DNA of 64,000 bases from Eledone cirrhosa (Eukaryota), in the NCBI GenBank assembly GCA_964016885.1, contig OZ024743.1:121706001-121770000 (forward strand), read 5' to 3'. The first letter of the stretch is position 1, and each line of letters starts with the position of its first letter. A program made the translations under genes and the position numbers. Shown here one piece after another: positions 1 to 64,000 of the stretch. The notes beneath the pieces were generated by a model. That model was not told the DNA's origin. It worked only from the letters and a program-made list of their open reading frames with translations, and made no database searches.

Positions 1-2
1 AT

Positions 3-773
3 ATCTATAGTAAAATATTTAACAAACACACCATCAAATTTTCGTATTCTACATCCTCCAATATTTCCAACATCATCTCTAAACACAACAAAATATTAAA
101 TACTAAATCTCTTCCTTCCAATATTGAATTTCATAATAACAGTAATAGTACTCCTGACGTCATTGTAAACCCTAGGCTAACTTCTGTAAACCCAAATGCA
201 ACGTCAAACACAACTTCGCTAAATGTTCATAATCCAACTCTAAATCAAGAAACTATTATTCCTATTATTCCTATCGCAAACAACTTCTCCAATCCAATTC
301 CTTCTATAGATAACACTAGATCACTCATTAATAATCTCTCTAATTGCAACTGCCGCATTAAAAATAAATGTCCTCTCAACAACCATTGCCTCGATAAAAA
401 CTTAATTTATGAATGTAAAATTATAACTAGCACCAATTCCTTCACCTATTTTGGCTCCACTTCCACCTCTTTTAAAGCTCGTCTCTATAATCATCATTCA
501 TCTTTCAAATACAAACTTAAAAGAACTAACACTGCTCTCTCAGAACTCATATGGTCCTTAAAAGACAAAAACATTAAATATAACATCTTTTGGAAAAAGA
601 TTTCTTCTGCATCCTCATACTTGAACAGCTCTCTATCTAAAATCTGTAATCTCTGCCTAAATGAAAAATTTACCATTATCTCTAACCTAGAATCCATAAT
701 AAATAGACGCTCAGATTTGTTTTCTATCTGCCTGCATAAATTCCATAGAACTTTTCACAAAGTATACAGTTAA
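3..773 (+). mobile_element. Penelope-like element, C-terminal part of the ORF (linker plus GIY-YIG endonuclease); runs off the window start
   Basis: Open frame from 3 to TAA at 771-773 reads IYSKIFNKHTIKFSYS...CNCRIKNKCPLNNHCLDKNLIYECKI...TYFGSTSTSFKARLYNHHSSF...TALSELIWSLKDK...CNLCLNEK...INRRSDLFSICLH. These are typical Penelope GIY-YIG and Cys/His motifs. Confidence 0.92.
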
Positions 774-828
774 TATTCAATTCTTTATCAATTTAGAATC
801 TTTTCTCAAAGGCACATATACATACACC

Positions 829-1886
829 TCTTTAAAATATACCCATCTACCTTACTTTAAAGGGCATTATACACTCTATAATACTCGTTTACTCATTACC
901 CTCATTCTATCTTCTCGTAAAACAATAACATTTGTTTTTGACATTTTGAATATTCATCCGCAATCATTATTATTTTTTCTCTCTATCATAAATCTTTTTA
1001 ATCTCAATTTCATCCTTAATTTATTATTATATTTTTTTAATATATACTCATATATTCTTTAAAATATACCCATCTACCTTACTTTAAAGGGCATTATACA
1101 CTCTATAATACTCGTTTACTCATTACCCTCATTCTATCTTCTCGTAAAACAATAACATTTGTTTTTGACATTTTGAGTATTCATCCGCAATCATTATTAT
1201 TTTTTCTCTCTATCATAAATCTTTTTAATCTCAATTTCATCCTTAATTTATTATTATTTTTTTTTTCTCCCCATCAACGAACTCATTATTAATACATATG
1301 AATTCAATATACAAACTTTAACTTCACATTATTTTTCTCAAATCCTTCTACACATAAACTTTTTTTCTCTTTGCTAATTTTGAAATTCCCACAATACATA
1401 CATTTCTTCTTTTGACGTTAGAATATTCACCCACAATTATTATTTTTTTCTCTCTATCTTCATACATAATTTCCCTTCGTTAATTTTCAAATTCCTTTAA
1501 TTTATACATTATCTTCCAACGGTTCCCAACCTCTCTATATTAAAACATTATATCTTTTTCTCAGTTATAAAAACTATCTCTTTCTCTCTATCACCCATCT
1601 CTCCCTTTCCACCTTCACTCTCATCTCCTCCCCTTTTTTTCATCCTTTCCAACCCCCCCCCCTCCCTAAATAAAATATTTTTTCCTCGCACATATCCTCC
1701 CTTCGTTAATTTTCAAAATTTTTAATTTATACAGTATCTTCCAACGGTTTTCAACCCCTCTATATAAAATATATCTCCTCTCAGTTATAAAAACTATCTC
1801 TTTCTCTCTATCACCCATCTCTCCCTCTCATCTCCTTCCCTTTTCATCCTTTTCTCCCCCCCCCTCTCTAAATAAAATATTTTTCC
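829..1886 (+). repeat. Tandem duplications in the Penelope 3' non-coding region
   Basis: A block starting tttaaaatatacccatctaccttac occurs at ~831 and ~1058. A block starting cccttcgttaattttcaaa occurs at ~1473 and ~1699. Confidence 0.85.
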
Positions 1887-1981
1887 CAATATCACACATC
1901 AATCTAAAACCACTTTTCATATGTTGATTTAAAACTGCACTATCAACAAGTGTTTTTTAGCCTTCATATCATGTTCTCCTG

Positions 1982-2048
1982 TTTTATCTGATGAAAACAC
2001 AAATATTATTGTTTGATGATGTTTGTTTTTGAAATGCGCATAATAAAA
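1982..2048 (+). ncRNA. Type I hammerhead ribozyme at the 3' end of the Penelope-like element
   Basis: Helix I ttttat/ataaaa; CTGATGA at 1988-1994; helix II caaatattat/atgatgtttg; GAAA at 2031-2034; palindromic helix III A-TGCGCA-T; AUA cleavage triplet. Confidence 0.82.
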
Positions 2049-2352
2049 TATATCGAACTCCTTTAACCATCTTTTGATCTTATATTATGCATACTCCAGT
2101 CCCACAAACTGTAGAGTGCTTCTTATCCGATATCTGCATTGCTTTATTGTACTACAATAAAACTCACCTCCTACATATATATATATATATATAGTATTAG
2201 TTATACTATTTATGGTTATGTAAACACAAAACCTTAAGCAGTTGTAATGAATGTTGACCCACAATGTTTGAATATGTATCAATGTTTGAATATGTATTGG
2301 TATGTCTCTCGGCTGAAAAGGAGGTCATATAACTGTCCATGCATTAATAAAT

Positions 2353-2399
2353 TGCTCCGAAGAATCCAAACCTCGGTTTGGAGGAAACAGCTGTAAGCA
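2353..2399 (+). ncRNA. Type I hammerhead ribozyme, variant core (CCGAAGA)
   Basis: Helix I tgct/agca; CCGAAGA at 2357-2363; helix II tccaaac-ctcg-gtttgga; GAAA at 2384-2387; palindrome CAGCTG; GUA triplet. Confidence 0.75.
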
Positions 2400-2451
2400 C
2401 AATAATGTTTTGAACAGTTCTTTGATTCTTATATTTCATATATATATATAT

Positions 2452-2658
2452 ATATATAAGAAAATACATAAATATTATATATATATATAAATAAAAAGCT
2501 GGAAGGGGTAAACAAATAGTTGGGAATACGACAAATAATTAATAAATAAATAGATAAAGGTATAAATGTTTATAGCTGATTTAGAGCACTCAATAAGTTC
2601 CTGAAGCAAATAATCAATGAAAATAAACATTAAATCACTCTGTATGTAATTATGCATA
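2452..2658. repeat. Left arm of a ~200-bp inverted repeat pair (partner 5789-6000)
   Basis: The reverse complement matches 5789-6000 with few mismatches, e.g. aaaaagctggaaggggtaaacaaatagttgggaatacgac versus gtcgtattcccaactatttgtttaccccttccagcttttt. Confidence 0.9.
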
Positions 2659-3255
2659 TACATACACATATATATACACACACACACACACACAACCATA
2701 CAAATACATACATATATATGTATATATATATACACATAGACTAGAGTATGTATGTATATATGTGTGTGTCTATACGTGTGTATATAAAGATAAGTTGAGT
2801 ATGAAAATGTATACACATGAACGCGTATGTATGTACATGAATACATGTGTGTATATATATATGTATGCATGTGTATATGTATGTAAGTATGAACATGTTA
2901 CTATGTGAATGTGAGTATATGTATTTTGTAGAGGTGTGCAAATATGTTTGTGTGTGAATGCGTGGGCGAAAGGAAACGTACACTTGAAAGAAAAATTTAA
3001 GTCTGAATGTTAATTAAGTGCAAACACAAAACCAACCACGCGAATCTTTACTATCTCTAATCCTTCTATAGATTTAGAAAAATAACCAATAATATATTCT
3101 ATAAAAATGTCAAAACAACAGATGGGAATCTAATTACTCACTGCCACCAAAAATTCTCACTGCTATCAAAAAACCACTCCCTCAACTATTCTTCTAACAA
3201 CTTCACCCCTCCCTCCAAATATTCTCTATAAAAACCAAAGAGGTCCTCAGTAATA

Positions 3256-3376
3256 TTATTCTGATGAAATGACAGTAGATAATAACATTGAAATATTGAA
3301 TGTCTGCATAACTAATACTTTGTAGATAGCAGCTGTTTTCAGGTTATGTAACTGTTATAGAAACACGTGTCAATAA
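3256..3376 (+). ncRNA. Type I hammerhead ribozyme with a ~92-nt helix II domain
   Basis: Helix I ttatt/aataa; CTGATGA at 3261-3267; helix II base atgacagt/actgttat; GAAA at 3360-3363; palindrome CACGTG; canonical GUC triplet; followed by AATAAA and then (TA)n. Confidence 0.85.
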
Positions 3377-3565
3377 ATTCCTTTCAACTAAACTGTATCC
3401 ATTCAAATCTTTCTATATATATATGTATGTATTTGTTTCGACGGCTATTATATACATATATATATATAAAAATATATATATATATAAAAATACACATATA
3501 CACACACACTCATATATACAAAAAGTTACGTCACCACCTTAATAAAAATACACACACACATATAA

Positions 3566-3630
<65 letters not shown>

Positions 3631-3879
3631 CATATACATACAGATATATATAATTATATACACATATATATATACATATATACACACAGAAATAAATATC
3701 TATAAATAAAAAAGGTGCGTATGTAAAGGGTAAGATAGAAAGTAGGGGGGAATAAGTAAAATAAATAACAGGAAAAAGTTTAAATATAAGGGGGAAAAAG
3801 AATATAAGAGTACAGAAAGTGAGTTCAGAGAGTAATAAAAATCGTAGTGGATGTAAGGCGTAGAGAGCAGAGAAGAAGT

Positions 3880-5786
3880 TCAAGGTGGTTGAGTCATCGT
3901 AGGAATGTCAATCCAGTTACAGAGCAGATTCAATTTCAGGTGAGGACAACATCTGAAGATCTCGGTCTTGGAGTTCAGGCAAGTTGAAGTGGCTTTCAAG
4001 TTTTGTAGAATTCTAAATTTCTCAGTGGTACACAAAGAACAATTCTTTGTGCGCCTTTGGTATTCCCTCGAATGGTCTAAAATAGACCAATCGATAGAGT
4101 ACGGGATGTTTTTATCTTTGAATTCTCACACCTTATTTGCGAGAGCCGTTGCTGTTCTTTTATCAGAGTGTTTAAAAGAAGCGACATGTGCATAAAACCT
4201 GGTTTTGAACCTGTCCTGAGTCATGCCAACATATCGTTCACTCCTGGCAGGCTGGTTGTTAATCAAAGGTGTCACTTTGGCCTCATATACAACGGATTTG
4301 GTATTACATTTGCCCTGTAATGGGCATTCATCCGGCTTCCTGCAACTGCATCCTGGATTTATTCTCGTACGATTAGAATTGGTGATTTTAGACTTGATTG
4401 ATGGGCAGCAAGAGTAACTCATTTTAACTACATTTCTATTAAATATCTTATAATATCTATGATTAGGGGGAAAATGTTTGTCTAAGAGGACAAGGAATGT
4501 CCTTCCTACATTAGTTTTGACAGTTAGAGAGAAGGGGCGGGGGGGGTGTAAACCAAATAATTTTCCTTTTCCTATTATTGTGATTAGTTTTAGGGGGAGG
4601 AGTAGGTAAATATTTAATGTGTTCTGTAAAGCGGCTGTTATTAATGGCTTTATTATAATAAGGGGCGGCTTTGTTAAAAATGTCTAGAGACGAAGATAAG
4701 GTAGAAATCCTACGGCTAATATTGGGAATAAGATTTTTAAAAACTATAGGGGGATGGCAAGACTCTTTGTGTATATATCTAAGATTTTCGTTAGGTTTAT
4801 GATAAGGTTTAAAAGAGGCAGTAAGTAGATCAAGATTAATGTCAAGAAAGTTAGCATTGGTAAGGTTCGTATCTATAGTAATTTTAAGATTAGCAAAAGT
4901 ATTGATTAAATCTTTACGGAATTTATCAAGGTTATGGCCGTTGGTGGTATGAGAAACTGCCAATCCGTCGTCACGGTATAAACCGATATTATGGGTAGGA
5001 AATTTCTCTTTAAGGGTGTGGAGAAGGAATAATCCTACTAAGTCACACACATCCGCACTGTCATATGAACCCAATGCAACATCAAAAGAGTTTTCAGGGT
5101 TTGACTTTTTAACCCAAATACTTTCATTAGTAAAGAGTAGAGTTTTCCTAGCATGAAAGATAATGTCTTCTTCTAATTTCGAAATATTAATGAAGGGTCT
5201 TGCAAAATCTAAGGCTTTAGTTAATAAGGAAACAGTAATAGAGAGGTAAAAATCAAAAATATCAAATTGGGTAAATCTACACTTATTTTTACCTTGTATA
5301 TTATTAAACAAAAAAATAACAGAGGATGTGATAAGTCAGTCTTAGTTCTAATTTGGAGAATTATTTTTCTTAAGATGTTTTTACTTACAAGGCCAACTTC
5401 GGATTTAGTCGGGTTAATCAGTCTACAGCTAGGTCGATTAGTAAAGTCTAATTTATGGTCTTTAAGGGTGATATATTCTTTACGTTTAGCTAGGCTTTCA
5501 ATCCGGTTGTCTATTTTTAAAGAACTAGCTAGTTCTTTAGCTTCTTTATTAATAGTATTGTAGGTGTTATTATTAGTTAATTGATATTTGTTGGTGATAC
5601 TATTAGTTAAAAGTTGGTTATACAAAATACTATTAACTTCAAAGAGATTTTTAGTTTTATCGGAAAGAACAAAAGTGTTTGTAGAATTTTTAAAATTAGA
5701 AATATCGTTGGAAAGTTTAGTTTGAAAATTATTATTATACTTACGAAATTTGATATCACTAATTAAAATAACAAGGTCTAATTCGA
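3880..5786 (-). mobile_element. Penelope-like retroelement, 5'-truncated and frameshifted (RT plus GIY-YIG)
   Basis: ORF fragments 5221-5625 (YITLKDHK...CRLINPTKSEVG), 4511-5311 (QFDIFDFY...GSYDSADVCDLVG...GLYRDDGL...NFLDINLDL) and 4126-4422 (CSCRKPDECPLQGKC...VVYEAKV...YVGMT...FKTR). Confidence 0.93.
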
Positions 5787-5788
5787 AT

Positions 5789-6000
5789 TATGCATAATTA
5801 CATAGAGTGATTTAATGTTTATTTTCATTGATTATTTGCTCCAGGAACTAGTTGAGTGCTCTAAATCAGCTATAAACATTTATACCTTTATCTATTTATT
5901 TATTTATTTATTATTTGTCGTATTCCCAACTATTTGTTTACCCCTTCCAGCTTTTTATTTTTATATATATATATATAATATTTATGTATTTACTTATATA
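5789..6000. repeat. Right arm of the ~200-bp inverted repeat pair (partner 2452-2658)
   Basis: Reverse-complement match to 2452-2658; abuts the 5' truncation point of the Penelope element. Confidence 0.9.
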
Positions 6001-6011
6001 TATATATGTAT

Positions 6012-6069
<58 letters not shown>

Positions 6070-6073
6070 GTGT

Positions 6074-9000
6074 ATCATCATCATCATCAACGTTTAATGT
6101 CCGTGTTCCACGCTTGCATGGGTTTGGACGGGGGTAGTCCCACTTGAGGCAAGAGTGATTGTCTTGCTCGCATAGGACCGTCTGGCAGGTTTTCTACAGT
6201 TGGATGCCCTTCCTAACACCAACCACATTTACAGTGTGGGTCTGGGAGGTTTTTACCGTGTTGCCTACACGGCCACATTACAGCGTGGACTGTGTGTTTT
6301 TTTGTCGTGACACCTACACGATCTCATTTGTTTCGGCCTGGATGGCGCGGCACCAACATAACTTTACATAGAACGGGGTGGTGTGGATGGGGTGGGGTGG
6401 GGGGTGTATTTTGTTAGAGATGCCTACTGGCTGGAGTAGGTTTTACTATATATTTAGGTAAGGCGGGTCTTCTCTGTTACTGAGTACCGCCAAAGGTCTC
6501 GGTCCAGTGACATTGTCTTGGAGAGGTGTAAGTGTGTGATGTCGGAGTTTATCAGCTCGTCCCAGGTTTTTCTAGGTCTGCCTATTCCGTGACTACCGTC
6601 TATCTTTATTGCCCTGCACTTTGTTATACAGCTATCGACTTTCATGCGCATCACGTGTCCATACCAACGTAGCCTTCTCTCGAGTAAACAACATCTGATC
6701 CCTCTTATCTCTAATTTTTTCCTTAGTTCGTTTATGCTTTGCCGTTCACGTATATTACTGTTACACATCCAGCGGAGCATGCAAGCTTCGTTCCTCTCTA
6801 GTCTGCGTATATCCTCTGCACACAAGGCCCAGGTCTCACTGCCATGCAGCATTGCTGTTCGTATGCAGGCATCGTACAACCTGCCTTTCATTTTTAGAGA
6901 GAACCCTTTAGCAGCTAATAGTGGTATAAGCTCTCTGAACTTTTTCCAACCAGTTCTGACTCTAGCTACAGTACTTTCAGAGCACCCTCCCCCACTGCTG
7001 ATTTTATCGCCCAGGTAACGGAAGCTGTCCACTATTTCTATAGAACCCTCTGCGCAATTGAAAGAGCTAGTATTTTGTGGGCACTTGCTGCTACTTATTG
7101 CACCAGAACACCGGCCACATGTAAAATCTATGTTCTTAGTTAGCTTACCTGTGATCCCACTACATCTTTTATGCACCCATACTTTGCATTTAGGACATAA
7201 AATGGAGTTTCTACCTACGCCTTTCCTACACACCGAGCACGACCATTTCCCAGAAGGGACCGCCGCCTTGTTTTCTTTCCTACAAACTAGAACTTTGGTC
7301 TTAGCCAGGTTAATTTTAAGTCCTTTTGACTCTAGGCCGTGCTTCCATGTTTGGAATTTCTTCTCTAGCTCGGCCATTGATTCCGCTATGAGTGTCAGGT
7401 CGTCTGCGTATAGGAGTTCCCATGGGCAGCCTGTCTTGAACTCCTCTGTTATAGCCTGAAGGGCAATAATAAATAGTAGGGGGCTGAGAACAGAGCCCTG
7501 ATGGACGCCAACTTTTACGCTAAACTCTTCACTATATTCGTTGTTAATTCTAACCTTGCTGACTGTTTCTTTATACATGGCTTGTATAGCACTCACAAGC
7601 CATTCGTCAACGCCTAGTTTTCTAAGAGCCCACCAGATAATGGAGCGGGGGACTCTGTCGAAGGCTTTCTCCAAGTCGACAAAAGCTAAGTAGAGGGGTT
7701 TACCTTTAGCTAGGTACTTCTCCTGTAGTTGTCGTACTATGAAAAGAGCGTCTGTGGTACTTTTGCCTGACACAAACCCGAACTGCATTTCATCTAGGTC
7801 AATTCTCTCTCTGATTACTTGCGCTATTACTTTTTCCGTGACCTTCATGACCTGGTCAATTAATTTAATGCCTCTATAGTTACTCCTATCTAGGGCGTCT
7901 CCTTTACCCTTATAACAGTTAACGATGATGCTGCTATGCCAGTCCTTCGGAACAACCCCATTCTGTACGACTTGGTTAACTATGCGGGTGACCATGGTGT
8001 GTCCCACCGTGCCAGATGCCTTCAGCATCTCAGCAACTATTTCCGAAGGCCCAGCCGCCTTACCCATCTTCATATCCTTGATTGCCTTACTTATTATACT
8101 CCCCTCGACTAACACTGCTGGTCCCTCTATTGGGTCGATATGGGGGAGACTGTCTTTCTCCCATTTATTCTCCTCATTTAGTAGCCTTTCATAGTGACAC
8201 TTCCAAGCTACCTTCTTATCAGCGTCGGTGATGGCAAGTGTGCCATCGTCGTTTAGTACACACTTCTCCCCGACAATATCACGGTTTTCCTTGACGCATT
8301 GCCTAGCAATCCTGAACACCTCACGTTTTTGGTCATCGCGTTGTAGAACATGCTTGAACTTTCTTTCCTCAGCTTCCCTTCTTGCTAAGTACACTTCTCT
8401 CCTAGCTTCCCTCCTGGCCACTTGATAGTCTTCTCTACTTCCCCCATCCCACCATACTTTCCAAGCCTGCTTTTTGGCCTTAATTGACCCCTCCACCTTA
8501 CTGTTCCACCACCATGTTACTCTCCTCCTGCCTACAGGCCTGCTCCAGCCACAGACTTCGTCTGTCGCCAACAGCAGGTTTGCTTTCAGAAATTCCCACT
8601 CTCCCTCTATATTGTCCGACTCTAAATGTTCTTCCTTACTGTCGAAAGCATCAAGTAATATGCTTTGAAATTTATTCCTGGCTGTGGGGTCCTTTAGCTT
8701 TCATATTTTTCTCCTGAGGATAGTCCTCTTCTGCTGTCGAGTACGTCTCGTCCTGACTATGAGGTCGCTAATTATCAGTCTATGTTGGGAGGTGCATTCT
8801 TCATGGGGGGGGGGGGGGATTTAGTGTTTACAACAGACACTCTGTCACGTCTTCTGGTAAGGATATAATCTACCTGGCTTGTGTGTTCCCCGGATCTATA
8901 GGTGATCAGGTGATTGTCACGTTTTTTGAAGTTAGTGTTACAGATAGTTAGGTTATTTGCATCACAGAATTCCAGGATTCTGGAGCCTTCCTCATTTCTA

Positions 9001-9378
9001 GTACCAAACCCATAGCCTCCATGGATTTCGTCGTAGCCGTCACAATGTTGTCCAACGTGACCATTTAGGTCGCCTGCAATAATTATATAGTCACTGTCGG
9101 ATATTTGGGAGGTAGTTAGCATCAGTGTCTCATAGAATCTGTCTTTTATAGTGCCGGGCAGTCCGGATTGGGGTGCGTACGCAGATATTACTGTCACCGT
9201 AGTTCTATTGAGGACAAGTCGTATTTTAATTATTCTGTCGTTCACTCTATTTACGTCTATTATCTTATCTGCCCACTTTTCTGCTACCATGATTCCTACT
9301 CCACCCAGCCCATCATCGTTTCCCACCCAGAAAAGCTTATAACATCGTTTTTTACCCTCAATGAATCTAGCAGACCCA
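6074..9378 (-). mobile_element. RTE-clade LINE, 5'-truncated: AP endonuclease, reverse transcriptase, PHD finger, 3'UTR and (GAT)n tail
   Basis: Endonuclease motifs (ISAYAPQ, GDLNGHVG, SQVDYIL) in 8775-9378. RT motifs (NYRGIKL, FVDLEKAFD, GVHQGSVLSP, LLYADD) in the 705-aa ORF. Apparent frameshift at the G-run 8806-8818 and a TGA near 8701. Tail at 6074-6088. Confidence 0.95.
6454..8571 (-). CDS. RTE LINE reverse transcriptase ORF remnant (705 aa)
   Basis: ORF track. RT motifs, a C4HC3 finger and the RTE C-terminal motif RRLRWYGHVMRM...GRPRKTW. Confidence 0.85.
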   Translation of the reverse strand: MATDEVCGWSRPVGRRRVTWWWNSKVEGSIKAKKQAWKVWWDGGSREDYQVARREARREVYLARREAEERKFKHVLQRDDQKREVFRIARQCVKENRDIVGEKCVLNDDGTLAITDADKKVAWKCHYERLLNEENKWEKDSLPHIDPIEGPAVLVEGSIISKAIKDMKMGKAAGPSEIVAEMLKASGTVGHTMVTRIVNQVVQNGVVPKDWHSSIIVNCYKGKGDALDRSNYRGIKLIDQVMKVTEKVIAQVIRERIDLDEMQFGFVSGKSTTDALFIVRQLQEKYLAKGKPLYLAFVDLEKAFDRVPRSIIWWALRKLGVDEWLVSAIQAMYKETVSKVRINNEYSEEFSVKVGVHQGSVLSPLLFIIALQAITEEFKTGCPWELLYADDLTLIAESMAELEKKFQTWKHGLESKGLKINLAKTKVLVCRKENKAAVPSGKWSCSVCRKGVGRNSILCPKCKVWVHKRCSGITGKLTKNIDFTCGRCSGAISSSKCPQNTSSFNCAEGSIEIVDSFRYLGDKISSGGGCSESTVARVRTGWKKFRELIPLLAAKGFSLKMKGRLYDACIRTAMLHGSETWALCAEDIRRLERNEACMLRWMCNSNIRERQSINELRKKLEIRGIRCCLLERRLRWYGHVMRMKVDSCITKCRAIKIDGSHGIGRPRKTWDELINSDITHLHLSKTMSLDRDLWRYSVTEKTRLT

Positions 9379-9444
<66 letters not shown>

Positions 9445-9460
9445 TATATTATGTGAAAGG

Positions 9461-9493
<33 letters not shown>

Positions 9494-9796
9494 ATGTGTG
9501 TGTGTGCGTGTGTATGTATATATTTATAGGTATGTATGTGTAAATGTGTGTATTGCTTACCACGTGTGTTTATTTATTTGTGTCCTTTCCTGTATCGCTG
9601 TCAACTTTATAATAATTTTTATTTTCTTAAGTCGTATATTTTTTTATGTTTATGTAACGGCCTATTGCATTACATGGTTGTCCATTGTTTTTTATTTTTA
9701 TTTGTTCTTATAATTAATTGTGTGTGTGCGGATGTATGCGTGTATATATGTGTGTATGTATGTGTGTGTATGTACGTGTGTATATATGTATGATTA

Positions 9797-9847
<51 letters not shown>

Positions 9848-9874
9848 ATGTGTATGTATGGATATATATATATA

Positions 9875-10760
9875 CTAGCAGAGATACCCGGCGTTGCTCG
9901 GATATTAAATAGCAGTTGTGTATACCATTTATGTTAATACTTCAGTGCTGCTTCGAAAACTATACTTTTACAAAATCATCGGCTTTTTTCCAAAAGGGGT
10001 TCCTGCCCCCAGGGGTCCCCTACCCAATATGTGCCAATTCTGAGAGTTCACATTCATCTGTAGGACAAACGTAGCCCATGTGTCAAGTTTTGTGAAAATC
10101 GGTTGCGAACTCCAGAAGTTATGACGTTTTGTTGCATTGCACTGCAGTGCTTCAGTCGACCGCAAGGAAGTGGTTAAAGGGGTTATCTGCCGGGGGCCCT
10201 ATAATCAATATCTGGGAAAATGACAGTGCCCATGACCATCCGGAGTACATAAGTAACCTATGTCTTAAGTTTGGTGAAAATACTGTAGAAATGCATAAGG
10301 TTTATACATACGCGCGTGCGTGCGTGTGTGTTTGTATGGGTGTGTATGTATTTGTGTGTGCGTATGTATGTGTATGTCCGTCGGGGCATACGTATGTACT
10401 GGCCTAAATCTTCACTATTTACTTTTACTATTTTAATAACCTCTGTCATTTTCGTTTTCAATTTTATTTACATCATTCTTAAACTCCGCGGCTGGAAATC
10501 ATTCTGTTATTTTAAATAGAATATTAGTCTAACGACTCCATTTATACCATAAACTTGGTCTTGTCTTTGCATGAAATTGTTCTTCTCGGTCCACATAACG
10601 ACGTATTTATCCTCGCTTTGAAACCTCGTCTATTTGCTTCCTTGGCACTTTTTACATAGGTGTGTAAATTTTCGTGTCAGTCCGACCACGTCTACTACCA
10701 TTTAACCGTGCACATCTGAATTTCAACCACCGTCCATTTCACAAATATATATTAGATAGA
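9875..10760 (-). mobile_element. Non-autonomous Helitron-like element
   Basis: The minus strand begins A|TCTATCTAATAT at 10760 and ends with a GC hairpin (ccgagcaacgccggg) followed by CTAG|T at 9875. This fits Helitron termini and an A/T target. Confidence 0.7.
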
Positions 10761-11068
10761 TGATGATATATGATATATATAAATTTTAGAACAGCATTAA
10801 CGAAGCTTTAGTTTGCGGCCAAGCTAACAAATGCAAATTCGGTATGAAGCTTTAGCACTCGAATGGGAATAGTACCCCAGAGTAATAACAATACGTTTAG
10901 ACAACTTAGCAAATCAAATATAGCGATCGGCAGTCCAGCCGCATTACCATAGCAACGAAAATACAAGACTCAGGAAAAGATTTATATATATATATATATA
11001 TCCTATACTGTCATTTCTATAATATGAAGAGGGTGTTTAACTCCAACACACTTTAGTATTTTAATTCT

Positions 11069-11102
<34 letters not shown>

Positions 11103-11417
11103 ATAAAATAATCTATAATCGTGTTTTGTTTTTACACCGTGCAACAAGGATTCATTAGTTTTGTTGGCCCTTAAAATTATTTTTGTGGCCGATTGTTTTT
11201 ATAGAGTACTTTTATATCTGCATCTGTTTTTATCTGTTAAGTAGTAACATCGGTCCTGTTTCAAGGAATCTGATTTTTTGTTATGAAATCGAATTTCTAA
11301 CCGATTTATATACGTTGACTTATTTCTAAGCACATCTATGCATATAAACAGACCTGACCTTTACTAACTGCAAACATTTCCTCTCCAACACCGCGGTGAT
11401 ATATTTTATATATATAA

Positions 11418-11466
<49 letters not shown>

Positions 11467-12681
11467 ATATATATAATGAGATTAGATTTGCTGCAATAGC
11501 AAATTGATTAATTTTGTCGGCAAAACTCCACTTTCCATTAACATAATTATTTTTGTATTTAATTCGTAAAACATCAGAAATAAATAACAACACTACCATT
11601 TCATCCGATTTTGATTCAAGGAGAGAAAAAAATTGGTTTCAAAAGAAAAACGTTAACATGTAAAAGAAAAATTCTACGATGAAATTAAGTTTACTTTCAA
11701 GCTCACGCTCTCCAGCTATCTAAGAATCGATATGAACAGAGAGAAAAAATAATAAATAAGTAAAACAAAGGAATTTGCACTTAATAAGTGAAGAGACTAG
11801 TCTTACCAGAATGTTTATAATGAGTTAAGTTTCAAACATTCATTTGAACTTTTGGCACAAATAAAATGTTTAGAAGAAGCTGGGAGGATGAAATTTAAAA
11901 CAATATGAAAATTATTGACCTTACCTCAAAGTTTTAAATAAGTATGTTGTAAATATTCTCACTTGTAATCCAAGCGGCGAGAGATATAACAAAATGACGA
12001 GGTATTTATCTAAAGGAGAATATTAAAGTCCTTTCAGGTTGTTGTACGGGGAGAATTTATATTAAGATACTCCCTGTATATTTACTATAAAAATTAATGC
12101 TGTCACAGATAAAACAAATCAACTCGATCTTAGTTACACTGGAATGACAACAAATACCGAACTAGTTTTTAACACCATGAGATAAAGAATGTTTTGTTGG
12201 GAGTTTCTTTGTGTTTTTATTGAATAAGTAATTATATTTAGAAAGTTAGATTATAACAAGCTACTTAAAAAATAAAATTCCCCAATTCAAAAAAGTGGAT
12301 GAAAATTAAGTAAATCTGTCATTTCAGTTTATTACAATAATATGGACTCAATAATATTAAGTTCTGTTTATATTCAATGTTAGCTTACCTCAAAAAGTAT
12401 TAGAGATACTCGGCACCCCTTGTGGAGTGTGACTGATTAACACTCTTAATGTTGACTTAATATTTCTTTTCGTTTTGATTCTATATTTTCATATGAAATA
12501 TTTATGTAATTAAGTAATAGAAATACATCTGTATGTACTGAATTTTAACAGCTATGGAATTTGTAATTTCAAACTTTTTTTTTTTCAATTTATGTGCATA
12601 TTATCAATGTACTTTTCAATTTACCATATATATATCTTAGAAATATAATTTCTATGTGACAGTAACTAATATAAACTAGAG

Positions 12682-12839
12682 CAGGCATGTCAAACATGCG
12701 GCCCTCTACAAACACATCTGCGGCCCGCACAAAGGTTTTTACAGCGCGAGCATGTTTTATCTTCATGTACGCAATTAGTTGTCGTGTGTAGTCTTCAGAC
12801 AACACATATATGTGACCCATGAGGCCCTCTACATGCCTG
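12682..12839. mobile_element. hAT-type MITE
   Basis: TIRs CAGGCATGT...ACATGCCTG; 8-bp flanks aactagag/aactaggg (one mismatch). Confidence 0.75.
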
Positions 12840-12895
12840 AACTAGGGGGTTTCTTTTATGCAAACCATAAATTGTATAAAAAGAGATATAATAAT

Positions 12896-13037
12896 TGTTT
12901 CTACTTTTGGCACAAGGCCAGCAATTATTCCAGTGCATAACTTGTACTATATTTATCGACCCCGTAAGGATGAAAGGGACGTAACTATGCTGGAAAGCAT
13001 GGTGCCTGACCCTCTACTGATACTGCCAATCCACCGC
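12896..13037 (-). mobile_element. tRNA-derived Nin-domain-like SINE, internally deleted copy
   Basis: Matches the family at 26361-26547 (ggcacaaggccagcaatt...atcgaccccgtaaggatgaaagg...tactgccaatccaccgc). Confidence 0.75.
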
Positions 13038-13059
13038 AATGCTTACAGAACGGAAGCAC

Positions 13060-14385
13060 AAACAAATATAATATGAAGGAAAGGGAGAAGGAAAAAAGAA
13101 AAAAAAAGAAAAGAAAGAGAAAAGAAAAAAACACATCTGGGACCACATACAACAAAAGGTAGGCGAAAGGGATAGACAACCGAGCTGCTACCTGAGTAAA
13201 AGATAACAATATCGCAAGGAGCCTTGGGAAACCTCTCTAATGATTTTTTTAGACTAGCCAGCACGCTCGCATCGTTACCTCAGGTGATGGCGAGGCAGAT
13301 GCACTGGAACAACCAAGCGCCCACGTGAGATTCACCAGTTGCCTCTGTTAGGTGAGCCGCCAGTGAAGATAGGAATCTCAGAGTCAGTAGCCCAACTCCC
13401 CCAAACGTCTTGAACACCACAGGCTGGAAAATGTAATTGGCTGACAGATCACGGTATTTTAGGGTTTTGTTCTGTTCGGCTGTGGAAGCTGTGGCTCTCA
13501 CCCTAACCGCAGCATCCAGGATGTGGGAAGAAGCAAAAGCGTCACTAACTGTGACGTCCCAGACAAGGTATCTGCCTCTTAACCAGGGGCACTGTTAGGA
13601 CTTTTCCCATTAATTCTGGACAACCCAGATGGTAACAAGATTGAGGGGATGTTTGCCCAAGCCAAAGATCTCTTGAGAATAAGGTTTAGCTCCGTGTGAT
13701 GCGCGAAGTGACCCGCATTCAGGCGGCAAGAAAGACTGTGGAGTCGAGGGGTTTGCCACATCAACATCTCAAACCCAGGCAGACGTCAACTCTGAGGGCA
13801 ATGGAGACACGAAGTTCGTCCAAGCTGAGTAGGCTACCAACGTTTGCTACGGGTATGGCATCAACCCAGTCACCTGAATATTTGGTGCTGGTAGACAGTA
13901 AGCGGCACCTTGAAAACCAATCTGACTGGTCGAAAAGGTAGTCAAAGGTGACCCTCAAGTGTATGCTGTCATAAGCTCTCTGACTTTGACTGGCATCCAC
14001 CTTCTTAGGAACAGACAAGCCTAACTCACTCCATTGTTGGAGAGCCTCATCCAACTCCCTGTTTAAACTAGTCCATGTTGGAGATGAGAGGATGTTGCTC
14101 ACCAGGGTGGAGGAAAGGAAGCAGGGGAGGGAGAGAGGGACAAACATTTACAAAGACCAAGACCCCCAAATCGCTTGGGCAATGCAGGCTGATTGCGAGA
14201 CTCTGGAGAGAGTCTGACATTGACCAAGCACTCGAGTCTCTTGAAGATTAGGTCGTCGAAGCGTTGGAGGCAGGACAGAAATCTGTGAGAAGGGCTGACC
14301 CTGAGCATATATAGAAGCTTAGGAATTGAAAGGTAGTTTCTGAGTATGAAAAAAACCTTAATGGGGTTCAATTGCTTCAGCAACT
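13060..14385 (-). mobile_element. Degraded non-LTR retrotransposon with restriction-like endonuclease (CRE-like), 3' part
   Basis: Fragments read LPKRFGGLG, SGDWVDAIP...LRVSIALR, HLSCR...HHTELN, LVWDVT, AEQNKTLKYRDL...IFQPVVFKTFGGVG...WLFQ.I.LAI. This resembles the RT thumb, Zn knuckle and RLE region of early-branching LINEs. Confidence 0.78.
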
Positions 14386-14396
14386 GCTTAATCAGA

Positions 14397-14705
14397 AATA
14401 AATAATAACTAGCACTTTTTCGGTTACGACGACGAGTGTTCCAGTTGATATGATCAACAGAACAGCCCGCTCATGAAATTAACGTGCAAGTGGTTGAGTA
14501 TTCCACAGACACGCATACTCTTAACGTATTTCTCAGAGAGATTCAGTGTGGACAGAATGTGTTATTGCTAACACTTCAAATTACAGGTACAACTCATTTT
14601 TACCAGCTGAGTGAACTGGAGCAACATGAAATAAAGTGTCTTGCTCAAGGCCCACAACTCACCACCAGGAATTGATCTCACGACCATACAATCATGAACT
14701 GAATA
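14397..14705 (-). mobile_element. tRNA-derived SINE, second family
   Basis: Shares actcatt..cagctgagt.aactggagcaa..tgaaataaagtgtcttgctcaagg with copies at 25435, 38322, 46288 (+) and 46861. Confidence 0.7.
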
Positions 14706-14711
14706 CACCCC

Positions 14712-15450
14712 CACTCGATTTTAGTGGGAAAAATGTTTTTTTCCTCGATTTTTTTTTTTTGTGTGCTATCAACTAATCTAACCTCCAAACCAATCGGAAA
14801 CGACTAGATTTGTAGAAAAGGTAGGGTGAAAGGGGGCGAAAAGACCACTGGCAGTCACAGGTCAACACACCTTTCACATTTGGTGGGAAATAATTATATG
14901 CAGTCATTAAGTATAAAATGTCTGATTTCAAATTGAAAGTGCATAAGGAAATCAGACATGTCATACTTAAGGATCTAATATTTCCTTGGTGGTTTGGGGG
15001 GAGGGGTGTTCTGGACCTCTTAGAAGCTTGCAATCGACTTTTTTCGCATAAAACGGTAACCCCAACACTAAAACTAACCCTAACCCTAAAACTATTCTTA
15101 ACCCTAAACCTAATCATGGAAAAAAGTTGATTGCAAGCATCTAAGAGGTTTGGAAAAAGATAATTATTTCCCACCAAACACGTGAGATGTGTAGATCTGC
15201 GAAACTACGGTGGTCTTTTCATCCCATTTCACCCTCATTCCCCTTTTTTCTACAAATCTAGTCGTTTCCGATTGGTTTAGAGGTCCTATTCGTTGATGAT
15301 ACGAAAATAAAAATCGTGGGGGGGGGGGGGGGGCACACTCTCCGTTCTCCAGGAAAAACGTTGATTACCAGCGTCTTGGAGGTTAGATTAGTCAATAGCA
15401 CATGAAAGAAAACGAGGAAAATAAATCTTTTCCCACTGATATCAAGTTGG
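14712..15450. mobile_element. Foldback/MITE-like element with nested inverted repeats around a (TAACCC)-like core
   Basis: Inverted pairs: 14712-14787 with ~15376-15450; 14781-14848 with 15209-15284; 14881-14897 with 15160-15176; 15015-15045 with 15119-15149. Degenerate telomere-like hexamers at 15057-15113. Confidence 0.75.
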
Positions 15451-15468
15451 ATGTTCTTCTATAATAAT

Positions 15469-15842
15469 TGTTTCTACTTTTGGTACAAGGCCAGCAATTA
15501 TCCTAGTGTATTACTGGTACTTTATTTTATCGACCCCCGTAAAGATGAAAGGCAGAGTTAACCTCGGCGGGATTTGAACTCAGAATGGCAAGGACCGTAA
15601 CTCTATGCATCAAAGCATAGTGTCCGACCCTCTACCGATACTGAATAGTTTCTGATTTAGGCACAAGGCCAGCAATTTTGAGGGCGGAGAAAGTCGATTA
15701 AATCGACCCCAGTGTGTGACTGGTACTTTATTTTATTGACCCTGTAAGGATGAAAGGCAAAGCTAACTTTGGCAGGATTTGAACTCAGAACGTAAAAGGC
15801 CGTAACTCTGTGTCGCGAAGCATGTGTCCAATGCTCTACCAT
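15469..15842 (-). mobile_element. Two adjacent Nin-domain-like SINE copies
   Basis: Family matches at 15469-15643 and 15649-15842; B-box GAGTTCAAATCC on the minus strand. Confidence 0.8.
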
Positions 15843-16341
15843 TTATTGTGGTCTGATTATAAATAAATAAAAGATCAAGTCATTTGAATAATGTGCAAAA
15901 ATGGACAAATTCTGGGATTCTTAGGTATAATAAGTTTATTTGTGAATTTTAGGATTAAAATTAATTTAGTTGTTATAACAATATATTTTCGAAAAAAATA
16001 TAAGCTTCTACAATGTCTATAATACAGCAAATCTTACTTTTATTACATCAACGACGTGTATGGAAAGCATTGGCAGAGAGAAATTTTAACAAATTAGCAC
16101 AAATCAACAGTAATCTTATGTGTCAATATGTGGGTCAATATGAGAGATGGTAGAAGAAATATGTTATAATAGTATTAGAGGCGTAGTTGTGTCCATAGTT
16201 CTCTTCTTTTTTATACATACCTAGGTGGGTTTTTATTTGCCTGACAACAAAAATACGCATACATTTTAATAGAATTAACACAGTTAAATGTAAAAAAAAA
16301 AAATAAGAGAAAAGGGGGTGGAGAGGGAACAAACTCTATAC

Positions 16342-16783
16342 CAGTGACGTAGTTAAATTGTGTGCTGCCCGGAGCAGCCAATACAAAAAATACATATTGC
16401 TTTTAATATATATATGTATAACTCTTAAAGTTATATATATATATATAACTGTAAATGTGGTTGGTATTAGAAAGGGCATCTAGCCTTATAAAACTGCCAG
16501 ATACAGTTCTATACAAGTGAGACATTATCACCTGACCAATCTTGCCTCAAGTGGGACAATCCCATCTAACCCATGCTAGCGTGGAAGATGGACGTTAAAT
16601 GATGATGATGATGAGGATGATATATATCATTATCATCATTTAACTAGCTTGTGTACAATTATAATATTATGCTGCAGCATTAAAAGAAAGGTTATAGCTT
16701 CAGCAGACCCAAAAGTACCAACCCCATAAAAGTGTTGCCAGGGGCAGACCTCCCCACCCTCGCCCCCTCTAGCCACGCTACTG
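16342..16783. mobile_element. hAT-type MITE with a nested RTE-tail SINE
   Basis: Exact 8-bp TSD ctctatac at 16334-16341 and 16784-16791; imperfect TIRs CAGTGACGTAG/CCACGCTACTG; internal RTE-tail repeat at ~16458-16620. Confidence 0.75.
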
Positions 16784-17400
16784 CTCTATACCTTTGGCTG
16801 GACAGCATTGTTCAGGTGCACCCTCTAGACAAGATGGTGAAGACATTGCCAGAGAGTTCAGCCAGCAATACTCTGCCACATTAGACATTCCACAAGATCT
16901 GAATTAACCATTAAACAAAGCAAGCACATGTTTAGAACATCAGTGAAAGAGAGGCACCATGGTGTTCAAGACGTTTGGCGAGGCTGGGCTGCTGACAATA
17001 AAATTGCTGTCATTGTTGGCAGCTCACCTTACCCAGATATCAGGTGATGGTCATGGATATGCTTAGTTATTCCCATGTCTTCGTTTCTCTATCATTCATG
17101 GCAATATGTTGAGTGTGTTACCTTGCTTCAAAAGTGATTAGAGGTGATCCCCAGCACCCCTTTTTACTACTATATAAATATGTGTGTGTTTGTGACAGAG
17201 ATTTATTATATATAAAGTTTTAAAAAAGGGGACCAAATTTGCCATTCATCATCATCACCATCATCATCATTTTACGTCCGCTTTTCCCTGCTTGCAAGGG
17301 TAGGACGGGTCCTATTCAGCACAACATCTCTCCACTTGTTATGGTCCTTCGTCGTCTCCTCCGTGTGCTTCAGCGATCTGAGGTTTGCTCTCACCTGCCG

Positions 17401-17605
17401 ACCAGTATTGGTAAGGCGTCGGACAACATGCTTTGCAGCATAGAGTTACGGCCCTTTACGTTCTATGTTCAAATACCGCCATGGTTAGCTTTGCCTTTCA
17501 TCCTTATGGGGGTCGATAAAATAAAGCACCAGTCATGGACTGGAGTTAATTTAATTGACTTTCCCCTCCCCCAAATTTCTGGCCTTGTGCCTAAATCAGA
17601 AACCG
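17401..17605 (+). mobile_element. Nin-domain-like SINE
   Basis: gcctttcatccttatgggggtcgataaaataaagcacc...ctggccttgtgcctaaatcagaaac. Confidence 0.75.
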
Positions 17606-18253
17606 TTATATATCATATAAAAGGTGGGGGACATAATCTTTAATGAGCTTAGAACTTCAAAAGGACTTAATCCAGCACTGTCACTGTTACGTATATGAAG
17701 TCATACATAATGAAGGACTATTAGATTATGAGAAGATTAATATTTGTAATGACTTGAAAGTTTTAGATATGTTGTTAGTCATGTGTAGGGAACATGTCGA
17801 TTTTTACCTTGTTTCTTTTTTTTTTGGGGGGGGGGGGTTCTTAGGATTTATTTTTATTCTTAATTCATAATTAACATGATTCCACACAGGAAATCATGTT
17901 GGCTGGAAGGAAGCTGGTGAGGTGTTTATGGCGTTATAGTTCTTTGTTTCTCTTTGGTTTACATTTTTCATCCTTCCTCCACTTTTTCTTCTCTTTCATA
18001 ATTCTCCAAAAATATATATATATATTTTTGCTCCGTCGTTCACAATCCTGATTTTCTGCTCTTCTCCCTCTCTATACTTCTCTCATTTCTCATCTCTTGC
18101 TTTAGACTCTCTTTCTTTCATTCTCTCCCTCTCTCTCCCTCCTTCTCTGACCGTTCTTCCAATCATATGAGGCTATATTTTAACCTGACTTTTGCTAAGC
18201 ATAATAGCAGCCGGCTGTTTCCACATTTGAGATTCCTACAATTTTATGTTATT

Positions 18254-18288
<35 letters not shown>

Positions 18289-18379
18289 CAGTAATTGCAA
18301 GCCTGTGTATATGTATGTGTTCCTATCTATTTCGCTGAGACTATATGTGCATGTTTATTAATTGATGTGTATGTAAAGA

Positions 18380-18703
18380 GCTATCCTCAAAAGGAATACA
18401 CTCAGATGGGTTGGCCATGTCGTTCGCATGGATGATTGTAGACCTATAAAGAAACTTCTTTTTGATGAGTTTGAGGATGATGTTCGACATGTAGAACGCC
18501 CTCTCTTGAGATATAATGACACGATCAAGGATATTTTGAAAAAAGATAACATTCTTCACTACTGGAGGCATTATGTCGATGATAGACCAATATGGCGGAA
18601 GCTAATCCATGATATAAGCATCAATATTGAAAACCAAAGTAAGAAGGACAAGAAGAGAAAAAGGGAGAAACAACACCATAACAGACCAGATCGACTAATA
18701 TAA
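18380..18703 (+). mobile_element. LINE (RTE-like) C-terminal fragment
   Basis: LRWVGHVVRMDDCRPIKKLLFDE...RPLLRYNDTIK...DRPIWRKLI. Confidence 0.7.
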
Positions 18704-18751
18704 TGAACAAACTTTGTCATACTACTAATATAGACTTCTTTTTTGGTATAT

Positions 18752-19394
18752 ATCATCATGATCATCATCATCATCACCGTTTTACGTCCATTCTTCCATG
18801 CTAGCATGGGTTAGACGGGCTGTCCTGTTGTGGGCAGTGTCTGGTCGGCTGACCATGCCTTGCTCATACAGGAACCGATTCTGGCTTGATTTCTACAGCT
18901 GGATGCCCTTCCTAACACCAACCTCATTTACAGTGAGTGCTGGGTGCTTTTTTTCCATGGCGCCTACACGTCCACTTTACAGTGTGGGCTGGGTGCTTTT
19001 TTGCCGTGGCACCTCCATGACCACTTTGCAGTGGGAGGGTGTGGGGCCATATTGTCTATATGCTTCAGCTTGTACCCATGGGAGGTCGGGTACTCTGTAT
19101 TACTGCGTGACGCCAGAGGTCACAGTCGTGTGTCATCGCCTTTGAGAGGTGCAACTGGGTAAGGTCGGCCCCTATCACCTCATCCCAGGTCTTCTTGGGT
19201 CTCCCCACACCGCGGTTTCCATCGACTTCTACTGCTCTGCACCTTTTTATGCAGCTGTCATCCTTCATACGCATCACATGTCCATACCAACGCAACCGCC
19301 TCTCCTGCACACAGCATTTGATTCCTCTTAATCTCAGTCTCTCTCTCAATTCATTTATGCTTTGTCGTTCGCGTATATTACTATTACACATCCA
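18752..19394 (-). mobile_element. RTE LINE 3' fragment, same family as 6074-9378
   Basis: ORF 19065-19391 closely resembles the C-terminus of the 705-aa ORF; similar 3'UTR motif and (GAT)n tail. Confidence 0.9.
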
Positions 19395-22300
19395 ATATAT
19401 ATATATATGACTAACTGGAACGACTGCTTGGATATTCGGCTGAAACTCATCTTGTGAATTGTTGTTTGCTTGTATTGGGAATCAGGCAGGTGGTATGTAA
19501 AGAACTACATCAAAACATGCTGTCAGTTGTGTCCTTTAACATTTGTGACTAGGTAGCCATGTTCCTATTAAAGAATGTCTTTCAAGGTTGTTGGAAACAG
19601 TAGAAGTCTGGCATGAAATGTCTCAGATTCATGTGTATGGAAGACTGTAGAATGAAAGGTGATATCATAGATATAGTGCTGTGTGTTGCACAAAGTAGTA
19701 ACAAATAAGTGATGAACATTCTGAAAGTCAAACAGTTAGAATGTAGGTCAGGAAGAACTACTTCAACACATACTGTAAGGGATTAATATAACAAAACACT
19801 TTTGAGCCACAAATTCCAAAATGGAATGAGCACATAAACAAATAACAAGGAGGTACCAGACTCAACTGAAAACTTCATCAATGGAAAAGGCAGTAACATT
19901 GCTTTCTTTGAAAATTCTCTAGTAGATAACTGTATAAAAACCATAGTTGGAGTCATTGAGGAAGGGAAGCAACTCAAAATGGTCAAGGTGGTGTTTGTTT
20001 ATCTGGGTGGATAGTAATATGATGATAGTTGACAGGATCAGAGAGAGACTGCAGGAAAGATAACTAGGCCAGAGAGAGGGTGAACTGTTACATGTTTTAT
20101 ATAAATTGGAATAGATACCTATAAAGATAAAACAGTGAAGAATTTGTTCAGGATAAGAGCTAGCTCAAAAATGATGCATGTTAACAACCCAGACTAAAAT
20201 AATTATGACTTTATTGCCAAAAACAGCCATAATGACTCTTAGGTATCATCGAGGCTACCTATTCCTGTTGTGTTATTGTTTGCTACATGGTTTTGTTGAA
20301 TTTCATGGCAAAAATAAAAACATGTAAATTAGCAGTTTTGTTTCCTCAATGCTTAGAGATCCTTATCGTTTCCACACTGCATCAACACATACGACCAATA
20401 TACAATAACTAACATACCCACCAAAGAGTCATCGGAGAAGTTGTTTTGGATATTAAAAGAGAAAGATTAAAGAAAGATAGATTGGGAGGAATTATGTTGT
20501 ATGTATAATGAGAAGTTAGAAGTAAAATGGATGGAAAATATGAATAGCCATTTGAAAAATAACTTACAGAGCCATATTGGTTGAGGAGTGGGAATTAAGA
20601 GGATTTTTATGAGGGTCCGTCCTTACAACATGATCATCATATATCTGTTTCTGTTAGATAACGATTATAGCTCTGTAGCTTCAGCCAATGTTTTATAAAT
20701 CATTCCATTTGATACCTTAATCTTTCTGATACACTTGTTCTCCAGCAATAGAACTTCCTTAATATTCACACTATTTATGTTTTCTTATCATTCAGACTTT
20801 AATTAAATTTACTTTGGGATTTGATAGCCAGTCTATCATCCTGTAGCTATTCTACATCACTTCTGTTTCACAAGTTCATCACTTATGTTTTTCTTCTCTG
20901 ACACTTTTCTTCAATATTAGTATATCCATATTATTTTTTCCTATTTGGATAATTTTTTTTTTCCATTCAACAATTTAGTTTTCTTATGTTCCATGCTTAT
21001 TGCCTTTGCCAACTATTTTCCAAAGTTTTAATACCAAACATTACAATATCTTCAGTACCATTATAATCACTAATACATAACTAATCATTTTACAGACAAA
21101 ATAAGTCATATATTCAGTTTCTTCACCAAGCTTTAACAAAGCTGTGTTTGTAGATTTATATATAGAGAGGGGGGGGGGGAGACAGAGAGAGAGTTTATTT
21201 GAATGCAAGGTATTTTTAGAACATCCCCCTTTTTTTGGTCCTATGTTTGTATTCCATGAATTCTAAATAAAAGTTTTGGACATATTTTGACATATCACAG
21301 CATTCATGTGACAGACAGACAAAAAAGCCTTATAATATAGATTACTATTAGATTCATTTTCCTTCTCTTTGTATTTTCTAACAGTTGCAATGTACTATAG
21401 CAGTTACAGTCAGATCTAAAGCTTTGTTCTTTTGTTCACCTGTAATCATGCAGAAATTATCCAATGCTGTTTATTTGGACATAAGTAATGCATCCTTGAT
21501 TCTTAGTTGCTGGACCTACATTTGTTGCTTATTAATGTTTCATCTGATTTCTCCTTTTTCCACCAGTGAGCATATTTGTGGAAAAAGCGTGTCCCTGTGA
21601 AACATAATTTTAATATTTCATGCATTTCAACAAGCCTTCTCTCCATTTTGGTTCATCTGACCACAACCACCTATGTAGATAAATATATTTTCTATATCAT
21701 AATATCATTTAGTAATATTAAACCTGATTAAGAATCTCAGACTTGAGAGATCTGTAGTTCACATTGGCTGAAATATTTCCAGTTAAATAAAATCTTATAA
21801 GCACCTTTTGAACCAATGATATTAATTTAATATCTGCTACAAACTGCAAAGAGATAACATATTATCTCCTCAGTGTTCAAATTTTCTCCAAAAATCAATA
21901 ACACGAAGAGCAAATAAGATCAAGAGCAGAAACTAATCAAATTTATCACACATTCTCAAGTTTAGCATAAGCAAGTCATGTTGAAAGATTCTAAGAAATT
22001 GTTCAGATATTTTTGCTACTTTTTCTAATGTGTACAGTTGCTACACCTTATTTAGCTGCAATAATCAATATCTTGTAGTTGTTAGTCTCACAAACAAATT
22101 TTATCTCCAACTTTATAACCCTGTTAGCATAAGAATTTTTGAAAAACCTGAATATTATAACACATAACATTTTTTAAACGTGTTAATTCATATTAGAATA
22201 TAGAGTAGTCTTAGTATTACAGGATTCAATACATGTAATAAACTTATAAACAACATGTATTAATTGGTAAATGCTTCGAAATATTCATTAACTCTGTATC

Positions 22301-22704
22301 ACGTGAAACCACATTAGCAAAACATTCTTGAAAAGTACAAAACAGCACTGTAACTGTATCACATTGAAAATTGAAATATTTACCTTAGTTTACTGCAAAT
22401 TTTCACAATGATCTGTCTAATAGTAAAGATAATATAAACATTTGAATTAACACATCTGTTTTTAGATATTTTCTGCCAAATCATTACAGGATGCTAAGAG
22501 TTAAACTAGAATGCTGCTTGTCAGGTAATTTTACCTGGCAGGTAATTTTAGGTGTATGTTCTTGTTCATCATGCTAATTTTCATAGGTAAAATAATATTA
22601 ATTTTAATTTTTTCATCTTTCTTGATGCTTATACAAAATAATGAAATAAACACTAAATTTGGAGATAAGAATAGCTATTAACTTAAAATAGAATTAAATG
22701 TATA

Positions 22705-24095
22705 TCTATAATATAAAGCTGACGGCCGTATGTAACAAACTTTTCGCCAAACGGCTGGACCAAACAGCACCAAATTTGCCCCATAGATGTAACTTTTTCC
22801 AAATAAAAAAGTGAGGGTATTTTTGTCTACTGAATTTTGTTAAAAGATTAAAGACATTATTTAAATATTCACTTCTTTAAAATTTCAAATGTCAACACTT
22901 CCGGTTATACGACATTCCTCACTTTTTCGTATGATGTCGCACAACATTCCCCTCTTTTTCTTAGTCTGACTTTTTAGATAGATACATAGCTATAATGTAG
23001 AGCCCTTACAATATGTCTCTGTATGCCTGGCTGTCTGCATTAGATAACGTTTTCAGAAATATTTATTTCTGCGTTCACAGATTGATTTTTTTTAGTTTCA
23101 GAAGATCCTGTTAAGCATGAAGGCCTTTGCTTAAACTTTAATCTGTTATTTTAATATATATATTCGTGTACAGATATTTTTGCATACACAAAAACAAAAA
23201 CCTATTTATTTCATGAAAGCACAGACGGTTTATCGTCATTGTTACTGTTCGAGGTTAGAGGACCACAGTCTTTCCAAGACCTGAGAACCATCAATGTTCC
23301 AGATGCGTGGTATGTTACACGATGACAGCCAGTGGCACCTCACCTTGCAAGAAGCAACAACTGCTAAAGTCCCTTCTCAGCTGCAACAACTTTTTGTTAA
23401 TATGCTGCACAACTGCGATCTCACCGACCCTCTCGCACTGTGGAACAACCACCGCAAAAGTCTAGCTGAGGACATCCTCCACCGCACACGCAGACACAAT
23501 CCGAACGTAACATACGATGTTGTTTTCAATGAGGTGCTCATTTGTCTTGAAAACAGTGTCCTGGAGATTGGTGGTAGGCCTCTAAGTCACTACAGCTTAC
23601 CTGCTCCTGACAGGAGTGTCCAGAGGTCAACGTCTACAGAGCTTCTCCGCGAGATGAACTACGAGATCAGTGCTTCTCCCATGGTCAATTGTATGTAGGA
23701 TGCTCTAGGGTGAGCTCGCCAAACAATCTCTTCATCTTTGCTCCGGAGAGCCGAACAAAAAATATTGTATACTCTGAGGCTCTAGCAATGTAATTTAAAT
23801 GTTTTCTGTTACTTGGAATTTCCATTATGGTTGTACAAATTATTGTTTGTTAAAAAATTTGTTCTCTGTTCAGCCTTTATTGTTGTAACTATCAATTTTC
23901 TTTAACGTACTGGCTGCTGAACTGGGGAATCCTAAAAATTATTCAAACCCATCATCAGAGCACGTTAACCCCCACACCCCAACCTCGCAGACTTGAGAGG
24001 GCATGCGGTATCTTTGCACTGGAGTGAAGGGGGGATTCCTGAAAAGATAAAATGCTGGTATACCTAGCCGGGCGCCAGCCAGGCGGGCCAGATAG
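22705..24095 (+). mobile_element. Internally deleted Helitron carrying RepHel fragments
   Basis: 5' A|TCTATAATATAAAG. ORF 23294-23698 reads GMLHDDSQW..TLQEA...QLQQLFV.ML..C...DPLALW....SLAEDI. The helicase C-terminus FSHGQLYV...SRV...TKNIVYSEAL lies at ~23675-23790. A GC-rich 3' segment is followed by ATAG-T (degenerate CTAG). Confidence 0.85.
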
Positions 24096-24122
24096 TTTAC
24101 AATAAATCTTATCAATAAAAAT

Positions 24123-24284
24123 TGTTTCTACTTTTGGCACAAGGCCAGCAATTATCCGAGTGCATTATTGGTGCTTTATTTTATCAACCCTGTAGGGCTG
24201 AAAGGCAAAGTTAACCTCAGCAGGATTTTAACTTAGACCGTAAAGGGCCGTAACTCTATGCTGCAAAGCATGACGTCTGACCCT
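24123..24284 (-). mobile_element. Nin-domain-like SINE, partial
   Basis: Family match to 26361-26547. Confidence 0.75.
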
Positions 24285-25265
24285 CAAAAATAATACTGTA
24301 ATAGTAGGATATAAGAATAACGATGGGGTGGAGAATTTCACAAAAAAAAATTTAAACATTTCCAATTGAAATATATTTTCATTATATAAGTTAAATACTC
24401 AAATTATTTGAACAACATTAAACTTTCCATTTCAATATAGAGTGAAATCATTACATATTTTCACCAATGATTTACCTATAATTGTTTACTCAGTGTGTTC
24501 TTGTAGAATATCCACAGGTGATAAGTTTTATGCACTTATGGTAAACTGTATTTAACACCATTGATCAAACTGCCAGAACAGCTGCTGGTTCTATGACGCA
24601 AAATGTATATTTTAATGTGTTTATATTTATATAAAAACCATCCATCATAGTTTTATGTAAGAACATTTCCTAAGTAATGCCCCAAATACCAGATTAATAA
24701 CGAGAAAGTTAGATATATTACTAAAATTTTTCAAATACTTGATTATTTTCAAAATAGAAATATGGTTATGAAAGGGCTAGAGGAGTTAATTGAATAAAAT
24801 ATATGTTCCTCTTGATAATTCAATAAATCAAATATACTTACAATTATATATACAATTTATGCATTCAGTTAAATTTATGTATATTTCTACTCAGAAATAC
24901 ATTAATGAAATACATATGAAACTACGATAATATAAGACCTATTGATTGAGTATCTCCTTCAATACAGTATATATATATGTATGGGATTGCTCACACTAAT
25001 GTTAAGTTAAATAAAATAAATAAAAATAAATTTCTAACATTATAATTAACTACAGCTGCATATGGCCAAAATGATTCATTGCATTGCTCATCATTCAAGC
25101 ACAATAAATCTATAATATAATTAGAGCCATCTCTCTCTCTCTCCCTCTCTCTCTCTCTGCCTCATGAATGGATGGCAACAATGAAACTAAATTATTCTTT
25201 TTGCAACTTTCAATGATGCCAGAATTCAAGATTATATTTGTCAATGGATTTATCTGACTGTTTCA

Positions 25266-25318
<53 letters not shown>

Positions 25319-25524
25319 CTTGATCACCTTGACCGACCAGTCTGTCGGGTGCCAATCGGCGCCGCTGGTCACAGCATTTTTGCTGTTTTAGCCATAAGAT
25401 AACACCATCCCACTGGCTGGGCGGGCAGGCTGGTACTCATTTCTACAGCTGAGTAAACTGGAGCAACGTGAAATAAAGTGTCTTGCTCAAGGAAACAGCA
25501 CATCATCCGGTCCGAGAATTGAAT

Positions 25525-26022
25525 GAAACAGGGCTCTGTCAGCTTTATCTCCCCTGTTTGCTGAAAATTTAAAGTAAGTGAGACTGTCACTACTCTAAAA
25601 CAATAGCGTAAGGTCTTTGAAATGCTTTTAATTAAGCTTACAGTGTATTACAAAATACACTATATATACATTCATATATATATCGCTATTTCAGAGCACC
25701 AATTCTAATTTTCAATTTCTGCTTGACCGGCAACCGCTCTGTATAATCAGTTCCTGATTATTACTAGAATTCTATAAGAATCAAACATTCATGATTTTCA
25801 GCAAACAGGTGGAGTACTTGGCTTTGATAAGTACCAATCAGTACGAAACAGAACTCTGTCAGCTTTATCTCCCCTGTTTGCTGACAATTTAAAGTAGGTG
25901 AGACTGTCACTACTCTAAAACAATAGCGTAAGGTCTTCAAAATGCTTTTAATTAAGCATAAAGTGTATTACAAAATACACTATATATACATTCATATATA
26001 TATCACTATTTCAGAGCACCAA

Positions 26023-26029
<7 letters not shown>
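25525..26029 (+). repeat. 320-bp tandem unit (about 1.6 copies) containing a hammerhead motif; retrozyme-like
   Basis: 25525-25709 is repeated at 25845-26029 with few substitutions; ends in (TA)n. Confidence 0.85.
25798..25884 (+). ncRNA. Type I hammerhead ribozyme with extended helix I and a mutated core (TTGATAA)
   Basis: Helix I tcagcaaacagg..ggag..gct / agc..ctcc.cctgtttgctga; TTGATAA at 25824-25830; helix II gtac-caatca-gtac; GAAA at 25845-25848; helix III acaga-ac-tctgt; GUC triplet. Confidence 0.75.
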
Positions 26030-26095
<66 letters not shown>

Positions 26096-26360
26096 AGTGA
26101 CTTCTCTCCTAGACAGATATTCCAGTGTGCAAGTAGTTATTTAGAATCACTGCTCTCCTAGACAAGCTGCCTTCATTGTGGCTTTTGGGTCTCACACCTA
26201 CTTCAGATACATTATCATCATCACTATCATGATCCTTTAACGGCTGTTTTCCCTATTAGCAGGGTTGGACAGTTCATCACAGACCACGTCAGTACTAAAT
26301 AGGAGCTACTAACCTCTCTCTCGTGCACATTAATTATACATCTATAATCAATTTAATAAC

Positions 26361-26547
26361 TGTTTCTACTTTTGGCACAAGGCCAGCAATTACCCAGTGC
26401 ATTACTGGTACTTTATTTTATCGACCCCGTAAGGATGAAAGGCAAAGTTAACCTCGGCGGGATTTGAACTCAGAATGGCAAGGGCCGTAAATCTATATGT
26501 CAAAGCATGACGTCCAACCCTCTACCGATACTGCCAATCCACCGCCC
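26361..26547 (-). mobile_element. Full-length tRNA-derived Nin-domain-like SINE with TSD
   Basis: Minus strand carries an A-box TGGCAGTATCGG, a B-box GAGTTCAAATCC and the central gcctttcatccttacggggtcgataaaataaagtacc. Flanking duplication ataatcaatttaataac. Confidence 0.85.
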
Positions 26548-27025
26548 ATTGCCATAATCAATTTAATAACCTCCCGTAGATTGTATCACATGAATGGAAT
26601 GATGGAAGACAACTTTATGGGAGGAAATGCTGTGGGAAGGTGCAGGGATGGTTTTAATGGGGGGGGGGGGGGGGGCAAAGGGGGCAATTACTTCAGGCCC
26701 CCTGCAGTGGGGGTCTCCTCTAGTGACAGCCATAGCAATTTATTTGTGCCCTTTGCTTGGCTTTTTGGTTTTAGGATGGTTAGATGTTTTTTAATTTAAT
26801 ACCTGTATGTATAACTTTTCAATTCCAATTACTTGTGGCAAGCTGACTTTGATGTGTAAAATTGGGGGTTTGCTGTGTATTCTAATTTTTTTTGTGAATG
26901 AGGAGCCCCCAAACCTGAATTCTACAAAATTGGTTGTCTTTTTTCATTTTAACTCTTTTGATATCAAACTACCTGAAACTGCCCCTGGTTCTATGATATA
27001 TAACATTTTTTGCTTTAATGTGTTT

Positions 27026-27312
27026 ATCATTATCATCATCATCATCGTTTTTTTACATCTGCCTTTTCATGCTTGCATGGGTTGGACAGGTCCTTCTCAG
27101 CACATATGTAGTGATCCTTTGTCATCACCTCTGTGAGTCTCAGTGATTTGAAGTTAGTTCACACAACCTCTGTCCAGGTCTTTCTTGGTCTACCTCTACC
27201 ATTGCTTCTTTCCATTGGCACTTCTTGGTACATCTTCACCAAACTATCATTGTCCATGTACTTCACATGTCCTTACCAATGCAATCTACTCTCCTACACA
27301 CCACCTCAGATT
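27026..27312 (-). mobile_element. Degraded RTE 3' end
   Basis: Minus strand reads RLHW*GHVKYMD...RGRPRKTW, followed by a (GAT)n tail. Confidence 0.7.
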
Positions 27313-28244
27313 CTAAAAACTTGCATCATAGTTGTCTGGGAAGTGTTACTGACATCAACTAATGCTTACAATATGATTAATTTGTTCATGATTCTCAGTG
27401 TTTGGGGCTTTTTCCTTATATAAAATTGTTTTTTGAATTTTAATACTGAGTTATTAAATTTTAATACTGTAGTAATCTAAAATAGTATGTAATGTTATTA
27501 ACTCTTAATGTTCTGTACCACATGAAACTGCATTAGCAAAGCAGTCTTGACATTCTTGAAAAATACAAAACAGTACTGTGATTGTATCGCATTAAAAATT
27601 AGTTTTAACTCCAATGTTGCAATTTTTTTAACAATCTGTTCACTAGTGAAGATACTACAAGCATTTAGATTAACTGACGCCATTTTTAGATATTTTCTGC
27701 TGAATCATTGCAGAGTGTTAAAAGTTAAGTCAGTTGTAATATCATATTAGGATGTTGGATAGTTAACACAAGTGTATATTGTTTGCTTCTCGACTGTAAT
27801 GACATAACTAGATTTACATTCTAGTCAAGTAATTTACCTAACCCATCAAAATGTTGACATAAACAAGACATGGTTACACAGTGAAATACTGCAAGCTACC
27901 TTATCCAACTCTCTACCAATTCTGACACTTTAACCACATAATTTCTTTCTAAATATGGGAGGGTCAGTAATGGCATATGTTGCTTGACATTTCTGGCAGA
28001 CTAATGCTACATATTTACATCCAAACAATATTAAAAGTAACACCAGACTTCACAAATTCCTCACTAAAGTTAAGACTGATGATGATAGAGGAGATGACAA
28101 TGATGATAAAGTGGTGGTGGTGGTGGTAGTGACGGTGATGAGAATATAATCCATAACATAAAGTGCACTTGTGGGTGGTCTTTTAAAGAAAAACCCGAGA
28201 GGAAAAATATCAAGACTGACCAAACATATTTGATGTGAGAAAGA

Positions 28245-29470
28245 TCATATACCACCATGGAATGAAATAATTTCTTGTTCTGATTATCATCTCTTTTCAG
28301 ATAAATGATGGCAGATATCAAGCTGATTCAGCAATTGAAAAGGTGTGGTGTAATCATTGCCTTAAAAGCAGAGATTGTTCGCTTCCTGCAAGATTATTTA
28401 TTGTCAAAGTTTGCAAACAACTGGAAGCCACTGATGGAGATTCTACAGCAGTAGCCAAACATAAAATGCCTACTCTAAGGGTCCTAATACCGTCAGAACA
28501 CTCAAACTTGTATGAATGGTGCTGAAAAAATTATTGATAAGAACCACAGAAAGTCAATTAGCACCACTGTTAAAGAGCTCAATGCTTCAAGGCACACTAT
28601 AGGAAAAAATCAGTATGAGGAGCTTTGATACAAATCATATGTGATGTGGAGAAGCTAATTCATGTCTGCAAAGACAAAAGCTAGCCATCTGATCTACACT
28701 AAGCCCTTGTTGAGCAAGTTGAAACATCAAGAGCCTGGAATTCTTTGGTTTTTCTCTGATGAGAAAAACTTTGACCCAAACCAAAAGGTCAAGCAAAGGA
28801 ATGACAGATGGTTATGTAGATGGTTATGTAACGTTCATGCATACAAAGTTTCCAGCAACTGTGACAGTTCTGTAAGTCATGAGCAACAAAGGGAGATGTC
28901 ATGTCTCCTCACTTTTTTTCATCAGAGTTTAAAGGTCAATGCTGCTGACTATAATGAGGTGTTGGAGAGGGTTGTGAGGCCTTGCATAGAGAGTGTGAGC
29001 AAAGGAAGATCATATACATACCAACAAGACTGCGCCATTTCAAAAGGCCAAGATGGCCCAAGAATGGATGAGTTACAATCTCTATGATTGCACACACACC
29101 CCCCCCCCCCCCCAAGCATATGGCTAACTAGCTCTCCAGACCTGAATCTGTTGGACTACTATGTATGGGATGTTAGCATAGAAGATGTACATTAAACGAT
29201 GATAATGGTGACAATGAAGTCAATCAGTGTTCCCATAACACTATAAAATCTCTGAAGTTCACCATAACTATCACAATGTCCAAAATAGATAAAAATAATC
29301 TATGGACATTTCAACGTTTTAGACCTTGTATTGAAGCAGCCATTGACACAAACATCGAATTCATTGAATAGATGCATCAAGAAGGCTTTCAAGATTATTC
29401 ATGGCAATTTTTTTCTCAAAGAAAGCTCTTCTTTCATGACTTATGCATCTTTCACTGTAAATATCCTCCA
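28245..29470 (+). mobile_element. Degraded Tc1/mariner-superfamily transposon
   Basis: Transposase motifs FFSDEKNF..NQKV..RNDRWL, YTYQQDCA and W..SSPDLNLLDYYVW across frameshifts. Confidence 0.85.
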
Positions 29471-31347
29471 AGAAATGAACAAACCTGTAAAAGGGGTGAG
29501 AGATTGAAAGATACAGTGTTAAAAATCAAATGGAGACAATGCAGAGTTTGATGTGACTCTTCAATCTAAATGAACATGTGACAACTTCTATAGTGTTGTT
29601 ACCACAATAAAACACACCCAATATAATTTGTAAGGTGTTAGTGTTGGTGTCATGGTATAATGCACCAACTACACCCTGCAAGATGGTTGGCATTGGGAAG
29701 TGCATTCAGTTATAGAAAACATACCAAATAAGGAACAAATGAGCAAGATGAAGCCACTTATCTAGTTTGGGACCATGACACCCCATCCAACCCATGCTAT
29801 CGTGGACATAAGATGATGATGATGATAGATATGTTCTTCGTGTGATATTATGTACACATCCTGGAATAAGACACAATGATGCTTGGGGACCAAACTGATC
29901 GAAATATAACGAAAATGTAAATTACATTTGATTCCACTTAATTGTATACAGAATAATTCATAAGACGTGTTTAACATCAAGTCTATGTAATACTCCCTGG
30001 TTAACTGAATATGCAAATATTCTAGCAGGAAAGATGGACGTTAAATGATGATGATAATGATGATGGTGGTGATGGTGCTGCTGTTGATGAAGATGAGTGA
30101 ATTTTAGTTAATTGTAAATGTTTTATTTTTTTTATTTTGTAAAACATTGATGAAATGTTGCATAAAATTGAACATTTTGTGAAAATTGTACAAGATTTGA
30201 TAGGATGATAGAAATAGAGTGATTTTGGAAGCTTCTGTTTTCAAGATGAGTTAAAATAACAGCAATCAATGTCAAAAGAGTCAAATGTATTCCACTTATT
30301 CTTACAATTTCAATGAATTAAAAACTATCAAAGTTCAAATAATTGTGGTGCATTTTATCCTATTTTTAATTGTGTAATAAAATTCTTCAATAAATGAATC
30401 TTCACTGAAGATAAAATTTATGAAAAAAAGATATAGTTTTGAATCAAGCATTTTATTGTTTTCATAATCGACTGAGAGTAAACCAATTAGATTTTTCATA
30501 ACCTGCCTGACCCTATTTGCTATCATTGAGTAATTCAAAGTATCTGAAAGCCATTGTGGGAATGTATGAATCTCGCTAAGCTTGGGTAATTGAAGAATAT
30601 GAAAGGGAATTGGAAAACTTCATAGGACATAAAGTCAAATAATTGGACTGGATGGAGTATAAGTAAATTATGTGTACACAGTTGTCCTAGGGAATATAAA
30701 TAACATAACAGTCATTTTCGAGACATATGAATCTGCTTTAGCAAAGGTCATTGAACAATATCAAAGTGAATTGAAAAATATCAGAAGAGATAAATCAAAT
30801 GATTGTCATACCGATAAATATATCAATAAAAACAAAAACATTTTGCAGTTAAGTAAATTATGTACACAGTTGTCTTACAGAAAGGCGTATTAACAGAGTT
30901 ATTATAGTGTAGTACAAACTGTCTTGTGGAATTTGTTCTGGTTCTCTTCAATCCGAGTTCAAATCCCACCAATGCCAACTTTGCCATTCATCCTTTCAAG
31001 GTCAATAAAATAAAGTATCAGTCCAAGGCAGTGAACTGATGGAATGGACAAAGCATCAGACAAGATCCTGTATGATATTTGTTCCAGCTCTTTGAGCTCT
31101 GAGTTCAAATCCTGCTGTGGCCCTACTTAGCTGGTTGACTTAATTCATTACATGTTTCAGCAACCCCAACTGGTCCTAAAGTGATGTTAGTAGATTTCAT
31201 TCTGTTGTAAGTACTCAAGTCAGGTTTATAGTTTGAGAATGCCTTCCTCCCTCCAATTAGTCTTTGGGGTCTTGAAATATGCCATGGGCCCAGACTTTCC
31301 ATCCCTGACTGAAACAATAATACATATCATCATCATTCTCATCATGA

Positions 31348-31566
31348 GGGTGATGGATTGGCAGTACTGGTAGAGCATTGGACAACATGCTTTGTGGTAT
31401 TTAGTTACAACTTTCTACATTCTAAGTTCAAATCCTGCCAAGGTTAGTTTTGCCCTTCATTTTTACAGGGTCAATAAAATAAAGTACCAGTAATGCACTG
31501 GAGTTGATTTTATCAACTTTCACCTTCTGCAAAAAATTGTTGACCTTGTGCCCTAAGTCAGAAACT
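31348..31566 (+). mobile_element. Nin-domain-like SINE
   Basis: ggattggcagtactggtagagc...aagttcaaatcctgcc...ggggtcaataaaataaagtacc. Confidence 0.75.
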
Positions 31567-33337
31567 ATTTTCTTTCATGAGTTGGCATGGTCTGAGACTA
31601 GTTAGGTTAGGGGACTACATCTTGTTCATATTCCATTTTTGATATGATTTCTACAGATGGATTCCCTTCCTAACTGTAATTAAAATCCATTTTATTCTTG
31701 TTTTACTATATAATCCATACTTGTGTAACATGGCAAGAATGCCTTACTACTGGAAACATATTGAAATCTCATAATTTATTGCTTACTGTGTGAATTCAGT
31801 TAATTACATCATAAGGATTTCAATTACTGAGGTTATGCAATTAAGCAGAATTATCAGCCTATAATGATCTACAGTGGGTTCTGCAGAACCCAAGGGATCC
31901 GTGGAAAAAGGTAGAGGAGTATATTTACATTAGAACCATGTAACAGTATGAGACTTTGAGGTTCCCCAAAAAGTTTCTGAACCAAAAAGGGTTCCGCATT
32001 TGAAAAAGTTTGGGAAACCCTGATCTAGTAGAACATATTTAAAAACACGTTTATTATTTCAAGTGTTTATATATAGTTTGTTTACTAGAGGACAGATCTT
32101 TATAAAAATTTGTAGCATTGAAGTAAAGACTTCAAGTTTTAATGTCTTGCAATCATAGTGCTGTTTTGTACTTTTCAAGAATGTCTTGTGGCTTTACAGG
32201 ATGTGAAGAGTTAAGAAATATTTTTCATCTCTTACAATGAGACTAACAGTCCAAACAATAATAACTATATTAATAACAACATATTTTAGACATGTAAAAG
32301 AGAATGTGAAGTATGCATATGTAAACAGTCTGCAAGCTTTAGCTACAATAAGTATAAACTCCTTTATTCAATGAAGTTAGCATTAGGAATGGCATCCAAG
32401 CCAAAAGCAGATCCGCATGAACAATATATGATCACCTGACCTGACTTAGCTAGTCTTGTAACATGACAATCTGTCTAACACATACAAGTATGGAAAATAG
32501 ATGTTAAAAAGTGATGATGGTACATACACACACACAAGTATGTATGTATATATGTCAGTTCATTCTTCAGTGCTACTGGTAACATGTAACCCAGTACAAT
32601 CTGTGCATAGTCGGGTCATCAGCAACTAAGCCGGGAACACCAACAAGATTGCTTGGTGAGGAGGGTGAATTTGGACATCCTGCGGGATGAAAAATAAAAC
32701 CTGCCAAAGGGCAGAGGAACTCAGTAGAGTCAACTGCCATCCAATAAAATTTGTTTTGTTTTTTGTGGAACGAGAGACTCCTAGTCTTCATTAAGACATC
32801 TCTCTAGAAGAAGGTCACTCTGATATAAAAACTATGATTTCATTTGCTTCCAATGACAATGATGTAGACCAGTAATTCTTTTTGGACAAATGCATTTGAT
32901 GTTCAGAGTGGGATTGGCCTTGTGCAAAGCCTTTCTTCACTTAAAAATCCTCCAAACACAAGCATAACTTGATATGTGACATTTTTTGTGATGCATGGTA
33001 TTGCTGGTCATAGGCAAGTCCCTAGCAGGACTAAAAAGCCATGTCCGTGATGCTTATGCTTAAGTATCAAGCAATGGCATTACTCAAAATCAAATTGCAA
33101 CCATCATCATGTATGTATGCATTAGATTCATTTTAAATTTGTTGACCAGATGGTTAAAAAAGTTCACTTCACAATCATGATGTCCCTGGTTTGATCCCAC
33201 TGCTTGACATAATAGACAAGTGTCTTTTACTATAGCTTTTAGGTTGACCTAAGCCTTGTGAGTCAAATTTAATAGATGAAAACTGTGTAGACCGGTTATT
33301 TTCTATAATTCAAAGAGCCAGCCTATAACACACAGAG

Positions 33338-33775
33338 TCATTTACTATTTCACATGTTTTTGATAATATGCCTCATTCTGTTGGACCCTTCCTAAAAACT
33401 AACCTTCTCCTAAAGTTACCCTATTGTTATTATTATTTTATTTCTAGAATCTTCCTCTCCTCTCTCTCTTTCATACATTGTTTATACGCTTACATCTTCT
33501 CACCCCCCTCTTCTCTCCGCAAATATAAGATAAGGCCAGAATTTATCTAATCTCTTTGTTGCCGAATTGTCGATTTGAGAATGTAAGCAACCCACTTTTG
33601 TCTGTCCTTCCATTTTTCGTAGTCCATATAGTCAGTAATATTTAATGTTATTTATGTCCATTTAGAATCTAATCTCTTTTTCCCCGGATTTTCATTTACT
33701 GTTTCACATGTTTTTAATAATATGCCTCATTCTGTTGGACCTTTCCTAAAAACTAACCTTCTCCTAAAGTTACCC
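33338..33775. repeat. 84-bp direct repeat flanking a 270-bp insert
   Basis: 33338-33421 matches 33692-33775 with about three mismatches. Confidence 0.85.
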
Positions 33776-34008
33776 ATTTCCTGCCCCTCACACACCACCA
33801 TTGCTATTTGTTCCAATCATAACTTAGCAGTTTATAGTAAGTTCTCTTACCAATCTGTATAGCAAAGCCACCACCTCAGTTATTACTCCTTAAGTTTAGA
33901 CCTGGTTGCTTTTCGGTTTGCTAAATGGACTGCAGAATTTGGAGAGTCTGAACACCCAATGACAATGTCACAGATAAAGATAAATTCACCTCCTGCTGCA
34001 GAACGAGA

Positions 34009-34920
34009 ATGCAAGGACCCCTCTTTATTTCAGACATGGATGACCAACATAATTCCATCTCCCACGCCCCTCCAACCCATCCATTCCACCCACCCAACGA
34101 AATCCAAAACTTCAGAGTTGGTACCATGAATGTAGGCACATCGAAAGGTCACTCAAATGAGGTTGTAGAGATGCTTGAACGTAAGGAAGTTGATGTTTGT
34201 TGTGTTCAAGAGACTAGGTGGAGAGGTGGGTCTGCTAGATTCATTGTGGGTAAAAAACGATGCTATAAACTTTTCTGGGTGGGAAATGACAATGGACTGG
34301 GTAGAGTAGGAATTATGTTAGCTGAAAAATGGGTAGATAAGGTAATTGACGTAAATAGTGAATGACTGAATAATTAAAATAAGACTAGTTCTAAATAGAA
34401 CTACTGTGACAATAATATCCGCTGATGCACCCCAATCTGGCCTACTTGACGTTATAAAGGATAGGTTCTATGAGTCGCTAATGCACACTACCTCCCAAAT
34501 AACCGACAGCGACTACTTAATTATTGCTGGCGACTCCTGAAAAGTGATCTAATTAGCAGTTGGGGAGGATGCACTGAAAGTGTGGTAGCTAGGATAAGAA
34601 CAGGCTGAAAGATTTTTAGAGAACTGTTACAGCAGCTGGCAACAAAGAGATTTTCTCTTTGAGTGAAGGGTAGACTGTATGACATCTGTGCGTGAACTGC
34701 AATGCTATATGGCTGTGAAACATGGTTCTTGACTGCAGAAATAAATAAATGGAGGCTAGAAATAAATAAATAAGTATGCTCCGATGGATGTGTAATGTTG
34801 TGCATGAGTGACATAGCATACATAAACTGAGAGAAAAACTTGGCATAAGAGGAATTGAATGTAGTGAGCAAAAGAGAAGATTGCGTTTGTATGGACATAT
34901 AATGTGTATGGAAGATTTAC
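34009..34920 (+). mobile_element. RTE LINE relic: endonuclease N-terminus joined to a degraded C-terminus
   Basis: FRVGTMNVGT...DVCCVQETRWRG...YKLFWVG. After ~34537 the sequence switches to GGCTESVVARIRTG...KGRLYD...YGCETW with no RT core between. Confidence 0.85.
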
Positions 34921-35958
34921 TCCTTAGCTGCTGCCCTCTCAAGAGCCCTTAGATACCCTCACTATCACACCCTAGTAGCTACTCTCTTCACTGCTATGCA
35001 TCCCACCCTTGTCCCCTCTACTATCACTCCTTAGTCATTCTCTCCTTCACTACAGCTCCTCATCCCAGCACTGGTGAGTCTATTGCTACCCCGAACTATT
35101 AACCAAACCATTTATGCTCCCACTACCTCTATTTTGGTGTTCTCACCATCCCCTCCCCTTATGTTATCAAAATTCACCCCTTCCTCTTCCTCACTCAAAC
35201 CACACCACACTTGCGATAACTTCTTATCTCCCTCTTATTGCTCCTCCCACACACATACACACAGAGCAAAGAGAGACAAGGACCAACAATCATGCTAGCG
35301 TTGGTGCCACAAAATGCACCTGGTATACCCAGTAAGGTGTTTGGTGACAGGAATGCCACCCAGCTGTAGAAACCATGCCTAAAAAAGGGCATTCAGTTGT
35401 GTCACAGCACAACAACCTCTCCCAAGTGTTGGGATCTACATGATAGACACAATCAATACATGCTGTTAATTGGTTGGTGATAGGAAAGGCATCCAGCTGC
35501 AGAAAGCTTACCAAATAAAGGGTTGGAAAAACCCTTCAGTTCTGTCAAAGATATGCCAAACTCTCCCGTGCATTCAATAGAACACGAGACCATATGTAAG
35601 CGAAATGCAGATCCTTGGTTTGTCTGGGAGGTCAGTAGTCTTGTTTCTATTGACTTTGTCTAAAGAAACCCGTCCAACCCTTGCTAACAGGGAAAGCAGA
35701 CATTAAACGATGATTATGATGATTATGATGATTTATATAGGGGAAATAATGATAAAGATTTGAAGATGCACCTAAAAAATTTTATATACATGCAAAATTA
35801 CAGTAAACAACAAAAAAGAAATTAGTCCATACATAATAAATTATAGTTTCTTTTTTAAACATAGGTGGATTTTCAGAGAAGGCATTATTATCTAATTAGT
35901 TTTTGTACAACCGGTTTCACTATGCATAGCTTTATGCTAGTGTTGGATATATTTCACT

Positions 35959-36000
<42 letters not shown>

Positions 36001-36313
36001 CAGTGGAACCTCAGTTCACAAACTTAATTCATTCCTTAAGGCTGTTTGTCACCCAAAGTGTTTGTAAACTGAAACTATTTTTCCCATACAAAATGTTGAG
36101 AGAGAAATACAGTGAAGGACAGTCTGTGTGTGAAAGACAGATAGATATTACCATAGTAACTAACTACACACCAAGTGATGCTTTCCCGCTAATACTCCAA
36201 GCTTGTTGCCAGCTTGTATGTTCATTACTCGAGATACTGTTTGTGAATGGAGACATTTTATGCTTGGAAAAATTGTTCATGATGAGAGATGTTCATGAAC
36301 TGAGGTTCCACTG
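36001..36313. mobile_element. Tc1/pogo-type MITE
   Basis: TIRs CAGTGGAACCTCAGTTCA...TGAACTGAGGTTCCACTG, flanked by TA. Confidence 0.85.
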
Positions 36314-36331
36314 TATGTATATATATATATA

Positions 36332-36383
<52 letters not shown>

Positions 36384-36794
36384 AGGCAAGCAAGAATAAT
36401 AAGTTTTTGCCTGCAGCATATCACATAAACAAATAGTCATCTAAGGAAATCGCTCCCATACCAGCAATAAATGCAGATACTGCATCTTGAATTGTATAAG
36501 AGTAGCCATGGAAATAATTGTAATGGATAAACGCTTTATGTAATCACACCATCTTTCTTAATGTTATTCTTTTATTTATATATATATATTATTATTATTA
36601 TTATTTTTTTTTTTTTTTTTCCTCATTTCGTGGGTTGTCTCCCCTTCCCGCTCCGTGTCGCTATGATACTTCCTCAGTCAAAAACTGCTGGAATTTCAAA
36701 TTTGGCGGTCATTCGAGGTGAGAGAGAGTAACTTTACGGATATGATTTTTGACAGCGGTAAGAAATTGTTTTCTTATATCAATGTTTAAAGGGC

Positions 36795-36920
36795 TTCCAC
36801 TGATGATTTATAAGTGCCCACCTAAATATATTCTTACATGAATATATATTAGGCTTCTACATAAACTGGAAACATTCTCCCAAACTTGTAGAAAACTTAT
36901 AATGAAACAATTGTTTGGAA
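36795..36920 (+). ncRNA. Type I hammerhead ribozyme, copy 1
   Basis: Helix I ttcca/tggaa; CTGATGA at 36800-36806; helix II base ttataag/cttataa; GAAA at 36904-36907; palindrome CAATTG; GUU triplet. Confidence 0.83.
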
Positions 36921-37798
36921 AGAGAGATATACTTTAACTTTAATTATATCTCATAAAATAATACAACTGGTTTTTCCACATTATACATATTGTTAGCACC
37001 CCAAACACTTAAATTGGGTTTATAGTTTAATATAACCTAATGTTTGTTGAGTGAGATGGTTACCAGTCAGAGTTTAGCTTTAAACTATCTCTGTTATTGT
37101 ATTAAATATTTACTCTTGATTGGCCAGAGGTGTTTATTTCCAGGTACCTTATGTATTTGACTTTCCGTATTTATTACTGTTGTGAAATATTGTTGCTTTT
37201 TTGGGGTTGTAACTTCTCCGTTTTTTAGCCTAGGAAAATATTTATATATATGCCTACGTATATAATTACGGGCATATATGTATTTATTTTCTTTTATTAA
37301 TTGAGTTCTTTACACGAGGGATTAATATTGGTTTAGAAATAACTAATTAACCCGCGTGTGTTTTATATTTTACTCTTAATAATTCGGCCGGAGATTTATA
37401 TTCCCATTTGCCCTTTATAGCATAACTTTCTGCATTTACTGCGGTTATGAGAAGCGGTTCTTATTCGGGTACAACTTCTGATTTAGCCTAAGAAAATATC
37501 TATATGCGTGTGTAATTTATACAAGCATATATTTATTTTTTTATTTTCAATTGAGTTCTTAAACATGTTGGATTGATAATGTTTTCAAAAAAACTAATTA
37601 ACCCGCGTGTATATTATTTTTTTTCCTCATTTCGTGGGTTGTCTCCCCTTCCCGCTTCGTGTCGCTATGATACTTCCTCAGTCAAAAACTGCTGGAATTT
37701 CAAATTTGGCGGTCATTCGAGGTGAGAGAGAGTAACTTTACGGACATGATTTTTCACAGCGGTAAGAAATTGTTTTCTTGTATCAATGTTTAAAGGGC

Positions 37799-37924
37799 TT
37801 CCACTGATGATTTATAAGTGCCCACCTAAATATATTCTTACATGAATATATATTAGGCTTCTACATAAACTGGAAACATTCTCCCAAACTTGTAGAAAAC
37901 TTATAATGAAACAATTGTTTGGAA
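37799..37924 (+). ncRNA. Type I hammerhead ribozyme, copy 2
   Basis: Same sequence as 36795-36920; CTGATGA at 37804-37810 and GAAA at 37908-37911. Confidence 0.83.
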
Positions 37925-38124
37925 AGAGAGATATACTTTAACTTTAATTATATCTCATAAAATAATACAACTGGTTTTTCCACATTATACATATTGTTAG
38001 CACTCCAAACACTTAAATTGGGTTTATAGTTTAATATAACCTAATGTTTGTTGATTGAGATGGTTACCAGTCAGAGTTTAGCTTTAAACTATCTCTGTTA
38101 TTGTATTAAATATATATATATATA

Positions 38125-38465
38125 TCATTCATTTCATTTCATTTTACGTCCGCTTTTTCCCTGCTTGCAAGGGTGGGACGGGAACGGATTCTGGCTTGAT
38201 TTCTACAGCTGGATGCCCTTCCTAACACCAACCTCATTTACAGTGAGTGCTGGGTGCTTTTTTGCCGTGGCACTTACACAACCACTTTGCAGTGGAATGA
38301 TAGAGACCACAGTCCCTATCATCTCATTTCTACAGCTGAGTAAACTGGAGCAATGTGAAATAAAGTGTCTTGCTCAAGGAAACAACACATCACCCGGTCT
38401 GAGAATTGAACTCACAACCTTTTGATTGCAAGGCCAATACTCTAACAACTAAGCCATGTGCCTCC
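38125..38465 (-). mobile_element. Composite SINE: tRNA-like head, central domain and RTE-derived tail
   Basis: Minus-strand head ggcacatggcttagttgttagag...gagttcaattctc. Near-identical composite at 46623-46991. Confidence 0.75.
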
Positions 38466-38516
38466 ATATATATATATATGTGTGTACTGATTGTGTTGTT
38501 ATTTCTGTTTACCTTT

Positions 38517-38589
<73 letters not shown>

Positions 38590-39024
38590 TCCCTTTATAC
38601 ATTCTTTGGTTGCTCCTTTTGAGAAATACACAATAATCTAAACTTAGAAAGCCTCACAGTTCTTGTATGAACTTGCTTAAACAATATTATATTTACCTAA
38701 TCGGTTTTTTATCTCCATCACAAACAAAAAGACTTAAAAAATGTTCTATGGGTAACATTGCATAAGTCAAAATCTTTTATTCTCTGAAAAATTATCTATT
38801 CAACCACGAGCACTTAAAAACATGAATTTCTTATATAAATACAAAACCAGTTATTAATATTTGGGTCTTATCATACTTTTTTGCTGCTCATGTGATCAAT
38901 GTAAACTTTAACCTCTTTATCTTATTGACAAATCTTATAGCTTTTTCTCATAAAAAAATCTGTTTAAAAATGTGATTACCTTCAGAATTCTCTTCTAACC
39001 TCATTTCACTATTTTTTTGGAAAA

Positions 39025-39320
39025 ACCTTCGCAAACATTTTTTCACGCTCAGAGTTGCTGAAGTATGGAACAAACTGCCTGCGTCAGTTGTTAGCTGCCG
39101 AGACACTGCATCCTTTAAAATACTCATGCTTCCCGAAATTCGCCAAAACTACACCTGATGTACCCCATCCATACACATGCACACATGTGTATATCATGAC
39201 TCATGCACTGTTCATTTTCCTGACGTTTGTACATTACCCGATCTACTATACATACACTTTTTGATGAGTTGTAGTGCACCTGAGCACTGTACACAATATT
39301 TCATTATTATTATTATTATT
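39025..39320 (+). mobile_element. CR1-like LINE 3' end
   Basis: RKHFFTLRVAEVWNKLPASVVSCRDTASFK, then a 3'UTR and an (ATT)n tail. Confidence 0.75.
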
Positions 39321-39640
39321 AATATAGAAACACCTTAGCAGAAACATGAACAATGCTAGCATGAGATTTGTTATCTTTGTAAACTAAACCCATTATAATA
39401 AAATAAATGTGAATTACAAATAATATATATAGTACTATTTCTGAATTTTACCTCTCAATTTGAAAATAATCAAAAAGGATAATGGTATTAGAGAGTTTAA
39501 TTCGTAAAGTACTACATCTGCTTTTTTAAATTTTCTTTTCCAAATAATAAAGAATTTCTGTTGTAAGAAAGAAAAAAAAAACAAAAAAAAAACAGTAACA
39601 GATTAAAAAGGTTACACCTGTTCTTAATAATTATAATAAT

Positions 39641-40068
39641 GGTTTCTTATATTGGCACAAGGCCAGCAATTTGGGGGGAGGGGAAAGTCGATTAAATGTA
39701 CCCCAGTACATGACTGGTACTTTATTTTATCAACCCCGTAAGGATGAAAGGCAAAGTTAACATCGGCGGGATTTTACCTCAGACCGTAAAGGGGCGTAAC
39801 TCTATGCTGCAAAGCATGGTGTCCAACCCTCTACCGATACTGCCAATCCACCGCTCTAATACTAATAATAATAATAATAATAATTGTTTCTACTTTAGGC
39901 ACAAGGCCAGCAAATACCCAGTGCATTACTGGCACTTTATTTTATCGACCCCGTAAGGATGAAAGGCAAAGTCAACCTCGGCGGGATTTGAACTCAGATC
40001 GTAAAGGGACGTAACTATGCTGGAAAGCATGGCGTCTGACCCTCTACTGATACTGCCAATCCACCGCC
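39641..40068 (-). mobile_element. Two tandem Nin-domain-like SINEs separated by (AAT)n
   Basis: Family matches at 39641-39854 and 39885-40068. Confidence 0.85.
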
Positions 40069-41016
40069 CTAATAATAATAATAATAATAGTGGTGGTGGG
40101 GTGCTGCTGTTTGTATTGAAGCTGGTGGTGGTGACAGTGGTGAGTCACAAGTTGTTGCTGGTGGCAATGGTGGTGGAGTAAATATCCATAAAAATGTTGA
40201 TTTTATTGCAGAATAATGTTGGCCAGAAAAATGAGTTTCCTTCATTTGGATAGAAACTAAAAGAATGGAAACTTTCAGTTTAAATCTAGTCATGATTGAT
40301 GATTGTTTTACTGGCCAGAGCAGCTGAATATTATTGATTACTAACATTGGTGCAAAACTGCATATTTTAGGGAAGGGTTTAGTCAATTACCGAAGATGCT
40401 TCGTCCTTGAGGACGCACCCTAATTTTGACAACCAAAAATTTGAAAAAAAATAATAAACAACCTTCGGCCTCCAGGATACATGGTAGATTTTTTAGATTT
40501 ATTTTAGAAAAAAAGTAGCATCTTCGACGCCAGGAATCTCACCCCTTGTACTTGACTGAGACATTATTTTATGAAACCCAGAGAATGAAAAGCAAAGTTG
40601 GCCTTGGTACAGTTTGAACTAAGAATGTAAAAGACCATAGCTAAATACTACAGTCAAACAAACTTTAGTAACTGAATAATATTCAATTTTTTAATTTCGG
40701 CACAAGGCCAGCAAATTTGGAGGCAGGGCAAAGCCAATGAAATCAAACCTAGTACATGACTGGTACTTTATTTTATCAACCCCAGAAGGATGAAAGGCAA
40801 AGTTGGGTTTGGCAAGATTTGAACTCAGAATATAAAAAGACCATAGCTAAATATTGCAAGGCATTTTGTCCCACTCTAATGATTTGTTTCCAATTCAGCC
40901 ACCTTTAGTAACTGAATAATATTGATAACAACTCAGCTCATGACTGATTGGTTGGCAGCTGTTTAGTCTGATGGAATATTACATTATAGCTATAATAAAA
41001 CATCAATGAAAGTAGA

Positions 41017-41222
41017 GGTGGTGGTGGTGGTAGTGGTGGTGGTGGTGGCAGTGGTGATGGAGATGGCAGCGACAGTGGACATAGCAGTGGTGGTGGACAT
41101 GGCAGCAACAGTGGAGATAGCAGCAGTGGTGGTGGAGATGGCAGCGGTGATGTTGGAAATGAAGCGGTGGTAAAGGTGGCAAAAGTGGTGGCTGCGATGA
41201 TGGCTATGATGGCAGTGGTGGT
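41017..41222. repeat. Degenerate (GGT/GGC)n trinucleotide tract
   Basis: Low-complexity gtg/gca/atg repeats. Confidence 0.8.
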
Positions 41223-43586
41223 AATGTGATAACATTATAACATTGTAGAATGTGAAAAGGATGAAAATGATATATGATATATTACAAAAGTATTCCTCAG
41301 TTCAAAGTGTGTTTCATTATAAATGAGTTTGTTGATAAGAAGAGTTTTGACATTGAACATCAAAATATTTCAGAATGTTCCGTTAATATTAAAAATAAAA
41401 GTGTTACAATGCAAATTTGTAGATGAAAATACTGTTATAAAATATTCTGAAGGTGAAAAGAGCTTGCTATAGAGGAATATTTCCCAAACAGCTTTGAATA
41501 AAATCCGCCTTGACTTCTAGAAATAGTGCATGATGTAACAAAACTACCAAAATTCATAACGCAAACTATAAGTATAAAACTAGAAGTAATATTTTTCTAA
41601 GAGAACTAAATAATAATTTAGTAAAATCTTTTTTCATTAACAATAAGTTACGTAGGTTTTTAACTCAACTTTAATAGAGATATATGTGCTTAGCACATGG
41701 ATATTATCTTTTTAACAGACTAAAAATCATTCAAGACCTTCAGATCTTTCATGTTTAATAGTTTGTTGACTGTTTACTTCTTTGGAAAGAATTTGAACAA
41801 CAGAAATGAAATTCTGCAACACAGTCTGTTAGAAATGGAATATAGAACATCTTCAGTTTAAAGATTCCTTTAGGCAAACAAAAGTCCAATGATCTTTTGA
41901 ATTTGGATTTCAGCTGCATCACTTCTCAATCTTTTTCAGCAAAGATCAAAATGTAAAACTTAGGATTCCAGGTCAATATCATTTTTCAGCAACATCAGTT
42001 TTTCTATTCTTCTAATATCCTCAATCAAACTATCTAGAAATTGTTCTATTAGTCAATGTGTAACTGGTATCATAATAAGTCCTGAGACCTGTTACATCTT
42101 TATAAAGCAGAATACATTTGAAGGGCAATTCTGGTGAAGAAAGATTGAGAAAAATATTTAGTACAAAATTCTTGAAGTGAGAGAGATAGTAACGATGAGG
42201 AATTGATTGAGAAATGTAGACAACGTATATGACTTTGAGAGACAACTCTATCTTTGTAATATAATTTCATTAAAATTTACAAATAAGAAACATCATGCCA
42301 GATATTTCCTTAGTTTATCAATCAGAAAAAGAAGCCTTATGAATTACTGAGGTGCAGGGAGTGTTTGAAAATGTGAGAATCCCAAATGCAGAAACATGTC
42401 CACTGCTTTCAATAAATTCACTTATAGACAAGGTCCTCTTCCATTGCATGGTTTTAATTGTTCTAAAAGGTCTGCTCGTGTTAGAGGAATTATCTCCTTC
42501 ACTTGCTTCTCATTAACTTAACTCCTTAACCTTTTGGTGTTAATGGCTTTATCTCACATAATTATCCCACATAATATGGAATCTATGGGATTTTGATATT
42601 TATTTTGAAAACAATACCTTTACATCAGTATGAGTCACTAGTTATGATCAGTTTGAAGAGAAAAAGCTGGTTTAAATGCTGAAGGGTTGAAGGAATTTTG
42701 ACCTTGAAACTGTCTTAATTGATAGAAGTATTTTCCCCACTTACCATATTCAGACTGAAAGACTATTTGGTATGTGCATGTGTGTGCATATATATATATA
42801 TAAACGTTGTTTAATGTCAGTTTTCCCTGCTAGTAAGAGTAGCAAGTGTCATTGTTGACTGGTCAGTACATGAGCAGAGTTTCTGGCCTCCATGTGGGTC
42901 AGGGGCTTCACATAGGATCCCATGCTCTACCGAGTCATATCTTTGATACAGCTAAAGAGTCCTCCCGACAATTTGTTTGGCAAATTTTCTACAGCTAAAT
43001 ACCCTTCCTATTACCAATCACTTTACTGTATGCATTCAAGTAGATCCCCAACACTAATTAGATTGTCATGCCCCTGACACAACTATAGCATCCTATCAAC
43101 ACCTTTTGGCATGGTTTCTACAGCAGGATTCCCTTCCTTAAGCAAGCTGTACTAGGTGCATCTTTTGTGGCACCAGCACTAGAAATATTATTGGTCATTG
43201 ACTCAACTGAAGAACCCTACATGTGGGGATGGGGGCGCACGTGCAAACATACACACACAACCTCATTATTATGGCTGGAGATTTTAATTGACATGTTGGG
43301 AAGTACCATGATGGATTCCAAGGAGTGCAAAGAGGCTATGGCTTTGGTGTAAGGAATGAGGATGGATCCAGGCTTCTGGAGTTTTGTGATGTTAATGACC
43401 TGTCTATTTGCAACATGAAGTGTATTTCATAATTTATATGAGTAAATGACATATAGCTAATTCATACATATTGAATAAGAACACATGATTTAGTGAAAGT
43501 GAAAATACTTTTAATTAATTTCAAAGTATTATTGAACAAAATAGTTTATTTTTTACTTGAAATTCTTTTTCTTTTCATTGATTAAC

Positions 43587-44890
43587 CAGGGTGGAAAGAG
43601 CAGTGCCCATGATAATTTTCAGGGGGCTCTTAAAACGGAGAGGGATGGGAGGGAACTATCCTGAAACCATAGACATGGCTTGAATGCTTGTAACAAAGTG
43701 GATGCTATCATTCTAAAAAAACAAAAACCAGAGGGTGGTGTTAAACAGACAATGAATCAAGTTTAACACTCAAGTAGACAACAGTGTGATTTGAACTCAG
43801 AACACAAAGGCCCAGAACAAATACCACAGGATATTACATCCACCATTCTAGCAATTTTACTAATCCCTGCTCTGAACTGGTATTTTATATTACCTAAAGG
43901 GTGAAAAGCAAAGTTGACCTCAGTAGGACTTGAATGCAGAAAGCTGAAACAAATACTGCAAGGCATTTTATCCAATGCTCTAACAACTTTGCTATCTGAG
44001 ACAATATCTATATGAAAAGACATTTGGAAATGATGCAATGAAACCTTCAAAGATGAAAGAGCATTTTAAGATGATGCATTCGAATTTAAAAAAAAATATT
44101 TTCAATTTTTTTAAAGATACCGAATGAAAGGTTTAGAAACTGCCTCATATTTAAAGGTGAAATGAAGGTTTCTTAAACTATATCCTTTAACATAACAAAA
44201 ATAAAGAGAAGGCCAAATTTCAGAGAATATTACTATAATAGCTACAAACAAAATCATAGAAACTGTTATGAAAGATCCTGAACCTATTCTTAAGTTTATT
44301 CTCCTGAGCAACAGCTCAGTAAAATGCCATATTTATGAGACAGTCAATTTTGAAAAGATAGTAATTTCAGAACTTCAATAGTGTATGTTTTCTATCTAGC
44401 TGGAAGGGTCAATGTTTAGAGGTTTGGATATTATCAGGGCCTTTAAATTACAGCAGTCCCAGTAAAAAAAATGCATTGTTGCAGAGTGTTTTGCAAAAGC
44501 TTAAACCTGAAATAATTTTGCTTGTATTTTTTTAAGAGTATTTGAGAAAAAATACTGTTATGCTTGATAATATTATAGTAGCTTCTTCTATTGCACCCAA
44601 AGGCCAGGTAGAGATATTAAACCAAGCAATGTAGGTCACAACTAGCATGATTTTGAACTCAGAATGCAAAGGGCAGAAATTCTTTGTATAAATATTCATC
44701 ATAGATTTATTTGAGGTCAATGTAAAAATGACACTTTTTTTTTTTAGTTTTATTATTTAATAACCAAAGATTGATAAGGAAAACAAATAATTTCTTGTAT
44801 ACAACATTACATATTCAATTAAATCCACAGGCTGGATGAAAGAAGCTGCTAGGTGGATTTGCCCCCACAGGCTGTAGTTTTCTGACCCCT
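43587..44890 (+). mobile_element. Highly degraded hAT (Charlie/Buster-like) transposon relic with nested SINE pieces
   Basis: AMKPSKMKEHFKMMH at ~44035-44085; CAGGGGTGG at 43587 and ...ctgtagttttctgacccctg at 44890 resemble hAT termini. Confidence 0.5.
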
Positions 44891-46622
44891 GTTCCAGTCA
44901 TTTGTAGTTCAACTGACTTTTATATAATAAAAGGTACTACAATATTTATGGATGTAATTAATACACTAACCTCAAAATATTCTAAGAAATGTTTAGCTAT
45001 AATGATGTACAAAAACTAAAATCAAGAAAACAAGCTAATGAGGAAAGTGTCAACTTATTCATATATTTGTCTCAGTAACATAATTATTAGACACCCTTTC
45101 AAAAGCTCTGAAGACTCAATTGAAAACCTTTCAAAGATGGCAATGGAACTAGTACAAGATGACACTAAATTAATTACACATTTCTCTGTTGTGCCTTCTT
45201 CAGTTACAGTATTCAAGAAGAAAAAATGCTTCAGGTATGAAAGAGGCCAACCGAGAAGGAGTTTTAAGAGTAACACTTGTGATATAATAGACACTGGGTT
45301 AATGTTTGTCATGCCAAAAATCTTTCAGCCAATCTCAACTCAAATGATAGCTATAAAAAAACTGCTAAGCTCACTTTTATTAACCAACTAACATTATCTG
45401 CAGACCAAGAGAATTGAGAAGATATTATGCTGTCAACTCCCTTCAGATACACATCATAAGGAAGTCTAATAAATGCTTCTATCAATGATTCTAATCTCAG
45501 AGCATTAATCAACACAAGCTCAGGTAATACTTTCATTGAAAAACACATTCTGGATTACAACACTATATGCAAAACTGCTACTCTCACTAAATCAAGATTT
45601 CAAGTTCCCAGTTTCCTTAATGCAACATTTCAACTTAATTTAACATTTTACAAAAAATAAAAAATAGAATTCTGTTGCTGAATATCATCACTGGAAATGA
45701 AAGAACTTGCTTCAATAACCTCATATATGTTATGGCTTAATCTGAAAAGTAAACTTTATGAGTTATTTTGCCAAGAATAAGTATTTCAAAATGAAACCTA
45801 TGGCAATTCTATAAAAAAAATTCTGTTTCGAACAAATATTTCATCGATGTATAGAGATGACCAGAATACTAGAAGGTATTGTAGAGCTGAGTAGGAATGT
45901 TTGGAGAGCTCAATGTGTATTGGCTCAGAGGATTACAGCTTCACCATTTTATATGCAACATGCTAGCTTTATAAGTTTACCCACCTCCCACCATTTAATT
46001 GTAACAATGCAGTGTAGATATTTGATAAATTTAATCAAATAAACTCCAAGAATTTATCTTGGTGACATCATAATTACCAAAAAAGCATGACACCACTCTA
46101 TCTACATCAATCAAGGCTTTTAAAGAATGTGAAATGCAGTTCAACAAATCAGAATGTGAAATATTTCAGAAATCTATTTTGTCTTTCAGACACACAACTG
46201 AAAATAACACAGAAAATATAACCAGATTCTTCAAGATACCAATCTCTCAACAATTTTCCTGACTCTAAATAATTGAACAGTGTCAAGGCACATAGCTTAG
46301 TGGTAAGAGCATTGAGCTTACAATCATGAGATTGAGTTCAATTCCTGGAATGGGTGGTGTGTTATGACCATGAGCAAGACATTCACTTTGTTCTAGTTCA
46401 CTCAGCTGTAGAAATGAGTTACATCACTGGTGCCAAGCTCTATTGGCCTTAGCCTTTCCCATGGACAACATTGATGGTGTGTCTTGCAGATGCGAGACAC
46501 ACCACAACAGAAACATAAACCTCCATCTCAATTTTAATAAGAACTGTGAAACCGGTAAAGTAAATAAATATTCTTAAAAGACTCCAGTTGCATTTTCAAA
46601 TTCTTTTCTTTATATAAATATA

Positions 46623-46991
46623 TCATCATCATCATTTTACATCCACTTTTTCCTGCTTGCAAGGGTGGGACGGGAACTAATTCTGGCTTGATTTCTACAG
46701 CTGGATGCCCTTCCTAACACCAACCTCATTTACAGTGAGTGCTGGGTGCTTTTTTTCCGTGGCACCTACACGTCCACTTTACAGTGTGGGCTGGGTGCTT
46801 TTTTGCCATGGCACCTCCACGACCACTTTGCAGTGGATGATAAGGACCGCAGTCCTATCATCTCATTTCTACAGCTGAGTAAACTGGAGCAATGTGAAAT
46901 AAACAACTCATCACCCGGCCGGTCTGAGAATTGAACTCACAACCTTTCGATTGCAAGGCCAATGCTCTAACCACAAAGCCATGTGCCTCCA
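46623..46991 (-). mobile_element. Composite SINE, same family as 38125-38465
   Basis: Direct sequence match to 38125-38465. Confidence 0.75.
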
Positions 46992-48524
46992 TATATATAT
47001 ATATATATATATATACATACACACATACACATATTTACTGGTTTTAGTTACTGGACAGCAGCAGTAACTGGTACCACCTTTGGTAAATAGATATGAACTC
47101 TTTCCCATTGCATTCTTTGTTATTCTCACTCACTATACACTGCTTGTATATTTAGGAATGGCATTTGATTTGATCTGGCTGTATTCAATACTTCCACCAT
47201 CACTTTCTTTTCACTCCAACTCTTTTCCACCATAACTCCTATCAATCTACCTCTCTTAGCAATATGTCTCTCTCAACCCCCACCCATGTGACTCCTCATT
47301 GGCATCTACTACTCTCATTGGCCCATCTCTATTACTATCAATTACTGACTCTTTTACCATCACTCATCTTATTTCTGTTATATCATACTGTTCATGCTGT
47401 TTTTTATATAGTATATTGATCACACTGTCTCTCTCTCATATTATTCTCTTTCTTGCTATCTTCTCACTCCTATTACTGTTTCACACTTATTTTCTAGGTC
47501 ATCACTCTCTCTTCTATTCACCTTCTCAATCATGTTTGCCTTCAAAGAAAAGAGCCAATGTACATAGAGAGAACTATTTAGTCTTGCAAGGGTTAGGGGA
47601 AAACTAATCTCTATCATATTCTCTCACTGTCTCTCAGCACACTCTGTAAAGTGGTTGGTGTTAGGAAAGGCATCATGCCAAAATGGAACATGTAAGATAT
47701 GGTCCTTCAACCCATTTAGGTGGACAATAACTCCACATAAGAACAACTAGGAACTCGGTGACAAACTAAACATGGAAAGTGGATGACAGCAATGGTAAGG
47801 AGGCAGCAGGAAGGAAGAGGAGGGAGGAGGAGGTGGAGGACATTGTACGTACATTTTTATTTGAACAAGATGAAAAAACTAGACCTTTCAATATTCAGAT
47901 TTTAGAAAATATACAATTTACAATTTACGAAATGTTCATAGAAAAATTGTACACAATTGTACATATATAAATTGGATTTTGTTATTTTAAACCAACAATA
48001 TCCAAATTTTGTTTTCAATGTAGATACAAATACAACTTAAACAGAAAAGAATTCAGAAATGAACATGTGTAATAAAAACTGTGGATTACAAAGTTCTTTC
48101 TTTCAGATATATAAAAATAACTAACAAACCTTAAAATATGTTTGGAACAAATAGTGTCAATAAATACCAACCAAAAACACTTTAAAAGCAAAAAGGCTTA
48201 TTTTAAACATTAAAGATATAAAATATAAAATATAAACAAATTAAAATACAATAATTATTGTGTACAATACAACAAACATTTTCAATAACTTTGCGGCATA
48301 ATTGTCAACTAAAACCAGATAATAAAATGACATATCTGCTTCAGAATTTTCCTACTACAGTTTCTTACATAAACATCAACAATAAAAAATATTTGCAAGT
48401 AGCTAATTTATATTAAAACAAGTAAACAAAAATAGCTCATATAAGACAAAACATCAAATATAAAAAAATCACATTGGTATAAAAAAAAAGTTTGATAAAA
48501 GAGCTTCATTAATTTAATCAGTTT

Positions 48525-48679
48525 TCACAAGTTCATATCTTCATCCATGTTAACCATGTCTTTGTCAAAAGGCTGTCTTCTGTTTCGATTGTGAGTACGT
48601 CGGAAAACTCCCCAGCCAAAAATGAACCCAAGAATTCCACCAATGAGAACACAACCAATTCCAATGCCAGCCATAGTTC
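48525..48679 (-). CDS. Terminal coding exon of the host gene: transmembrane helix plus short cytoplasmic tail
   Basis: Acceptor (T)n-CCAG, then TMAGIGIGCVLIGGILGFIFGWGVFRRTHNRNRRQPFDKDMVNMDEDMNL-TGA. Phase 1, compatible with exon 60640-60792. AT-rich 3'UTR with a candidate AATAAA near 47856-47861 on the minus strand. Confidence 0.85.
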
Positions 48680-50458
48680 CTGGAAAAAAAAAATCAATAT
48701 TCCATAAATAATATATTTACAACAGGAAAGGCATCCAGCTGTAGAAACTGTGCCAAAAATTTTCAGTGTGTCAAGGACACAGCAACCGCTCTAGTGTTGG
48801 TAACATAAAACACAACTAGTACACTCTGTAAAGTGGTTGATGATAGGAAAGGCATCCACCTGTAGAAAACTTGCCAAACAAAATGTAGAGAAGTCTCCTT
48901 AGTATTTGTGCCATAATTACACAGCATTTCTTACTCTGTAGAGTGTGGGAACATATGTAAACACGATGAGATTCTGACCTATTGGAGCGATCATCATCAT
49001 CGTCACCGTTTTACGTCCATTTTTCCATGCTAGCATGGGATAGATGAATCATCCTATTGTGGACAATGCCAGGTCAGGTGACCATGTCTTGCTCATACAG
49101 AAATGATTTTGGCTTGATTTCTACAGCTGGGTGCCCTTCCTAATACCAACCACATTTACAGTGAGTACTGGGTGCTTTTATTGTGGCACCTACAGAACCA
49201 CTTTAGTGTGGACTGGGTACTTTTTGTCACCAATTAGGCACTGATTTTGTCTGTGACAACCCGTCCAAACCTTGCTAGCAGGGAAAGCAAATATTGTCTG
49301 ATGATGAATGACATAAGATAATTAAGTGGATGGAGTAATTGAATAGGACTACCTAACTGCCTACATTTTATGATATCAAATACACTGATGCTGTCCCAGT
49401 TCACTTAACAGTTGGAAAAGTTAAACTTGAAACCAAAGTCTACCAACGTATCATTGGATCAAAAATGTAATCTTTGCATGCTCCAATGGATGATGATGAT
49501 GATGAAAGTTGATGTGCAACACTGTATTCCATCATGCACAAGAAAAAACATCCACTAGACATTGACTGTCACAAAGGATTCGAACCAGTATAATTACAAT
49601 TACTCTACAAAGAGGTCATGCTGGTGTCACAATAAAAAGCACCCAGTCCATCCTTTATGGGGGAAGTGCTGGAGCAACAATAAAAAGTACCCAGTCCACC
49701 TTGTAAGTGCTGGAGTCATGATAAAATGCTCCCAGTACAAGCTGTAAAGTTGTTGGTGTTTAAAAGGGCATTATGCTGTCGTAACTAAGCCTGATACATG
49801 ACAGCTTGTCTAACCCATGCAAGCATAGAAAATAGATGTTAAACAGTGGTGAAGATGATGAATTACATATTAACCTAAAAATTAAATTACATTTACAAAC
49901 AGTAGCTGAACTATTTTTCAAGAACAAATATAGAATTGATTTACTTTGATTTGTATAGTCAAAATTTCCTTTGCAGAGCCAAATTAAAAAATAGAAAACA
50001 TGAAGCTGACTTTTATTCTATTCCCTCTCCAGAGTTTAAAAAAGCTAATAAAGTAGGTAAGTATATTCCAAATGTCTTAAGTATATCTTACATATCGCAG
50101 ATTCAAATACCAAATAATGTTTAACTCATTGGATGCTTTAATCATTTAGCCAGAGCAATGATTATAGCCTGAACTGACCAAATATTTTTAATTTTCAGTT
50201 AGAGGAGAAAATATAAACAAAGAAAGCGTTCTTGAGGGATGCAGTTCTGGAAGAAAGGGTTGGCGAAAAAGTTTAGTGTGAATCTAAAGATTGATTGTGA
50301 CAGGCAAAAGGTGACAGGAGGAGAAGATGAAAGAGTTGATTAAGGTATTAAAGATATACTGATACTCTTGTAGCAGCAGTAGACAGAAAAGGAATAGGGC
50401 TCAATGATGAACAAGTAGTGAGATAATGTTGATAACATGAAAACAAAAACAAATAATG

Positions 50459-50668
50459 GTTTCTGATTTAGGCACAAGGCCAGCAATTTTAGGGGAGAGG
50501 AAAGTCAATTAAATCGACTCCTGTGCATTACTGGTGCTTTATTTCATCGACTCTCGTGAGGATGAAAGGCAAAGCTAACCTCGGTGGGATTTGAACTTAG
50601 ACCGTAATAAGCCATAACTCTATGGTGCAAAGCATGGTGTCTGATGCTCAACCGATACTGCCAATCCG
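50459..50668 (-). mobile_element. Nin-domain-like SINE
   Basis: Family match to 39641-39854. Confidence 0.8.
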
Positions 50669-51395
50669 ATGCTGGTTTTTAAACAATTTGTGAAAAATAA
50701 TAACAAATTAAGTTGTATAATTAGACTCAGCTTATAATTAAATCATATTAGCTATCTAAAATCAAAACAGAATAACAAGTGTTTTAAGGTCATTGTCCCT
50801 GCTAAATACCCCTATGATAGTCTTCATACTTATCATGGGATCCTTTTTAAGGCAATATTTTATAGCTGGATGCCCTTCTTGGAGCCACCTCTTTAGTTAC
50901 CACTTAAAAGTAGGGTATGGTGTACCTATTCTAAACCAGATACATATGGTATATCTAAAATCAAAATATCAAAGTAATATACAGATTTAGCTTGTCTTAA
51001 TATTCAAAGAGACCTTTAAAAATTATGATATATATGCATATATAAGCCGAGAAATATGTGACAAAAAAAAAAAACTGATGGTAAAATGCGTGCGACAACT
51101 ATTTTTTTCTCTTACATGCCTTGTATTTTATTGCTATCGCTCTCTATCTCCCTACTCTCACTCTCACTTTTCTCTCTCCCTCCTCTTAATACCTTAAACA
51201 ATGTTCTATTAGTCAATCTCTTTCTTTCAATTATTCTCTATTCATTTTGTCTTCTTACACATAATTTTGATCTCCCCTGAGTAGCTATAAGTAAACAAAA
51301 ATTTGAGAAACTTGTTGATACTTTATAAAACAGATGAAATGATAAAAAAAAAGCATTATGTAATAGAGTTATGAAACAAAAACTATACTCTAAAC

Positions 51396-51733
51396 CAGGG
51401 GTTCTCAACCTTTTTTTCGCTGTGGACCACCAAAATAAGTAATGTTTTCCTGTGGACCACCTAAACTTTTAAATCTTTTGTAATAGAACTGCTACTTATA
51501 AGCAGCAGTAAATGTTTTTTTTCAATGAATTAGAAAATGCTATTATCATGTCGCAGTGCCTAAAAATCTACGCAAATAAACAGCTGAAGTCGTACTTATG
51601 CAAAGAATAAGAACAGCGCTTTAAGTCAAATGCATGGATCAAAAAAGAATTTGCTATTGAAAATTTTCTGTGGACCACCTGAATTTTCTTGTGGACCACT
51701 AGTGGTCCACATGGACCAGGTTGAGAACCCCTG
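51396..51733. mobile_element. hAT MITE, nested in an older pogo/Tigger-like relic
   Basis: Perfect TIRs CAGGGGTTCTCAACC/GGTTGAGAACCCCTG; exact 8-bp TSD ctctaaac; repeated gtggaccac subterminal motifs. Confidence 0.92.
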
Positions 51734-52859
51734 CTCTAAACGACAATTAAAATATTTTAAACATCAAAATATTAAAAGTTTATAAATATATTTTCCACTT
51801 CGAAGAATTTCAAAACCGTGCCATCTAAACAATGTGTTGATTAACTGGCTCGGCTTATATGCAGGGTTTGGATTTTTGCCCATTTCTTAGACACAAAGTA
51901 GAGGGTTGGCTTATATTCAAGTAAAACGGTATATATGAAAATAATGCTATGAAGGCTTTAGATGTGGAATGCAATAGCATAGATTACCTTCTTTCAAATA
52001 TTATTTAAAAGTAATTATATGATGTAGTTGATAAATGGCTATCAGTTGAGATATGAAGAACTATTTATCTTCGGTTCCTAAATATAATAACTGGTCCCAT
52101 GTGTGTAAAGTCAACCCAAAAAGATTTTTAAATTTCATCAGTTATCATATATAGGAAATTCACATAAATCATTTAAAAAGCTATATATCAAGTGAATATA
52201 GCCACAAGTCTTTTCACACAGAATACATAATGACTGGAATCAACTATCAAGGGGCTATTTCAAATCAATAACAACTACGCAAATAAAGAATACTCTTACT
52301 GAATATTTCATGAGAATGAAATTTGTGGCAACATTTTGAGCATATTGTAATGCTTGCAACTCTAAGTTAGCAATTATCTCTAAGCTATAAAAAGTAGCAA
52401 AATATTGCTATTACTATTGTTGAAAACCAGAATAGATGTTTTTATGTACTAAGTTTGATGCATCACTATTTTTTAAGTTCAAATCTCATTCAGATGAAAC
52501 TACCTTTATATCCTACTAAGGTTAATATAATGATTATAAGAAAAACACTAGGGCTAGTTCAATACATAAACCATTTCCCATATAAAAATTTTACCTAAGA
52601 TAAATTGTTGTTGTTGGACAAAAATCTTTGCTGTATTATTTTAGCTCTTTACATTTCAAGTTCGAATTCTGCCAAGGTCAACTTAACCTTTCATCCTTAT
52701 AGTGTTGATAAACTAAAGTACCAGTCAAGTACTGGGATCGGTATAATCAACTTTCCCCTTCCCCAACAATTGTTGGTTTGTGCCTAAATTAGACTCTCTG
52801 ATCTCCAAGCTATGCACTCTAATGAGTAACGTTACTCCAAAGACCCTTTGGAAGAACCC

Positions 52860-53230
52860 CATTCGCAATTATATACTTTCGGACATTAACCGAGTTGGTG
52901 CTAAGCCAAAATCCTTCAATGTGGGTGTCGGACTCCAACAAGGGTGCGTACTGTCACTTCGCCTGTTCATAATTTTCATAGACAGGATTGACATGTGCAG
53001 CCAGGTTTAAAGTGGTATCAAGACTGGCGGATGTAGGATCAGTCAGCTGACATGATATTACTTAACTCTTCAGAAGGTGATCTCCAACATTCACTTGATA
53101 GGTTTGCTGCCGAGTGCTGCACAACAGGAATAAAAATCAGTGCTGCAAAGACTGAGACACTCATCCTCTCAAGGAAGCTTGTGAGTGGAGTTCTACTGAA
53201 GCAGGTGGAGAAGTTCAAGGATCTTGGGGC
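52860..53230 (+). mobile_element. LINE RT fragment
   Basis: SFNVGVGLQQGCVLS..LFIIFIDRI...DLQHSLDRF...GIKIS.AKTE...QVEKFKDLG. Confidence 0.75.
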
Positions 53231-53336
53231 TGTGCGTCCCCTATTAATATTATCATTAATTCATTATTATTACCTTTCATCTTTAATCGACTTCCCCCTC
53301 CCCCAACATTTCTGGCCTTGTGCCTATAGTAGAAAT

Positions 53337-54070
53337 CATGTACCCCAGTGTATCCATCCTGGAGCTGTCCAACATGTCCATTGAAGTCCCCTGATAGCAT
53401 AACAATGTCTCTGTCCTCTGTCATTGAGGCTGTTTGTAAAATTTGCTTGTAAAAGCAGTCTTTCTTTTCTTTACCTAGGCCTGCCTGGGGAGCATAGGCA
53501 GAGATGATTGTCAGTAGTCTCTTGCCTACAACTAACCTAAGCTTAATTATTCTATCACTAACTCTAATTACCTCTATTGTCTTATCGATCCACCTCTCAG
53601 TCAGTAATATGCCCACCCCACCTAATCCATCATCATTACCCATCCAGAAAAGCTTATAACTACGATGTTTGCCTGAGATTAGTCTTGCAGAGGCACCTCT
53701 CCATCTCACCTCTTGCACACAGCACACATCCACATGCCTTCTCTCCAGCATCTCCGCTATCTCACCAAATGTACCTCTGAGAGTGCCAACATTAAGTGTG
53801 GCAACTCTGAGATGCGACGTCTCGTTCTTTTTCCTGTTGTGCGATTGCTTGATGACGGTCGTGGAGTTCTCACACATGGCCTCACTAGCCACCCCACTAC
53901 CGTGCGCAGCCCTAACATGGTTAGTGTTATTACTGTTTACGCAGTTGTTGCAAATTTCAATCGTTGTGTTCATAGTGTTTGGCAGTAGTATATATACCGG
54001 TTGGATGCCCTTCCTAACACCAGCACCACTTTACAGCATGGATTGGGTGCTTTTATTCGTGCCACCAGTA
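53337..54070 (-). mobile_element. RTE LINE 5' fragment (5'UTR plus endonuclease N-terminus)
   Basis: ORF from ATG 53973: LRVATLNVGTL...DVCCVQEVRWRG...ISAYAPQ...GDFNGHVG. Broken at ~53337 by a SINE tail. Confidence 0.88.
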
Positions 54071-56341
54071 CTAGAGATTTTGCATTTCTTCATTAGATAA
54101 CAATACTCAATCACTGACAAAAAATATCTGAACTGTATGTCTCTTGATTTTACAATTAACATTAATGGCAATCAGTACAAAGAAATAATCTAAAAGAGTA
54201 ACAAAATCCTATTTTCTTTTACTCAGTGTGTAATGTCAATGATCTTAACAGAAAACAAAAAAAAGTTGTGTTGTGATGATTAGCCACAAGAGGGTGTGAA
54301 AAAACTAAACATTTTACACAAGTAATTTGCTTGGAAAATGGTCCTAAAGTTATACTGGTGAACAAATGTATTGGTTTTGCAATGTTCAGCAAAACTGCTA
54401 ATGAAAATCTCATAAAAACAGAATGTTTTAATGATATTGTGATAAATGTTTTTTTTCTATTATTTCCTAACGTTAAAAGGTATGTGTGCTATGATTGTCA
54501 CATACATAACCATATTTGAATAATAGTCATGTGCTTTGCCTGAGGCTATGGCTATATGAATTTATTGATCACCCATAAAAGTGCTTATCTGACAGGGTTA
54601 TATTCAGCCAATTATTAACATGTTTTAAGAGTATATGATTGCAAACAAACCCAAGAGAAAATATTTGACCCCAACAGATTGGAAAATATCAGTATGTCCC
54701 AAAATGATTGTTTCATTGAATAATCTGAAAATAAAAAAAAACTTGACTGCAAACTTTTCTTCAATCCATTAGGTATTATCATCATTCTATGTTCATTTTT
54801 CCATAGTGGCATGGTTGGACAGGCTGTTACAGAACAAGTCAGTACATAATAATTAGAGCTACTGTCCTCCTAGACAGGTTCATTCTGTCTTGTTTCAGTT
54901 TTTGGCATGGTTTTAATAACTGGTTATCTTTCTTATTTATTTTTCATATCATACAGAAAAGAAAGGAACTGAGCAGATCACATTGTTCTACTGATTTTTG
55001 TTGTATAAGAAAAAAAACAAAGTCATGGTGATAAGGTATATATTACATATGGAATATTTTTGATAGCATCAAAAATATATTAGTATTCACACAATTAAAT
55101 GCATTACAAAAATACATTTCTAACAAACTATACTCAGACTGTTGTCAATGAGAGAGTAATGCACATGTTATTGTTATTGCAATGTTCACTTAAAAACTGA
55201 TTGCTGTTCAAATCAATACAAACAACCGTTATGTTGAATCTTTTAGTATTATACAATTTGATTAGCACCATAGAAAACCATAACCAGTTTCATTCTGATA
55301 ATGGAGTTAACATGAGGAAAAACATTATTCAACTCATCCAACTCTTATTAATATCCAAGAGAAAATGAAAAAAGTAAGTCAAATAATAATTAACCTTGTT
55401 TAATTTTAATTACAAAATATTTAAACTTAATATTTTCAAGTTTAAATAGGGCTAAACAAAATTGATAAGGAGTCAAAAGTATTAAAAACTTTGTTTCAAA
55501 GAGAAAACTTCAGTGTAAGTTATATAAGTTATATAGGCAATGAAGTATGAGAATTAACTGGGAAAATGATGGCAGTTATTGATATCAAGTTTCATGGAAT
55601 TGGGCCAACAAATACTGCAGTCTAACCCTTGCCAATATGGCAAAACCCATACAATGACAGATATAGAAATTAAAAGAAAAATGGGAAATAACATCTAGAA
55701 AAATATAAAATAATTGTAGAACATTAGAAATAAATCAATGTTATGGTATTTAAAAAAATGTGTAAAATAAATGTTAAATTATATAGAATAAGGCCAAGAA
55801 AACAGATCAATGTTTGCCTTCAGAAAATGTTACTATGAAAATGCTTAGAAAAGATAATAACATTGTTTTTTTTTAGCACAACTTTTTATTGTAGTAATAT
55901 ACAAAAAAAAATATGGTTCTTCTCTCCCTTAACCACTCATCAATTATCCACAAAATATTTATTTGTTCTCGATAGATCCCCAGATATACTCTACTAATCT
56001 TTACATATTTAAATAGTATTTGTGTGTATACATAATATACATATATACATATACTAAAGTCTACCTTATATATAGAGAGAGATAATTTCAAATTTCATCG
56101 AATAGTAATATTGATGACAAGAAAGTAAGTTGCAGAAATAACTGCAGCACAGTAGTTATGTATTACTATTTACATTAACCCTTTAGTCATGCTGACAACA
56201 TAATGCCACGAGTGTCCGTGCCATGATGAAATGCACCCCGTATACTCTGTAAAGTGGTTGGTGTTAGGAAGGGCATCCAGTCATAGAAAGCATGCAAAGC
56301 ATATGAATGAGACATAGTTTTCCGACCTATTTAGACTTACA

Positions 56342-57107
56342 CCATGACAACATGTTCCACCTATGACAATGTGTTCAACCCATGACATGTTCCACCTATG
56401 ATGACATGTTCAGTCCATGATGACGTGTTCAGCCCATGATGACGTGTTCAGCCCATGATGACGTGTTCAGCCCATGATGACGTGTTCAGCCCATGATGAC
56501 GTGTTCAGCCCATGATGACGTGTTCAACCCATGACGACGCGTTCAGCCCATGACAACGTGTTCAGCCAATGACGACGCGTTCAGCCCATGACGACGCGTT
56601 CAACCCATGACGACGCGTTCAACCCATGACAATGCGTTCAACCCATGATGACATGTTCAACCCATGACGACGTGTTCAACCCATGATGACGTGTTCAACC
56701 ATGATGACGTGTTCAACCCATGATGACGTGTTCAGCCCATGACGACGCGTTCAGCCCATGACGACGCGTTCAGCCCATGACGACGCGTTCAGCCCATGAC
56801 GATGCGTTCAACCCATGACGACGCGTTCAACCCATGACAATGTGTTCAACCCATGATGACATGTTCCACCCATGACGACGTGTTCAACCCATGACGACGT
56901 GTTCAGCCCATGACGACGTGTTCAGCCCATGACGACGCGTTCAGCTCATGATGACGCGTTCAACCCATGACGACGCGTTCAGCTCATGATGATGTGTTCA
57001 GCCCATGATGACGTGTTCAGCCCATGACGACGTGTTCAACCCATGACGACGTGTTCCACCCATGATGACGTGTTCAGCCCATGATGACGTGTTCAGCCCA
57101 TGATGAT
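56342..57107. repeat. 19-bp minisatellite, about 40 copies
   Basis: Unit CCATGA(C/T)GACG(C/T)GTTCA(A/G)C repeated head to tail. Confidence 0.95.
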
Positions 57108-57118
57108 ATGGAAATAAT

Positions 57119-57423
57119 TGTTTCTACTTTTGGCACAAGGCCAGCAATTACCCAGTGCATTACTGGTACTTTATTTTATTGACCCCGTAAGGATGAAAGG
57201 CAAAGTTAACCTCGGTTAACCATGATGATATGGAAATAATTGTTTCTACTTTAGGTACAAGGCCAGCAATTACCCAATGCATTACTGGTACTTTATTTTA
57301 TCGACCTCGTAAGGATGAAAGGCAAAGTCAACCTCGGCGGGATTTGAACTCAGATCGTAAAGAGACGTAACTATGCTGGAAAGCATGGCGTCCGACCCTC
57401 TACCGATACTGCCAATCCACCGC
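57119..57423 (-). mobile_element. Partial plus full Nin-domain-like SINE sharing one duplicated target site
   Basis: ccatgatgatatggaaataat occurs at 57098-57118, 57220-57240 and 57424-57444, bracketing the two copies. Confidence 0.85.
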
Positions 57424-57759
57424 CCATGATGATATGGAAATAATGATATGATTTACTATAAAGTAAAATGGATAAGCCTGCTTCAATTAGGATCTGAACT
57501 GATTATTCTAGTTTGGAGTATTTGGAAAATTTTTGAGATAAAGCTATATGCATCCAAGTAGAGTCATCTTTAGCTGTGGTAAGAATAAAGTAAATGATGA
57601 TTATGGTGGTGTTGATGGTAACAGTAATAATGATGAGAATAAATCTTGCTATTATTAATATCAACAGTTTACAAATTAATAAAAAGAAAACAAAATTAAA
57701 TTATGTTCTCTAATTCTAAAATGTTACTTAATGCCTCTTTATACATATAAAATTTAGAA

Positions 57760-58250
57760 AGGCTGAGTCAGAATGGGCTGGAAAATGTTCAGAGAGCTAT
57801 TACCTACACTGATAACAAAGAGTGTCTTTCTTAGAGCAAAAAGCAGATTATATGATGCTTGTGTATAACGTACAATGCTGCATGGTAGTGAGACATGAGC
57901 CTTTAATGCAGAGGATTTGTGAAAACGAGAAAGAAAGGAAGCAAATGTATTCTGCTGGATGTATTATATATGAACAATGAAGTTCAAATGAGCTAAGAGA
58001 AAAATGAGATGTAAGAATCAGATATAGGGTGCAAGAGAGATGGCTGTGATGGAATGGGAAGATGGATGACAGCCATATTAAGTACAGGGCAAACAAAGTC
58101 AATGGAACCTGTAGAAGAAGGAAACCCAGGAACACAAGAAGATGAAGTGTTGAAAACTAATCTCAGGATGCTAAATCAATGATTGGCAACAAGCAACGCC
58201 ATAGAAGACCTGCCCACTTGCGCAAGGTAAAACAAATGTTAAAATGATGG
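57760..58250 (+). mobile_element. Degraded RTE C-terminal fragment
   Basis: GWKMFRELLP...RLYDAC..RTMLHGSET...RRRKPRNT, broken by indels. Confidence 0.7.
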
Positions 58251-58885
58251 TAGTGATATAGGCTGAGTGATATAATATATCTAGATTTTGGTCTCTTGCT
58301 AAATATCCATGTACTTCCCCCACATTTTTTATGTCCACTCATCCTTCATCCATTCACTCTATCTAGAGCCAGATTCATTCCTTTTGAGGCTCTAAATATT
58401 TATGGTGTCCACTCAATATATAAAGTCTGCAAAAAATTTTTTTTGTTATGACAAATACATTTAATTTGAATAAAATTGTGACCCTCTTCCTTCAATGATC
58501 TAAGTATGTACTTATTTTGCTTAATGATTAATCCAGCTCTGAGTCTTTCTCCCATTCATTGTACCATACTGCCTGTGTAACTAGAGATGGCATTGGATTT
58601 GTTTGACACACATCTCTGACACTGACTCACTCTCCTATAAAGTGTCCCATGCCACATGTGTAATTAGGGATGTCAGTAGGTTTGTCTATATTCAATCTCC
58701 CCCTGCCCCCTGACTGTACTTCTCTTTCTTATCATAAATGTTATGTATTAGAGATTGTATCAGATCTGTTTATAGCTGATATACCCTACCATCACTGTTT
58801 CTGTGTTGCCAGCTATCTCTGCTTCTTCTTCAGACCATTTTTTATTGACATCCCTCTCTCTCTTATCACCTTTATTACTTTCTCA

Positions 58886-58963
<78 letters not shown>

Positions 58964-60267
58964 TGTAGCTGACATTACTGTCTCTCATTACTCTCAACCA
59001 TTACTCTCTCTGTTCCAGCAGTCTCTCTTACATTAACCCCTCTTTGCTACCCTCTCTCCCAATCATTGTTTCTCCCACTATACTCTTGCTTCTTTGACAC
59101 ACTTACCTTAGTTATTCTATCATTGCTCTCCTTTTTATTCAACCTCTTAGTCCTTCAACCTTGTTTGAAAAGAGTCAACATTGAGTAGTGAGTACACTTT
59201 AGTCTTTCAAGATTCAAAGCAACTTCACTAGGGCTGGATCCACAATAAAATACACCCAGTACACTCTCTGGAGTGGTTGGTATTAGGAAAGGCATTCAGT
59301 TAAAAATGAAATGTATGAACCATACACAGTCCTCCAACCCATCTAGGAGGGCAATATCTTTGAATAAGAGGCTCTGACTGTGATAACCCATCCAACCCAT
59401 GCCAACATGGACAGCAGATGCAACATTATGATGATGATGATAATGATGATGATGACAACAATGATTTTTTTTCTTTCTATTATACTCCCATGGTTCTTGA
59501 CTGCCATCTAACCAGGATAAAATGCTTTAAAATTCAACCTACAACTTTCATCATTACTATCTGGGTCAAAATTAACACCCTAAATTCTTAACTCAGTTAT
59601 ACTACAATCATCATTTAGCTCCAAATGCTAAAGTTCAGTAGCCAACCTAGCGTCACTCAGCTACAACTTATCAAAGAGAATCTCTTTTTTTTTCTTTGCA
59701 CATAAAAAAAAAGAACCTTTTTTTTCTTAAATATAATAAAGAAACATTTTTTAAGTTAAGGTGTTAGACTCATGATCACTAAAACAAGGTGATGTCTTGT
59801 ATCCTTGAGCAAAACACTTCATTTCATATTGCTGTAAGAAGTGATTTCTGTATTATATCTATTTGATGATGCTATCAAGGTATTATTCATTTACCAAGTA
59901 AACATTTTCCAGTTGAGCTATTAATATTCTTTAACACATTGATTGACAATTACAAATACCTACAGGAGAATTTGTTTTGTTTTTTTTGTGTTCTTTTTTC
60001 TAAATTTTTTATTTCATTTAAACAAGCCCAAAAGGTTATAATCATAAGCCACATGCCATCACTCAACAAATGTTTCTTTTTCACTAAAAGGTTGTTTCAC
60101 ATATTAGTTAAGGATATTCCAAGATAACCTCAAGCTGAACTAGACCTTTGTATTTCTGAATCTTTTGAAGTAACACAACAAGATATTAACCCATTCATAA
60201 CCATATTTCATAACAGTATTTCAATTAATGAATAAATTCTAGAGATTTACTAACATTATTATTTCAT

Positions 60268-60475
60268 TAGGCAGTATCGGTAGAATATCAGACACCATGC
60301 TTTGCGGCATAGAGTTATGGCCCTTTACGTCCTAGGTTAAAAAATCTCGTCAAGGTTACCTCTGCCTTTCATCCTTACGGGGTCGATAAAATAAAGGACC
60401 AGTCACACACTGGGGTCGATTTAATCGACTTTCCCCTCCTCCAAAATTGCTGGCCTTGTGCCTATATAAGAAACT
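60268..60475 (+). mobile_element. Nin-domain-like SINE
   Basis: ggcagtatcggtaga...gcctttcatccttacggggtcgataaaataaag...ctggccttgtgcc. Confidence 0.8.
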
Positions 60476-60639
60476 ATTATTAAGATACTAACTATGAAAT
60501 TATGTTGGAAGATTTTAATTTTAATAGGAACCCTTTAAAATGAGTGGTTTGTTTCATAGAATCAGAGCTGGTATGGGGCAGGGTAGTTTCCAAAATACTA
60601 ATATAACAGCTAACCATATGTATAATTTCATATACTTAC

Positions 60640-60792
60640 TTGGGAGATTTTGAAGGTCTTCAGTTGTTGGTTCATGCTTCGCAGGGTTCATTAAGATCTG
60701 ATGAGCTAACCAGCCCCACATCACTTTATTAAAACCATCAAACCATTTTACAGGGCTATAATGTAAATCATTTCCACTCCATAAGGCTACAC
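60640..60792 (-). CDS. Internal coding exon; resembles the C-terminal end of a GH18 di-N-acetylchitobiase (CTBS-like) domain
   Basis: tttctttAG acceptor and GTAAGT donor; 153 bp, phase 1 to phase 1, open frame. Reads (G)VALWSGNDLHYSPVKWFDGFNKVMWGWLAHQILMNPAKHEPTTEDLQNLP. Recalled chitobiase pattern G-I-G-M-W-x4-L-D-Y-S...M-W-x2-L. The exon call is stronger than the product call. Confidence 0.75.
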
Positions 60793-62699
60793 CTAAAGAA
60801 AACCAGAAAAATAATTAAATTCATACTTGACTTATCAGAAAGGTCAATATTGTGGATTTATTCTATAGGAGTAATTAAAAATCAAGTTTGAAAGTTTGTC
60901 TTTTTCTTTTACTTTAAAAATGATTTGAATCAGCTTGCTAAAAATAATAAATTCAATAAACTGAAATGATAAAAACATCATACAGAGTTTAGTCAGAACA
61001 TTTGGTTTGAATTTTGAAATTAGAAGTATGAAGTTTTGACTGAAAAGAAAAAGGAAAATAATTGATAATATAATTAAAAGAAATTAACAAAATATATTAA
61101 AAGAGAAGGTTATTTAAATCTGAAAATGTGTGAGTTGGATAACATTTAGGAAACCAGCATGAAAACCAGGTTTAGAAAAGAATATTTAAAAGGGTTGAGT
61201 TAACCAATGAAAAATAGATGCTAGTTATAAAGGTGTAGATATTATCTTTTCCAAAATATACTAGAGTGGAATAGAATTACATTAATTTGAAGAGGTAGAC
61301 TCCAAAAAATCATGATGATACTTGGAGTATTATATCATAATGTGAAAGTATATTTAAAAATGATGTAATCAAGTATGAAATACCAATGTTGCCAAATATA
61401 GCAACAGCATAGAATCAGTAGAGGCTTGATCAGTTAACAGATTAGACTGCTAGAGAACTATATAGCATGTATTGGTAATATGGCAGTGTTTGATCAATAA
61501 TAATCTCTAATATATCATAATCGAAAAAGAAAATAATTAAAAAAGGAATATACATATATATATATATATATATATAGTAATGAATCTCCTTTCCTATACA
61601 TATCTTCAATCAATTGTCTGACTTTCCTAATACAATCAACATGATCTCCTTTTACGTTTCATTCTCAGCTAATACTGATACTTCTAAAAACTACCTTATT
61701 ACTAATACATATTGTAGTACTATAGCAGTTTAATCTGACGACTGATTTTATGCAGGTGTTGCTATTTTTAGCAACATATATACTTCATACTTGATTACCC
61801 AAAAATGGCTAAATACTACATGCATTACTTTCGTCTATCTACAGAACTAAAAACACAATGTTTCCAAGTGTTTAAAAAAAAAAACATGATTCCATGCAGG
61901 TTGAAAAAGCCAAAGATTTAAAATCTATCGATTACCTACTGTTTCTAATTTATCATTTTATATTTCCAGGTACAACCAAGCCAAAAGGGAACCTCTATAA
62001 ATTGTAGATACATTTCCCTCAAATCACACTCCACCATCCTAAAAAAGGGAAGGACACACATTAGATAATGCAGTCCTGCATCACCACCACCCAATCCCTA
62101 CAAAAAAATATAAAATAGATTGGTCGTGGTTGGAATTCGTTTGTTTGTGGTCTGCTTAATTATGGCTGACCTAGAACTTTATAACCATTGAAAAGAGATT
62201 ATTAACCCTTTCCTTACCATATTTCAAATGAATTTCTATGATTTTCAAATAATTTTGGAGGGATTTAGTAATATAATTAATTTTTAAACTTTCAATGATT
62301 TAACTAAGGTTCTTACATAAAGTTATGATGGAATGTTTTCACATAAATAAAAACACTTTAAATTAAACAGTTTTGCATCATAAAACCAGTTTTCAGTCTG
62401 AAGTTCAAACATTGCTACAAATAGCAACATTAGCCGATTAAACTGTTAAAGTACTACAGCATGTAATTGGAAAACAGCAGTGTTTGGAAGTATCTGTATA
62501 AATTGAAGTTGAGATATGAAAGAAGAACAGGTGAAATATATTTGGAAAGTCAAATAGCAGAGTGAATATATATATAAAATATATATAATGATCAGAGTGG
62601 TTACAACAGCATCACAATTCTGATGATAGTGGCATGGATAACAAGGAAAAATCATACTACAACTACAAGGTGGATGGTAAAACCTGGACATTCCCTTGT

Positions 62700-63650
62700 A
62701 GCATCAACTCTGCTTGACACTGCTGGAAAAGGTGTCAAAAGGTGCTGAAATCATTGAAAACTCCAGTTGACAGTTGATGAAAAAAATGTCTCGCTGTGTA
62801 AACTGTATGAAGAATATATATGAAAGATTTATTGCCAAATATTCAAGTCTCAGCCACTTACTTATACTCTCTGCCACAATCACCCAATATTACATAGTGA
62901 TGAAGACACCTGGTTATTATATGTATGCAATTGGTACAAGGTATTTGTCATCTGGGAATGTCTGCATTGCAAATATTGACTGTGGTGAATAAGTTTCCTC
63001 TCAAAATCTGCTTGTGTTAGCACGACTCTATAAATAAGTACAGGGTGCCTAAAACAAGCTCAAAGCGTTGTATGGACTGTAGGGAAATTATCAAGGGTAA
63101 ATCTGCAGGCTAAAATACCTATAACATCATAACTGGAAATAGCTGTCATGAATCACACAAGTATTTAAGACCATCTCAAATTCAGTTTTGCTCTCTTGTC
63201 TCTCTTTTCACACTGCTGGTCTCTGAGAGAGTTGACGGCTGTCACTCGATTGCAGCCGTCACTGATCATTAATCTTCAGCACGCTAGTAATTTTTATGAG
63301 TTGTTTCCCTTGACACTGCATTATCTATTAAAGGGAGATTACTTATATGGTGCATTTCGTTGCCTGCAACATGCTGAAAGTGAAGGTACTGCTGCAGTCA
63401 GGCCAGTACACTCAACTCAGTAAATCTGCACAAAGCAATATCTTATCTCTAACAACATCTCTGCATTCGTAAATTCCAACATATAACAACAAAATACTAT
63501 TATGAACATTACATTTAATCTGTTGACAAAATATTATTATAAACTATTTACATATTCTGGTTGTGTTATATTTTGCTACATGGCATTGTTGTATAGCATG
63601 CCAAATATAAAAATATAAAAATTAGCAATTCCGTTTTCCTTGTTGGTCTG
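62700..63650 (-). pseudogene. Very old LINE reverse transcriptase relic (CR1/L2/Jockey-like)
   Basis: Minus strand reads LGTLYLF...FPDDK.L...ESISKWLR...LAINLS. 63553-63640 resembles 20260-20350. Confidence 0.35.
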
Positions 63651-64000
63651 TCTCAATTCATCGTGATCCTGATCATTTTTTCAACTACAACTCAGTGACT
63701 AACAACACAACTATGAGCAACACCACAACAACCAACCACATATTTGCTAAAATGGTATCTACCAGCATACTAAAATTACTGTCAAAGGATTATAGATACT
63801 TACTATCATTTGCTAATCACAGGATGCTATGGCACTCTAATTATCTTTAAAGTGTTTCTCTGTCACCACCACAATATCCAAATAAAGTATTTTTAATCTG
63901 GTGTTTTATCTGCTGAGAACTTTACCACATATTTTGGGGGAGATTATCAGATCAGACCAAGGAAACTATTTTTCCACTGATTTTTCTATTGCTGGCATAA

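Follow-up and report, generated by a model that had tools for sequence, protein, structure and literature searches.

The window analysed here, a 64,000-nt stretch of Eledone cirrhosa DNA (positions 121706001–121770000 of contig C4, OZ024743.1, in a 3.0-Gb assembly), contains a complete insertion made of one and a half copies of a 1004-bp non-coding unit, with a hammerhead motif in each of two direct repeats. Its parts are listed below in window coordinates; a unit coordinate (u) is the window position minus 36612, and u304 is the first base 3′ of the predicted cut.

36578–36620, strand unassigned: 5′ junction, consisting of (TA)n, (TTA)n and a T run
36613–38113, plus strand: complete insertion (locus L373), 1.5 units of 1004 bp, u1–1004 followed by u1–497
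36613–37109, plus strand: upstream repeat (the pseudo-LTR of this copy), with 2 private substitutions
37617–38113, plus strand: downstream repeat, ending at the fixed 3′ end of the family, with 4 private substitutions
36795–36920, plus strand: type I hammerhead 1, predicted cut after 36915
36795–36799 and 36916–36920, plus strand: helix I of hammerhead 1, with CUGAUGA at 36800–36806 and GAAA at 36904–36907
Helix III of hammerhead 1, plus strand: palindrome ACAAUUGU, followed by the GUU triplet
36807–36903, plus strand: branched helix II, 97 nt, with a basal stem, U.U at its base and two hairpins (predicted three-way junction)
37799–37924, plus strand: second type I hammerhead (hammerhead 2), matching hammerhead 1 throughout, its predicted cut falling after 37919
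36916–37919, plus strand: cut-to-cut monomer, 1004 nt, 31% GC, with DNA copies at L043, L282 and L289
37090–37116, plus strand: internal copy of the 3′ terminus; 24 of its 27 nt agree, in register, with the pLTR end of the autonomous Penelope family D
37098–37622, plus strand: old internal duplication of about 255–260 bp (37098–37371 against 37359–37622, 70%)
37224–37293, plus strand: strong AT-rich predicted hairpin (z −7.1, 150-nt window)
38094–38113, plus strand: fixed 3′ terminus, the putative RT start site
38110–38125, strand unassigned: remnant of the (TA)n target at the 3′ junction

The original prediction had described two direct repeats of about 490 bp lying 1004 bp apart. At this spacing we found repeats of 497 bp that differ by six substitutions (36613–37109 against the copy 1004 nt on), and the slightly wider interval 36610–37112 is 98.4% identical to 37614–38116 across 503 nt. 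The predicted repeat length thus holds for the window copy but not for the family, among whose copies the 5′ ends vary. The 5′ boundary of the insertion falls within a T run, with an uncertainty of about 8 nt, and no target-site duplication was discernible at the insertion. Both repeats read TTCCA-CTGATGA-(97 nt)-GAAA-CAATTG-TT-TGGAA, with CTGATGA starting at 36800 and 37804, so that an intact core per repeat and predicted cuts after 36915 and 37919, 1004 nt apart, were borne out in the sequence. The element was also said to lack a long ORF; its longest stop-to-stop frame has 71 codons and its longest ATG frame 48.

Several other features of the window were noted in passing. Positions 36692–36708 read TTTCAAATTTGGCGG, a candidate internal promoter element that we presume to resemble the CHR/E2F cell-cycle promoter pair. 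SINE-like abundant repeats flank the element (38113–38250, 39668–40836 and 30932–31534), and a weak match to a tRNA model lies at 38399–38456 on the minus strand. Two more Penelope-type hammerheads, with helices II of 36 nt and 92 nt, are located at 1982–2046 and 3255–3377, in repeats that are present at other loci too.

We examined the hammerhead by comparing homologues. The core CUGANGA...GAAA...UH is present with helix I open, as in type I ribozymes of the Penelope type. In an alignment of 16 sequences picked for diversity (14 distinct; 10 from the window family and 6 from its sister family C, described below), 94.6% of cells were paired and 9 of 32 pairs had changed on both sides, as compared with 0–2 in slid controls. 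Such two-sided changes occurred at least once in each of the five helices, including 7 of the 25 pairs in the three helices of the branched helix II. The covariation represents few independent events, since it comes mostly from the single split between family C and the window family. Covariation in homologues had been named as a check on the prediction, and these comparisons support the view that the hammerhead is real, with helices I–III apparently kept by compensatory change. A hammerhead model search, suggested at the same time, came out otherwise: an Rfam scan gave nine matches, all to miRNA or tRNA models below the gathering score and none to a hammerhead, a miss that the long helix II likely explains. 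The usual G10.1–C11.1 pair is absent, being U.U in the window family and A–U in family C, and the U.U at this position speaks against activity. Penelope families A, B and D (see below) also have U.U where helix II begins, and the same U.U is described for axolotl HHR_Amex2, a cleaving ribozyme (PMC7229834). The palindrome of helix III has a predicted self-duplex energy of −6.4 kcal/mol, and hammerheads with a palindromic helix III are reported to require dimers (PMC4209133). The active monomer fold (−21.9 kcal/mol) lies 6.9 kcal/mol above the predicted minimum (−28.8 kcal/mol), which likewise counts against activity, and the predicted fold of a circle does not form the ribozyme.

The element belongs to a large family. 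A 17-mer spanning the cut had 2,428 exact matches genome-wide and the 3′-end motif had 2,318, with none for the reversed 17-mer or for the control of the 3′ motif; the unit, whose copy number had been singled out for checking, is therefore not single-copy. Queries with the repeat and with the middle of the unit returned 2,365 and 1,564 first-look candidates, which are not copy numbers, and the 40 scored for each were 96–100% identical. The family is young, and the earlier suggestion of recent activity is supported. Copies are spread across many contigs, with no further one within 10 kb on either side of the window. Their 3′ ends fall at u493–500. Among 87 distinct sites of the 3′ motif, 70 were terminal, and all 70 were followed by (TA)n; the other 17 were internal and ran on into the unit (15 called by script and 2 by eye). 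The 5′ ends, by contrast with the fixed 3′ end, lie anywhere from about 40 nt to 3.1 units away from it, and some copies carry inverted 5′ arms. Tandem pairs numbered 13 among 100 listed matches of the cut-site 17-mer, and two complete ribozymes were present in only 10 of 85 insertions; most copies are dispersed and truncated, and the longest arrays reach 2.9–3.1 units (L376/L417 and L403). We dropped the idea of a hard upper length of about 1.65 units, which would have implied a fixed transcription start, as arrays of 2.3–3.1 units exist. Taken together, the fixed 3′ end on (TA)n, the variable 5′ truncation, the partial tandems and the inverted 5′ arms make it likely that the window copy is a 5′-truncated non-autonomous Penelope-like element, that is, an animal non-LTR retrozyme.

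Older subfamilies, at 75–85% identity, have a unit of about 740 bp that lacks the extra internal duplication of about 255 bp seen in the unit of about 1000 bp, and this old duplication likely enlarged the unit from the one size to the other. Secondary clusters of 5′ ends at u594–626 and u836–955 (window positions about 37205–37240 and 37450–37570) coincide with two homologous AT-rich hairpins of the duplication. Sister family C, with 1,260 candidates, has a 707-bp unit that is 70% identical over u179–500 and shows the layout of the window family; no ORF was seen in its unit. Family C copies (L327–L356) carry a GUC triplet and a longer palindromic helix III, and form tandem arrays at L342 and L354.

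The original prediction had a Penelope RT copying the element, and had proposed looking for linkage to a Penelope ORF. Such linkage was not seen: none of 50 GIY-YIG loci examined, of at least 150, was an autonomous element sharing the unit. The insertion architecture does argue for mobilization by a Penelope-type RT. The best helper candidate from sequence comparison is family D, a Hydra-like family with 2,889 candidates and RWR, DKT and CxCX5C motifs. The end of family D matches the fixed end of the window family at the 24 of 27 nt noted above, a value reached only by D-type ends in 559,082 positions (next best 20); a longer alignment scored 54, against a shuffle maximum of 62. A hammerhead-like motif in the family D pLTR (L370:5120–5160) has CAGAAGA instead of CUGANGA in the copies seen; this young autonomous family may thus carry either a variant ribozyme or one that is no longer active. 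Family B has helix III and the triplet in common with the window family. L186, considered as an ORF-bearing element sharing the 3′ end of the window family, proved to be two insertions, one of the ORF family B and one of the non-coding family C. Long GIY-YIG frames at L171 (938 aa), L172 (an 844-aa frame) and L173 (1096 aa) represent further Penelope families, and the RT of L171 was confirmed by Pfam.

We then addressed where the copies begin. The first 100 listed matches of the 3′ motif, all on contig C1, were merged to 86 insertions, of which 85 were analysed, L111 being left out for its non-standard 3′ end. On the first pass, 12 of the 74 copies reaching the site had their 5′ ends at u304–322 (expected 1.5, Poisson P 8e-8, or about 6e-6 once some 75 windows are allowed for), the upper bound u322 having been picked post hoc with the data already seen. 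By contrast, none of the 62 copies that pass the cut ended in the 19 nt just upstream of it, u285–303. On the second pass, 3 of 17 ends fell at u304–322 (P 0.005); a separate second-pass count of 11 of 28 was set aside because the score cut-off coincides with that interval. Half of the clustered first-pass ends (6 of 12) map to u315 rather than u304. The TA run at u315 holds 9 of 74 ends, whereas 13 other TA runs together hold 13 of 652 (Fisher P 1.2e-4), so that TA microhomology alone is insufficient as an explanation. Structure alone is likewise insufficient, since 0 of 34 ends lie just 3′ of the stronger hairpin at u612–681. The ends at u315 might reflect trimming back to the nearest TA microhomology.

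A junction pattern searched genome-wide gave 47 matches, and 31 for its control, so each match was checked individually (44 as loci and 3 from a 35-mer). Fifteen start exactly at u304 on flanking sequence (two of them likely duplicates), and one fold-back centred on u304 accounts for two more. Another two are compatible with u303 and nine with u302; the remainder were 15 mutants inside intact ribozymes and 4 chance matches. The pattern is blind to junctions farther upstream. For the u302-type ends, untemplated addition of nucleotides and uncut templates are both conceivable sources.

Copies also end at the cut. A search for u286–303 with any base but T after it yielded 16 matches, comprising nine point mutants, one deletion, two short unexplained cases and four matches, at three loci, in which the unit joins family A. 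Family A encodes an RT and GIY-YIG, with a CX4CxxC linker and a CCHH motif identified by eye, and is Neptune-like by the criteria of PMC8557442. At all three loci, u303 is joined to the first base after the predicted hammerhead cut of family A. At L043 (C2:399.52 Mb), one monomer, u304 to u303, is followed by a 3′ piece of family A and folded back at u304. At L289 (C4:146.10 Mb), one monomer starts at u304 on (TA)n and is joined to a family A 3′ piece. At L282/L367 (C2:377.42 Mb), the monomer lies within the hammerhead cut of a 3.2-kb family A copy with RT and GIY-YIG, 96.5% identical to L174, and both junctions are exact. Every chimera junction can slide by 2 nt, as both ribozymes end in TT; the crossovers retain the helix III of each family, and all fall in this 2-nt cut window rather than in the shared ATGAAA upstream. 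The three monomers are 91.5–96.6% identical to one another, and that of L043 is 98.0% identical to the window copy. A 99-row tree does not group them together, and a single clade was rejected (p-AU 1.6e-5, with the bootstrap not fully settled), which indicates at least three independent joining events. The 3′ regions of family A and the window family showed no similarity above shuffles (35, against a mean of 37), so that the chimeras do not show family A to be the usual helper.

These junctions bear on the proposal that a 1004-nt monomer is released. From the cut-to-cut DNA copies at three loci, we infer that a linear 1004-nt monomer RNA existed: monomer ends this exact would fit a doubly cut linear RNA, and a circle or an uncut RNA would give no reason for both. 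That part of the proposal stands. Ordinary copies, however, are not monomer copies; 62 of the 74 run through the cut, and their cDNA would start at a fixed site 194 nt downstream of it. Uncut or re-ligated RNA would thus be the main template. The predicted cut is the exact place where some copies begin, stop or meet another element, which makes it likely that the ribozyme cuts there in the living germline.

Some further junctions were observed. At L281 and L291, an 18-nt stretch equal to u286–303 stops at the cut and gives way to unrelated sequence; these cases are chance matches or further chimeras with other partners. Among family A loci L419–L448 (30 examined of at least 120 matches), 17 have a junction within 5 nt of the hammerhead cut of family A itself, under a pattern that selects for cut-site junctions and is without a control position; 11 are inverted or fold-back, 2 are short tandem duplications, 3 lie on flank and 1 is an internal deletion, and the other 13 loci are point mutants. 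These junctions suggest ribozyme cuts as the points from which the 5′ inversions of Penelope elements arise. On contig C12 (19397018–19397052), a poly(A) run stands directly 5′ of the 3′ cleavage piece of family A, possibly an mRNA end joined to the cleavage piece.

We regard it as quite probable that this is a dispersed non-coding hammerhead family, likely non-autonomous and Penelope-like, whose ribozyme likely cuts its own RNA in the germline at the predicted site. The cycle would begin with plus-strand transcription through a copy of 1.5 or more units. Two hammerheads would pair, in keeping with the known chemistry of those with a palindromic helix III, and a minority of the RNAs would be cleaved after GUU, with 2′,3′-cyclic phosphate and 5′-OH ends as the predicted result. 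A Penelope RT/endonuclease acting in trans would nick (TA)n and start cDNA at u497, as the fixed 3′ end on (TA)n suggests. The pattern of 5′ ends shows that synthesis mostly crosses the ribozyme site; roughly one passage in six halts at the cut or a little 3′ of it, as would be expected if the template ended there. On at least three occasions, a free monomer would have become joined cut-to-cut to family A Penelope sequence, as the sequence of the products indicates, either by RtcB-type RNA ligation or by RT template jumping. Template jumping, as in R2 elements, gives an identical DNA product. We lean slightly towards ligation, because L282 would demand two exact jumps, and give jumping a substantial though smaller chance. 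RtcB has been reported to circularize retrozyme monomers with cyclic-phosphate and 5′-OH ends in vitro (PMC7229834) and to join U6 to L1 RNA ahead of retrotransposition (PMC6789731).

One could suppose instead that the same non-autonomous Penelope-like element carries a ribozyme that is inactive in vivo, that RT stalls at the folded hammerhead, and that the chimeras are template switches at the shared TT between ribozymes of similar fold. Read-through of the site in most copies, the many clustered ends at u309–322 just 3′ of helix I and an active fold that is not the predicted minimum all agree with such a scheme, as does the report that an anole Penelope inserts in vitro without cleavage (PMC11167929). 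Stalling, however, does not account for 15 junctions exactly at u304, which lies within helix I and not at the 3′ base of the helix, nor for the lack of ends just 3′ of the stronger u612–681 hairpin; and the crossovers keep their own helix III, sit in the 2-nt cut window and avoid the shared ATGAAA, with both junctions of L282 exact. We consider an inactive ribozyme improbable. It is very improbable that the repeats are no more than a tandem duplication of local origin or the pseudo-LTR of some autonomous Penelope. Penelope pLTRs do bear such hammerheads (PMC4209133), and GIY-YIG elements abound in the genome, with 10,596 first-look candidates. In the mapped loci, however, what precedes u1 is either the non-coding unit or flanking DNA unrelated to it, the unit is absent from the 50 GIY-YIG loci, and copies occur on many contigs with none in the 10 kb to each side of the window.

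A stronger version of our explanation, and one compatible with it, is the classic retrozyme cycle, in which the monomer is circularized and all ordinary copies are rolling-circle cDNAs of the 1004-nt circle. The arrays of 2.9–3.1 units speak for it, as do 20 rare variants common to both repeats of a locus across 43 tandem pairs and the six differences in the window, which are private and imply repeats that were likely identical at birth. For the plus-strand circle the predicted folding energy is −253 kcal/mol, as compared with −197 ± 6 across 12 shuffles and −203 for the minus strand, with four flanking windows folding within about 1 SD of their own shuffles, and RtcB circularizes other animal retrozyme monomers (PMC7229834). 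Yet a closed circle has no end at u304, where 5′ ends accumulate; uncut tandem read-through or gene conversion yields the same patterns; and only 15 of the 43 pairs have a within-locus distance below that to the nearest other repeat. A single linear master copy would be indicated by differences at particular positions that set upstream repeats apart from downstream ones; such differences did not exceed counts of 2–3. We judge that the 1004-nt monomer is perhaps a little more apt to circularize than not, and find it rather doubtful that all ordinary copies descend from circles. Returning to the cleaving, non-autonomous Penelope-like element, we tentatively suggest, with confidence short of even, that RNAs of the Penelope family are coupled in the germline through hammerhead cut ends serving as universal joints: a monomer would be ligated, likely by RtcB, into the cut RNA of another element and brought into the genome by its RT, and the same cut ends would nucleate the inverted 5′ arms that are typical of Penelope insertions.

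In its general organization, the family is retrozyme-like, as had been proposed. Animal non-LTR retrozymes likewise consist of units in tandem that are non-coding and contain one type I hammerhead apiece, with a GC content below 45% as here and a proposed Penelope helper (PMC7229834; bioRxiv 10.64898/2026.07.22.740005), and the latter source argues that animal retrozymes are non-autonomous Penelope derivatives. They differ in that their RNAs are given as 170–400 nt (same sources), against a 1004-bp unit here, and in that the window family consists mostly of dispersed truncated copies with a 97-nt branched helix II. The unit is larger than a few hundred bp (1004, with relatives of about 740 and 707), and size is descriptive rather than defining. 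To call the element an unusually large animal retrozyme was an overstatement, given the older subfamily of about 740 bp and vertebrate retrozyme consensuses of 51–972 bp under a maximum pipeline period of 1000 (bioRxiv 10.64898/2026.07.22.740005). The same preprint tried nine predicted Xenopus retrozyme dimers in vitro and reports no cleavage for eight of them. Plant LTR retrozymes share the interval of about 1 kb between hammerheads in direct repeats, but have a type III ribozyme, true LTRs, PBS/PPT and a 4-bp TSD, whereas the window family has a type I ribozyme, variable repeats and (TA)n junctions; no type III hammerhead, fixed LTRs or 4-bp TSD was found in it.

There are further parallels with Penelope-like elements. 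Those of the Neptune and Hydra clades are described with the same partial tandems as pLTRs, 5′ truncation, inverted 5′ arms, (TA)n targeting, no clear TSD and palindromic helix III (PMC8557442, PMC4209133); the (TA)n targeting seen at all 70 terminal sites is that of Neptune, Hydra and Naiad. Unlike the Neptune and Hydra elements, the window family lacks an ORF, and no parent pLTR was found. The Anolis Penelope PAc shares a fixed RT start internal to the unit, AT-rich targets and uncut RNA as the chief substrate (PMC11167929). For PAc, that report describes no reads ending at the cut and cleavage as unneeded, whereas in the window family genomic junctions mark the cut to the nucleotide. The RtcB chimeras of U6 and LINE-1 bring together the same predicted cyclic-phosphate end and a retrotransposon 5′-OH end before retrotransposition (PMC6789731). 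Unlike these, both ends here would come from hammerheads of two mobile families, with two junctions in one event, and the ligation is putative.

The element itself is an ordinary, slightly large retrozyme; the apparently new part is the junction record of cleavage and of cut-to-cut joining. A literature search covering titles and the beginnings of abstracts found no earlier report of such chimeras or cut-site junctions. In this reading, the genome records the position of the cut, the existence of a free monomer and the joins between cut RNAs of two families. Whether such ribozymes cut in the germline becomes testable by junction counts in any assembled genome with such elements, and the exact chimeric RNA junctions to seek are now named. 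If true, joints between cut ends would amount to ribozyme-defined cut-and-paste recombination of RNA, giving retrozymes a second route of spread and allowing Penelope elements to swap modules.
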